Shown here in pieces: positions 1 to 64,000 of a DNA stretch of 64,000 bases. The first letter of the stretch is position 1. Every line of letters starts with the position of its first letter. Under the pieces are notes generated by a model. It searched no databases. It was given only the letters and a program-made list of their open reading frames with translations, and was not told the origin of the DNA. The position numbers and the translations under genes are program-made. Source of the stretch: Octopus sinensis (Eukaryota); NCBI RefSeq assembly GCF_006345805.1, contig NW_021833013.1, positions 29,671-93,670 on the forward strand, read 5' to 3'.

Positions 1-792
1 ACCAATTCACTGACCCCCCCTCCACCTTTCTTTTGTGTTCTCTCTTGTTTTTGTGCATAGGAAAGAGGCTTTGTGTGGCAGTGACATATAGCTTGCCCAT
101 TACAGCAACTGACCAACTCTCTTACATTCTGTAACATCCTCTTCCCCTTGCACCTACCCTATTTTGTGTGTGGTGGATTCAGACTATGTGAAAAACCCTC
201 TCTTGACCACTTCACTGTTGTTCCTTCTTTACCCTTTCCACCTCTCACGTCTCTCTCTTTCTTTCTACCCCCCCCCCCGTTTTGTGTTTCCCCACTACTC
301 TCTGCTAGTCAACTGTTCCACCAACTACCCCCCCACCTCTCTCACCTTTTTCTTTCTTTCTTTCTTCTTTTCGGTTTTATTTTTAGTTTTTGTCAGATTT
401 TCTTTTATCCGACTTATTTTTGAGCTGTGTGTGTTCTGTTTTGCGTCTGTGCCTCTTCAGCCATATTTGCGGTGACTAGAATTTGAACCTGGGGTCTGCT
501 ACTTTACAGTATGCCCTGCTGGGAAGCATAGAAGGCAAGCATGCCTCTGCTAGTTGTTACAGAGAATTGGGCTTCTCAACATTGCTGCCTTAGAGACATC
601 AGTCAGCCCTTAATCCACCCTACTTGGTAGCATAGAATATTCTTTTGCCTTATTTTTTAAGGCAATAATATATTGTCTAATTTAAAAGGCAAATAATTTT
701 GCCTCATTTAAAGGGCATATTTTTCTATTTTTGCCTTACTTAAGAGGTAAATATATACATATTGTCCTATTTTAAAGGCAAGTCTATATTTT

Positions 793-1128
793 TTGCCTTA
801 TTTAAAATACAATATTTCTTTTTACCTGGTTTAAAAATCAAGAATATCTCTTTTGCCTTATTGGAAAAGCAAATACGATTTTGGTTTATCTGAAAGACAA
901 ATATATTTCTTTTTGCTTAAAACACTAGTATTTTTACCTTTTATTTAAAAGGCAATTTTTTTGCCTTATTTAAAATACAATATTTCTTTTTACCTGGTTT
1001 AAAAATCAAGAATATCTCTTTTGCCTTATTGGAAAAGCAAATATGATTTTGGTTTATCTGAAAGACAAATATATTTCTTTTTGTTTAAAATGCTAGTATT
1101 TTTACCTTTTATTTAAAAGGCAATTCTT
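793..1128. repeat. 168-bp tandem duplication in an AT-rich hairpin-motif region
   Basis: TTGCCTTATTTAAAATACAATATTTC... at 793 and 961. Confidence 0.85.
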
Positions 1129-1255
1129 TTGCCTTATTTAAAAGGTAACTGTTTTTTGCTTTTACTAAAAGCAAATATCTTTTTGTTTCTTTTAAATGGC
1201 TGGCAAATTTCTTGTCCTATTTAAAGGACAAGTATATTTGTATTGCCTTATTTAA

Positions 1256-1464
1256 CCCTTTAGTGTTCTGATTATTCAATCAAACATAATTCCCATTGAT
1301 TTGAATTAATCATGCATTATCTCATATCTTCAAGATCTTGATGGTGTAATTACTTAATGTAGAATAACATTGTAGGGTAGGTGTGAGGGCCTGGATCTGG
1401 TCAGTTTGAACATAAACCAGATTAGCTATTTTGGCCGGGTATGGCCGGTTTAAATACTAAAGGG
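1256..1464. mobile_element. piggyBac-like MITE (family 1)
   Basis: TTAA|CCCTTTAG...CTAAAGGG|TTAA; near-identical copy at 24246-24464. Confidence 0.85.
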
Positions 1465-1770
1465 TTAAGGTGTGTTTTTAGGCAACTCAATATTTCAAAA
1501 GGCAACTCAATATGTTGCCTTTGTGTCGGGAGGTGAGGGGTTAAAGTATGAAGGAAAAGGGCCAAGGAGATTCTTGTTGTAGGGAAGTTATACGGCTGCT
1601 GACATTTAGAAGAGGGGCTGAGGATGCTCAGTGGAAGCTGAAAATGGATACAAATAGTGGTAATGAGGTAGCCATTGTGGCTACTGAAGGTACAAAGTGA
1701 GTCATTGTGGACACAGGGCCCAGGTGTGTGGATTGATGAGAGTTTGTAAAGAGTGAATGGGTGGGAGCAC

Positions 1771-1927
1771 ATCGACCCCCCAGGACTTATTCTTTTTTGT
1801 AAGCCCAGTACTTATTCTATCGGCCTCTTTTTGCCGAACTGCTAAGTGACGGGGACGTAAACACACCAGCATCGGTTGTCAAGCAATGTCGAGGAGGACA
1901 AACACAGACACACAAACACACTCACGC

Positions 1928-1958
<31 letters not shown>

Positions 1959-2320
1959 TATATACGACGGGCTTCTTTCAGTTTCCGTCTACCAAATCCA
2001 CTCACAAGGCATTGGTCGGCCCGAGGCTATAGTAGAAGACACTTGCCCAAGGTGCCACGCAGTGGGACTGAACCCGTAACCATGTAGTTCGTAAGCAAGC
2101 TACTTACCACACAGCCACTCCTGCGCCTATATATATATATATATATATATATACGACGGGCTTCTTTCAGTTTCCGTCTACCAAATCCACTCACAAGGCA
2201 TTGGTCGGCCCGAGGCTATAGTAGAAGACACTTGCCCAAGGTGCCACGCAGTGGGACTGAACCCGCAACCATGTAGTTCGTAAGCAAGCTACTTACCACA
2301 CAGCCACTCCTGCGCCTATA
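1771..2320 (-). mobile_element. CORE-type SINE (family B) with a local 189-bp duplication of the head half
   Basis: tRNA-like head and ACCTTGGGCAAGTG core on - strand; both halves share the variant ACCATGTAGTTCGTAAGC. Confidence 0.85.
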
Positions 2321-2586
2321 TTCATTCACAATGCTTTGGTCGATCTGGGACTATAGTAGAAGACACTTGCCCAAGCGCCATGCTGTGGAACTGAACCCAG
2401 AACCATGTAATTGGGTAGCAAACTCCTTAGCGCATGGCCATGCCTCTGTCTCACTCATGCTTGCACACACACACACACACACACACACACAATGGTGAAG
2501 AAGTTCTTGTGGTTCAGAGTTTCTTTCCATTGAGTGGACACAAATTGACCAAAGCCTTATGGAGGAAGTCCAGTTGAAAGGATACT

Positions 2587-2818
2587 TATTTCTTTACTGC
2601 CCACAAGGGGCTAAACACAGAGGGGGCAAACAAGGACAGACATAGGTATTAAGTCGATTAATTCGACCCCAGTGCGTAACTGGTACTTAATTTATCGACC
2701 CCGAAAGGATGAAAGGCAAATCGACCCCGGCGGAATTTGAACTCAGAACGTAGCGGCAGATGAAATACCGCTAAGCATTTCGCCCGGCGTGCTAACGGTT
2801 CTGCCAGCTTGCCGCCTT
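2587..2818 (-). mobile_element. SINE family A (~230 bp); other copies at 11656-11888(-), 19683-19913, 20285-20478, ~22620-22990(-), 29254-29478, 31550-31782
   Basis: Consensus AGGCGGCGAGCTGGCAGAAACGTTAGC...GAGTTCAAATTCCGCC...TAAAGAAATAGG; 18-bp TSD TCCAGTTGAAAGGATACT. Confidence 0.9.
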
Positions 2819-3392
2819 TCCAGTTGAAAGGATACTGGAAGAAACTTCACACATATACACACGCAGAAGTGTGTGTTTTAAAATTTGTATGGATTTTTAC
2901 AAAGTATTTGTACATTGTTTTTTATCACTTCTGTTTTTGGTTAACTCTTCTGCTTGGTCGCACCTCAATGATTTTTGTTTGTTTTTAATTTAAATTTATT
3001 TTATTTAATCCTTTTGTTTTGAAAACAGTTTTATTTTGTTTCTTTTTATTATTTGCTTACTTTAAAACTTTTACCTAACGAGTATTTTATACATTGTGTG
3101 TGTGTGTGTGTGCGTGTGTGTAGAAATACATAGTGTGGATGGAATCAAGAACGTCAAGACTCTGTTGCTGGGTAATCTGCAATTCCAATAGCTTACAAGG
3201 GATTCTATGAACGGTAAAACATTGTTGCAGAAAATAACTACAAACGTTTCAGTTATAATCTTTCTTTTGATGCAAGCAAAAGGCACTTCTTCAGGTTGTG
3301 CAAGTGTCATGCAATATGATATGATGACAAGTTGAGCAATATATTGATTCCTAGTAAATAACAGCATTCTTTATGAATTTGATATAGCCTAA

Positions 3393-3453
<61 letters not shown>

Positions 3454-3674
3454 GGGAGAGTTCGCAAAAAAAAAGAGCAAAAGATGATGACAGGTGGTGT
3501 ACAAACAAACAAATGTATTAGTATAACGCTCAGGAATAGAAAAAGTCTTTTACATTTCGAGCCTATGCTCTTCTACAGAAAGGGACACAGAAAGAAACAA
3601 GGAGAGAAAAAAAATGTGTGTAGTGGCTACTGATCTATCATGGCGACTGTATATATATATATATATATATACAC

Positions 3675-4020
3675 GTGAAGGCGCATGGCTCAGCGGTTAG
3701 GGCGTCGAGCTTACGATCGTGAGGTTGTGAGCTCGAATCCCGGACCGGGCTGCGTGTTGTGTTCTTGAGCAAGACACTTTATTTCACGTTGCTCCAGTTC
3801 ACTCAGCCTTAGAAATGAGTTGCAGTGTCACAGGTGGCAAGCTGTATCGGCCCCTTTGCCTTTCCCTTGGATAACACTGGTGGTGTAGAGTGGGGAGGCC
3901 GGTATGCATTGGCGACTGCTGGTCTTCCATAAACAACCTTGACCGGACTTGTGTCTAGGAGGGTAACTTTCTAGGTGCAATCCCATGGTCATTCATGACC
4001 GAAGGGGGTCTTTACCCCTT
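3675..4020 (+). mobile_element. tRNA-derived SINE (family D); related copies on - at ~32000-32340 and ~40583-40705
   Basis: A box TGGCTCAGCGGTTAGG, B-box-like GCTCGAATCCC; shared tail GGTGCAATCCCATGGTCATTCATGACCGAAGGG. Confidence 0.8.
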
Positions 4021-4303
4021 TATATATACACACACAAACATATATGCATAAACACATATACATACTTTGACAGACACAAAAGTTTGGTGCGAGCTCCTGC
4101 CTGGCCAGCTCCTGTTGAACTGTCATCAGACTGGAATTTTGTGAAATTAAAGCTGCGTTTATTTTACCCAGCTATCTGTGTTTTCTCTTTCTGTCTGTCT
4201 GTCTGTCTCTGTCTTAATATTTGTTTGTGTGTGTTTGTGTGTGTGTGTGTATGTGTGTGTGTGTTTGGCCTCTCTAAATTTTTGTCATTCGTTGCATTGT
4301 CAG

Positions 4304-4387
4304 GGTCAGTGAGGTCACAGAGTCTGGAGGAGAAGAGGAGTCATAGTCTGGAAGACAGGGACAAATATCCATCCCCTGGATCTACAA
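4304..4387 (+). CDS. Internal coding exon (phase 1-1, 84 bp) of an unidentified spliced gene
   Basis: Acceptor ttgtcAG|, donor |GTAAGT at 4388; open frame GSVRSQSLEEKRSHSLEDRDKYPSPGST; phase joins exon 6887. Confidence 0.75.
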
Positions 4388-4495
4388 GTAAGTCACCACC
4401 ACCACCACCACCACCTTCGCTATGGTCATCTCATCATCCTCTCACTACCACCACAACCACCTCCAACACTTTATTGTTTAGCTATCCGTTCAAGC

Positions 4496-5042
4496 CAGTG
4501 GTTTTCAACCAGGGTTCGGCGGAACCTTAGGGTTCCGCCAGTACAGTCCAGGGGTTCCGCAAGAAGTTACAAAACTGCTAAAATCGGCAGTAATTTTTAA
4601 TTCTCCTGTGCAGATATGTGTGCATAAGACTATTAAATTATTGCACAGGGGTTCCTCGAGCCAGTGGAATGTTTCCTTGGGGTTCCGCTCCAGCAAAAAG
4701 TTTGAAAAGCACTGATATATATATATTGTATAGTGTTTTAAATATACACATGTTTATATATATATATATATATATAAATAAAATGTGCAATATATGGCTT
4801 CATCGAATCCTGTAGAGACTTCTTTTGTCATATATATATATCAGTGATTTTCAACCAGGGTTCCGCCAGTACAGTCCAGGGGTTCCGCAAAAAGTTACAA
4901 AACTGCTAAAATCGGCAGTAATTTTTAAGTCTCCTGTGCAGATATGTGTGCATAAGACTATTAAATTATTGCCCAGGGGTTCCTCGAGCCAGTGGAATGT
5001 TTCCTTGGGGTTCCGCTCCAGCAAAAAAGTTGAAAAGCACTG
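4496..5042. mobile_element. Composite of two hAT-like MITE copies (4496-4714, 4842-5042)
   Basis: CAGTG(G/A)TTTTCAAC...TTGAAAAGCACTG ends; 8-bp TSD GTTCAAGC at 4488-4495 and 5043-5050. Confidence 0.85.
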
Positions 5043-5228
5043 GTTCAAGCATCTCTTTTAGGGTATCATCTTTAGGCATGCATGCAGGGTGCAGGGGATA
5101 AACTGTCGTTTAAATTATGCAAAAACGAAGCATCAAGCTCAAGAACACAACATGCCACCCCATCAGGGAATTGAACCTACGATTTAGTGATCACGAGTGC
5201 AACAGCCTAACCATTAGGCCACGTGCCT

Positions 5229-6286
5229 GGATCTTTTCCTTTTGAACGGCACTTTGTAACATAATTTCTAGGTAACTAAAAAGTTTTAAACTTCGTATAC
5301 TGGTAGAATATGTTTATAAAACATATTTTTCTCTTGGTTTTATTGAGAAAATTCTATAGATTGTAAGATATTTGTTGTTTTTTTTTGTTCAATTTCTGCA
5401 ATTTCAACCAATCACTGACATTTATTGAAGTAAAAAACATTCTGTGCCGTATGAATATGTCCCTCATTTAAGAAAGAGATTGGGTTTATTTACATTTGTG
5501 AAGAAAAAAAGATACCCTTCTCCCACCCCTAACCCTAACCAACCCTAACCCTAAAATAGATTGAAATGCAATAGATCGATACTAGGGTTATAATTATGGG
5601 TGACAATTTCATATGACACCACAAGAAAAAATCCCATTTTCCATAGCGGTGTCATATGAAATTGTCACCCATAATTATAACCCTAGTATCGATCTATTGC
5701 ATTTCAATCTATTTTAGATTTAGGGTTAGGGGTGGGGGAAGGGTATCTTTTTTACTTCGCAAATGTAAATAAACCCAATCTGTTTCATAAACGAGGGACA
5801 TATTCATACGGCACAGAATATTTTTTTACCTCAATAGACGTGAGTGATTGGTTGAAATTGCCGAAATGCTTGAAATTAAAGACGAAATATCTTACAAACT
5901 ATAGAATTTTCTCAATAAAGCCAAGAGGAAAAGATGTTTTATGTAACACATTCTACCAGTATACGAAGTTTAAAATTTTTTAGTTACGTAGAAATTATGT
6001 TAAAAACTGCCGTTCAAACAGAAAAGATCCCCAATCTGTTTCTTAAACGAGGGACATATTCATACGGCACAGAATATTTTTTTACCTCAATAGACATGAG
6101 TGATTGGTTAAAATTGCTGAAATGCAAGAAATTAAAGACGAAATATCTTACAAACTATAGAATTTTCTCAATAAAACCAAGAGAAAAAGATGTTTTATGT
6201 AACACATTCTACCAGTATACGAAGTTTAAAATTTTTTAGTTACCTAGAAATTATGTTAAAAACTGCCGTTCAAAAGGAAAAGATCC
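5229..6286. mobile_element. Fold-back/MITE structure with ~390-bp inverted arms, internal telomere-like repeats and a 256-bp tandem duplication
   Basis: Arms 5229-5620 and 5648-6030; termini GGATCTTTTCCTTTTGAACGGCA / TGCCGTTCAAAAGGAAAAGATCC; 5775-6030 repeated at 6031-6286; CCCTAA x4 near 5527-5554. Confidence 0.75.
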
Positions 6287-6544
6287 ACGTGTCTTCATCA
6301 GAGAGAGAGAGGGAATCTATAGACTGTTGATAAGGACTTTTCAAATTCAGTTGCCAAGATACACCTCCAGCTTCATACCCATCGTTATTGGACCAACAGG
6401 ATACATACCGACCCGTCTGGAGCAAAGTATGGCTGAATTTGGGATCTTGGGAAGAGAACACAAATCCTTAATATGCTACAAATGGTGGTGCTCCAGCATG
6501 GCCGCAGTCAAATGACTGAAACAAGTAAAAGAGTATATATATAT

Positions 6545-6668
6545 ATTTTATAGAAGGAGCTTCTACAGGACTAGAACTGTTTCATTCAAAAGAAATCATC
6601 AGGAAGCTTCCTGATGATTTCATTTGAATGAAACAGTTCTAGTCCTGTAGAAGCTCCTTCTATAAAAT
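6545..6668. repeat. 124-bp spacerless palindrome
   Basis: 62-bp arms centred on AAG|CTT with one mismatch (6591/6622). Confidence 0.95.
6611..6656 (+). ncRNA. Hammerhead core (CTGATGA...GAAAC...GTC), mirrored on the - strand at 6557-6602
   Basis: CTGATGA t TTC attt GAA t GAAA c agttcta GTC. Core-proximal stem I pairs are missing, so it is probably inactive as it stands. Confidence 0.5.
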
Positions 6669-6886
6669 AAATTAATTACTCTGCTATGTATTGAGTACCT
6701 TATTTACTGTGGTTAACCCCGACTCAACCCGGGACCTACATATATATATATATATATATATATGTGTGTATCTATTTATTAGGTCTGTATGTATGTCTAT
6801 ACACACACACACACACAACATATTTACTGTGACCTTCTTTGATTAATCTCTTTCCTTCTCTCTCTCTCTCTCTCTCTCTCTTCCAG

Positions 6887-6994
6887 CTTGTCACATTGAT
6901 CGTCATTACTTGACCGTCCAGCTTCCTGTGGCCGACTACAAACACAGATGGTCGGTATCATCTATGTTTGCTGTAAAAGCTGACCAAGTTCCTG
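6887..6994 (+). CDS. Internal coding exon (phase 1-1, 108 bp), same gene
   Basis: (CT)n polypyrimidine tract + ttccAG|, donor |GTAAGT; joined frame (T)CHIDRHYLTVQLPVADYKHRWSVSSMFAVKADQVP with no stop. Confidence 0.8.
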
Positions 6995-7159
6995 GTAAGT
7001 ACACCGAGTACACATGCATGTGCACACGCTCACCTCGGTAGTTTGGAGTTGGGTGACCGTGTGCAGTTGCAACTGTAGTTTGCAAGGTGTCTCTAAGTAA
7101 ATCATACTCTGTGTGTGTGTGTGGGTGCACGTAGGATGCAGATTGTGTGTGTATATCAA

Positions 7160-7760
7160 GATGGCAAGCTGGCAGAATCGTTAGCATGCCAGGCGAAATG
7201 CGTAGCCGTATTTCGTCTGCCGCTACGTTCTGAGTTCAAATTCCGCCGAGGTCGACTTTGCTTTTCATCCTTTCGGGGTCGATAAATGAAGTACCAGTTA
7301 CGCACTGGGGTCGATGTAATCGATTTAACCCCTTTGTCTGTCCTTGTTTGTCCCCTCAGTGTTTAACCCCTTGTGGGTAGTAAAGAAATAGGTATTTCGT
7401 CTGCCGCCACATTCTGAGTTCAAATTCCACCGAGGTCGACTTTGCCTTTCATCCTTTCGGGGTCGATAAATTAAGTACCAGTTACGCACTGGGGTCGATG
7501 TAATCGATTTAACCCCTTTGTCTGTCCTTGTTTGTCCCCTCAGTGTTTAGCCCCTTGTGGGTAGTAAAGAAATAGATATTTCGTCTGCCGCTACGTTCTG
7601 AGTTCAAATTCCGCCGAGGTCGACTTTGCCTTTCATCCTTTCGGGGTCGATAAATTAAGTACCAGTTACGCACTGGGGTCGATATAATTGACTTAATCCG
7701 TTTGTCTGTCCTTGTTGTCCCCTCAGTGTTTAGTCCCTTGTGGGTAATAAAGAAATAGGT
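7160..7760 (+). mobile_element. Head-to-tail trimer of SINE family A
   Basis: One full copy followed by two ~184-bp units that each restart at TATTTCGTCTGCC. Confidence 0.85.
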
Positions 7761-8294
7761 AATGTTCTTTTGTGTAATTTGTGGTGTGTCTCTGTGAGGT
7801 AAGTTTGTGTAGCGTATGTATGTGTGTAGCTAATAGTATGTAGCTGTGTGTGTCTGTGTGTAGCTTCAGCTACATGCTTGTAGTTTAAGGTGTGCATGTG
7901 TGTGTGTGTTTATGTCCTTGTAACTTAGCGAGTCATCAAGAGACTGATAGGCTTAAAAAAAAAAATTAAGTACTCGAGTCAATTCATTTATGCGGTGCCC
8001 CAGCATGGCCACAGTCTAATGACTGAAACAAGTAAAGGATAAAAGGTACAGAAGTTTCCCTTGACATCTTGTCCTAAACTCCTCCCTTATAGCCTGGAGA
8101 ATAATAATAAACATTTCTAGGGCTGAGATGTGAGCCTGGTAAACAGGTGTCCCTTAATTGAACTCACTGTTAAATCTCACATTTCCTCTTAGGCTCACAC
8201 CACTCTCCAAACTCATCCATTGACCCCTAATTTTCTGAGTGGCCACCAGACCACAGAACTTGAGTTCAGAGGAAGAGGGCACAAGTAGTAAGTA

Positions 8295-9055
8295 CCCTGT
8301 ACCCATCAATAGTATCCCATCTTCACTGATAGTACCCTGTCCTCATCAGTAGTACCTTGACCTCATCAGTAGTACCCTGTCCTCATCAGTTGTGCCCTGC
8401 CCTCATCAGTAGTACCCTGTCCTCATCAGTTGTGCCCTGCCCTCATCAGTAGTCCCCTGCCCTCATCAGTAGTACCCAGTTACCCTGTTCTTGTCAATAG
8501 TACTGTCTTCACTAGTTGTACCCTGTCCTCATCAATCGTACCCTGTCCTCATCAATCGTACCCTGACCTCATCAATAGTACCCTATCCTTGTCAATAGTA
8601 CCCTGACCTCATCAATAGTACCCTATCCTTGTCAATAGTACCCTGTCCTCATCAATAGTACCCTATCCTAGTCAATAGTACCCTGACCTCGTCAATAGTA
8701 CCCTATCCTTGTCAATAGTACCCTGACCTCATCAATAGTACCCTATCCTTGTCAATAGTACCCTGACCTCATCAATAGTACCCTATCCTAGTCAATAGTA
8801 CCCTGACCTCGTCAATAGTACCCTATCCTTGTCAATAGTACCCTGTCCTCATCAATAGTACCCTATCCTTGTCAATAGTACCCTATCCTCATCAATAGTA
8901 CCCTGTCCTCGTCAATAGTACCCTGTCCTCATCAATAGTACCCTATCCTTGTTAATAGTACCCTCTCCTCATCAATAGTACCCTATCCTAGTCAATGGTA
9001 CCCTGACCTCGTCAATAGTACCCTATCCTAGTCAATAGTACCTTGTCCTCATCAG
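8295..9055. repeat. ~20-bp minisatellite with 40-bp dimer substructure
   Basis: Unit AGTACCCT(G/A)(T/A)CCT(C/T)(A/G)TCAAT; alternating GACCTCATCAAT / ATCCTTGTCAAT variants at ~8560-8830. Confidence 0.95.
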
Positions 9056-9142
9056 CCGTATGCATGTCTATGAGTGTATGCTGTCATCACCATCATTGTC
9101 ATCATCCCCATTTTCTTCCCTCCATACATCCCGTGCTTGCAG

Positions 9143-9216
9143 AAGTTGAACAGGTCTTACTCAGACACAGCATCCTCGTCTCCGTTTCAGCCTTTTGTCA
9201 TCTGGATTTTTGCTGA
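9143..9216 (+). CDS. Candidate alternative/terminal exon
   Basis: Acceptor cttgcAG| at 9142; the phase-1 frame reads EVEQVLLRHSILVSVSAFCHLDFC then TGA at 9214-9216. No good donor nearby; another frame is also open, so this is uncertain. Confidence 0.35.
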
Positions 9217-9254
9217 TCCATCTCCCCAAATCACTTATCATGTCTTCCTCCACC

Positions 9255-9770
9255 ACCTTCAGTCTCTTCCCCTCTCTCTCTCTCTGTCTTCTGTCTCTCT
9301 CTTCCTCTCTCTCTTTCTCTCTTTCTCTGTCTGTCTGTCTCTCTCTTCCTTTCTCTCTCTCCTCCCCTCTCTCTCTCCCTCTCTCTTTTTCTCTGTCTCT
9401 CTCTTCCTCTCTATCTCTCTTCTTCTCTCTCTCTCTCCTCTCTTCCTCTCTCTCTCTTCTTCTCTCTCTGTCTTCCTCTCTATCTCTCTTCTCTCTCTCT
9501 TCCTCTCTATCTCTCTCTCTTCCTCTCTATCTCTCTTCTTCTCTCTCTCTTCCTCTCTCTCTCTCTTCCTTTCTCTCTCTTCCTCTCACCCTCTTCCTTC
9601 CTCTCTCTCTTTCTTCCTCTCTCTCTCTTTCTTCCTCTCTCTCTCTTCATCCTTCTCTCTCTCTGTCTGTCTCTCTCTTTCTTCCTCTCTCTCCCTTCTT
9701 CCCTCTTTCTTTCTTTCTCTCTCTCTCTCTCTCCATCTCTCTCTCTCTTCCTCTTCTCTCTCTCTCTCCT
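9255..9770. repeat. (CT)n/CTT low-complexity tract
   Basis: Direct inspection. Confidence 0.95.
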
Positions 9771-10039
9771 CAGTTTACTCTGACCCTCCAGGGACTCCCT
9801 TTTACCCTACTTTCACCCTTCATTCGCATCACATGCCCCTTCACCACTTGCTTCTCTTCCTCCTTGTTCCGTTTTGCTCTCATCTTCTTCCTCCTGCTCC
9901 TCCTCCTCCACCACCCATGCACCCTGATGATGCCACAAGCACGTCCACCTCATTTTCGCCACCAAACTGCACATTCTCTGCACACTTACTGCACTATTAT
10001 CAAGCCGCATTACCTCCATTATTTACGGTGTCTGCATGT

Positions 10040-10500
10040 GTGAGTAAACATGTCTGTGTGCAAGCGCATGTGCTTGCTGCATGTCTAAATGCATATGCAC
10101 GTGATGGCATGCGTATGTGTGCACGTGGTTGCGTCTGTGCCCATGCTTGTATGTATGCATGTGTGCATGCATATGTGGTTGTGTGCATGTCTGTGAATGT
10201 GATTGCGCATGCATAGAATCTGCTTGTGCGCATGCACACACGTGAGCTTGTTTGTGCACATGTGGTTGTGTGCATACCTGCGCATGTGCATGCTTGCACG
10301 TGTGCTTGTGTGTGTGTGTGTGCACATGCTTCTGTGTATGCATGTGTGCATGTAGTTGTGTGCATGCATGCACTTGTGCTCGTGTGTGCACGTGCATATG
10401 TGTGCATGTGGTTGTATGCACATGTGGTTGTGTTCATGTATGCACGTGCATATGTGTGCATGTGGTTGTATGCACATGTGGTTGTGTTCATGTATGCACA
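10040..10500. repeat. TGCA/TG low-complexity repeat with a ~54-bp tandem duplication
   Basis: GTGCATATGTGTGCATGTGGTTGTATGCACATGTGGTTGTGTTCATGTATGCAC occurs twice. Confidence 0.85.
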
Positions 10501-10875
10501 TTGTTTGACAACCGATGCTGGTGTGTTTATGTCCCCGTAACCTAGCGGTTCGGCAAAAGATACCGATAGAACAAGTACTGGGTTTACAAAAAGAATAAGT
10601 CCCCGGGGTCCTTTTGTTCGACTAAAAAGGCGGTGCTCCAGCATGGCCACAGTCAAATGACTGAAACAAGTAAAAGAGTATACGTATGTGCATCTACGAA
10701 TGTGTGTATGTGTGTCTGCATACATGGGTGTATGTATTTGCCTGCATGCATCTATGCGCATGTGCATGGATGTGTAAGTAAGAATGTTTGTAATACTGAC
10801 ATCCAGCATGTGTGTGCGTGTCTGTGTGTGATGTGCATACATGTATGTTTAGATGTGTGTATATATCTTTGACGG

Positions 10876-11264
10876 TGGAGGCGCAATGGCCCAGTGGTTA
10901 GGGCAGCGGACTCGCGGTCGTAGGATCGCGGTTTCGATTCCCAGACCGAGCGTTGTGACTGTTTATTGAGCGAAAACACCTAAAAGCTCCACGAGGCTCC
11001 GGCAGGGGATGGTGGTGATCCCTGCTGTACTCTTTCACCACAACTTTCTCTCACTCTTACTTCCTGTTTCTGTTGTACCTGTATTTCAAAGGGACCAGCC
11101 TTGTCACTCTCTGTGTCACGCTGAATATCCCCGAGAACTACGTTAAGGGTGCACGTGTCTGTGGAGTGCTCAGCCACTTACACGTTAATTTCACGAGCAG
11201 GCCGTTCCGTTGATTCGGATCAACCGGAACCCTCGTCGTCGTAACCGACGGAGTGCTTCCATCC
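10876..11264 (+). mobile_element. tRNA-derived SINE (family E), full length
   Basis: A/B boxes TGGCCCAGTGGTTAGG and GTTTCGATTCCC; 13-bp TSD ATATCTTTGACGG (10863-10875, 11265-11277). Confidence 0.9.
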
Positions 11265-11655
11265 ATATCTTTGACGGCATGTTCATGAACTGTGTGTGTG
11301 TGTGTGTTTGTGTCAGTTTGGTTAGTGCGTATGTGGGGCATTTTGCAGACTTAGTCTTTTGTTGTTTGCGTCAGCAGAAATGCCGATGACAATATCACAC
11401 CAGTGGCTTCTTGTGTGTGTGTGTGGGGGGGGGGGAAGAAATTCTGGTGAATTACTGGTATTGTACCAAAATTTGTAATCACCATTCTTCTTCTTCTTCT
11501 TCTTTTTATTTCTATTATTATTAAAGTGGTGTGTTGGCAGAATCGTTAGCATGCTGGGCAAAATACACAGTGGTATTTTGTCCGTCCACTACGTTCTAAG
11601 TTCAAATTCCACCAAGGTCAACTTTCATTCTTTCAGGGTCGATAAAATAAGTACC

Positions 11656-11888
11656 TATTTCTTTATTACCCACAAGGGGCTAAACGCAGAGGGGACAAAC
11701 AATTACAGACATAGGTATTAAGTCGATTACATCGACCCCAGTACGTAACTGGTACTTAATTTATTGACCCCGAAAGGATGAAAGGCAAAGTCGACCTCGG
11801 CAGAATTTGAAACCAGAACGTTACAACAGACAAAATACCGCGAAGCATTTTGCCCGGCGTGCTAACGTTTCTGCCAGCTCGCCGCCTT
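11656..11888 (-). mobile_element. SINE family A inserted antisense into a related SINE
   Basis: 14-bp TSD ATAAAATAAGTACC (11642-11655, 11889-11902); host SINE sequence on both sides. Confidence 0.85.
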
Positions 11889-12129
11889 ATAAAATAAGTA
11901 CCAGCTGCGTATTGCGGTTGATGTGATCAACCGTCCCCCTCCCCTCAAATTCCAGGCCTTGTGCCTATAGTAGAAAGGATCATCATCATCATTATTATTA
12001 TTATTATTAAGGTGGTGCAGCTGGCAGAATCGTTAGCACGCTGGGTGAGATGCTTAGCAGTATTTCCCCTGTCGCTACATTCTGAGTTCAAATTCCACCG
12101 AGGTCAACTTTACCTTTCATTCTTTCAGA

Positions 12130-12503
12130 TATAGGAGTGGCTGTGTGGTAAGTAGCTTGCTTACCAACCACATGGTTCCGGGTTCAGTCCCACTGCCTGG
12201 CACCTTGGGCAAGTGTCTTCTACTGTAGCCTCGGGCCGACCAAAACCTTGTGAGCGGATTTGGTAGACAGAAACTGAAAGAAGCCCGTCGTATATATGTA
12301 TGTGTGTTTGTCCCCCCAACATCGCTTGACAACCGTTGCTGGTGTGTTTATGTCCCCGTAACTTAGCGGTTCAGCAAAAGAGACTGATAGAATAAGTACT
12401 GGGCTTACAAAAAGAATAAGTCCCGGGGTCGATTTCCTCGACTAAAGGTGGTGCTCCAGCATGGCCACAGTCAAATGACTGAAACAAGTAAGTAAAGAGA
12501 GTA
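12130..12503 (+). mobile_element. CORE-type SINE (family B), full length; others at ~10485-10681, 26368-26730(-), 30066-30447(-), 36667-37072(-), 45125-45345, 45825-46220(-), 49308-49470, 50040-50420(-)
   Basis: GGAGTGGCTGTGTGGTAAG...GGTTCAGTCCC...CCTTGGGCAAGTG, internal microsatellite, tail GACTGAAACAAGTAA..GAGTA. Confidence 0.9.
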
Positions 12504-12603
12504 AATACCGGTTGAGCACTGGGGTTAATCTGATCAACTATTGCCCCTATCCACAAAATCCAGTCCTTGTGCATTTAGAAGAAAGAATTATTATTATTAT
12601 TAT

Positions 12604-12828
12604 TACTTGTTTCAGTCATTTGACTGCGGCCATGCTGGAGCACCGCCTTTAGTCGAGCAAATCGACCCCGGGACTTATTCTTTGTGAGCCCAGTACTTAT
12701 TCTATCGGTCTCTTTTGCCGAACCGCTAAGTGACGGGGACGCAAGCACACCAGCATCGGTTGTCAAGCAACGCTAGGGGGGGACAAACACAGACACTCAA
12801 ACATATAGACACACACTTATATATATAT

Positions 12829-12872
<44 letters not shown>

Positions 12873-13498
12873 TACATATATACGTGTCTGGCCCCCGTGT
12901 CGGTGGCATGTAAAAGCACCATCCGTTCGTGCCCGTTGCCAGCCTCGCCTGGCCCCCGTGCCAGTGACACGTAAAAGCACCATCCGTTTCGTGGCCGTTT
13001 GCCAGCTCTGTCTGGCCCCCGTGTCGGTGGCATGTAAAAGCACCATCCGTTCGTGTCCGTTGCCAGCCTCGCCTGGCCCCGTGCCGGTGACACGTAAAAG
13101 CACCATCCGTTCGTGGCCGTTCGCCAGCTCCGTCTGGCACCTGTGCGGGTGGCACGTAAAAAACACCCACTACACTCACGGAGTGGTTGGCGTTAGGAAG
13201 GGCATCCAGCTGTAGAAACACTGCCAGATCAGACTGGGCCTGATGAAGCCTTCCAGCTTCACAGACCGCAGTTGAACCGTCCAACCCATGCTAGCATCGA
13301 AAACGGACGCTAATGATGATGATGATGATGATGATGATACGACAGTCTTCTTTCAGTTTCCGCCTACCAAATCCACTCACAAGGCATTGGTCGGTCCGAG
13401 GCTATAGCAGAAGACACTTGCCCAAGGTGCCACGCAGTGGGACTGAACCCGGAACCATGTGGTTGGTTAGCAAGCTACTTACCACACAGCCACTCCTA

Positions 13499-13500
<2 letters not shown>
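12604..13500 (-). mobile_element. Family B SINE split by a family C retroposon
   Basis: Tail half 12604-~12805, (TA)n, family C insert, head half ~13338-13500. Confidence 0.8.
12886..13335 (+). mobile_element. Retroposon family C with internal ~61-bp VNTR and (GAT)n tail; others at ~30705-31115, 33140-33520, 40760-41600(-), 42510-42780, 50935-51310(-), 52100-52500
   Basis: Units TGGCCCCCGTG(C/T)CGGTG(G/A)CA(C/T)GTAAAAGCACCATCCG... at 12889, 12950, 13013, 13074, 13135; common 3' part ending GGACG(C/T)TAA(A)(C/T)GATGATGAT. Confidence 0.85.
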
Positions 13501-13529
<29 letters not shown>

Positions 13530-13656
13530 GTTATTATTATTATTGTTATATTATTATTATTATTATTATTATTTTATTATGTTATTATTATTATTATTAT
13601 TATTATTATATTATTGTTATTATTATTGTTATATATTATTATTATTATTATTATTA

Positions 13657-13697
<41 letters not shown>

Positions 13698-13739
13698 GTT
13701 ATTATTATTATTATATTATTATTATTATTGTTATTATTA

Positions 13740-13815
<76 letters not shown>

Positions 13816-13934
13816 GTTATTATTATTGTTATTATTATTGTTATTATTATTATTATTATATTGTTATTATTATTATTATTGTTATTATTATTATTATTTT
13901 ATTATTATTATTGTTCTTATTATTGTTATTATTA

Positions 13935-13978
<44 letters not shown>

Positions 13979-14227
13979 GTTATTATTATTGTTATTATTA
14001 TTATTATTATTATTGTTATTATTATTTTGTTATTATTATTATTATTGTTATTATTATTGTTATTGTTATTGTTATTATTGTTATAGTTATTATTATTATT
14101 ATTGTTATTATATTGTTATTATTATTATTATTATTATTGTTATTATTATTGTTATTATTATATTATTATTATTGTTATTATTATTATTATTGTTATTATT
14201 ATTGTTATATTATTATTATTATTATTG

Positions 14228-14297
<70 letters not shown>

Positions 14298-14528
14298 GTT
14301 ATTATTATTGTTATTATTATTGTTATTATTATTATTATATTATTGTTATTATTATTGTTATTTTATTATTATTATTATTGTTATTATTATTGTTATTATT
14401 ATTATTATTATTATTGTATTATTTTGTATTATTATTATTATTATTATTGTTATTATTTGTTATTATTATTATTATTATTGTGTTATTATTATTATTATTA
14501 TTATTATTATATTATTGTTATTATTATT

Positions 14529-14560
<32 letters not shown>

Positions 14561-14595
14561 GTTATTATTATTATTATTATTATATATTATTATTA

Positions 14596-14633
<38 letters not shown>

Positions 14634-14682
14634 GTTATTATTATTGTTATATATTATTATTATTATATTATTATTGTTATTA

Positions 14683-14716
<34 letters not shown>

Positions 14717-14778
14717 GTTATTATTATTGTTATTATTATTGTTATTATATATTATTATTATTGTTATTATTATTATTA

Positions 14779-14816
<38 letters not shown>

Positions 14817-14901
14817 GTTATTATTATTGTTATTATTATTGTTATTATTATTGTTATTATTATTATTGTTATTATTATTGTTATTATTATTATTATTATT
14901 A

Positions 14902-14936
<35 letters not shown>

Positions 14937-15098
14937 GTTATTATTATTGTTATTATTATTGTTATTATTATTATTATTATTATTATTGTTATTATTATTA
15001 TTATTATTGTTATTATTATTGTTATTATTATTATTATTATTATTATTGTTATTATTATTATTATTATTATTATTGTTATTATTATTATTATTATTATT

Positions 15099-15130
<32 letters not shown>

Positions 15131-15134
15131 GTTA

Positions 15135-15168
<34 letters not shown>

Positions 15169-15389
15169 GTTATTATTATGTTATTATTATTGTTATTATT
15201 ATTATTATTATTGTTATTATTATTGTTATTATTATATTATTATTATTGTTATTATTATTGTTATTATTATTATTATTATTATTGTTATTATTATTGTTAT
15301 TATTATTATTATTATTATTGTTATTATTATTGTTATTATTATTATTATTATTATTGTTATTATTATTGTTATTATTATTATTATTATTA

Positions 15390-15427
<38 letters not shown>

Positions 15428-15622
15428 GTTTATTATTGTTATTATTATGGTTATTATTATTATTATTATTGTTATTATTATTGTTATTATTATTATTATT
15501 ATTGTTATTATTATTGTTATTATTATTATTATTATTGTTATTATTATTATTATTGTTTTATTATTATTGTTATTATTATTATTATTATTATTGGTATTAT
15601 TATTATTATTATTATATTATTA

Positions 15623-15657
<35 letters not shown>

Positions 15658-15878
15658 TATTGTTATTATTATTGTTATTATTATTGTTATTATTATTATT
15701 ATTATTATTGTTATTATTATTATTATTGTTATTATTATTATTATTATATTATTATTATGTTATTATTATTTTTTTTGTTATTATTATTATATTATTATTA
15801 TTATTATTATTATTGTTATTATTATTGTTATTATTATTGTTATTATTATTATTATTATTATTGTTATTATTATTATTA

Positions 15879-15916
<38 letters not shown>

Positions 15917-16016
15917 GTTATTATTATTGTTATTATTATTGTTATTATTATTATTATTATTATTGTTATTATTATTATTATTGTTATTATTATTGTTATT
16001 ATTATTATTATTATTA

Positions 16017-16054
<38 letters not shown>

Positions 16055-16224
16055 GTTATTATTATTGTTATTATTATTGTTATTATTATTATTATTATTA
16101 TTGTTTATTATTATTGTTATTATTATTATTATTATTATGTTATTATTATTGTTATTATTATTATTATTATTATTGTATTATTATATTATTGTTATTATTA
16201 TTGTTATTATTATTATTATTATTA

Positions 16225-16256
<32 letters not shown>

Positions 16257-16263
16257 GTTATTA

Positions 16264-16294
<31 letters not shown>

Positions 16295-16515
16295 GTTATT
16301 ATTATTGTTATTATTATTGTTATTATTATTATTATTATTATGTTTTATTATTGTTATATTATTATTATTATTATTGTTTATTATTATTGTTATTATTATT
16401 ATTATTATTATTGTTATTATTATTGTTATTATTATTATTATTATTGTTATTATTGTTATTATATTATTATATTATGTTATTATTATTGTTATTATTATTA
16501 TTATTATTATTGTTA

Positions 16516-16546
<31 letters not shown>

Positions 16547-16718
16547 GTTATTATTATTGTTATTATTATTGTTATTATTATTATTATTATTATTGTTATT
16601 ATTATTGTTATTATTATTATTATTATTATTGTTATTATTATTGTTATTATTATTATTATTATTATTGTTATTATTATTATTATTGTTATTATTATTGTTA
16701 TTATTATTATTATTATTA

Positions 16719-16792
<74 letters not shown>

Positions 16793-16854
16793 GTTATTAT
16801 TATTGTTATTATTATTGTTATTATTATTATTATTATTATTGTTTATTATTATTA

Positions 16855-16891
<37 letters not shown>

Positions 16892-17045
16892 GTTATTATT
16901 ATTGTTATTATTATTGTTATTATTATTATTATTATTATTGTTATTATTATTATTATTGTTATTATTATTGTTATTATTATTATTATTATTATTGTTATTA
17001 TTATTATTATTGTTATTATTATTGTTATTATTATTATTATTATTA

Positions 17046-17086
<41 letters not shown>

Positions 17087-17087
17087 G

Positions 17088-17121
<34 letters not shown>

Positions 17122-17125
17122 GTTA

Positions 17126-17196
<71 letters not shown>

Positions 17197-17267
17197 GTTA
17201 TTATTATTGTTATTATTATTGTTATTATTATTATTATTATTATTGTTATTATTATTATTATTATTGA
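13500..17267. repeat. ~3.8-kb (TTA)n microsatellite with interspersed TTG
   Basis: Direct inspection; source of three spurious >1000-aa ORFs. Confidence 0.98.
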
Positions 17268-17574
17268 GTAGGTTATGTTGAAAATAAGGCAAAAGTGGGC
17301 ATTACGTTTATATCACCTGATGTGGATCATTCAAATTGATGTTGTCGTTGTTGTTGCTATTATTGATGATGTTCTTTCCTATTGTCACATGTTTTTTTAG
17401 CTGTTGTAAAAAATTACATCTTCGCATTTGCTTGTTTTGTTGTTATATTCCCCCCCCCCTATGTGTGTTTATTCAACAGACTTTTCTTCACCTTCCTTCC
17501 TTCCTTTCTTTCTTTCTTTCCTTCACTTTCCTGCAACCCTAATCTTTTTTCTTTCAGGTGTTATGAAATGCATA

Positions 17575-17614
17575 TGATGTATACATATATATATATAGAT
17601 ACATATATATCATA

Positions 17615-17645
<31 letters not shown>

Positions 17646-17658
17646 CATACACACACAC

Positions 17659-17698
<40 letters not shown>

Positions 17699-17710
17699 AT
17701 ATATATATAC

Positions 17711-17761
<51 letters not shown>

Positions 17762-17875
17762 CACATACACACACACATATATATACATATATATATATAC
17801 ATACACATACACACACACATATATATACATATATATATATAATATATACACACATACACACACACATATATATAC

Positions 17876-17926
<51 letters not shown>

Positions 17927-17956
17927 CATATATATATACATACATACACATTTTTA

Positions 17957-18001
<45 letters not shown>

Positions 18002-18502
18002 TACATACATATATACACACATGCACACACACATTTTTAATGTATGTGTAGGTAATGTGTATATATATATATAGGCATACATATTTAAGAAATATCTGTG
18101 TGTATATATGAATGTGTGTGTGTGTATATATATATATATATGCATACACACACATATGCATACACACACACATGCTCGTATATATGTCACCGTCATCATA
18201 TACTCATTCGTTATTAATATACACACATGCACACACCGACACACGTGTGTGTCTGTGTGTCACTATTCTCAAATTAAACTGTCTTTTTTTCATGTGTATT
18301 TTATTTAATTTCTCTTCCATATTTCTCATGTTTAAAAGATATTTTCTCTTTGTCTTCTTTTTTTTTGGCTCTCATTTGTCCATCTCAGGTTTTCTCATCG
18401 TTTTAAAACTTGTCCATTTTCTCTCTTAAGTTTCTTGAATTTTGCATTTTACTTCTGTTGGTCTTTGTTTCATCTACTCTTTGTTTTTTACTATATGTAT
18501 AC

Positions 18503-18533
<31 letters not shown>

Positions 18534-18667
18534 CATATATGTATATATATATATATATACATATATGTATATATGTATATATATATATATATGTATGTAT
18601 ATGTATGTATGTATGTATACATGTATATATATGTATGTATACATGTATATATATGTATGTATACATG

Positions 18668-18698
<31 letters not shown>

Positions 18699-18950
18699 GT
18701 ATATATGTATATATATGTATGTATGTATATATGTATATATATGTATGTATGTATATATGTTATATATGTATGTATATATATATATGTATTTATATGTATA
18801 TATATGTATATTTATATGCATATATATGTATATATATGTATGTATATATATATATATGTATATATGTATGTATATATATATATGTATATATATATATATG
18901 TATATATGTATGTTATATATATATGTATGTAATTAATATATATATATATA
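17575..18950. repeat. (TA)/(CA) and (TA)/(TG) compound microsatellites (17575-~18250, ~18495-18950)
   Basis: Direct inspection. Similar tracts at ~28265-28660, 41620-41900, 48770-48970, 52815-53300. Confidence 0.9.
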
Positions 18951-19109
18951 TTATATAGAGGGTACTATTATTCATAGGTACCGCCACGCTAGGAGGGACT
19001 CTTGCAGTCAAAACTACTAAAATAAGTAGTTTATTTTAGTAGTTTTGACTGCAAAGGTCCCTCCTAGCGTGTCGGTACCTATGAATAATAGTACCCTCTA
19101 TATAATATA
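18947..19109. repeat. Inverted repeat, 79-bp arms, 5-bp spacer
   Basis: GAGGGTACTATTATTCATAGGTACC...CTACTAAAATAA gtagt TTATTTTAGTAG...GGTACCTATGAATAATAGTACCCTC; few mismatches. Confidence 0.95.
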
Positions 19110-19211
19110 AATAAATATTTTCAAAGTGGAAAAATTTACAGATTTTTTTCTCTTACGAGGTTTTTCACGCTAACTACTGATAATTTCTCATAAAGATTTT
19201 ATCCTTAATTT

Positions 19212-19252
<41 letters not shown>

Positions 19253-19608
19253 ATATATATTGTTGTTCTTAGTTGCCTCAACATTGAATTTTCCTTTTTT
19301 TATTCACCCAAACCTTTTGTTTTATTCCCCCCCCTCGTTCTCCGTCATAAAATTTGCCTTATTTCTTTTGTTTTGTATTATTCCCCCCCCCCCGTTTCTG
19401 TTTTTTCCCCCTTTTATTTCTATCCTATTCTTCTTTTCCAAAGCCCGTATATATTATTAAGTTTGCCGTTATTTTCAGTTCAATCAACAAATGTCTCGGG
19501 GTTTTTTTTGGTTATATTTTTGTTTCTTTTTCTTCCCTTTTCTTCCACCAGCCCCAGCCTCTCCCCTTCTCGTTGTTTTCGGTTTCTTTGAAAAAAAAAG
19601 TCCTGGGT

Positions 19609-20530
19609 CTAAAAGCTGCAGTAACACCCACCCTTTGTTGTTAGCCATATTGAGATGGCTATTATACTTTACTTTACAAATAAGGCGGCGAGCTGGCAGA
19701 AACGTTAGCAAGCCAGGCGAAATGCTTAGCGGTATTTTGTCTGCGTTACGTTGTGAGTTCAAATTCCGCCGAGGTCGACTTTGCCTTTCATCCTTTCGGG
19801 GTCGATAAATTAAGTACCAGTTACGCACTGGGGTCGATGTAATCGACTTAATACCTATGTCTGTCCTTGTTTGTCCCCTCTGTGTTTAGCTCCTTGTGGG
19901 TAATAAAGAAATAGGTTACTGTTTACATCTCGTTCAGAGATTTATTATTGCTTGCAGACAGTTTTTTGAAATCAGTGACAAAAGTTACTAGAAAAACACT
20001 TAAGTATCTGCATACAGGCTTTCCCTTTCATCAGAAACCGGTTATTGCCGTACGTTGACAAGAGGCAACAACCTCGAAACTGCAGTCCGGTGCGTATCAC
20101 TTAGGCTTACGAGAGAGGGATGACCTCCCTTTGCAAACGTCATAAGGGCACAGAAAGTGTGTCTAAAGCCAGCTGGAGACGATGATCTCCTGGGGCTAAA
20201 AGCTACAGCAACACCCACCCTTCATGGTTAGCCATATTGAGATGGCTATTATACTTTACATTGTCGAGCGGTTACTGTTTACAAAAGGCGGTGAGGTATT
20301 TCGTCTGCCGTTACGTTGTGAGTTCAAATTCCGCCGAGGTCGACTTTACCTTTCATCCTTTCGGGGTCGATAAATTAAGTACCAGTTACGCACTGGGGTC
20401 GATGTAATTGACTTAATACCTATGTCTGTCCTTGTTTGTCCCTTCTATGTTTAGCCCCTTGTGGGTAATAAATAAATGGGTTACTGTTTACATCTCGTTC
20501 AGAGATTTATTATTGCTTCAAAAAAGTTAC
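19609..20530 (+). repeat. ~587-bp tandem duplication (about 1.5 units) containing a SINE and the hammerhead
   Basis: CTAAAAGCT(G/A)CAG...GCCATATTGAGATGGCTATTATACTTT at 19609 and 20196; GTTACTGTTTACATCTCGTTCAGAG after both SINEs; both SINEs share private variants (TTGTGAG, TAATACCTATG). Confidence 0.8.
20049..20094 (+). ncRNA. Type I hammerhead ribozyme, U3-A8 core variant, palindromic stem III
   Basis: cgtacg-TTGACAA-GAGG(caacaa)CCTC-GAAA-C(tgca)G-TC|cggtgcg. Stem II has 4 bp, the cleavage triplet is GUC, stem I has 6 bp with one bulge, and ACTGCAGT is self-complementary. Confidence 0.7.
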
Positions 20531-21021
20531 AATGGCTAGAATTCTTTCTTCCATCCCCCCCACAGACTTCCTGCTGCTTTCCCCCTCCAACTTCACCTCC
20601 ACCACTTCATTTTTATTTTTATTTCCTTTTTTTTTGCTTTGTTCTTCTTGGGTTTGTTCTCTCCAAAATGTCACACATCACAGTACTCCCATTACAAATC
20701 AAGACCTTATTGTCTAATTATAGTTATTATTATACCATTCTTTAAAAATATAACAAAAAATATATAAAGTTGCTATTATTTTTAATATTATCAATGATTA
20801 AATGGTTGTTTAAAGAAATTAGAAATGCATAATTTGTAAAAATTATTATTTTTATTAATTCTTATTATTATCATTTAAAAAATGATTATTATTATTAAGG
20901 TGGCGAGCTGGCATAATCGTTAGCTTGCTGGATGACATGCTTAGCGGTATTTCGCCCCGCGCTACGCTGTGGGTTCAAATTCAGCCGAGGGTACCATCCT
21001 TTCGGGGTCGATAAATTAAGT

Positions 21022-21690
21022 AGCAAAATTTGAAACAAGCTGACCGAATCGTTAGCTGAGGTCACCCTGGCCTCTCATCCTTTAGGGGTCAATAAATTAA
21101 GTACCAGTGAAACAATGGGGCTGGTGTAATAGACTTACTGCCTCCCCCAAAACGGCTGCCCTTGTAGCAAAATTTGAAACAAGCTGACCGAATCGTTAGC
21201 TGAGGTCAACCTGGCCTCTCATCCTTTAGGGGTCAATAAAATTAAGTACCAGTGAAACATTGGGGCTGGTGTAATAGACTTACCGCCTCCCCCAAAACGG
21301 CTGCCCTTGTAGCAAAATTTGAAACAAGCTGACCGAATCGTTAGCTGAGGTCAACCTGGCCTCTCATCCTTTAGGGGTCAATAAAATTAAGTACCAGTGA
21401 AACACTGGGGCTGGTGTAATCGACTTACCGCCTCCCCCAAAACGGCTGCCCTTGTAGCAAAATTTGAAACAAGCTGACCGAATCGTTAGCTGAGGTCAAC
21501 CTGGCCTCTCATCCTTTAGGGGTCAATAAAATTAAGTACCAGTGAAACACTGGGACTGGTGTAATCGACTTACCGCCTCCCCCAAAACGGCTGCCCTTGT
21601 AGCAAAATTTGAAACAAGCTGACCGAATCGTTAGCTGAGGTCAACCTGGCCTCTCATCCTTTAGGGGTCAATAAAATAAGTACCAGTTGA
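21022..21690 (+). repeat. 145-bp SINE-derived tandem array (~4.6 units)
   Basis: AGCAAAATTTGAAAC at 21022, 21166, 21311, 21456, 21601. Confidence 0.9.
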
Positions 21691-22128
21691 GTGCTGGGCT
21701 CAATGAAATTGACTGCCTACATTCAGGCTTTGTGCCTATAGGGGGAAGAATTTTTGTTGTTGTTGTTGTTTGGGTGATAAGCTGGCAAAATCATTAGTAT
21801 GCTGGGTGGGGTATTTCATCTGTCTTTACATTCTGAGTTCAAATTCTGTCAGGGGTTGATAAAATAAGTACCAGGGTCGATGTAATTGACTTACTGCCTC
21901 CCCCGGAAATTGCTGGCCTTGTGCCAAATCAAAATCGATCAACACCAATGGAAATTGTAGCTGTGATACCAGTGCCGGTGGCACATAAGAGAACCGTCCG
22001 AACGTGGCCCATTGCCAGCTCCGCCCCAACTGCCTCCGTGCCAGCGGCACGTAAAAAGCAGAGGTATTCTTTTCAGTTGTATTTGTTTATTTTATTGACC
22101 TTGAAAGGATGAAAGGCAAAAACCCCTA

Positions 22129-22160
<32 letters not shown>

Positions 22161-23005
22161 CAATCCTTTCTGCTAAAGGCGCAAGGCCTGAAATTTTGGG
22201 GGGAGGGAGCTAAACGATTAGATGGGACCCCAGTGTTTCACTGGTACTTAATTCATCGACCCCCAAAAGATGAAAGGCAAAGTCAACCCTGGCAGAATTT
22301 GAACCCAGAACCTAGTGATGGATGCAATACAGCTAGGCATTTTACCTCGTGTGCCAATGTTTCTGCCAGCTTGCCAATAATAATAATAATAATAATAATC
22401 ATTGATTGTGCTGTGGGCACAGGACTGGGATCTGGTGGATTGCATCAACCCTAGTATGCGGCGGGTACCTGTTTTATCGGCCCTAGGGCAATGAACAGTG
22501 GGCTCGACCTTGGTGGAATGTGAAATCTGACCTCAGAGCATAAGGCCAAAAATCTGCCACTCAGCATTGCACGTGATGGGCCAACGATTTTGCCTGCCCA
22601 CCGACTTAATAATAATAATAATAATAATTTATTTCTTTATTGCCCACAAGGGGCTAAACATAGAGGGGACAAAGAAGGACAGACAAAGGGATTAAGTCGA
22701 TTATATCAACCCCAGTGCGTAACTGGTACTTATTTAATCGACCCCGAAAGGATGAAAGGCAAAGTCGACCTCGGCGGAATTTGAACTCAGAACATAACGG
22801 CAGACGAAATACCCATTTCTTTACTACCCACAAGGGGCTACACACAGAGGGGACAAACTCAAATGGTACTTAATTTATTGGCCTCAAAAGGATGAAAGGC
22901 AAAGCTGCCCATGGCAGAATTTGAACTCAGAACGTAAAGACAGACGAAATGCAATGAAGCATTTTGCCTGGTGTGCCTAATGGTTCTGCCAGCTTACGAC
23001 CTTAC

Positions 23006-23038
<33 letters not shown>

Positions 23039-23799
23039 TTTATTATTATAATAATTTAAAGGGCTCAGTTACGAGAAGCATTTCTCTATTAATTTCTCTT
23101 ACTCGTTTCAGTCATTTAACTGTGGCCATGCTGGAGCACCACCTTAAATATTTAGGTATAGGGTTGATAATTTTGAAGGGAAGGAGTTAGCCAATACTGT
23201 TGCCCGTCTCCCCGCCTCTCCCTACTTAACTGGTACTTTATTTTACCAACTCTTAGAGAGATGAGAGACGAAGTTGACGTTGATGGGATTTGAACCGAGA
23301 AACGTTATGAAACGGAATTGGTACCACGTGGTATTCTATCTCATGCTCTAACGACTCTGCCAAATCAGTGATCGGATAATGATGATGATGATGTTGATGA
23401 TGAAAATGATCCAGGTTATGAGCACAAGATCTGAAATTTGAGGAAGAGGGCGTTAGTCAATTACATGAGCCCCAGTTTGCTACTGGTACTTATTCGATCA
23501 GAATTTGAACTCGGAACATGAAGATGGACAAAATGCTGTGAAATTTTGGGGGAGGGGAGAAATCCATTACATCGACCCCCCCCCCAGTTCGTAACTGGTA
23601 ATTATTTCATCACCCCCGCCACCCCCACCCCTGAAAGGGCGAAAGGTAAAGTCTACCTGAGCGGAATTTGAACTCAGAGTGTAAAGTAAGGACAGATGAA
23701 ATGCCGCTAAGCATTTTGCCGAGTATGCTAACGATTCTGCTAGTTCACCACCTTAATTAATGATATCAATAACAATAATAATAATAATAATAATAATAC

Positions 23800-24152
23800 A
23801 ATACCAGCAGATGACAACGTGTCTCTAAAAGAAATGGAGAAACTTTCAAAATACAAAGACCTGGAAATAGAGGTAACCAGAATGTGGAATCTAAAAACAG
23901 AATCAATTCCTATCATAGTAGGTGCATTAGGCATGATAAAAAAATATTCAGACAAATACATAACAAAAACACCAGGACTTACAAACACATATAACATACA
24001 GAAAATTACACTACTAGGCACTGCACACATTCTACGCAGAACACTTTCCATACAATAACCATCAGAGCATCACAACAAATCACAGCACATACCCAAGGCA
24101 CACAGAGCTGCGCTCGGTAGTGAAGTGAAAGCACGCTATAAAAATAAAACTA

Positions 24153-24156
<4 letters not shown>
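23800..24156 (+). mobile_element. 3' end of an R4/Dong-like non-LTR retrotransposon (restriction-like endonuclease domain)
   Basis: IPADDNVSLKEMEKLSKYKDLEIEVTRMWNLKTESIPIIVGALG...TAHILRRTLS; (TAA)n on both flanks. Confidence 0.8.
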
Positions 24157-24192
<36 letters not shown>

Positions 24193-24245
24193 GTTTCAGA
24201 TTTTGTCACAAAGTTCTTAATTTATCAACTCCGAAAGGAATTTAA

Positions 24246-24464
24246 CCCTTTAGTGTTCAGATTATTCAATCAAACATAATGCCTCTTGATTCCCATTGAT
24301 TTTAATTAATCATGCATTATCTCATATCTTCAAGATCTTGATGGTGTAATTACTTAATGTAGAATAACATTGTAGGGTAGGTGTGAGGGCCTGGATCTGG
24401 TTAGTTTGAACATAAAACAGATTAACTATTTTGGCCTGATATGGCCGGTTTAAATACTAAAGGG
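24246..24464. mobile_element. piggyBac-like MITE (family 1)
   Basis: Same TIRs and TTAA flanks; internal sequence nearly identical to 1256-1464. Confidence 0.85.
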
Positions 24465-24546
24465 TTAAACATATTGGGCATATTTAAAGGGTTGCTGTTC
24501 TCTCATCATCACCACATCCAAACCAATAATAATAATAATAATAATA

Positions 24547-25090
24547 AACCAGGCAGTGGCTCTCATGGCTTCTGATCTTTACTGATTCGAAGTGTTATCA
24601 CGTACATTGTTTTGTCTTGGTATAAAAGATGGACTACAGCAAATATTCTGCTCAATACCACAGATTTGCTTGTCAGTTGTTTGACCTTAACCAGTTGAGC
24701 ATGTCCCTTAGTGGCTGACGATATGTGCATCTCTGATCACAAGCAGAAGTAGTGGGGGAGCATCATAGCTATGTGTTGAGAGGGATTCTTTGGGGTTTGA
24801 ATAATTCACCTCTGGAAATATGGGTGTTTCGTTCAACATCCTTAAACAACCCTTACTCAGGGACCTTTTGAGCAGGATGGGCTACTCGACCAGAAGAAGA
24901 TTCTAACTGGGCCCCACCTGCAAGGTCATGTGCTGTTTATCTTGATATGAGATCACCATGTCGCGCACATATGGTTGTGATGCATGTGCTTAGTGTACCC
25001 TTATCAGACGGGTAGTCAAGATGGGTTTACTGGGCTTCGTATATTTTACCCCAATGTCACTTTGATGGCATGAACTGCTCTCTCACTCAA
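24547..25090 (+). mobile_element. Retroposon/LINE 3' region with (TAA)n tail; shorter related copy at ~39950-40205
   Basis: Both copies end ...GTCACTTTGATGGCATG...CACTCAATAATAAT and differ in 5' extent. Confidence 0.65.
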
Positions 25091-25526
25091 TAATAATAAT
25101 AATAATAATAGTCCTTTCTACTCTAGGCACAAGGCCTGAAATTTGGGAGGTGGGCGAGAGTCAATTACATTGACCCTGAAATGTTGAAAAAAAAGGTGGG
25201 CCTCGGTGGAATTTGAACTCAGAACGTAAGGACGGGCGAAATACCACTAAGCATTAAGCGTAGCGTGCTAACAGTTCTGCTAGCTCACCACCTCAATATG
25301 ATAATAACAGTAATTAATAATGATAGACTAATTATAATAGATTAGTAAAATATATAAAAAATTAAAAATACCTACTAACATCAACCTTGAACTGAGTTTG
25401 TGGGGAGGGAGGTCCAAAATCTGACAAGACAAAAATGCCCTGCCCCTCTTGATTATTTGTGGCCTCCTTCCCCCTCCCCTCCCCCATACTTTTTAACCAA
25501 CCGAAACCTGCTTTCTTTTCTCTCAG

Positions 25527-25613
25527 TGACTGGCCTATTGCTGACCAGCGTGCTGACAGGGTCAGCTAGTGCACCTGACCTAGTGACCGCTTATCGAGTG
25601 CAAAATGAAGAGG
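25527..25613 (+). CDS. Internal coding exon (phase 1-1, 87 bp), same gene
   Basis: Acceptor ctttcttttctctcAG|, donor G|GTACGT; frame (V)TGLLLTSVLTGSASAPDLVTAYRVQNEE(G); phase matches 6994 and 35386. Confidence 0.75.
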
Positions 25614-27432
25614 GTACGTTGTTATTTATCCGCAAAAAAAATTTTTTAAAAATAATAATTAAAAAAAAAACTGTTTGTGTGTCCCACGTCCCCCACACCT
25701 CGTCCAGCTGCTGTCTTCTCTTTCAGTCTGGCCGCCGCCTCCTTCCTCCTTCTGCTGTGTTTGCTCTTGTTGTCCATTCTTGCACCACTGCCACCAACAC
25801 TCCACCACCCTCCTGCTTGCTCTTCCCTCCTCTTCTGCTTTTCACTGCTTTCTCTTCCTCTTTTTCTTGACAAAAAAAAAAAATACAATAAAGAAACACC
25901 CCAGCTACAACCTTTTTGTATGTTCCCTGCCTGATCTTGCTCCCTTTTTTTTGTTCCCCTTCTTTCTTCCAGCTCCATCCAACCTCCACTGCTTCTTTTC
26001 ACTTTTCTTTCTCCTATTCGGTCTGTTCCTCCGGCCTTTCTTTTAGCTTTCCTTTACCACGGTTTGTCATACTACTACTACTACTATGTCTCACTGCCAC
26101 CACCGCCGCCGCCGCCACCACCACCACCATTGTTGTCTTCTGGGCTTGACTGTTTCGGCAGCGGAGTGGAGTTCAGGGGTTTGGACAGGAGGGAGAGGGT
26201 TCTCCGCCTCCTTTCTATAACGGTTGTGGTCAAACAACAACTTCTATATTTTTTTGCCAAAGCCTTCCGCATTGTCCAGCCGGTCAAGTGCTCCTTCCCA
26301 TCCAGGCCGACCAAAGCCTTGTGAATGGATTTGGTAGATGGAAACTGTAAGAAGCCCATCATATATATACTCTTTTACCTCTTTCAGTCATTTGACTGTG
26401 GCCGTGCTGTGGCACCGCCTTTTAGTCGAGCAAATCGACCCTGGGACTTATTCTTTGTGAGCCTAGTACTTATTCTATCGGTCTCTTTTGCCGAACCACT
26501 ACATTATGGAGACGTAAACACACCAGCATCGGTTGTCAAGCAATGTTGGGGTGACAAACACAGACACACAAACACGCACACTTGTATATATATATGCATA
26601 TATACGATGGGCTTCTTTCAGTTTCCATCTACCAAATCCACTCACAAGGCTTTGGTCAGCCCAAGGCTATAGCAGAAAACACTTGCCCAAGGTGCCACGC
26701 AGTGGGACTGAATCCAGAACCATGTGGTTGGTACTTATTCTAATGGTCTCCTTTGCCAAACTGCTAAGTTATGGAGACATAAACACACCATCACCAGTTG
26801 TCATGTGATGCCAGGGGTGGGGTGGATACACACACACATCATCATCATTTAATGTCCATTTTCCATGCTTGCATGGGTTGGACGGTTTTGACTGAGGGCT
26901 GGCAACCAGATGGGTGCACCAGGCTCCAGTCTTGATCTGGCAGAGTTTCCTCAGCTGGATGCCCTTCCTAACGCCTATATATATATATATATATATGGTG
27001 AGCTTCTTCCAGTTGTTTCTGTGGAGCCCAATGCTCAGAAGGTGCTCTTTATGTGCCACTAACATGGGTGCCAGCTACGTGACGCAGGCGTCAGCCATGA
27101 CTCCTATTTCCGAGTTGACCTGTCCTCGGAATATTCTCCCAAACGGTGACAGTGTGTATTGTAACGTTTCCTGCCCAGCAAATCAGCTGCTGGCTTTGCA
27201 CCTTGAAAAGTGTGTAAAATAAGGGACCTCACCTTCCCCACCCTCACTTGAAAAGGAAAAAAAGAAAAAAGAAGCAGAAAACAGGTTTTTTTTTTTTAAA
27301 GGTATTAATAACTGAAAAGGCATCTGGCTGCAAGTTGTTAAACTAGACTTCAATAAAACCTTCATCTAACCCATGCTGACATGAGAAAATAGATGTAAAA
27401 ATGAACTAATGAACACACACGCATGAACATAT

Positions 27433-27474
<42 letters not shown>

Positions 27475-27484
<10 letters not shown>

Positions 27485-27864
27485 TAAAGCTGAAGTTGTT
27501 TGTGTGTGGCAGGTTTGGTAGCCTTCAACTAACACTATCTCCTCTGAGACCCTGCAACATAAGTTGACCAAAATTGAGAGTATGATAGAAGAAGGCTTGC
27601 TCTTCATTCTGTAGAAGATAAATTTCAAATTGGACCATGTTAACACCCAAAATTATTTACATAAAAAAAGGTGCTTTTTTTCTATGAAAATCCCTATTTT
27701 TTACGATTTTTTTACTGCTCTGTCACCATTTTTCGGTGTATTTCAACCTGAAAAATGTCCACTTAAAGAGAATAACAAGGTATATAATGCAAAATTTTTA
27801 CTTTTCAAAAATTCCAATTCTAAAGGGTCGAAACAAACCCGAGCAACGCCGGGCGATACTGCTA

Positions 27865-27865
<1 letters not shown>
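27475..27865 (+). mobile_element. Non-autonomous Helitron
   Basis: 3' hairpin CCCG-agcaacgc-CGGG (27838-27853), then CTAG (27862-27865) followed by T. The 5' boundary in the TA tract is approximate. Confidence 0.6.
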
Positions 27866-27907
<42 letters not shown>

Positions 27908-28664
27908 ATATATATATGGTGCTTTTACGTGTCACCGGCACGGGGGCCAGGCGAGGCTGTGAAACAAAACCAAAACAGGTGGAGCCAATGCTCAGAAGGT
28001 TCTCTTTATGTGTATCTGTAGGGGCCGGGCATGGCTGTCTGTTAAGGAACTTGCTTCCCAGCCACGTGATTCCAGGTTCTCTCTTTCTCTCTATTAGGAT
28101 CTCACCAAGCGTGTTGCCCCTGCCGTGCATTGAACCAGCCATGGGCTAAAATAATGGTGTGGGGTGGGGTGGAGGAGGAGAATGTTTCAGTTTTGTTTTC
28201 AGGTTTGATTTAAGGTGCATGGGCCTTTTCTTTCCACCTTCCATATATCTGTGTTTTAAATATAGTTTATATCTGTGTGTGTGTGTGTGTGTGTATGCAT
28301 ATATATGTGTATGTATATGCATATATGTGTTTATGTATATGTGTGTGTGTGTGTATTTGTATGTATATGTATATATATATATGTGTATATATGTATGTAT
28401 ATATATGTATGCGCATATATATATGTGTATATATGTATGTATATATATGTAAGCGCATATGTATATATATGTATGTGTGTATATATACATACACATACAA
28501 ATATACACACATATGTATATGCATATATGTGTTTATGTATATGCGTGTGTGTGTATATTTGTATGTGTATGTATATATATGTGCGTGTATATATATATGT
28601 ATGTATGTATATATATGTATGCGCATATATATATGTATATATATGTATGTGTGTATCTATACAT

Positions 28665-28863
28665 AAGGACATCATGCTCGGAATGGTCAGTGGCAAGAGA
28701 GGAAGAGGCCGACCAAGAACCCGCTGGCTTGACACCATCAGGAGTGATACCGGAATGGACATAGCCAGTCTGAAGGAAGCGGCCCAGGATAGAACTGACT
28801 GGAGGACACTGATCCAACGAGTGACTGAGAGTCGACTTCGACTGAACGGATAGAGAGAGAGAG
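28665..28863 (+). mobile_element. 3' end of an RTE-clade LINE
   Basis: KDIMLGMVSGKRGRGRPRTRWLDTIRSDTG...AAQDRTDWR...VTESRLRLNG stop, followed by (GA)n. Confidence 0.85.
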
Positions 28864-28870
28864 TATATAT

Positions 28871-28901
<31 letters not shown>

Positions 28902-28939
28902 TGGTGGTGGTTGTCTACTCCTTGAGCAGTGATTCACCA

Positions 28940-29205
28940 CCTCCTGTACCTACAACTTAGCATTGTCATGGCATCTGATGTGGCTTTTTAAACCAGACAA
29001 TGTATTGGAAAGACACCCACGTAGATCGTATAACCGTTTTGGACCACCAAGAGCTGCAGTGAAGTTCTGATCTTTGTGGATCTTAAAATGGCTTTTTGAG
29101 GCCTCCATTTCGAATACAGATCTTATGGCACACACGGCATTGAAAGGTGTGCACAAACATAGGCAGAATAGTTCCAAGGAACTGCACACCCCCAGCATCT
29201 ATCTG
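28940..29205 (-). mobile_element. Decayed fragment with two C2H2-like fingers, probably a LINE C-terminus
   Basis: FQCRVCHKIC..GGLKSHFKIH (across a frameshift) and TLSGLKSHIRCH. Confidence 0.45.
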
Positions 29206-29485
29206 CACATGTGTGTGTGTGTGTATATATATATATATGTATATATATATATGTAAGGCGAGCTGGCAGAAACGTTAGCACGCTGGGCGAGATGCTTAGC
29301 GGTATTTCGTCTGTGTTACGTTCTGAGTTCAAATTCCGCCGAGGTCGACTTTGCCTTTCATCGTTTCAGGGTCGATAAATAAAGTACCAGTTACGCACTG
29401 GGGTCGATGTAATCGACTTAATCCATTTGTCTGTCCTTGTTTGTCCCCTCTATGTTTAGCCCCTTGTGGACAATAAATATATATG

Positions 29486-29564
<79 letters not shown>

Positions 29565-30014
29565 TATAGAAAATATGTGTGTGTGTGTGTAGCTAATGTG
29601 TTGTTTTGTGATGGTAAAATCAACAACAAAAAGTACTGCATCTGGTGAGAGATTAATATCATTTAATAGACACAATCCATGTTTTTATGTGCTACTCGTA
29701 GTTTCTTGTGCTGAGGATATGCCAAACAATGTTTTGTAACACCTCTGACCTCTTGGCACAGTCATCGGGCATAACCCATGAATATGGGAATATCTTGTAA
29801 TTGGAGGGTCGTTAATGACAAAGTTATTTTATTAAATTCTTCATTATTTTTAAAACTGAAGCAAAGCCCATTTGTTTCCAAAAATTAATTAATCATCAAA
29901 CTAGTTTTCCTTCAGAGTTTTGCTTTGTATGAGAAATAGTCTTCATTAGTTTTCCTCTCTCTGCTGGCTTTGGTGAAAGGTATACGTCTTAGCGGAATTG
30001 TCTGTGAGGTTTAA

Positions 30015-30612
30015 CCCTTCAGCATTTAAACCAGTCATACCTGGCTCAAATGTTCTATTTGTTTTACTCTTTTACTTGTTTCAGTCATTTGACTGCGGCC
30101 ATGCTGGAGCACCGCCTCTAGTCGAGCAAATTGACTCCGGGACTTATTCTTTGTAAGCCCAGTACTTGTTCTATCGGTCTCTTTTGCTGAACCGCTAAGT
30201 GACAGGGACGTAAACACACCAGCATCGGTTGTCAAGCAATGGTAGGGGGACAAACACATACATATATATATATGTACACATATATGACAGGCTTCTTTCA
30301 GTTTCCGTCTACCAAATCCACTCACAAGGCATTGGTCGGCCCGGGGCTATAGCAGAAGACACTTGCCTAAGATGCCACGCAGTGGGACTGAATCCGGAAC
30401 CTTGTGGTTGGTTAGCAAGCTACTTACCATACAGCCACTCCTGCGCCTCAAACTGGCCACATTTGACCCCTTGCATGCATCTTACACAGTCTTTCTAAGA
30501 ATAAACAATCACACCATTGAAATCTCAAAGCCATGGAGCAATGCAGGATTTATTCAAAGAAATGTGAACAGATAGGCATCACATTTGACAGAGAAATCAG
30601 ATGGCTAAAGGC
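30015..30612. mobile_element. Diverged piggyBac-like MITE interrupted by a CORE-SINE (~30066-30447)
   Basis: TTAA|CCCTTCAG left end; reverse-orientation MITE sequence resumes at ~30448 and ends with a degenerate GCTAAAGG. Confidence 0.55.
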
Positions 30613-31114
30613 TTTAAGTATTCTTCAGTATTATCACTTATGCATTCCTTTCCTTCTTGGGACACAAAACTCCACTTGTGAAGACCCGTTGAGGCAAGTG
30701 AAAATCAAAATCAAAATCTATCAACATCAATGGAATTTGTAGCTGTGATACCAGTGCCGGTGGCACATAAGAGAACCATCCGAACGTAGCCGTAGCCAGC
30801 GCCGCCCGACTGGCCTCCGTGTCGGTGGCACGTAAAAAGCACCATCTGACCGTGGCCATTGCCAGCTTCATCTGGTCCCTGTGCTGGTGGCACGTAAAAA
30901 GCACCATCCGATTGTGGATGTCTGCCAGCCCTGTCTGGCACCTGTGCAGGTGGCACGTAAAAAGCACCTACTACACTCACGGAGTGGTTGGCGTTGAAAC
31001 ACTGCCAGATCAGACTGGGCCTGGTGCAGCCTTCTGGCTTCGCAGACCCCAGTTGAACCGTCCAACCTATGCTAGCATGGAAAGCGGACGCTAAATGATG
31101 ATGATGATGATGAT

Positions 31115-31545
31115 TTTACTTCTGACTTTTGGCACTTAAACTGGCCATATCTGGCTCAATTGTTCTACTCCCTTTTATGCTCAGACTGGCCACATTTGAC
31201 CACACACGTTTCCCCTACAATGTCATTCTCAACTTATACAATCACATCCGTATGATTGATTCAAACCATTGTGAATGAATAAGCATCACATTTGACAAAA
31301 TAATATGAATTTTAAAGGGTTAACCCTTTAGGGTTCAGATTACTCTGTTAAATGTAATATTTTTTTTACTCAAATTGTTTTTAATTAATCCTGCATTATC
31401 TCATAGCTTTTGAGGTTTCAGTGATGTGATTGTTTGTTTTTAGAATGTCAATGTAGGTTAGGTGTGAGAGGCCAGATATTGCCAGTTTGGATATAAAACA
31501 TATAGAATATTTGGGCCGGATTTGGCCAGTTTAAACACTAAAGGG
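31115..31545. mobile_element. Two adjacent related piggyBac-like MITEs sharing one TTAA (31320-31323)
   Basis: ...AAAGGG TTAA CCCTTTAG...; second copy 31324-31545 ends CTAAAGGG|TTAA. Confidence 0.7.
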
Positions 31546-32889
31546 TTAAAGCGGCGAGCTGGCAGAAATGTTAGCGTGCCGGGCAAGATGCTTAGCGGTA
31601 TTTTGTCTGCCGCTACATTCTGAGTTCAAATTCCGCCGAGGTCGACTTTGCCTTTCATCCTTTCGGAGTCGATAAATTAAGTACCAGTTACGCACTGGGG
31701 TCGATGTAATCGACTTAATCCGTTTGTCTGTCCTTGTTTGTCCCCTCTGTGTTTAGCCCCTTGTGGGTAGTAAAGAAATAGGTTAAAGATAAGTACCGTC
31801 CTCTCTGGCCAAGCTCTCGTTCACTTTTATGAGGGCAACTTGAAGAGAATGTGGATGGTAGAGAATAAGGGGCTGCTGACGCTCGCAGTTTGGGTGTGTT
31901 TAGCAAAGGAAACGTTTCCCATGAAAGACTGGGGACGAAGCATTTCTCTTGTATGACTGTGATGCTGTTGACGACCGCCACTTCTTGTCTAGACAAGAGT
32001 AAAGAGCCCTTTCGGTCATGAAATGACCATGGGATTGCACCTAGAAAGTTCCCCCTCTGAGGTGCAAGTCTATGCAAGGTTGTTTATGGAAGACCAGCGG
32101 TTGCCCATGTGTACCAGCCCTTCCCTTCTTCCATGTCACTGATATATCAAAGGGAAAGGCAAAAGGCCCCTGATACAGCTTGGCCCTTGGGATGCGGTAG
32201 CTCATTTCTGCAGAGGAGTGAACTTGCGCAACATGAAATAAAGTGTCTTGCTCAAGGAGACAATCACTATCTCATGAGTGTGAGCCTGGCACTCTAACCA
32301 CTGAACCGTGCACCTTCACAAATGTCTAGACAAGGGCTCACATGGGCCCCTTTCAATTTTCATCTACCGAATCCATTCACAAAACTTTGGTCCACCCTGA
32401 GCTTTAGCAGAAGGCACAGCCCAAGGAGCTGTGCAGTGGGACTGATCCCCAGACCTCATGGTCGGAAAACGGGGTTCTTAACCACACAGCCATGTCTGCC
32501 CCCTATGTAGTGGAAGCAGTAAGACTAACAGGACTGATTGGGGTCTTCTTTGAGTATGCTTTTTCTTTTTATGCAGCAAGAGAGGAGAGCCAGGCCCTTT
32601 TTTTTTTTTGTGGGTTGGGGCAGATCCCTGATTTTCCCCAAAATGGTCTTCCCCACTTTTCTTTTTTCTCATTGGGTTTTAGTTTTTCTGTTTTACTTTT
32701 GGTTATGCTCCTTTTGTTCAATGTAATCCCCAAACTGCTCCCGTCCCCTACTGTCATGCCTCTCTTCTCCTCATTGTCTTGGGCCCCTGTGTGGCCAGTG
32801 AAAGAAATAACAATTATTACCATTGTTGTTGTTATCAATATTTATAATTATTATTATGGCCTTGGCCCAAAATTTCAAACTGTCATTGT

Positions 32890-32984
32890 TGTTGTCATTT
32901 TATTATTGTTGTTGTTGTTATTGTTATTATTATTGTTATTATTATTACTATTATTATTACTATTATTATTATTTATTATTATTA

Positions 32985-33016
<32 letters not shown>

Positions 33017-33775
33017 TTATTATCGTTATTATCATCATCATTATTATTAATATTATTATTGTTATTATTATCATTATATTATCATTATTATTATCATATT
33101 ATTATCATCATCATTATTATTATTATTATTATATTGTTCGTTGTCAGCCTCGGCTGGCCCCCGTGCCGGTGACACGTAAAAGCACCGTCCGTTTGCGAGC
33201 TCTGTCTGGCCCCGTGTCGGTGGCACGTAAAAGCACCATCCGTTCGTGTCCGTTGCCAGCATCGCCTGGCCCCGTGCCGGTGACACGTAAAAGCACCATC
33301 CGTTCGTGGCCGTTCGCCAGCTCTGTCTGGCACCTGTGCGGGTGGCACGTAAAAAAACACCCACTACACTCGCGGAGTGGTTGGCATTAGGAAGGGCATC
33401 CAGCCGTAGAAACACTGCCAGATCTGACTGGGCCTGACGAAGCCTTCCAGCTTCACAGACCCCAGTTGACCCGTCCAACCCATGCTAGCATGGAAGGCGG
33501 ATGCTAAATGATGATGATGATTGTTATTATTATCATTATCATTATTATTATTATCATTATCATTATTATCATCATCATTATTATCATCATCATTATATTA
33601 TGATTATCGTTATTATTATTATCATTATTATCATTATTATTATTATTATCATTATTATCATTATTATTATGATTATCATATTATTATTATCATTATCATC
33701 ATCATCATTATTATTGTTATTATTATTATTGTTATTGTTATTATTATTATTTTGTATAGTTATGAGTTGTTATTG
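32890..33775. repeat. (TTA)/(TCA) microsatellite split by a family C insert
   Basis: Direct inspection. Confidence 0.9.
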
Positions 33776-34406
33776 TTGTTCTGATAATTCGTAGCTGCAT
33801 ATTTGACATTGCGGTCATCTTGCATGTTGTTGCATTCAATGTTTTTCATTTTTTTTGTTTTTTGGTTTGTTTTCCATTGTTTTGAATCTTAAGAACTAAC
33901 AGATTCACATACACACAGAGTATATATTTCCATAGGTAAGTGTGTGTGTGCGTGTGTGTGTGTCTACATACACCTCTTTCCATATCTGTATTGCTTTTGT
34001 TTCTGTTTACTTTGGCACCCAATCTGCTGAACTCCAAAGATGACAGCACTTTTAATGCTCTTTCACTATTTTCAATCAATCAGTCAACCGGTTGAGTAAA
34101 CAGAACTATGAATGCACCCAAAATTCTAATCAGAAACGACTGTAAGTCTGTGGTGCACAAATAAACGAATCCTCTTATTTATGACCTTTCTTTTTTGTTT
34201 TTGTCTATCACTCTGTGACAACCTACCATATTTAACTTGGTTTTATACCTACGGATTTACAAAGTCAACTGGAGACAGACTTCACCTTCAGATCTCCCTT
34301 TTGGATTACCTATAGTTCGGCACCAATCAGAAAAGCATCTGTTAGCCTGATGTACTTGTATTAGCAGAGAACTTTAATATTTTGTCCAGACTAATATCCC
34401 TGTGTA

Positions 34407-34795
34407 GTGGAGGCGCAATGGCCCAGTGGTTAGGGCAGCGGACTCGCGGTCATAGGAGAGCGGTTTCGATTCCCAGACCGGGCGTTGTGAGTGTTTATTG
34501 AGCGAAAACGCCTAAAAGCTCCACGAGGCTCCGGCAGGGGATGGTGGTGATCCCTGCTGTACTCTTTCACCACAGCTTTCTCTCACTCTTACTTCCTGTT
34601 TCTGTTGTACCTGTATTTCAAAGGGCCGGCCTTGTCACTCTCTGTGTCACGCTGAATATCCCCCGAGAACTACGTTAAGGGTGCACGTGTCTGTGGAGTG
34701 CTCAGCCACTTACATGTTAATTTCACGAGCAGGCTGTTCCGTTGATCGGATCAACCGGAACCCTCGTCGTCGTAACCGACGGAGTGCTTCCATCC
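34407..34795 (+). mobile_element. tRNA-derived SINE (family E), full length
   Basis: Nearly identical to 10876-11264; 11-bp TSD ATCCCTGTGTA (34396-34406, 34796-34806). Confidence 0.9.
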
Positions 34796-35385
34796 ATCCC
34801 TGTGTAACATGGTTCTTGTCCCGGGGTTGCAGTGGTTATCTCTTATTTTCTTGCCCTCTGAAAGTATGAAAAAGGGATAATATCTCCTACAAAGTTTGCT
34901 TTGTTACAGTATTTATTCATACCCTAAAAGAATCCCTCTCAACACATGGTGTTCCCCAGATATTCCTGCTCATCATCAGAGACGCACATATCGTCAACCA
35001 CTAAGGGATATGCTCAAGTGGTTTAAAGTCAAGCTACTGACAAACAAAATTGTGGTATTGAACAGAATATTTGCTATAACAATATTTCTGCTTCAGCAAT
35101 TCAGCCCTGAATCTGCCTGGAATGTAATGGAAAACAGGTCAGTTTGAAAACATTGATGTCCAGGTGACAAAAGCAAAGTGTGAAGGGAATAGTAGTCATT
35201 TCCTTTCATTTCTAGATAGAAGCAAATAGGAAATAACATTTCTTGATGCTAAACAAATAGAAGAATATAAATGAAAATTTTGCTACGTAGTGCAATCTCT
35301 GATTTATAGCTCTGATATTTAGATTTATATATTAGGTGTTTATTCCACCATTAATCAGCTGCATCCTTCCTGGGTTTCTTTGCAG

Positions 35386-35586
35386 GTATTGAAGGTTACA
35401 CGATGGTGCCGTCAGTACGAGCCCTGGAGACACTTCACAATGCCCTTACGCTCAGCGATGTCAATAGTTTCTTGCAGAAAGCCATGTCAATAGGCTTCAA
35501 CACCCCAGCTTCGTCGCCGCCCAATGAAGCCTCCCTATCATCTTCCCAGAGGCCTTCAATTGTACCCTTGGGTGTCCTACACAAAG
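35386..35586 (+). CDS. Internal coding exon (phase 1-1, 201 bp), same gene
   Basis: Acceptor tttctttgcAG|, donor AAG|GTAAGG; frame (G)IEGYTMVPSVRALETLHNALTLSDVNSFLQKAMSIGFNTPASSPPNEASLSSSQRPSIVPLGVLHK. Confidence 0.85.
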
Positions 35587-35816
35587 GTAAGGGGTCTATT
35601 TTGTATTGGTTCATTTGACTGAACCAAAAAAAAAAGAAAAATAGAAAACAAGTCTTTGATGAATATGGGTCAATTATTTTACCCGTGTACTTGCTGTTGA
35701 AGAGGGCTTATTTTGTAGGTGTGTGTGTATAAATATATATTCAATTCAGTGTTGTGCACTCATTCTCACTGTTCAACATTTACGTGTATATCTGTATACA
35801 CACATACATATGCATT

Positions 35817-35852
<36 letters not shown>

Positions 35853-35878
35853 CATACACACATATATATATATATAGA

Positions 35879-36071
35879 TATAATCAAAAATAAGCAACAA
35901 GAATGAATCCGGTAATTTAGTACAATTGTTTCATACTACAACATTTTATTAAAACGAAGATTACTCGGCATCTTAAATCTGCTGTAATATTTACAGCTTT
36001 CAATAAAATGTTGTAGTATGAAACAATTGTACTAAATTACCGGATTCATTCTGTTGCTTATTTTGATTATA
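35879..36071. repeat. Inverted repeat, ~70-bp arms, ~50-bp spacer
   Basis: Arms 35879-35950 and 36002-36071. Confidence 0.9.
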
Positions 36072-36163
36072 ATCACCCCGCATATTTTTATGGTAACACC
36101 ATAAAAAATTCTGGTGCATCTAAATTAAGTGACATATTCATTTATATATATGGTTCCGGGTTC

Positions 36164-36227
<64 letters not shown>

Positions 36228-37500
36228 GAACAAACTTACTTAGAAATGGATGTGTGCGTTCTGTTGTGTAATAACAAATTAATAAATAAAACATATGCAT
36301 ATATACATACTTATATGTACGTACCTACCTCTACATGTATATATACATGCATATATGGGTACAGGACACCAAAAAAAAATCGAACACAATGAGAAACGAA
36401 AACATAAACACAAAACCAAGGAACTGGACATTTTTTTTAAACAAAGAAAAAATGGAGTCCAGGACAAACAATACAAGGAAAATTCCCCTGCTTCAGCCGC
36501 CATGGTTTCATCTACTCTGTGTTTCGAAGATGATACACATACATGCATTGATATATCAGGCTGTCCCATAAGTAACGTCCAGACTTCTATATTTTCAATC
36601 TATAAACGCTTTAACAGTATTGTAGAATGTCTGATGGCACCAAGTAATATTTGTATTTATTTAGACATACTCTTTTACTTGTTTCAGTCATTTGACTGCG
36701 GCCATGCTGGAGCACCGCCTTTAGTCGAGCAAATCGACCCCGGGACTTATTCTTTGTAAGCCCAGTACTTATTCTATCGTTCTCTTTTGCCAAACCGCTA
36801 AGTGATGGGGACGTAAACACACCAGCATCGGTTATCAAGCAATGCTAGGGGGACAAACTAAGACACACAAACATACATGCACACACATATATATATATAC
36901 ATATATACGACGGGCTTCTTTCAGTTTCCGTCTACCAAATCCACTCACAAGGCTTTGGTCGGCCCGAGGCTATAGTAGAAGACACTTGCCCAAGGTGCCA
37001 TGCAGTGGGACTGAACCCGGAACCATGTGGTTGGTAAACCAGCTACTTACCACACAGCCACTCCTGCGCCCATATATGTATAAATACATGCATATATGGG
37101 TACAGGATACCAAAAAAAAATGCTGAACACAATGAAAACACAAACACAAAAACACAGAAACTAACCTTTTTCCGAACAACATAAAAACACCCCCAGAGAA
37201 ACGAGACACGCAACATAAAGAATATCCCCCTTCTTCAGTTGTCCCTGTTTCAACTATTCCACATTTCTAAGGCAAGGACAAGATGCGACTTCATTGAAAC
37301 AGTCCTTCCCGCAAAGCAAATTAAATGAAATTTGGGATTTTTTGTGGAGGGGTAAAAGTGTTAACAAGAACAGGACAGTGAGAACAAAACAGTAAAAGCA
37401 AACGGTGAGGGCTAAGCCCCTAGTTCCATGCCGTGGGAATGAACCTGAAGCGATTTCATTGGGAAGCAAATTTTTTTTACCTATACAGCCAAGCCAAACA

Positions 37501-37532
<32 letters not shown>

Positions 37533-37583
37533 TCAATTTGTTTCTCTCTTTCACTCTTTCTTTCTTTCTCTCTCTTCGTCCAG

Positions 37584-37780
37584 CTCAGAGCCTGTCGTCA
37601 TCAACCAATTCCAGTGCCGGACCCTCGTCGCCAACTTCCTGTTCCACACCCGTCGACCTCTGGCAGAGACTCACCATGTTCATCAGTGACAACCAGAACC
37701 TCAACATTCCGGCTACCACTGACGCTGTCTCTCTCAGTGGCAGCGGCGACCCGTCCGAATTTAGTAAAGATCCATCTTGA
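37584..37780 (+). CDS. Terminal coding exon, same gene
   Basis: Long pyrimidine tract + ccAG|; phase-1 frame AQSLSSSTNSSAGPSSPTSCSTPVDLWQRLTMFISDNQNLNIPATTDAVSLSGSGDPSEFSKDPS, TGA at 37778-37780. Confidence 0.8.
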
Positions 37781-38954
37781 AGTCAAAAGAAGGAAGAAAG
37801 AAAGAAAGAAGCAACAACACTGGAGACCTCAACGTGCATCTCTACATTTCTTCCCCTTCTTTCTTTGTTTTTTGTTTGGTATTCTGTGTTGAGAAGGGTT
37901 TAGTGTGGTGGCGGGTAAACTGGATCTCAGGTCTCTGTCTCTAAGCCCTCCCCCATTTTTGCCTCATCACCTATCACATTACTGCTGCTACTACTACTAC
38001 TACTCACCACTTACAGACACACTATGAACCGTTAAGGGTGGTATGTCCTGTGCAGTGTGTTTGGACTGAACTGTATTAGATTCAGAATTGTTTTGTGCAT
38101 ATCACAGATTCTTTGACCGACATTCCCTGCTTCCACCACCGCTGCCTCCTCCGCCACCATCCCCCTTGCCCCCCCCCCCCCCGGCCCCCTTAGTGCTTCC
38201 TCGCCATCTGCACCCTCGTCCCCCCACCCCTTCTGTTTAACCTGCCCATACTGACAATCATGGCCCACCACAGATTCTTCGTTGACGGACACTGCGCCAG
38301 TTTGTTCAACCAATTTTAAGATTTGGCAAAAAGATACACTTACACAAACCTACGGTGACAACACACACGTGTGTGTACACACACACACACACACACACAC
38401 ACATGCATATAAACACATACACACTTGTGATTATGGAATTCTTTACACTGTGATATATATGTGCCTCTGTGTTTACATGTGTGTATATATATATATGTAT
38501 GTATATATCTGCCTATATACATATATGTATGTGTGTACATGTAGATAATTGTTATTTGTAATTATAACGAGAATTGTATATCAATACAGAATCTTATTTT
38601 TCCTTTGTTGTTGTTGTTGTTCTTTGTTGAATATTCTTTTATTTGTGTTTATCAAACGCTTCACCCGAGCCATCAGCATCGAGAGAGGTTTGGCTCCTGT
38701 TCCTGATGGCTTAACTCTGTATGTAGAACAAAATTAGATGTCAGCCTCTGGTTTCATATCCGTATGGAAAATGAGCACTTCTTGGATCGGCTAAACCTCC
38801 TTCAAACACTACTATTCTGTGTGTGTGTGTGAGAGAGAGAGAGAGGTCCTGTGACATCCTAACAGATACCTATATCTATCTGGTTTATCTATCTGGATGT
38901 TAAACGTTATTAAAAGACATAATGATAATCATCCCTTTAAAAAAAGAGAGAGAA

Positions 38955-39500
38955 ATATTAACAACAACAATAATAATGATAATGATAATAATAATAATAA
39001 TGATGATGATGATGATGATGATAATAATGATGATAATAATAATAATGATAATAATAATAATGATGATGATAATAATAAAAATAATAATAATGATGATGAT
39101 GATAATAATAATGATAATGATAAAAATAATAATGATAATAATAATGATGATGATGATGATAATAATAATGATAATAATGATGATGATAATAATAATAATG
39201 ATAATGATGATGATGATGATAATAATGATGATAATAATAATAATAATAATGATAATAATAAAAATGATAATAATGATGATGATGATAATAATGATGATAA
39301 TGATGATAATAATAATGATGATGATAATAATGATGATAATAATAACAATGATAATAATAATAATGATGATAATAATAACGATAATAATAAAAATGATAAT
39401 AATAATAATGATAATAATAATAATGATAATGATAATAATAAAAATGATAAAAATAATAATGATAAAAATAATGATAATAATAATAATGATAATAATAATA
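38955..39500. repeat. (AAT)/(GAT) compound microsatellite
   Basis: Direct inspection; ~1.2 kb downstream of the host-gene stop. Confidence 0.95.
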
Positions 39501-40545
39501 ATTTTTCTACTTTAGCTACAAGGCCTGAAAGTTAGAGGGAGGGGCAAATTGATTAGATTGACTCCAGTACACAACTGGTCTCTTCTTGTCAGGTATCCCA
39601 GATGAACCAACTTCACGGCAGGAGGTGCAGATGAGGGCAGCTGCATCGAACTCTCTCATGCACCAAAGGCAATTGCTAAAAAGCATTCGTGAAGTAAAAC
39701 CATGTAGCAACACCAAATGGCGGTGCCCCAGCATGGCCACAGCCCGTGAGCGGAAACTAGAATCAATCAATCAATCAATCAAACTGGTATTTAATTTATC
39801 AACGTTGAAAGGATGAAAAGTAAAATTGACTCCAACGGCATTTGAACTCAGAGCCTGAAGACAGTCGGTGTGCTGCAAAACATATCAGCTGGCATGCTAG
39901 TGATTCTGCCAGCTCACCACCCTAATGATAAGAGTAGTAATAATAATCCTCAAACAAACCTTATTGAGGGACCTTTTCACTGAGATGGGCTGTTCGACCC
40001 AGAGAATATTCTAAGTGGACCTCACCGGCAAGGTCCTGTGCTGTTTACCTTGAAATAAGATTACCATGTCGTGCATTTGTGGTTGTGATGCATGTGCCTG
40101 GTGTACCCTTATCAGACGGGTTGTCATGATGGGTATACTGGGTTTCGTATATTTGTCTCCCAGTGTCACTTTGATGGCATGCTCTGCTCCCTCACTCAAT
40201 AATAATGGTTTCAGATTTTGCCACAAGGGCAGCCATTTTAGGGGAGGTGATGGGTCGGTTACATCCACCCCAGTGAGTTGCAAGCTTTAAATAATGGCTT
40301 TCAAACTGGAAAAAAAAGTATGTTTAAATTTTTTTTTCTTTTCTTTCTTTTTCTTCTCTGATAATATTTATATGCGATCAAATGTTTGGAGGTCTGGTGT
40401 TATGCATAAAGTCGTTGACTCAAATTTGATGTCTGTTCTCTGATCAATGTTTCTTATCTCTGTCTTAATTACATTTGAGAACTTCTTTTTGGCAGTCTTG
40501 TAAACCCTTTTGTTCCATAAAAAGAGGCAAAAATTATTTCTTACC

Positions 40546-40584
<39 letters not shown>

Positions 40585-41635
40585 GGGGTAGAGACCCCCT
40601 TCGGTCATGAATGACCATGGATTGCACCTAGAAAGTTACCCTCCTAGACACAAGTCCGGGCAAGGTTGTTTATGGAAGACCAGCAGTCGCCCATGCATAC
40701 CAGCCTATATATATATACACATATATATATATATATATGTATATGTATATATGTATATATCATCATCATCATCATCATCATCATTTAACGTCCGCTTTCC
40801 ATGCTAGCATGGGTTGGACGGTTCAACTGGGGTCTGGGGAGCCCGAAAGCTGCACCAGTCCAGTCAGATCTGGCAGTGTTTCTACAGCTGGATGCCCTTC
40901 CTAACGCCAACCACTCCGAGAGTGTAGTGGGTGATTTTATGTGCCACCGACACAGGTGCCAGACGAGGCTGGCAAACGGCCACGCTCGGATGGTGTTTTT
41001 ATGTGCCACCGACACAGGTGCCAGACGAGGCTGGCAGACGGCCACGCTCGATGGTGTTTTTTATGTGCCACCGACACAGGTGCCAGATGAGGCTGGCAAA
41101 CGGCCACGATCGGATGGTGTTTCTTACGTGCCCACAGCATGGAGGCCAGTCGATGCGGTACTGGCTACGGCCACGTTCGGATGGTTTTCTTGTGTGCCAC
41201 GTGCCACCGGCACTGGTACCACAAAGATATAAATTCCATTGATGTTCATCTATTTTGATTTGTTTTGATTTTCACTTGCCTCAACAGGTCTTCACAAGTG
41301 TCACAAGAAGGAAGGTATGCACAGGTGGACTGACTACGTCCCAGGTAGGGGCCACAGGTTATGGCCTGACTAGTCTTGCCGGGTCTTCGGATGGTGTTTT
41401 TATGTGCCACCGACACAGGTGCCAGATGAGATTGGCGAACGGCCACGATCGGATGGTGTTTGTTACGTGCCCACAGCACGGAGGCCAGTCGGTGCGGTAC
41501 TGGCTACGGCCACGTTCGGATGGTTTTCTTGTGTGCCACCGGCACTGGTACCACAAGGATACAATTCCATTAATGTTCATCTATTTTGATTTGTTTTGAT
41601 TTGATTTGATTTGATTTTTTTTGATTTCATTTGAT

Positions 41636-41669
<34 letters not shown>

Positions 41670-42941
41670 ATATGTATATATATTTATGTATATATATATG
41701 TATATATATATGAATATGTATATATATATATGTATATATATATGAATATGTATATATATATATGTATATATATATGAATATGTATATATATATATATGTA
41801 TATATATATGAATATGTATATATATATATGTATATATATATGAATATGTATATATATATATGTATATATATGTGTATATGTATGTGTATATATATGTCCC
41901 GTCATATTCCCGTGTCAGGCCGAAGAACGAAATGTTCCCAAGATAAGAGTCTTTCTAATCTAATGTTGTTGAGCTGTTTATTATTTATTATTTTACTATT
42001 ATTATTAGTATTAGTATTGTCCCTTTGATCCTCGGTCGAAAATTTGCTTACTATTATTATTATTACTATTATTATTATTACTATTATTATTAGTATTAGT
42101 ATTATTACTATTTTCAGCTTCGCCTTGTATTGCATATTATTTCTCCATACAGGGTTTTTTCAATGGCGGCCCATTTTCGCGGGGTTCCACTATTTCCCTT
42201 CTCTCTCTCCCTCTTTTACGTTGTCTGCCATCCCCCCTCTTCCTTTGCTAAGAGCATTTTTAAGCCAGCCCGTCATATTCCCGGTGCACCCGCCCTGCCC
42301 ACCCCCACCACCAATACCGGATATCTCTATATTTTTGCTCCATCTATACCGGATGTCGCTTCTCCCACCACCATTATAGGTGTCTACTCTTCGAACCCCC
42401 CTCTTCAATACGCTATTTCACCATGCATTAACCCTCTCTTGATATCCTACGTTCTACTTGCCTAGAACCTGTCATCATTTCTCTGAACCACCCCTCCCCA
42501 CTGGTGCTCCCCTATATTTCTCCCCCCCACATAAAAAGCACCATCCGAACGTGGCCGATGCCAGACCCCTCTGGCACCTGTGCAGGTGGCACGTAAAAAC
42601 ACCCACTACACTCGCGGAGTGGTTGGCGTTAGGAAGGGCATCCAGCTGTAGAAACACTGCCAGACTAGACTGGAGCCTGGGGCAGTCCCTAGCTCCCCAG
42701 ACCCCAGTCGAAACCGTCCAACCCGTGCTAGCGCGGAAAACGGACGTTAAACGATGATGATGATGATGATGATGATGATATATGTATATATATACACTTA
42801 TATATACATACACATACATATATATACATATATATATACACACATATATATATACATATCATCATCATCATCATCATCGCTAAACGATGATGATGATGAT
42901 ATGTATATATATGTGTGTGTATATATATATATGTATATATA

Positions 42942-42977
<36 letters not shown>

Positions 42978-43220
42978 TAAGTGTATATATATATATGTGT
43001 ACATATATATATATAATATGTATATATTTATGTATTTATATATATGTATATGTATATATATATGTATTTATATATATGTATATATATATATATATATATA
43101 TAAAACTGGAGCCTGGTGCAGCCTTCTGGCTTCCCAGATCCCCGGTCGAACCGTCCAACCCATGCTAGCATGGAGAACAGACATTAAACGATGATGATGA
43201 TATGTATATATATGTATATG

Positions 43221-43252
<32 letters not shown>

Positions 43253-43254
43253 TG

Positions 43255-45011
43255 CACAGGAAAGAAATAAGATGAAAAAAACTTAGAAGGTTTGTTTTAC
43301 AAGACTAAAGAATATATTAGAATCATCATAGCAATGCTATTATAAAATATTATACAAAATAAGGTATGTTTTCTTCCAACATAATAATAACCGGTTTTGC
43401 TAACACTTTACAAAGTTTGAGTGTTGGATGCAATTTGGGGTTAGAGATTTTGTTTGCTAGGGGGGATAATTGGTAACTAAGGTGTTTTTCAGTAAAGGGG
43501 AAGTAAATCTGTAGTTTTTAATATTGATTTGTATTTGGATCTGGCGTCTATCTTTCCATAAATAGAGTAAATCTCTACTTTTCAATATGGGTTTATATTT
43601 AATTCTGGCTTATATTTTTCGATAAATGAGGCCTCTTTATTCATTCACACTTATGTTGAGATCCAAACAGCAAACTGATATAATGGGAAGATTAGGAATT
43701 ATGGTTGAAGTTGTTCTGTCAATATGTTCATTGAAATATATCTGGCGATATTGTGGAGAAGATATCTGTTGTCTGTGGACTGTACATCTCTGTCCGATAG
43801 ACATTCCTGTTGACCCTATATAGTTTTTATGGCAGCCAGAACATTTAATTACATAAATGAGGTTTTCAGAAGCACAAGTGCAATTGAATTTAATTTTGAA
43901 TTGTTGCCCTTGTCTAAAATGGAATTCAAAATCTTCCAAAAGATTGGGACATGTTCCACATTTAGGGCGACCAAATTTTTTTTTTACTCTTGCATCTGTT
44001 TTTCTTTTTGCTAGGATCTTCTTTAATAATTGCCTTTACTACTGTTTACTGCTTTTTAATGATTTTATGTGTACAAAGAATTTCCTTCAGTTTGGAATCC
44101 TTATGGAGTATTGGGAGATTTTTGACAATGATGTGAAATGCTTCTTTATGTCGGGGGTTGAATGTGGAGACATGAAATAGTGTTTTCAGAGTAGGTGTGT
44201 CCTTGTTTGCAAAGTTTCTTAATGTTTAACCCTTTCGTTACCAACCCGGCTGAAACTGGCTCTGGCTCTTTAGTATAAATGTCTTGTTTTCATAAGTTTT
44301 GAATTCAAATCTTCCACCAAACCTTAGTCACAATTTATGTTCCTAACACTAGCTTAATGATAACTAAGTTATTTTACTAAATTCTTTCTTATATTTAAAA
44401 TAATTGGAAGAAACACAGAGCATCTAAAAAAAAAATACAGTAACGAAAGGGTTAATCCCTTTATTTACGAGTTGAATTGGGTAATGTCTGTCCTGGAGCA
44501 CGTTTTTAAGCTCTTGCAATCTTAGATCTCTGGTATTTTTTTCAGACACTATGCTTCAAATCCTTCTTGCAAGGTTGAAGGGGATATTTGTTTTGATATG
44601 TCTCAGGTGTCATGACCGAAATAACAGGTATTGCTTAGTGTCTGTGGTTTTGTGAAAAATGTTCGTTTCTGTTTTTTCTTTTAACCAGTATGTCTACAAA
44701 TGGGATTTCTTGGTTGTATTCCACTGGAAATTGTTTGTTCGTGTTAATGCTATTAAGGAGACATTTGAACTCCAGGAGTTTATCTATGTTTTCATTCCAG
44801 AGGATGAAGTCATCCAAAAATCTTTTCAACAAAGATTTCACAATTGAATGAATAAAATTCATCCTTCAAAACAACTATTTCATGTTTGACGCCATTGTTT
44901 ATCGCCAAAAGTCTGGAACAGCCATGGGGACCAGGACAGCCCCGACAATTGCCAATCTAACAATGGGCTATTTAGAATTAACAATATATCAGGATTCATT
45001 TTCAAAATTTG
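43255..45011 (-). mobile_element. Penelope-like retroelement, 5'-truncated, with inverted 5' segment; RT and GIY-YIG remnants
   Basis: - strand: KRFLDD (44.8 kb), TDSKQYLLF..IPFNLARRI thumb, NLIYVIKCSGCHKNYIGSTG..RCTVHR GIY-YIG/CCHH, EASFIEKYKPELN ending at TGA ~43582. + strand 44861-45011: QKSGTAMGTRTAPTIANLTMGYLE. Flanked by (TA)n. Confidence 0.9.
44230..44451. mobile_element. piggyBac-like MITE inserted in the Penelope-like element
   Basis: Perfect 12-bp TIR CCCTTTCGTTAC/GTAACGAAAGGG; TTAA on both sides. Confidence 0.85.
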
Positions 45012-46231
45012 TATATATATGTAAATTGGTAAAGATTCTATTTATATAAAGAGTATATGTATGTATGTATGTATGATGTAAGTATGTATGTATGTATGTA
45101 TGTATGTAAGTATGCATGCATGCATGTATGTGTTTATGTATGTATTTGTGTATCTGTCTTTGTCCACCCACCATCGCTTGATGACCGATGTTGGTGTGTT
45201 TACGTTCCCGTAACTTTTGTGGTTTGGTAAAAGGGACCAATAGAATAACTACTAGGGTTACAAAAAATAAGCTCTGGAGTCAATTTGTTCCACTAAAAAG
45301 CAGTGCTCCAGCATGGCCACAGTCAAATGACTGAAACAAGTAAAAGAATTCCTTTTGTCTCACACTTTGAATTGCATTTGTAAGAGGCTGCCCTGAAGGC
45401 AAGCAGTAACAGCCAAGTGTCTCGAAATTTGCATTGTCCTTCATATAACATTGAAGGACAGTTTATGAAACACCTATAAAATATATTTTCCACAGGTGGT
45501 TCCACGTGATGCTAGAAATAACATCCTGGTACCATCAGTCTAGTAGGAATCAGTAAATGTATAATCCTACTGGTGGTTTTATATCATGCTAGAGACAACA
45601 GCCAGATTGAAGGACACGCCACGAAGCATTAATAAGAATGCTTGAAACAGAAACCAAATGACTTCATATTCACTTTCTTCTAATAAAAACTGAAGTATTT
45701 TAAATGGAAATTGACCTCTAGGGTTTGTCCCTACATGCTAGAAAGAGAAGCTAATGATCTTGAAATTTGTACTGCTTTTCATATAAACACTGAAGGATGC
45801 ATTACGAAGCATCTCTCTCTCTCTTTTACTCTTTTACTTGTTTCAGTCATTTGACTGCGGCCATGCTGGAGCACCACCTTTAGTCGAGCAAATCGACCCC
45901 GGGACTTAATCTTTGTAAGCCCAGTACTTGTTCTATCGGTCTCTTTTTGCCGAACCGCTAAGTGACGGGGACGTAAACTCACCAGCATCGGTTGTCAAGC
46001 AATGCTAGGGGGACAAACACAGACACACACACACAGACACACATATATATATATATATATACGACAGGCTTCTTTCAGTTTCCGTCTACCAGATCCACTC
46101 ACAAGGCATTGGTCGGTCTGGGGCTATAGCAGAAGACACTTGCCTAAGGTACCACGCAGTGGGACTGAACCCGGAACCGTGTGGTTGGTTAGCAAGCTAC
46201 TTACCACACAGCCACTCCTAGAAGAATATTT

Positions 46232-46810
46232 TTGTAGGGGTGACCAGGAACCCTGCTGGTTTTCTTCAACGTTTCCTAACCCAGGATGGGTGATGGGTTC
46301 ATCACTTTGAGCCAGGAACAAAGGGACAGTCCATGCATTGGAAACCCAGCCTCACCTGCTCCAAAGAAGGACAAGGTCGTTTCACCAACATGAAAGGCGA
46401 TGGCCTCACTGTTTTGTGATATATATTGACCATCTCAAAAAGGGCCAAAACCACCAACGGAGAGTGCTTTGCCACCTCCCTAAAGCAGTTGTGGAATGCT
46501 CTCAAGACCAAATGCCAAGGAAAACTGAAGAATGGGGAATTGTTTCATCAAGACAATGCTCCAGCACACAAGTCCTTCGTTTCTATGGTTGCCGTGCGTG
46601 ACTGTGGCTTTGAACAGGTTAATCGCCCTCCCTATTCTCCTGATTTGGCCCCATCTGATCCCCAACATGAAATAACATTTGGCTGGGAACCAGTATCGCA
46701 GTGATGATGATGTCATATCTTCTGTTGATGCCTTTTTTTTTTGTTGTTGCTCAACAGGATGAGCGCTTCTTCAGCAAACGGAGCCAAGCACTGCAACACC
46801 AAAGGGATGA
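46232..46810 (+). pseudogene. Mariner (DD34D) transposase relic
   Basis: FLQRFLTQDG*WVHHFEP, FHQDNAPAH, PPYSPDLAPSD; contains stops and frameshifts. Confidence 0.9.
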
Positions 46811-48857
46811 GAGAAGGTAAGAGGGAGAAAGAAAAGAGAAGAAAAAAAGGGATAAAGAAAGGAAAAAGGGAGACAGAGAGAAAAATGATCTTTGTTCTTG
46901 TTTTGTTTAGAAAATTAATTAATTTTGTAGTTCATAATTCATATAATTAAATACTGTGGGTATTGAACAAGAATTTAAGAAAGATTTACGGAAAGAAATT
47001 TGCTACATGTGATTTTGCATCACGCTAGGAATAGCAGTCAACTACCCTGAAATTTGCGTTGATTTTTATACAAATTGGAAGGACACCTTAAGAATTTGTG
47101 CCATATATGGTCATTCTTCATGCTAGACTACATTAAGCAAGAGCCTTCAAATTGGTTTCGATTTCTCGTATGCAAATAGGACACTTAACCATTTCTAAAA
47201 TATAATGAACAATATATGGTCCCACATATTGCGAGAAATAGCAACCACATGGCCTTAAATCTGTGATGTGATGTGTATAAAAATTGAAGGACACTTGAGG
47301 ACGAAGCATCTGTAAGAATATTGTACTACAGGTGGGGTCTCACATAATGGTAGACATAACAAACAAGAACCTTTCAATTTCCGTGTAGTGTTTATGTGTA
47401 TAAATATGAAGGACACTTTTAGAATTAATTATAAAATATTATCCTATAAGTAGACTCACATCATGCTAGAAACAACAACTAAATACCCACAGAATTGCAT
47501 TGTTTCTCATATAAAACAAACTGCCTTTCCGTCTCTTAACAAACATGTTATTCCGGGGCTTCTTTTGTTTATTCCTATCCTAAATGTTGAGGGCCGGGAA
47601 ACAAGGATGCGTGTACCCTCCATCGGTTCCTACCTACCTGTGCTAGAAACAGTAGCCAAGTGCCTTGAAGTCTAGTAAAAAGGCTGAGAAAAAAATAATC
47701 CTTAACTGGTCAGGCGGATTTGGCGAACACTTACATTAGCTCCATCATATATTACTGCCTGACCGTTGTGCCTCGCCTCATTTCAAGTCTAACCGGCCTG
47801 GAGCGCTTGCCATTCCGCTCTCTGTGCGACGGATGCATTCCACTGGCCAAGCGCTGCATTTGCTGTCAACACCTGCTCAACGAACAACTGGACATGCTGT
47901 AGCTGATTACAAGCAGGTATGCACTGAGGCTGCGACCTCTCTCTATCGATTCCTTGACGGTGAACATGTGTGGTCGCTGTTTCCCCCCAGTTTCTCTCAA
48001 TCGGAGGCCGAAACAGCTGGAATATGGTCGAGCCCTGGCGATCCTCTACCAGTGGGATAATGTAGCTGTTGGAAGTTCCATATTGGATTTTGACAGAGGA
48101 TTTGTGGCGAGCAAATGGGATTTGATTCTTTGGGAAAAGGAGGACATCGTCGGCGAGTTAGCAGAATCATTAGCACGCCATGTAAACTGCATAGCAACAT
48201 GTAGTGAATCTCTACGTTCTGAGTTCAAATCCCGCCGAGGTCAACTTTGCCTTTTGCTCCTTTCTGGATCGACGAAATAGTAACCAGTCAAGTACTGGGG
48301 TCGGTGATACCAACTAGACCCCTAAACCAAAATTTCAGGCCTTGTACCTATGCTAGAAATCATTATTATTGTTCTGTTTTGCTCAATCGGATAACTGAGT
48401 AAATATATGAGGTAAAGGGGAGTCTGGATAGATTCCTTCAAAGAATACCAGATAAGCCACCCATAATTGGATACAACTCACCCAACAAAAACTCACTACT
48501 TGAATTGACCATAAGCAAAACTTGACTTAAACAGGATTCAAATAATCCTATCAGGTGGTGCTATTAAGTTAGACATGGTCTGGACCAATCATTGGTCGAA
48601 ACACATCTAAGTTTATCTAAGTTTATATATATATGTATATATATATATATATGTATTATATATATATATATGTGTATATATATATATATATATACACATC
48701 ATCATCATCATCATTTAACGTCCGCTACCCATGCTAGCATGGAAAGCGGACGTTAAATGATGATGATGATGATGATGTGTATATATATATATATGTGTAT
48801 ATATATATATATGTGTATATATATATATGTATATATATATATGTGTATATATATATG

Positions 48858-48940
<83 letters not shown>

Positions 48941-49194
48941 GTATATATGTATATATATGTATATATATATCAGGAATTCCCAACCCATCCTTGCCGACCG
49001 CTGAGGGGTCGTCAAACCTTGGTAGCAGGGTCACATAGCCTTGCTGGAAGTGGATTAGGATAATATTAATTAATGAAAATGTAAATCAAGCTGTTGATAG
49101 TCGGGGGTCGCATGGGCTTCAAGCTTTTGGGTAAGGGGTCGCAAGTGCTGAAGCATTGGGAACTACTGATATACATACATGCATACATACACAC

Positions 49195-49244
<50 letters not shown>

Positions 49245-49510
49245 CGAGCTGGCAGAAGCGTTTGTATGCCAGCCAAAATGTTTAATGGTGTTTTCATTTT
49301 ATAGGCACTGGAGTGGCTGTGTGGTAAGTAGCTTGCTTACCAACCACATAGTTCTGTGTTCTGTCCCACTGCGTGGCACCTTGGGCAAGTGTCTTCTGCT
49401 ATAGCCTCAGACCGACCAATGCCTTGTGAGTGGATTTGGTAGGCGGAAACTGAAAGAAACTCGTCATATATATGTATATATATATGTATATATATATATT
49501 ATATATATAT

Positions 49511-49613
49511 ATACATAAATTATTAGAGAGTTAACCACTATGTGGATAACTTTAGTGCTAAAAATAGCTCCGAAGCAACCACATAGTGGTTAACTCTCTA
49601 ATAATTTATGTAT
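49511..49613. repeat. Inverted repeat, 35-bp arms, 33-bp spacer
   Basis: ATACATAAATTATTAGAGAGTTAACCACTATGTGG and its reverse complement at 49579-49613. Confidence 0.9.
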
Positions 49614-49713
49614 AAATTTGTATTTTCTCCGTAGTCTTTTGTGCTAAGCCACTCGGTGTTAAATTAATGGTATTATTAAATTAATATCGATTTTTCACCC
49701 TCATTTATAAATT

Positions 49714-49754
<41 letters not shown>

Positions 49755-51360
49755 GGGTTTTCTTCATTTTTCTTCTAACAAAAGGATCACAATTTTCTGA
49801 TCAGCCAAAGGCATAATATCAATGAATGTATGTGAGTGTGTGTGTGTGTGCATGTATGCATATGTTTATGTGTATATATGTATGCGTATGTGTGTGTAGA
49901 AAAATATATATATATACACACACTTCCTTACATATATACACCCATGTATGTCTATATATACACACACATATATATGTATTTATCCATATGCATGTTTATA
50001 CATGGATACATACACACACACACACCTGTTTGTATATTCTTTACTCTTTTACTTGTTTCAATCATTTGACTGTGGCCACACTGGAGCACTGCCTATAGTC
50101 GAGCAAATCGACACCAGAACTTTTTCTTTGTAAGCCCAGTACTTATTCTATCGGTCTCTTTTGCCGAACCGCTAAGTTACGTAGACACACCAGCATCGGT
50201 TGTCAAGCGATGTTGGGGACACACACACACACACACAAATATATATACATATATACGACGGGCTTCTTTCAGTTTCCGTCTACCAAATCCACTCACAATG
50301 CTTTGGTCGGCCTGAGGCTATAGTAGAAGACACTTGCCCAAGGTGCCACGCAGTGGGACTGAACCCGGAACCATGTGGCTGGTAAACAAGTTACTTACCA
50401 CACAGCCACTCCTACACCTATGTATAATTTTATTCTATTACTTGTTTCAATCTTCTGAATGTGGCCACGCTGGAGCACTGCCTTAAAGGTTCAGAGAAAT
50501 GGACCCCAGGACATATTCTTCGTAAGCCAAGGACTTGTTCTATCGGTTTCTCTTGGTGAACTGCTAAGTGTGGGGATGTAAATACACCAACATCGGTTGT
50601 CAACCGTTTGTGGGGGCATGGGAGGGCAAACAGTGACACACACATACATGAATGTATATATATATGTATGTATATAAATGTATGTCGGTGGGTGTATATA
50701 AATGGGTGTATGAGTGTATATGTTGGGAAATCCCAAAACTCAAAATAGATACATAGATTGAATAGATTTTGTGTCTGAATGGGAAGTAAAAATTATTAAT
50801 TGTTGTTATTTACACTTGGATAAGCATTCTCATAAAACACTTTCTTAGAAAGCTTTTGTTTGGCTTAAACTGAGTCAACAAGTGGCCTTGGAAAATTTTA
50901 ATTTGAAAAGTATTACTGTGCATGTATATATATATCATCATCATCATCATCATCATCGTTTAACGTCCGTTTTCCGTGCTAGCATGGGTTGGACGGTCCG
51001 ACCGGGGATCTGGGAAGCCAGAAGGCTGCACCAGGCTCCAGTCTTATCTGGCAATGTTTCTACAGCTGGATGCCCTTCATAACGCCAACCACTCCGTGAG
51101 TGTAGTGGGTGCTTTTTACGTGCCACCTGCACAGGTGCCAGACAGGGCTGGCAGACATCCACAATCGGATTGGTGTATTTTATGTGCCACCGGCACGGAA
51201 GCCAGTCGAGGCGGTGCTGGCATTGGCCACGAGTCGGATAGTGCTTTTTACGTACCACCAGACCAGGGATCCTGGCTGGTTCAATTCGATTTCGATTTCG
51301 CTTGCCCCAACATGTCTTCGCAAGCAAGGGGGTTGATATATATATATATGTGTGTGTGTG

Positions 51361-51407
<47 letters not shown>

Positions 51408-51944
51408 ATATGGGTATATGCATCTATATATTTAATGTAACTGTGTGTGTGTATGTATTTATGTGTATATATATATGTTTAATTATATATGTATATATAA
51501 GGGTGTATACTTGTGTATATTTATACCCATGTACATGTGTGTTTGTGTATGTGTGTCTGTGCAAGTGTGTGGATGCACATTTTTAGTGTGTTGCACTCAT
51601 GATACTAAGATTAAGGTTTCAGTTCCTGGATTGGGTGATAGATTGTTTTCTTGAGCAACACTCTTCATTCCACTTCCCCCAATTTATTCCGCTAGTAAAA
51701 ACAAGGAATCCAACGATGGCCCACCTTCCTCTTCATTGGGGGAAATATATATATGACAGAATAAGGGAAACCGGCCTTATTAGTCGATAATTTGTGCTGT
51801 GTGAGTCAATGACTCAGGAAAGTTTTGATACGGTTTCATAATACACACACGCACAGATATATTATTTTTTTACACGTTTCTTTACACATGTGGCTGTGGT
51901 CATGCTGGAGCACCACCATGGTCTTGCAGCTTTTCTCAGTCGTT

Positions 51945-52070
51945 TGCCCCAGCTGTAATCTTGAGATGTCATCTTTGATTTTTTTATTGCCTCTGATAAT
52001 TTTGTATCGTCAGCATAGCTGGTAACTATGGCTGTCTGAGGGGCCTCTGGCATGTCTAAGAGGGCTACAA
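51945..52070 (-). mobile_element. CR1/L2-like reverse transcriptase fragment
   Basis: LLDMPEAPQTAIVTSYADDTKLSEAIK; YADD at 52006-52017. Confidence 0.75.
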
Positions 52071-52818
52071 ACACATACATACATAGAGACATATATGTAT
52101 CATCATCATCGTCATCGTCTTTAACGTCTGCTTCCATGCTGGCATGAATTGGACGGTTTGACTGAGGGCTGGCAAACCAGAAGGCTGCACCAGGCCCCAA
52201 TCTCATCTGGCAAAGTTTCTGCAGTTGGATACCATTCCTAATGCCAACCACTCCGAGAGTGAAGTCAGTGCTTTTTATGTGCCACAGGCATCAAGGCCAC
52301 TGAGGCAGTGCTGGCATCAAGCATGCTTGAATGATGCATTTTACGTGCCACCGTCACATACGTATGTAGTATACATTTATGTATGTTTTTGTGCCTGTGG
52401 CACATAAAAAGCACCCACTACACTCTCGGAGTGGTTGGCGTTAGGAAGGGCATCCAGCTGTAGAAACATTGCCAGATCAGACTGGAGCCTGGTGAAGCCT
52501 GCTCGAGTTCCCTTTGAAATTATTCTTGTGGTTTGGGCTTTAACTGCCCTCTCTAGCACGTAAGGTGTCCTGTTAAAGGTCACCTCTTTTGTGTATAAAT
52601 ATGTGCACAATTATATATATATATATATATATATTGGCTTCAAATTTTGGCACAAGGCCAGCAGATTTGTGGAATGTTACAGTTTTGATTGCATCAGTCC
52701 CAGTGGCCATCGTCCCTGAATGTGAATCTCCATGGGATTAGAACTCAGAACATAAAGTCAGATGAAAACACTGCTAAGCATTTTGCCTGGTGTACAACAT
52801 TCTGCCAGCTCACCCAAT

Positions 52819-52910
<92 letters not shown>

Positions 52911-52933
52911 GTTATATTATATATATATATGTG

Positions 52934-52993
<60 letters not shown>

Positions 52994-53248
52994 GTGTATA
53001 TATATATATATATGTGTGTATATATATATGTATATATATGTATATATATGTATATATATATTACACACACATGTATATACGTTTATATATACACGTATAT
53101 ATATATACACACACACATATATATACATACATGTTTATATACACATAGTTGTATATATATACACACACACACACATATATATATATATACATGTATATAT
53201 ATACATATATACATATATATATTTACCTTTGTATATATACTTATTACA

Positions 53249-53282
<34 letters not shown>

Positions 53283-54749
53283 CTATATATGTATGTATAC
53301 AAATTTAAATGTTGAGGATGGGATTTTTCCATATAAAGAAAGAAGGCAAAATAAGTGAATATGATTGGTTCAGAAACATGAAACACTTGAATGGAAATGC
53401 ATGGGAGGTGGTGGTGGTGGCCATGTTGGAGAGGATGTAAAGAGAGAAAGAAAGAATATAGAATTGGACGGGAGGTGGGGAGAGAGTGTCATTCATATAG
53501 TCTGTGGCAATCTGAGATAGGCGTGTCGATGTAATCTGGCTAACATATACTACAACACACCAACATATACACACACATACCTATACACTACAACAGACAC
53601 ATACTTTTAAACCAAGATACATACCCATGACAAGGTAACACCCACCAGGTGTCTAGAAACTTCTTCCTGGTAGATTATAAATATAGCTGTAAGTGCAGCA
53701 CACTAGCCAAACCATTGCCACTTTTGCATGATATTTCTGAGAGAGACAAAGTCTTCAGGCTAGAATAAACACCTCAACACAAATAATCCAGGTAATTATT
53801 TTATTTAATACGCAATTTACCAATACACTTCGTTAAAGCTTCATTAGAACTATTTCAAACATAAACTTTTATATTGGAATTTGTTTTATTTTCAGGCAGT
53901 ATTTTTTTAGACCAGAAACTTTTCAAAGATTTTACACTGTTACATTACAAGTAAAAATTTTCATTTCTAGAATATAAAATAAAGTATAGTTTGGTTATGA
54001 CTATGTCAAAACTATTTAATGGAAATTAGAGGAATGGATATGTTCATCTAAGGATACACAATTTTAGGTAGTTTACAGTGGATTTCTAATTCTCAAGTGA
54101 AATTTAAAATTTGTAAATTAATTTTATGGCTGTTAAATTATTAGTTTTTTGTAAACTTAATCTTTTAAAAGCTTAGCAAGGGAGAAGGGCCCTGCCGATG
54201 GTCCTTTATATTTCCAGAGACATTCTCAAAACAAGAGACCTAACATGAATGCATACAACAGAGAAATCCTCTCCTAAAAAGCATCTCAAGGGCCAGGTGA
54301 TGGTGTTGAAAAAGGTGAAAGATTAAGTCTGCAACCCAGGGAGGCAACAAAAGGATTTGAACTCAGATCATAAAGAACCACATTAAATACTACAAGGCAT
54401 CTTGTCAAATATATAAATCCATCAGACCACCACCTCAGACTGGCATTTTAATTATCGACCCTTGCATAATAAAAAATCAAAATTAATCTCGGCAGGATTT
54501 GAACTCAGCAGACAAAGAGTTCGTATAAATACCACAAGGTAGTGTGTGTGTGTAGCTATATACGTATACAAATTTCAATATTGAGGATCGGATTTTTCCA
54601 TAAAAAGAAAGAAAGCAAAATAAGTAAAAAACAAATTTATAGCCTGATTAAGTTTGTGTCTAAGTCCAACGTTCTAACGACTCTACTAACACAATGTAAC
54701 ACATGTTTTGTTTATTTGTATTTTTTAATGTTCATATAAGCATTTTTTG

Positions 54750-56050
54750 CCACTAAATTCAAAAATCACATTCATTTTTACCTAACATCGATAGTTATTT
54801 ATTTATTCCTAATTTCATATTTGCTCGTTATATTTGTAACTTTTCTCTACAGCACTTTGTTAGTTCAATCTATTCTAGTATTGTAAGGATAATTACACAA
54901 CATTTAGTAATTTTTCATTTATTGAAAAGTATTTAGGAAGTATAATATTAATTACAACAAAAAGAAACAATAAAACTCTGCACTGTAAATGCCTTGATAA
55001 CTCTTTTCTTAAGATGAGAAGTGCTTTGACGATAGAGATTTTCTAGAGTGTATACCTTCATCTCTTCTGACTAGAGACCATATATAATCTCCCATCATAG
55101 CAGTATCCCATCGTCCTTGGTATCTTCGTTCCATAGTTGCGACGTCCTGATTAAATCTCTCACCATGATCCTCACTTCATGGCATTTCCAGTTCACAGAT
55201 GTCTTGCAGTCTTCCCCCAGTAGATCCATCCATTCCTTCAACCTTGATGAAACAAGTTCAACTCCTGACTTAGTAAGACCCAGATCCCTGATTAAATCAT
55301 CTAGCTCACTCTGATTTGGAAGGTGAGGCTCTGAAGTCGTTCATGGTACGAAAGCTTCCGCCATTTCTTGGCTTCTACTACTTGTTGACTCTTCAGATGA
55401 AATATTTTCTGGTGGTAGTGGTACTCGTAAACTGTCAGGTGCTCTAGATGATGGTATGTCTGGACACTGAAGAGATTGTCTTCTTTTCACTTTTCTGTAC
55501 TTTGTCACATAGATCATACAAAAGTAACAGTAATCGTGATGGTTCTTTGGCTCTCTCCATACCCTTGGAATGGCAAAAGGCATTGACCTTCCTGGACCTC
55601 TTAACCATCATTCTAGAGTAGACTGACAGCTTCCACATATCACATGTGGGGGCCCGTGGTTTGTCCTAGTTACCCATGGGCATTCCGAAATCGTCTGTAC
55701 GCTATCCACAATTTGGCACCTTTCACAATCTTATGTAATACCTGCTTTTTTCCAATATAATAACCACACACATAGCAAAATGTATCTGGAGAATTTTTAC
55801 ATATTCTAGAAGCCATCCTGAAAGTAGCACAACTTAGTAATTGGTCTGAAAGGGAAAATTAGACATACATTAGTTAGCGGAACATTATAACAATACCGAA
55901 TATATAATAACATTGAAAGTCGACATATTTTTTTAACTGTTGATGAGACACAAAAAATAATTTCATTTTTGGAATCAGCAGAAAAAATAGATTGATAAAC
56001 AATAAAAAAAATACAATTAACAAATTTTTTTGAAAATTGTTACGTTGTGT
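54750..56050 (-). mobile_element. Chapaev3-like (CMC) DNA transposon, internally deleted; transposase remnant 55816-55009
   Basis: MASRICKNSPDTFCYVCG, MPFAIPRVWREPKNHHDYCYFC, QSELDDLIRDLGLTK, then directly SEDHGERFNQDVATMERRYQGRW. Family assignment is from remembered motifs; ends approximate. Confidence 0.7.
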
Positions 56051-58348
56051 AATTGATCTTTTTCTTCTTTCAATCAATGAAATATTTTTTTTTACTGATT
56101 TTGATTTTAATATTAAACTTTGTATATAAATGGAATTGTTCTGGTGATTTCATTTCTATTTTATATCTTGAAGCAAACAAGAAGAATTGTTTAAATATTA
56201 AACAATTTGGTGACAACATATATTTTCTCTCTCAGCACATCTTTATCCTACATCAACATTTTAATGTGCAATGCATTAAATATGTTTTCTCACCATCTTC
56301 GATATTATTTATCAGATGGATGGCTTCTGGGAAATATTTCACATTGTCTGCATTTAATATAAACTCTATTACAAACCAACAACAAGGTCCCCCCCAAAAA
56401 TGCCCTTAAAAACATATTAGATAATAACACATTGGTGAGGTCATGGCTAGAATGTCTGACTATAGGGTGACTAGATAAGAATTAACTTTCATCAACAGAA
56501 GCCATAATTTTAATTGATTTTAAACAAATATATTTGTTACATTTCAAATATAATTTTTATAAAAATAATTTTAATATTTCAACTTTATAAATTGTATTCT
56601 GACATTATAAAAGTTAAACATCCTATTAAATTTAAAAAGATTATAGTTTTGATATATTTTTATAAATTACATTTAAATATTGTATTTGAAGGAATAATCT
56701 ATGTTATAATTTGGTAAATTCAGAAATATTCTTGGAGATTTGTGTGGAATTATCAGCTTGGTTGAGAAATAGAATAGTGATGGTTTTTTTATAGAAACCA
56801 GAAAATGTAACTTCAGGCAAGATATTCTCTGGAAAGTGGGGGTAAAATGATGATGATCATACATACATACAGACGTATGGATGTATAAATATACATATGT
56901 GCATCTTCTTTCTTTGTCTATATATTATACACATTCATTCATATATATGTATGCATGTGTATATAAATACAAACACAATTAGATTAAAGTCTATATAATT
57001 ATATGAGGGTTTTGTAGGTTTTTCTTCCCCAAAATAAACCAAGTAGAATGGCACAAATGAAACATAAACATTCATTCCAATTTAATTTTACAATGGAAAT
57101 ATTTTCAATTATCTGCCTTTCTCTTTATAAACTTTGTTGCCTACAACAACAGCAATAACAACAACATATCCTTATCCAGCTTTTCCCCAAAAATATGTTG
57201 TTGTTTAGTCCATGTATATTCAAAGAGCTGACATCCTGAAGAAGGTCTCTTTTACTTTTCATTCCTCCTGGGGTCAATAGAGTAACAGTCATTATTTCAT
57301 AGACCAAGGAGGGGTGGAGGATCATTCTGATAATGATGGGTCACCACAATGTCATTAAACACCCCCACCAATATTACCTAATCCACCTCATTAAACCCCC
57401 AATACTTCATAATAAACTACACCAAGTTATAACTCCTCACCTGACACAAAACAAAACACACTTCACCTGCCAAACCCCTTTTCATACAACACATCTTTCT
57501 CATTGCTACCCAAACATTGTCCTTATATTAAGATAATTAAGATGAACCTACCTTCATTAATTGGGCTTATTCATTAACCAATCTTTATTAATCTCAATTA
57601 GCAACAAATAATAACGATCCTCTCAACATGCTGTCTATCAGTGTGATTATATGAAAGCCCATCTTTGGATAAGCTTTCCGAGTTAATCATGTTGTGTATG
57701 ATATTGTGTGGATTATATTGAAATGTCCAGAGATTTACACATCATTGTCAGGTTAAGAACAGTTTCATCTCCAGCTTTATTCGTATCTGTGAATCCAGGT
57801 AAATATGATGGAAACCAAGCCAACCATGACTGTCCCATCATTAGTAATACTTGTATCTGACAAATGTCTATGAAACCTAATAAAGTCTATGTTTTGCTAA
57901 TTGTTCCATGTTAACGAAGTTTGAACATGATTGCTGTGTGTTGGGACATAATATAGCATGTACACCAATTAAAGTTAATTTTCTCTACAGCTTAGAGTGT
58001 CTCGTTATTGAGTGCTTTTGGAGCAGGGGAATCTCTTTGACTAATTATCGTTAAATAAATCTAAGCCACACATGACTATTTCTTTGTGATGTTGAGAGCA
58101 AATATCATTTCCAGTGAAAATAATTATTTCTAATATTTAGACTCCATGTAATTAATGACACTATTAATACATCTTAGAATAGATTGTAATAAGTTGTTTA
58201 AATATTAATTAGACAAGATTAATTAACTGACAGAAATACATAAATGTTTTGTTTGTGTTTTTCAAATGATGAAGCAAACATCATCTCCCTGAAACTTTAA
58301 TATTTTCACAAGCTAAATGTTTTCCTTATATTTCTTTACAGATTCACT

Positions 58349-61300
58349 ATGGAAGTCCAAAATACTTTAAGAAAACTTACCCCTCAGAAAAGAGCTTTAA
58401 GGAACTCGACACCAAAGGGGATAAAGAAGAGTTGAGAAGAAAAGGTGTAATATGAGAAGAGATGACGGTTCAAGGAGAGAAATATCCGAGAAACGATCTT
58501 CATCTCAGCCAACAACAAAACAAAAAAGACATAAAGGAGACCCTAAAACTGGAAATAATGGGAAGACGAAATATTTTGGACAAACACATATTTTATACAA
58601 GATTCAATGCCTATGAGGACAAAATTGATTTGTTGATAATTCTCGGAAAGAAATATGTACTTTTAAAAAGAATAGGAATGGATGAAAATACTTTTCTAAA
58701 CATTTTACACAGAGAATAGAAATTTTTCAGAAAAACATTAAGGAATACATTTACAGCCAAGACTTTACTATGTTTGGAAAACTGGAATTATTTTTGGAAA
58801 ACTATTTAAAGACAAATGTTTTACAAGACAAACACAAAACCATTGGACCACCAAAAGTAACCACAAAATTTCGGCCTCTTCGACCAGTTGTGACCAGAGA
58901 AGCAAAGGTAGAAGTATCTGGTGAAGACTTAAGCAACCCAGTATCCAATATTGTTGTCATACAAGGGGGTATTGTAACATATTCCCGCCATTGTATGACA
59001 ATATGTTGCATAACAAGAGATGGCAACAGAAATGAAGTTCATTGCTCATCTTCCGTCACTGATTTTACCAGAATCAGTGAAGACACAGTCCTCGCCACCC
59101 TCCCATTTCGAAAGATGATTCTTATTATCAACCCTTTAAGTTTGGAAATCAAAAGATTCAGCTAGGATTAATCTTGGTTTCTTATTTGGAACATTCTACG
59201 CTTATAGTGTAGAACTGTTTGGTCGGACCATATACGTCATTGACTGGGAAGAGAATAGAATAAAATACGAATTCATAACCAAGAAACCCCTTCAGATATT
59301 GCTGTAGGAGCACAAAACAAACTCTTAGTATCCTTTTCCAATATAACAGGGTTACCTGTTACAATGTGGATGGCCAGCAGTTATTTGAGGTGGATACCAA
59401 TTCCCTGGACATTCCAAGCCACATCTCTGTGTACCAAAACCATTTTTATGTCCTCCAGGGACATATTATTTATCGGATTTCAGGTACAGGTGCTGTGACA
59501 ACAAGAGAAATTGGCATGAAATCCGCCATATTTCTGTTGGCAAAGAAAACATTTTTGTAACCGATTATTTTGATGTCCTTCATATCATTGGAACAAATGA
59601 AGACTTTTGGCTCAGGCAGTCATATAACCACCAGCTATGGACCCCAACATTGTACACTATATTTATATTGAGGATTGCTACAACATTACTGAATATCCTA
59701 CCTATGTCTACATCTTCTATATTAATATTCTACAAGAATAAAAAGCTATATTATTCACTGAGACTGGAGAAATAATTAACCAAAATAATTCAACTTGCCT
59801 TGAGATTCCTTCTTGCTTTTGTAGAATGAATTCTAAAGGATTTCTGGTGTTTTACCGTGAAAACAAAGAATTTCAGTATATCACATGCCCTGGGCTAATG
59901 AAAGGCCCTTTAATGAAAGTCCATACTGATTACATTAAACTATGTCATATTGTATCAAATAAGTGTTTATCTCTAACCACAAATGGAAACAAACATGAGG
60001 TCCATATCCTCTTGATCAAGGATGATAAAGTTGACATTGCAGAAAGAATTTCTCTGGGACATCATAATGTCAGCATTGCTGCAACTCCAATTAATTTTGT
60101 AGTCGTAGATGGAAGCGAAAATAAAATGGTATTTTATTCCACATGTGGTGAAGAACTTTTTCAAAAATACCTTCCATTCTATGGCTACCCTCATCACATC
60201 TACTCTGATAATGTTTATTTCTATGTCCTCTTCAGGAGACACTCTATTCTCAGATGTTACGATCTATATGGAGAAATGAAATGGCAGTGGGAACTGCCTT
60301 CCCTGTTCACCCTCACATTGCTGTTTTCCAAGGAACTCTTTATGTCCGGACACTCAACTCAACAGGGTTCTTCTTTACAAGAATCAAGACCGGTCGTCTG
60401 GCTGTTGTTTACACACGAAAAATCCTTACATCAGAAATCTAAATCTACGACTCAAAGAAAAGAAGAATGACCAAAAACTTGTCATTGGCGAAATATGTAA
60501 TCTGTCCAACGGACAGTTGGTGGTGTCTGACATCAAGCATGATTGCTTGTTGTACATTTCTCAGGAAGGAGACATTGTGTCCAGATTATCTCTGCCGTCT
60601 ACAGCTACAGATATATGTCGATGGGATTCTAATCATATAGGGGTCACATTGCCTCTACAGAAACAATTAAGGGTCATCGGAAACCTATCAAAGACAGTGA
60701 GAAGTGTATCATTAAGGCAGCCTTATGTACGGGTGTGTAAGATGGGTGAAGGTGAAATTGTTTGTTATTGTGATAAACCATCACATTTAGACATTTTAGC
60801 CATCAATTATTATAATCAAGTTGAAGTAATTAAGACAATTAATATCCCTGTTTTTGTGAAATCATTATCAATAGACAAGAAAACAGAAAAGCTATTAATT
60901 GTTACTAAGGAAAAAGCTTTTCAGTACAACACTAGAATAGGTGGTGGTGGTCATGGCGGTCGTCAAATGGTCCCCAGTGTTTTAATGTCCCAAGTGAAAC
61001 GTCCCCTCAGTCTCCAAGGTGGATCTATTGACCAAACGTCTGTTTATCTGATAGACAGAAGCCGTATGTTTGCCATAAACGATCAGAATTTGTTGGTTAA
61101 TGATCTCGTTACTAATAATCAACTTAATTATTATATCGACCTGGTGGATGTATTTTCCAGAAACATTTCTCTCAGTGAAATTTTGTCTTCCACTTTATAT
61201 CTACAGGACCTGACAGTTTCTGATAAAGCCAGACATATTCCTCTCCCTAAACATTTGGGAGACAAAGAACCAGCGGAGATTATATCTTTGGTTCTTACTG

Positions 61301-63692
61301 AAAATAATCTGATTGCAGGATGTGACGAGAGTAATGGAAACATTAAGATATTGACATTGGATGGTCACATTTTGGATTCAATCAAAGTGAATGTTTATGG
61401 AGATATTAAAATGTGTCGATGGCAGTCAAACACACTGGTCATTATGAATAGGGATCTTTATAATAAACCCCAACTGTTGACATTAAAAGTGGAATTTCCA
61501 TTGTTGTTGGTAATTTACCAAACGAAAAATAATTATGATTGTGTGACTTCTTTATCAAACAATCAACTGGTTTTTAGTAAATGGGGAGATGGAGGTCATT
61601 TGTATTTTGTTGATATTGATGAAATACATTCGAGTGTGAAGGAAATAAAAAAAATAGACATACCTGAACCATTAATAAGGAGAAAAGAAGATGGAAATTA
61701 TTTTGATAGAATCATGGATATTAAAGTTACTGATGAAGATGTCATCATTGTCTTCAACATGAGATTCATCATTTTCTTTAACAGTGGTGGTCAATATTTA
61801 CATTCAGTTAGACATTACATGAAGTATTTTGGCGATGATGATGACAGGATGACAATTGATGATAGTTTTTTGTACATTTATGGTCAGTGGGAGAAATGTT
61901 TAGCTTTCTCAAGATATAAAAACATTTTGTGTTTGACCCAGAATGGGGAATACAAGAGAATATTTTTAAATGAAAGAATTTATCAAGATGAAGTAGATTT
62001 CTCCAGTATAGACTGTAAAGGACCAAGGTTTGTTGGAAGCCCCTGGAGGGGAGAAAGGAATGAATTGTATGTTGAAGGGTTGTTTATGGTGAATCGAGAC
62101 AGCTTCCCGGTTGCTCGTTTACAAACAGACGAATGTCCTGTTCAAGTAAAAGATTTTGATGTCTCTGAGGAAGGAAAGACAGTTGTGTGTGAAAAAGCCA
62201 ATAATGGAAATGTTAAAATATTCGATGAAGACGGCCAGTTGCTATGTCACAGAAATGTTGCAAGTTTAGTTGGTGGTGTGTTTTACACAAGAATCACACA
62301 TAATGGCCACGGTTCCTAAAAGGAAAGAAATATTTCAACTGAATGGAGAAGATTTGCAGACATCTCAAGTTTGTCGAGTCTCATCCCTTATGGTGTAATA
62401 TGGAGAAAAGTGGCGGGTATTTACTGGTGTGTACATAATGAATTGATTGAATGTCATTGCATAAAGATTGATGGGGACCAAGTGAACATTCTGGAATCTG
62501 TGTCATTATAATCTTGATTCTGGTCTTCGTTTCCCTTCCATTACATCTGAAACGAACAAGGAAATATTCAGTAATGAATTAATTAATAAATTGGAATACA
62601 GAGGAGGAGATGGAGATGGAGGAAGAAGAAGAGGTAAATCAGGTGAAATAATTGGTAAAGGTAGATTAAAGGTGAGATGTGGTAATTACATAGCGGAGAA
62701 TAATTCAGGAATTGATGAAATATCAGTGTGGAGACTTCCATATAGGACAGCAATGGTCCCTTTTTCCATTCCTGCATTCGAGGAACCTGTTGATTATGAT
62801 TATTGGGACATTAGGGACCGGAATAGTAAACTAATTAAGTTAGATGAGAATGTGAGTGTGTTGATGTTTCGAGAAAGTGTCACATTAATCAGAACAACAA
62901 CAACAACAGTGGACATACTTCAACATGAACAACAACAACGACCACCACTGGACATATGTCGGTGGACAGAGGAATGTTTCATTGTCGCCTTTGGGAGAGA
63001 AATGAGGGTCTTTAACAGGGATCTCCATCGTTTAAAAACCATCAGAACTGAGAAATACTACAACAGGATTTATAAATACAACGACAATCAACTCGTGTGT
63101 GGTGGTCATTATATTAGAGACATAACTCAAGAAGAGAGACACAAGAAATACCAAAGAATATGGAGAAACAACAAGGATTACTATTTTTGCAAAGACCCCA
63201 ACATCTTTAACTCTTATTATGTGGATGTGGTTGATATCAAAGATGGGAAATGTAAAGATGAAGTGTGTCGTGGGAAATGGGGAGATAGGAAGGTTGGAGG
63301 GAGATGAAGGGGTGGATGATGTGGGAGTCACATCTTTTGGTGATGTTGTTGTTGTGAGGAGGGAGATGGAGAGAAGGGGTTGGAGATGGGAGTTTGTGTT
63401 TTGTGGAATGGTTCAGGGAAAAGTCTTTGGTGAGGAGGATAAGAATAAAGGAGGAATGTTTTATGGTCTGGGATATTATATTCCAAGACCTCGTCTGACC
63501 ATAATTGGTGAATGTGTTTATATAACAGATTTAATAAACAATATTTACGAAATACCTCGACATATTGAAGAGGAAACATCTGAAGATTATGAAATCCTGG
63601 GATTAAAGATAATCCAAAATATTTACTCCTCAGTGAGGATGATAATGAAGTCTTTGATGTTCTTGGCTTGGATGTTTCAGAAAATTCTTTGA
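58349..63692 (+). CDS. Large single-exon gene (or recent pseudogene) for a multi-NHL/beta-propeller protein, broken by many small frameshifts
   Basis: Acceptor tttctttacAG at 58340-58341 followed by ATG at 58349. Consecutive ORFs (58462, 58770, 59366, 59826, 60517, 62591, 63219) are joined by short frame changes. NHL-like blades include PSDIAVGAQNKLLVSF, ICNLSNGQLVVSD and ATDICRWDSNHIGVTLP. The interval has no SINEs or microsatellites. Confidence 0.65.
60517..62319 (+). CDS. Longest intact segment (600 aa) of the beta-propeller locus
   Basis: Uninterrupted non-repetitive ORF with repeated beta-strand blades and CRW motifs at 60610-60624 and 61408-61422. Confidence 0.8.
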   Translation: MVVSDIKHDCLLYISQEGDIVSRLSLPSTATDICRWDSNHIGVTLPLQKQLRVIGNLSKTVRSVSLRQPYVRVCKMGEGEIVCYCDKPSHLDILAINYYNQVEVIKTINIPVFVKSLSIDKKTEKLLIVTKEKAFQYNTRIGGGGHGGRQMVPSVLMSQVKRPLSLQGGSIDQTSVYLIDRSRMFAINDQNLLVNDLVTNNQLNYYIDLVDVFSRNISLSEILSSTLYLQDLTVSDKARHIPLPKHLGDKEPAEIISLVLTENNLIAGCDESNGNIKILTLDGHILDSIKVNVYGDIKMCRWQSNTLVIMNRDLYNKPQLLTLKVEFPLLLVIYQTKNNYDCVTSLSNNQLVFSKWGDGGHLYFVDIDEIHSSVKEIKKIDIPEPLIRRKEDGNYFDRIMDIKVTDEDVIIVFNMRFIIFFNSGGQYLHSVRHYMKYFGDDDDRMTIDDSFLYIYGQWEKCLAFSRYKNILCLTQNGEYKRIFLNERIYQDEVDFSSIDCKGPRFVGSPWRGERNELYVEGLFMVNRDSFPVARLQTDECPVQVKDFDVSEEGKTVVCEKANNGNVKIFDEDGQLLCHRNVASLVGGVFYTRITHNGHGS

Positions 63693-64000
63693 TGGTTTTT
63701 GGAATTATTCCTGGACGTCAATCTTTTGCTTTCTTTTATTTTGACAAATAAATATTTCCAGAAATATTAAACTTCAATCTTCTTCTTCTTATTGTTGTTG
63801 TTGTTGTAAATGGCTTCGCCCAGGAATCGAACCTGCATCGCATACATTGCATTCTACACATTAACACTTAGTGTTGTAACATTCCTCAACACTCTCTTTT
63901 GTGTGTGTATATTTATATACAGTATATGTACATGTTTTATATATATACACACATATTTAGGAATGTATGTATAGAAATAAGGCTATAAGTATGTATGTTT

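Follow-up and report, generated by a model that had tools for sequence, protein, structure and literature searches.

A clustered octopod family of predicted six-propeller NHL-like proteins with variable top faces: a candidate recognition repertoire

Introduction

Does the long coding sequence near the end of a 64,000-nucleotide stretch of the Octopus sinensis genome (the window) encode one protein made of several beta-propellers, and what could such a protein recognize? A first-pass annotation had described an intronless gene for a lineage-specific protein with NHL-like propellers in tandem, possibly a recognition or lectin-like scaffold. Little is known of immunity in cephalopods, and the octopus gene expansions that are well described involve the nervous system. 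The family described here, clustered as at least 40 unannotated genes and with a variable, presumably ligand-binding face, offers a tangible candidate for diversified recognition inside octopus cells.

Extent and integrity of the window gene

The window gene has a single coding exon of approximately 1,800 codons on the plus strand (58349-63751), delimited by frameshift-aware alignment to four paralogs. It starts with the ATG at 58349 and ends with the TAA at 63749-63751; the end previously placed at 63692 is a stop of the wrong frame, and the read-through product is about 1,800 aa long (1,807 with X at the frame breaks) rather than about 1,750 aa. The gene is colinear with full-length paralogs of about 1,790 aa without an intron-sized gap, which indicates one coding exon. 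We reject a division into separate genes, since the segments line up consecutively along individual full-length proteins. There is no DNA-level repeat between the propellers. A splice-acceptor-like polypyrimidine tract with an AG is located at 58320-58341 of the plus strand (AG at 58340-58341), 8 nt upstream of the ATG, and its position suggests that the transcript probably includes an upstream exon. Different upstream pieces are joined at this point in several paralog gene models. The single coding exon of the earlier description is supported, whereas the gene as a whole is probably not intronless. At the other end, an AATAAA signal overlaps the stop codon (63747-63752) and is followed by a poly(A) site behind 63777 (63747-63777, plus strand), marked by a loose end of 22 A in a contig of run X5, which comes from the window copy or from a near-identical one. 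The family gives rise to a polyadenylated transcript. None of the listed runs that contain the sequence is recorded as RNA, and no contig of possible RNA origin covers 58200-58386; neither result carries weight on expression or on use of the upstream splice site.

The reading frame of the window gene is broken about 20 times by one or two bases, near positions 58419, 58430, 58551, 58637, 58665, 58697, 59158, 59208, 59282, 59344, 59523, 59655, 59691, 59741, 60301, 60345, 62278, 62373, and 62509, and at about four places within 63278-63616. Frameshift-aware alignment to paralog P0017 contains 23 breaks, 20 of the deletion type and three of the insertion type, the last few of which are ambiguous because they are in a divergent region; the alignments to P0003, P0009, and P0027 contain 18, 18, and 21, respectively. 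The breaks are most likely errors of the long-read assembly, and short-read contigs have extra bases at 10 of the break positions. That the window copy is instead a true pseudogene, with real breaks, is unlikely: the alignments to P0017 and P0009 contain no in-frame stop, whereas 3-10 would be expected had substitutions accompanied 20 indels (probability of none 0.045 to <0.001). Furthermore, the breaks are nearly all deletions, the terminal branch of the window copy is short (0.011), and propeller 5, despite three breaks, has none of its 212 amino acids different from those of P0013. A pseudogene would nevertheless be in keeping with the many broken models in the family. In addition, the short-read contigs may stem from other copies, because no run carries more than 41% of the words of the stretch and no listed piece spans the gene. 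In the same direction, though weakly, only eight of the ten bases that are restored extend a run (chance expectation about 0.5).

Six propellers with an NHL-like fold

In AlphaFold models of two paralogs, a short N-terminal domain of helices precedes six propellers: one has four blades, and the other five have six each, with a single blade modelled poorly in one of them. The models have a mean pLDDT of 66-70 and low pTM (0.37 and 0.56), and do not fix the arrangement of the propellers relative to each other. All six propellers are encoded on the plus strand. Propeller 1 (58929-59592) has six blades and occurs in two main types among close paralogs; it matches the NHL domain of TRIM3 with a Z score of 20.9 (rmsd 3.0, 228 residues aligned). 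Propeller 2 (59667-60381), also six-bladed, is similar to the NHL domain of Brat (Z 21.8, rmsd 3.3, 250 aligned). The conserved propeller 3 (60466-61203) has five modelled blades and a low-confidence sixth assigned from the sequence pattern, and scores 0.92 against NHL clusters. Propeller 4 (61261-62076) has six blades and a hypervariable, aromatic-rich top face, and its best match is again Brat NHL (Z 23.3, rmsd 3.6, 253 aligned), which ranks first among 48,161 chains. Propeller 5 (62128-62741) is reduced to three blades, a low-confidence insert of about 50 aa with one helix, and one more blade, and is almost invariant among close paralogs. Propeller 6 (62810-63748) has six blades with variable top loops, and its full-length six-bladed matches have Z scores of 17-18. 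The three (D/K)(I/M)CRW motifs noted in the first-pass annotation are exactly where it placed them, with DICRW at 60610 in propeller 3, KMCRW at 61408 in propeller 4, and DICRW at 62951 in propeller 6.

TRIM-NHL domains (Brat, Mei-P26, and TRIM2/3/71) rank best in structural comparisons of propellers 1, 2, and 4 (Z 20-23), with sequence identities of the propellers to the matched NHL domains of 10-14%. Sequence profiles do not detect the relationship. The Pfam NHL repeat (PF01436) matches none of 28 family members at E up to 0.05 and none of seven window fragments. No other Pfam family exceeds the threshold in either set; DUF4934 is weakly present in nine of the 28 members. A profile search of PDB sequences provided nothing under E 0.08, and only weak TRIM71 matches at E 0.2-0.8. 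The suggestion that the protein is lectin-like finds no specific support. Fucose lectins match propeller 6 only, with Z 17.2-17.7 and 4-7% identity, level with a sialidase, whereas TRIM-NHL domains come first for propeller 4 (Z 21-23), and the protein has no signal peptide.

N-terminal region

The charged N-terminal tail (residues 1-71; 58349-58557, plus strand) is predicted to be disordered, as residues 1-90 score a pLDDT below 50 in each of the two models. It is followed by a small domain (58558-58820, plus strand) with four predicted helices of pLDDT about 55-69, so that the charged and then helical N-terminus expected from the sequence is reproduced. The domain exists in several diverged types among paralogs, with identities in the N-terminal region of 14-85%, and has no usable match in the Atlas. 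A coiled-coil check identified only a four-helix segment of about 90 aa (pLDDT about 60), which could be a coiled-coil remnant.

In agreement with the first-pass annotation, no RING or B-box pattern occurs in the first 300 aa of any of 83 proteins. Pfam detects neither a RING nor a B-box family in the 28 members. Likewise, 114 ORFs upstream within the window include no such family, and no RING or B-box exon occurs among 109 plus-strand ORFs of at least 55 aa. A zinc-finger and a transposon-derived N-terminus were seen once each, in P0010 and P0007, and are taken as gene-model fusions. A simple hydropathy scan of the window read-through and ten paralogs provided no signal peptide or membrane segment: the highest 19-residue hydropathy is 1.4-1.8, and the N-termini are hydrophilic. 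These properties suggest a cytosolic location.

An octopod family clustered in the genome

The family consists of 44 proteins, 1,099-3,135 aa long with identities of 45-92%, each carrying an Octopus name. Among 1.84 billion representatives, searched exhaustively, 21 matched; four of them were already among those named as Octopus, and nine more that were looked up belong to Octopus or Argonauta. Judged from these sequences, the family appears to occur only in octopods, namely in three Octopus species and Argonauta, as the lineage-specific reading predicted. A 48-sequence profile run against short proteins found no non-octopod relatives (seven matches, comprising six from Octopus and one fragment), nor did a search with the most divergent member (38 of 39 matches named Octopus); both searches are word-seeded and can miss distant relatives in squid or cuttlefish.

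At least 62 O. vulgaris gene models are located on one sequence of 29,193,250 bp, at least 40 of them covering propeller 3 and at least 13 all six modules. The paralog sequences stem from automatic gene prediction, and clear fusions occur among them: P0002 joins two copies, and P0007 and P0010 have foreign N-termini. Neither the family nor an architecture of six NHL propellers was found described in the literature searched; the family may figure among the octopus-specific genes of the 2015 octopus genome publication or its supplementary material. Six family gene identifiers retrieved no paper, and twelve had no match in three of the four supplementary files of PMC9712504. The family may have gone unnoticed because it is missed by Pfam and broken by assembly errors. 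The dozens of clustered paralogs, the apparent shuffling of modules, and the probable assembly origin of the breaks were not part of the first-pass annotation.

Face-specific variability and probable module exchange

Variability is concentrated on one face of two propellers, with faces assigned by strand order, without coordinates. In propeller 4, variability is 0.40 in the top loops and 0.09 in the bottom loops (loop-level permutation p 5e-5), the top loops being longer (123 versus 68 positions). Propeller 6 has a weaker difference of 0.28 versus 0.15 (p 0.03; 136 versus 85 positions), with one strand mapped too long, so that two variable sites were scored as strand instead of top. The faces of propellers 1, 2, 3, and 5 do not differ (p 0.36-0.92). 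Among 17 close copies of propeller 4, 36 of the 39 sites with at least five residues are on top loops, and none of the 68 bottom-loop positions is such a site. Close paralogs share 93-100% identity in propellers 3 and 5. The face-specific variability and the module-tree conflict described below are new observations, and the former provides indirect support for a recognition scaffold. The amino-acid pattern of the top faces is consistent with the expansion of a positively selected immune receptor.

The variable loops could instead be unconstrained, and the expansion could reflect neutral drift in the copy number of a structural scaffold that gene conversion homogenizes. Long loops tolerate change, and those of the top faces of propellers 4 and 6 are the longer ones; many cluster models are fragments (13 of 62 have all six modules), and conversion could account for the near-identity of propeller 5. 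However, drift would have to limit variation to one face in two of six propellers, strand-start positions included, involve many exchanges of W, Y, R, and D, and make the top loops of close propeller 4 copies five to six times more variable than the bottom loops (0.357 versus 0.064). We consider it very unlikely.

Among close paralogs, the net charge of the top face spans -5 to +11. The aromatic-rich top face of propeller 4, strongly basic in some of them (+9 to +11), would suit binding of RNA. NHL domains that bind RNA are the closest structural matches, and new RNA specificities arise fast in such domains, according to PMC5908797. The family could consist of RNA binders specific for sequence or structure, as Brat and LIN-41 are; each paralog would read a different RNA and control host mRNAs, in neurons or germline for instance. 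Nevertheless, the basic face is not conserved, since the window copy has a charge of -5 and the Argonauta protein one of -10, and propellers 1, 3, and 5 are near neutral. Identity to RNA-binding NHL domains is 10-14%, and host RNA targets do not normally drive such diversity, which makes this role improbable.

Trees of different modules disagree. The AU test rejected 41 of 42 cross-module trees (16 sequences), and the tree of propeller 1 conflicts with those of propellers 4 and 6 at 100% support. The conflicts point to shuffling of modules between copies; since some paralog models are clearly fused, part of the mosaicism could be chimerism of models or assembly.

Proposed function

The combined pattern is as expected of a recognition repertoire, for example an immune one. 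We give an even chance to the proposal that this octopod-specific family of cytosolic six-NHL-propeller proteins is a diversifying recognition repertoire with invaders as its likeliest driver. The window gene would be a recent member of a tandemly expanded family of cytosolic proteins, which may have originated from a TRIM-like NHL domain that multiplied internally and lost its RING and B-box. Every paralog would have its own intracellular ligand, bound mainly by the top face of propeller 4 and less by that of propeller 6; the top face is the binding site of NHL domains (PMC9634614). The near-invariant propellers 3 and 5 may form a constant core, either packing inside the protein or contacting a host partner common to all paralogs. 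The repertoire would be generated by birth and death, with duplication, recombination between neighboring copies, and loss, and conflict with a virus, intracellular parasite, or mobile element may drive it. No known effector domain is attached to the family proteins.

A bolder version has somewhat less than an even chance: dozens of clustered single-exon genes would form a combinatorial intracellular receptor repertoire, in which positive selection acts on propellers 4 and 6 as variable surfaces similar to those of antibodies, propellers 3 and 5 stay constant, and germline recombination swaps whole modules. Cephalopods would then have a so far undescribed branch of immunity or of defense against transposons. 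The modules are defined, and can be expressed and tested singly.

The same variability could reflect reproductive or intragenomic conflict rather than pathogen defense, with the proteins germline-restricted, or related to gametes or meiotic drive. Families engaged in such conflicts commonly have fast tandem expansion, a single coding exon, and lineage restriction. Nevertheless, three Octopus species retain close orthologs of the older single-copy members, which suggests a stable ancestral role, and we consider a conflict-related function quite improbable.

Comparison with known propeller proteins

Molluscan TRIM-like NHL proteins usually have B-boxes and one propeller. By language-model features, propeller 3 is nearest to NHL clusters of the Atlas, several of them mostly molluscan (score 0.90-0.92), but the word-seeded and exhaustive searches gave no sequence-level match beyond octopods. 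TRIM-NHL proteins (Brat, Mei-P26, LIN-41/TRIM71, TRIM2/3, and Thin) share with it the six-bladed NHL propeller with a closing strand from the N-terminal side. They combine RING, B-box, and coiled coil with one NHL domain (PMC9634614), whereas the octopod proteins have six propellers encoded in one exon, without RING or B-box.

According to PMC8195603, the DED-TRADD-N-WD40 proteins of Branchiostoma and the expansions in Crassostrea are, like the octopod family, lineage-specific; the variable propellers, diversified by recombination, are proposed in Branchiostoma to sense invaders. They consist of WD40 propellers with death-fold or TRADD-N domains, in contrast to six tandem NHL-type propellers with a helical N-terminus, and the same paper attributes few or no TRADD-N proteins to cephalopods. 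The tandem YWTD propellers of LRP/megalin and the NHL domain of teneurin, which are top Foldseek matches and have Z scores of 17-20 in the structural comparisons, provide examples of several six-bladed propellers in a row. However, they belong to extracellular membrane receptors with EGF spacers, whereas the octopod proteins have neither a signal peptide nor a membrane segment.

Gene extent and reading frame

The longest open piece on the plus strand of the stretch spans 679 codons from stop to stop, and no long open reading frame is present. Because full-length relatives align in order over positions 58343–63748, the pieces belong to one gene, as the first-pass annotation had proposed, and not to separate genes. 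The frame starts with the ATG at 58349, eight nucleotides downstream of an acceptor-like AG, and ends with the TAA at 63749–63751. The annotation had placed the end at 63692 and the length at about 1,750 residues, whereas the read-through, with X at the breaks (one- or two-base frameshifts), has 1,807 residues. The three motifs that it named are present at 60610, 61408 and 62951. The upstream flank (58200–58341) is deeply covered by contigs from both DNA runs, indicating that it was either copied together with the exon or also occurs as a repeat elsewhere.

Architecture of the propeller protein

Profile self-comparison revealed an internal period of approximately 260–290 residues. The AlphaFold models represent natural paralogs and not the window copy: P0025 extends from the N-terminus through most of propeller 4 (mean pLDDT 69.5), and P0048 comprises the N-terminus and propellers 4–6 (mean pLDDT 66.0). 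In both models, a disordered tail is followed by four predicted helices, in keeping with the helical N-terminus anticipated from the sequence, and then by the propellers. According to strand counts in the models, propellers 1 (58929–59592), 2 (59667–60381), 4 (61261–62076) and 6 (62810–63748) have six blades each. Propeller 3 (60466–61203) was modelled with five, and the sixth was assigned from the sequence pattern. Propeller 5 (62128–62741) has four predicted blades and a helical insert of 50 residues; as the most conserved module, it may be an open half-ring packed on its neighbour. By eye, its layout is apparently common to the most divergent family member. The pTM values of 0.37 and 0.56 place the inter-propeller arrangement outside what the models predict.

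In structural alignments, the NHL domains of Brat, Mei-P26, TRIM2, TRIM3, TRIM71 and Thin rank first for propellers 1, 2 and 4 (Z 20–23, rmsd 3.0–3.6, 10–14% identity). Of 48,161 chains compared with propeller 4, Brat scored highest. For propeller 6, full-length alignments to six-bladed folds score Z 17–18, and in language-model features propeller 3 lies beside NHL clusters, of which several are mostly molluscan. The models thus agree with the earlier proposal of tandem propellers, with six predicted per protein. Its NHL assignment was recovered by structural alignment for propellers 1, 2 and 4 but not by Pfam, which detects no NHL domain in seven window fragments or 28 family members. No hydrophobic segment was found and no effector domain was identified. 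The protein would act like an NHL binding module in multiple copies. RING and B-box, of which, as the annotation had noted, no pattern was found, set it apart from TRIM-NHL proteins, and it is not one of them.

An expanded family in octopods

Among longer proteins, 44 matches with 45–92% identity were found, and each carries the name Octopus vulgaris, O. sinensis or O. bimaculoides. When 1.84 billion representatives were searched exhaustively, 21 matched and nothing further appeared, and two further searches yielded no named protein from outside the octopods. Nine of ten looked-up family proteins are from Octopus and one is from Argonauta hians. The paralogs are numerous and clustered: at least 62 O. 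vulgaris models, in a count for which 20 clusters were opened, lie on one sequence of 29,193,250 bp. Of these, 59 match the paralog P0017, 40 span propeller 3 and 13 span all six modules. Older members occur singly on other chromosomes, and close orthologs are retained in three species. In a tree built from propellers 3 and 5 (46 of 50 rows, four removed for gaps; the divergent pair P0051/P0064 set as outgroup by choice), the window copy forms a short branch within a recent burst of copies named O. vulgaris.

We infer that the O. vulgaris models derive from the published chromosome assembly, which the available part of PMC10700109 describes as nanopore-based and polished. Whole internal modules are missing from the models P0048, P0061 and P0045, and in P0061 propeller 3 continues directly into the corresponding blade of propeller 6. 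The modules may truly have been deleted, or introns may have been predicted across errors. In P0010 and P0007, one model each, C2H2 zinc fingers or transposon-like sequence are fused at the acceptor site to the exon of the family. The fusions are probably prediction artefacts and suggest zinc-finger genes inside the cluster. In the subfamily of P0039 and P0040, propeller 6 contains an inserted acidic tandem repeat close to its C-terminal end. P0078 (1,687 residues, 85% identical to P0051), on a contig of 7,179 bases, is a case from independent data in which the full-length frame has no interruption.

Variation and exchange of modules

The typical identity of the window copy to close paralogs is 93–96% in propeller 3, 94–100% in propeller 5, 58–84% in propeller 4 and 65–88% in propeller 6. 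In standard propeller geometry, the b-c and d-a loops are at the top and the a-b and c-d loops at the bottom, and loops were classified in this way by strand order. Across 22 close sequences, diversity was 0.40 at the top versus 0.09 at the bottom of propeller 4 (p 5e-5 by loop-level permutation) and 0.28 versus 0.15 in propeller 6 (p 0.03, uncorrected for six tests), in a comparison not length-matched, the top loops of both propellers being longer; propellers 1, 2, 3 and 5 showed no difference. Among 17 similar copies of propeller 4, 39 sites have five or more residues: 36 in top loops, three in strands and none in bottom loops. The top also holds 18 of the 23 such sites in propeller 6, and propellers 1, 2, 3 and 5 have none. 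In close paralogs, propellers 4 and 6 carry 10–19 aromatics on their top faces, and the net charge of these faces switches sign from one paralog to another.

All combinations of N-terminal and propeller 1 types occur. The N region of the window copy groups with the paralogs P0017, P0019 and P0021, propeller 1 with these and P0003 and P0014 (100%), and propellers 4 and 6 with P0003, P0008, P0009, P0010 and P0014, not P0017 (100%). AU tests on 16 full-length sequences reject 41 of 42 trees taken from other modules. This conflict between sequence trees points to exchange of modules between copies by recombination or conversion. However, short branches with poor resolution also lead to rejection in AU tests, and the gene models may be chimeric.

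Frame breaks in the window copy

Frameshift-aware alignment identified 23 breaks relative to P0017, 20 of them deletion-type, and 18, 18 and 21 relative to P0003, P0009 and P0027. In-frame stops are absent relative to P0017 and P0009; the one relative to each of P0003 and P0027 lies in the N-terminal region, in which these two paralogs differ. For 3 to 10 substitutions per indel, 3 to 10 stops were computed to be expected. Propeller 5 contains three breaks, yet none of 212 residues differs from the paralog P0013. At least ten break sites have extra bases in contigs of four public runs (among 12 of the 34 contig indels, ten are at breaks, one is upstream of the ATG and one is in frame). About 16 breaks precede and about seven follow a break-free centre of 640 codons (60346–62277), which fits patchy polishing. 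The breaks are most likely assembly errors rather than marks of a pseudogene. Since the contigs pool many copies and no single public run contains more than 41% of the stretch's words, they show the family, not the window copy, in frame. The window gene is real and probably intact in the animal. One contig of run X5, which we guess to be RNA, ends in 22 A behind 63777, 25 nucleotides past AATAAA, at a point without an A run in the window, indicating that some near-identical copy is polyadenylated.

Putative function

A family that combines a constant part with a variable binding face, has expanded in tandem, exchanges modules and includes many broken copies bears the signature usual for a recognition repertoire in conflict. 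This signature, together with the close parallel of Branchiostoma, in which death-fold adaptors with variable propellers have expanded, suggests that the family may be cytosolic variable receptors. There is an even chance that they are, with propeller 4 as the main putative binding site, and its candidate ligand would be protein, RNA or glycan. The Branchiostoma adaptors were proposed as invader sensors (PMC8195603, available part), and an immune repertoire in octopods is a tentative reading, somewhat short of even. Regulation of host RNA in the manner of Brat, the first-ranked structural match, and LIN-41 (PMC5908797, available part) is unlikely. Reproductive or intragenomic conflict is less likely still, and neutral drift is the least likely.

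No description of the family was found in the literature searched, which did not take in the octopus genome paper of 2015 or most papers behind a subscription; supplements may list the genes of this family. The available part of PMC9068888 does not mention NHL or propellers, and those of PMC10700109, PMC12513265, PMC8382680 and bioRxiv 10.1101/2024.05.23.594666 contain no account of the family. It is apparently undescribed, and arranges a known domain in a new architecture.

Other features of the window

A coding-like broken remnant on the minus strand (55095–55810), 2.5 kb upstream of the gene, has no Pfam match and resembles a DNA transposon. A Mariner-like transposase fragment is located at 46420–46701; its DDE_3 match (E 3e-4) falls short of the curated cut-off. 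Long low-complexity trinucleotide arrays occupy 13300–17300 (about 4 kb at 5% GC) and 38900–39530. A Ser/Thr-rich exon-like frame without a Pfam match (37424–37780) may be part of the upstream small-exon gene named in the first-pass annotation.
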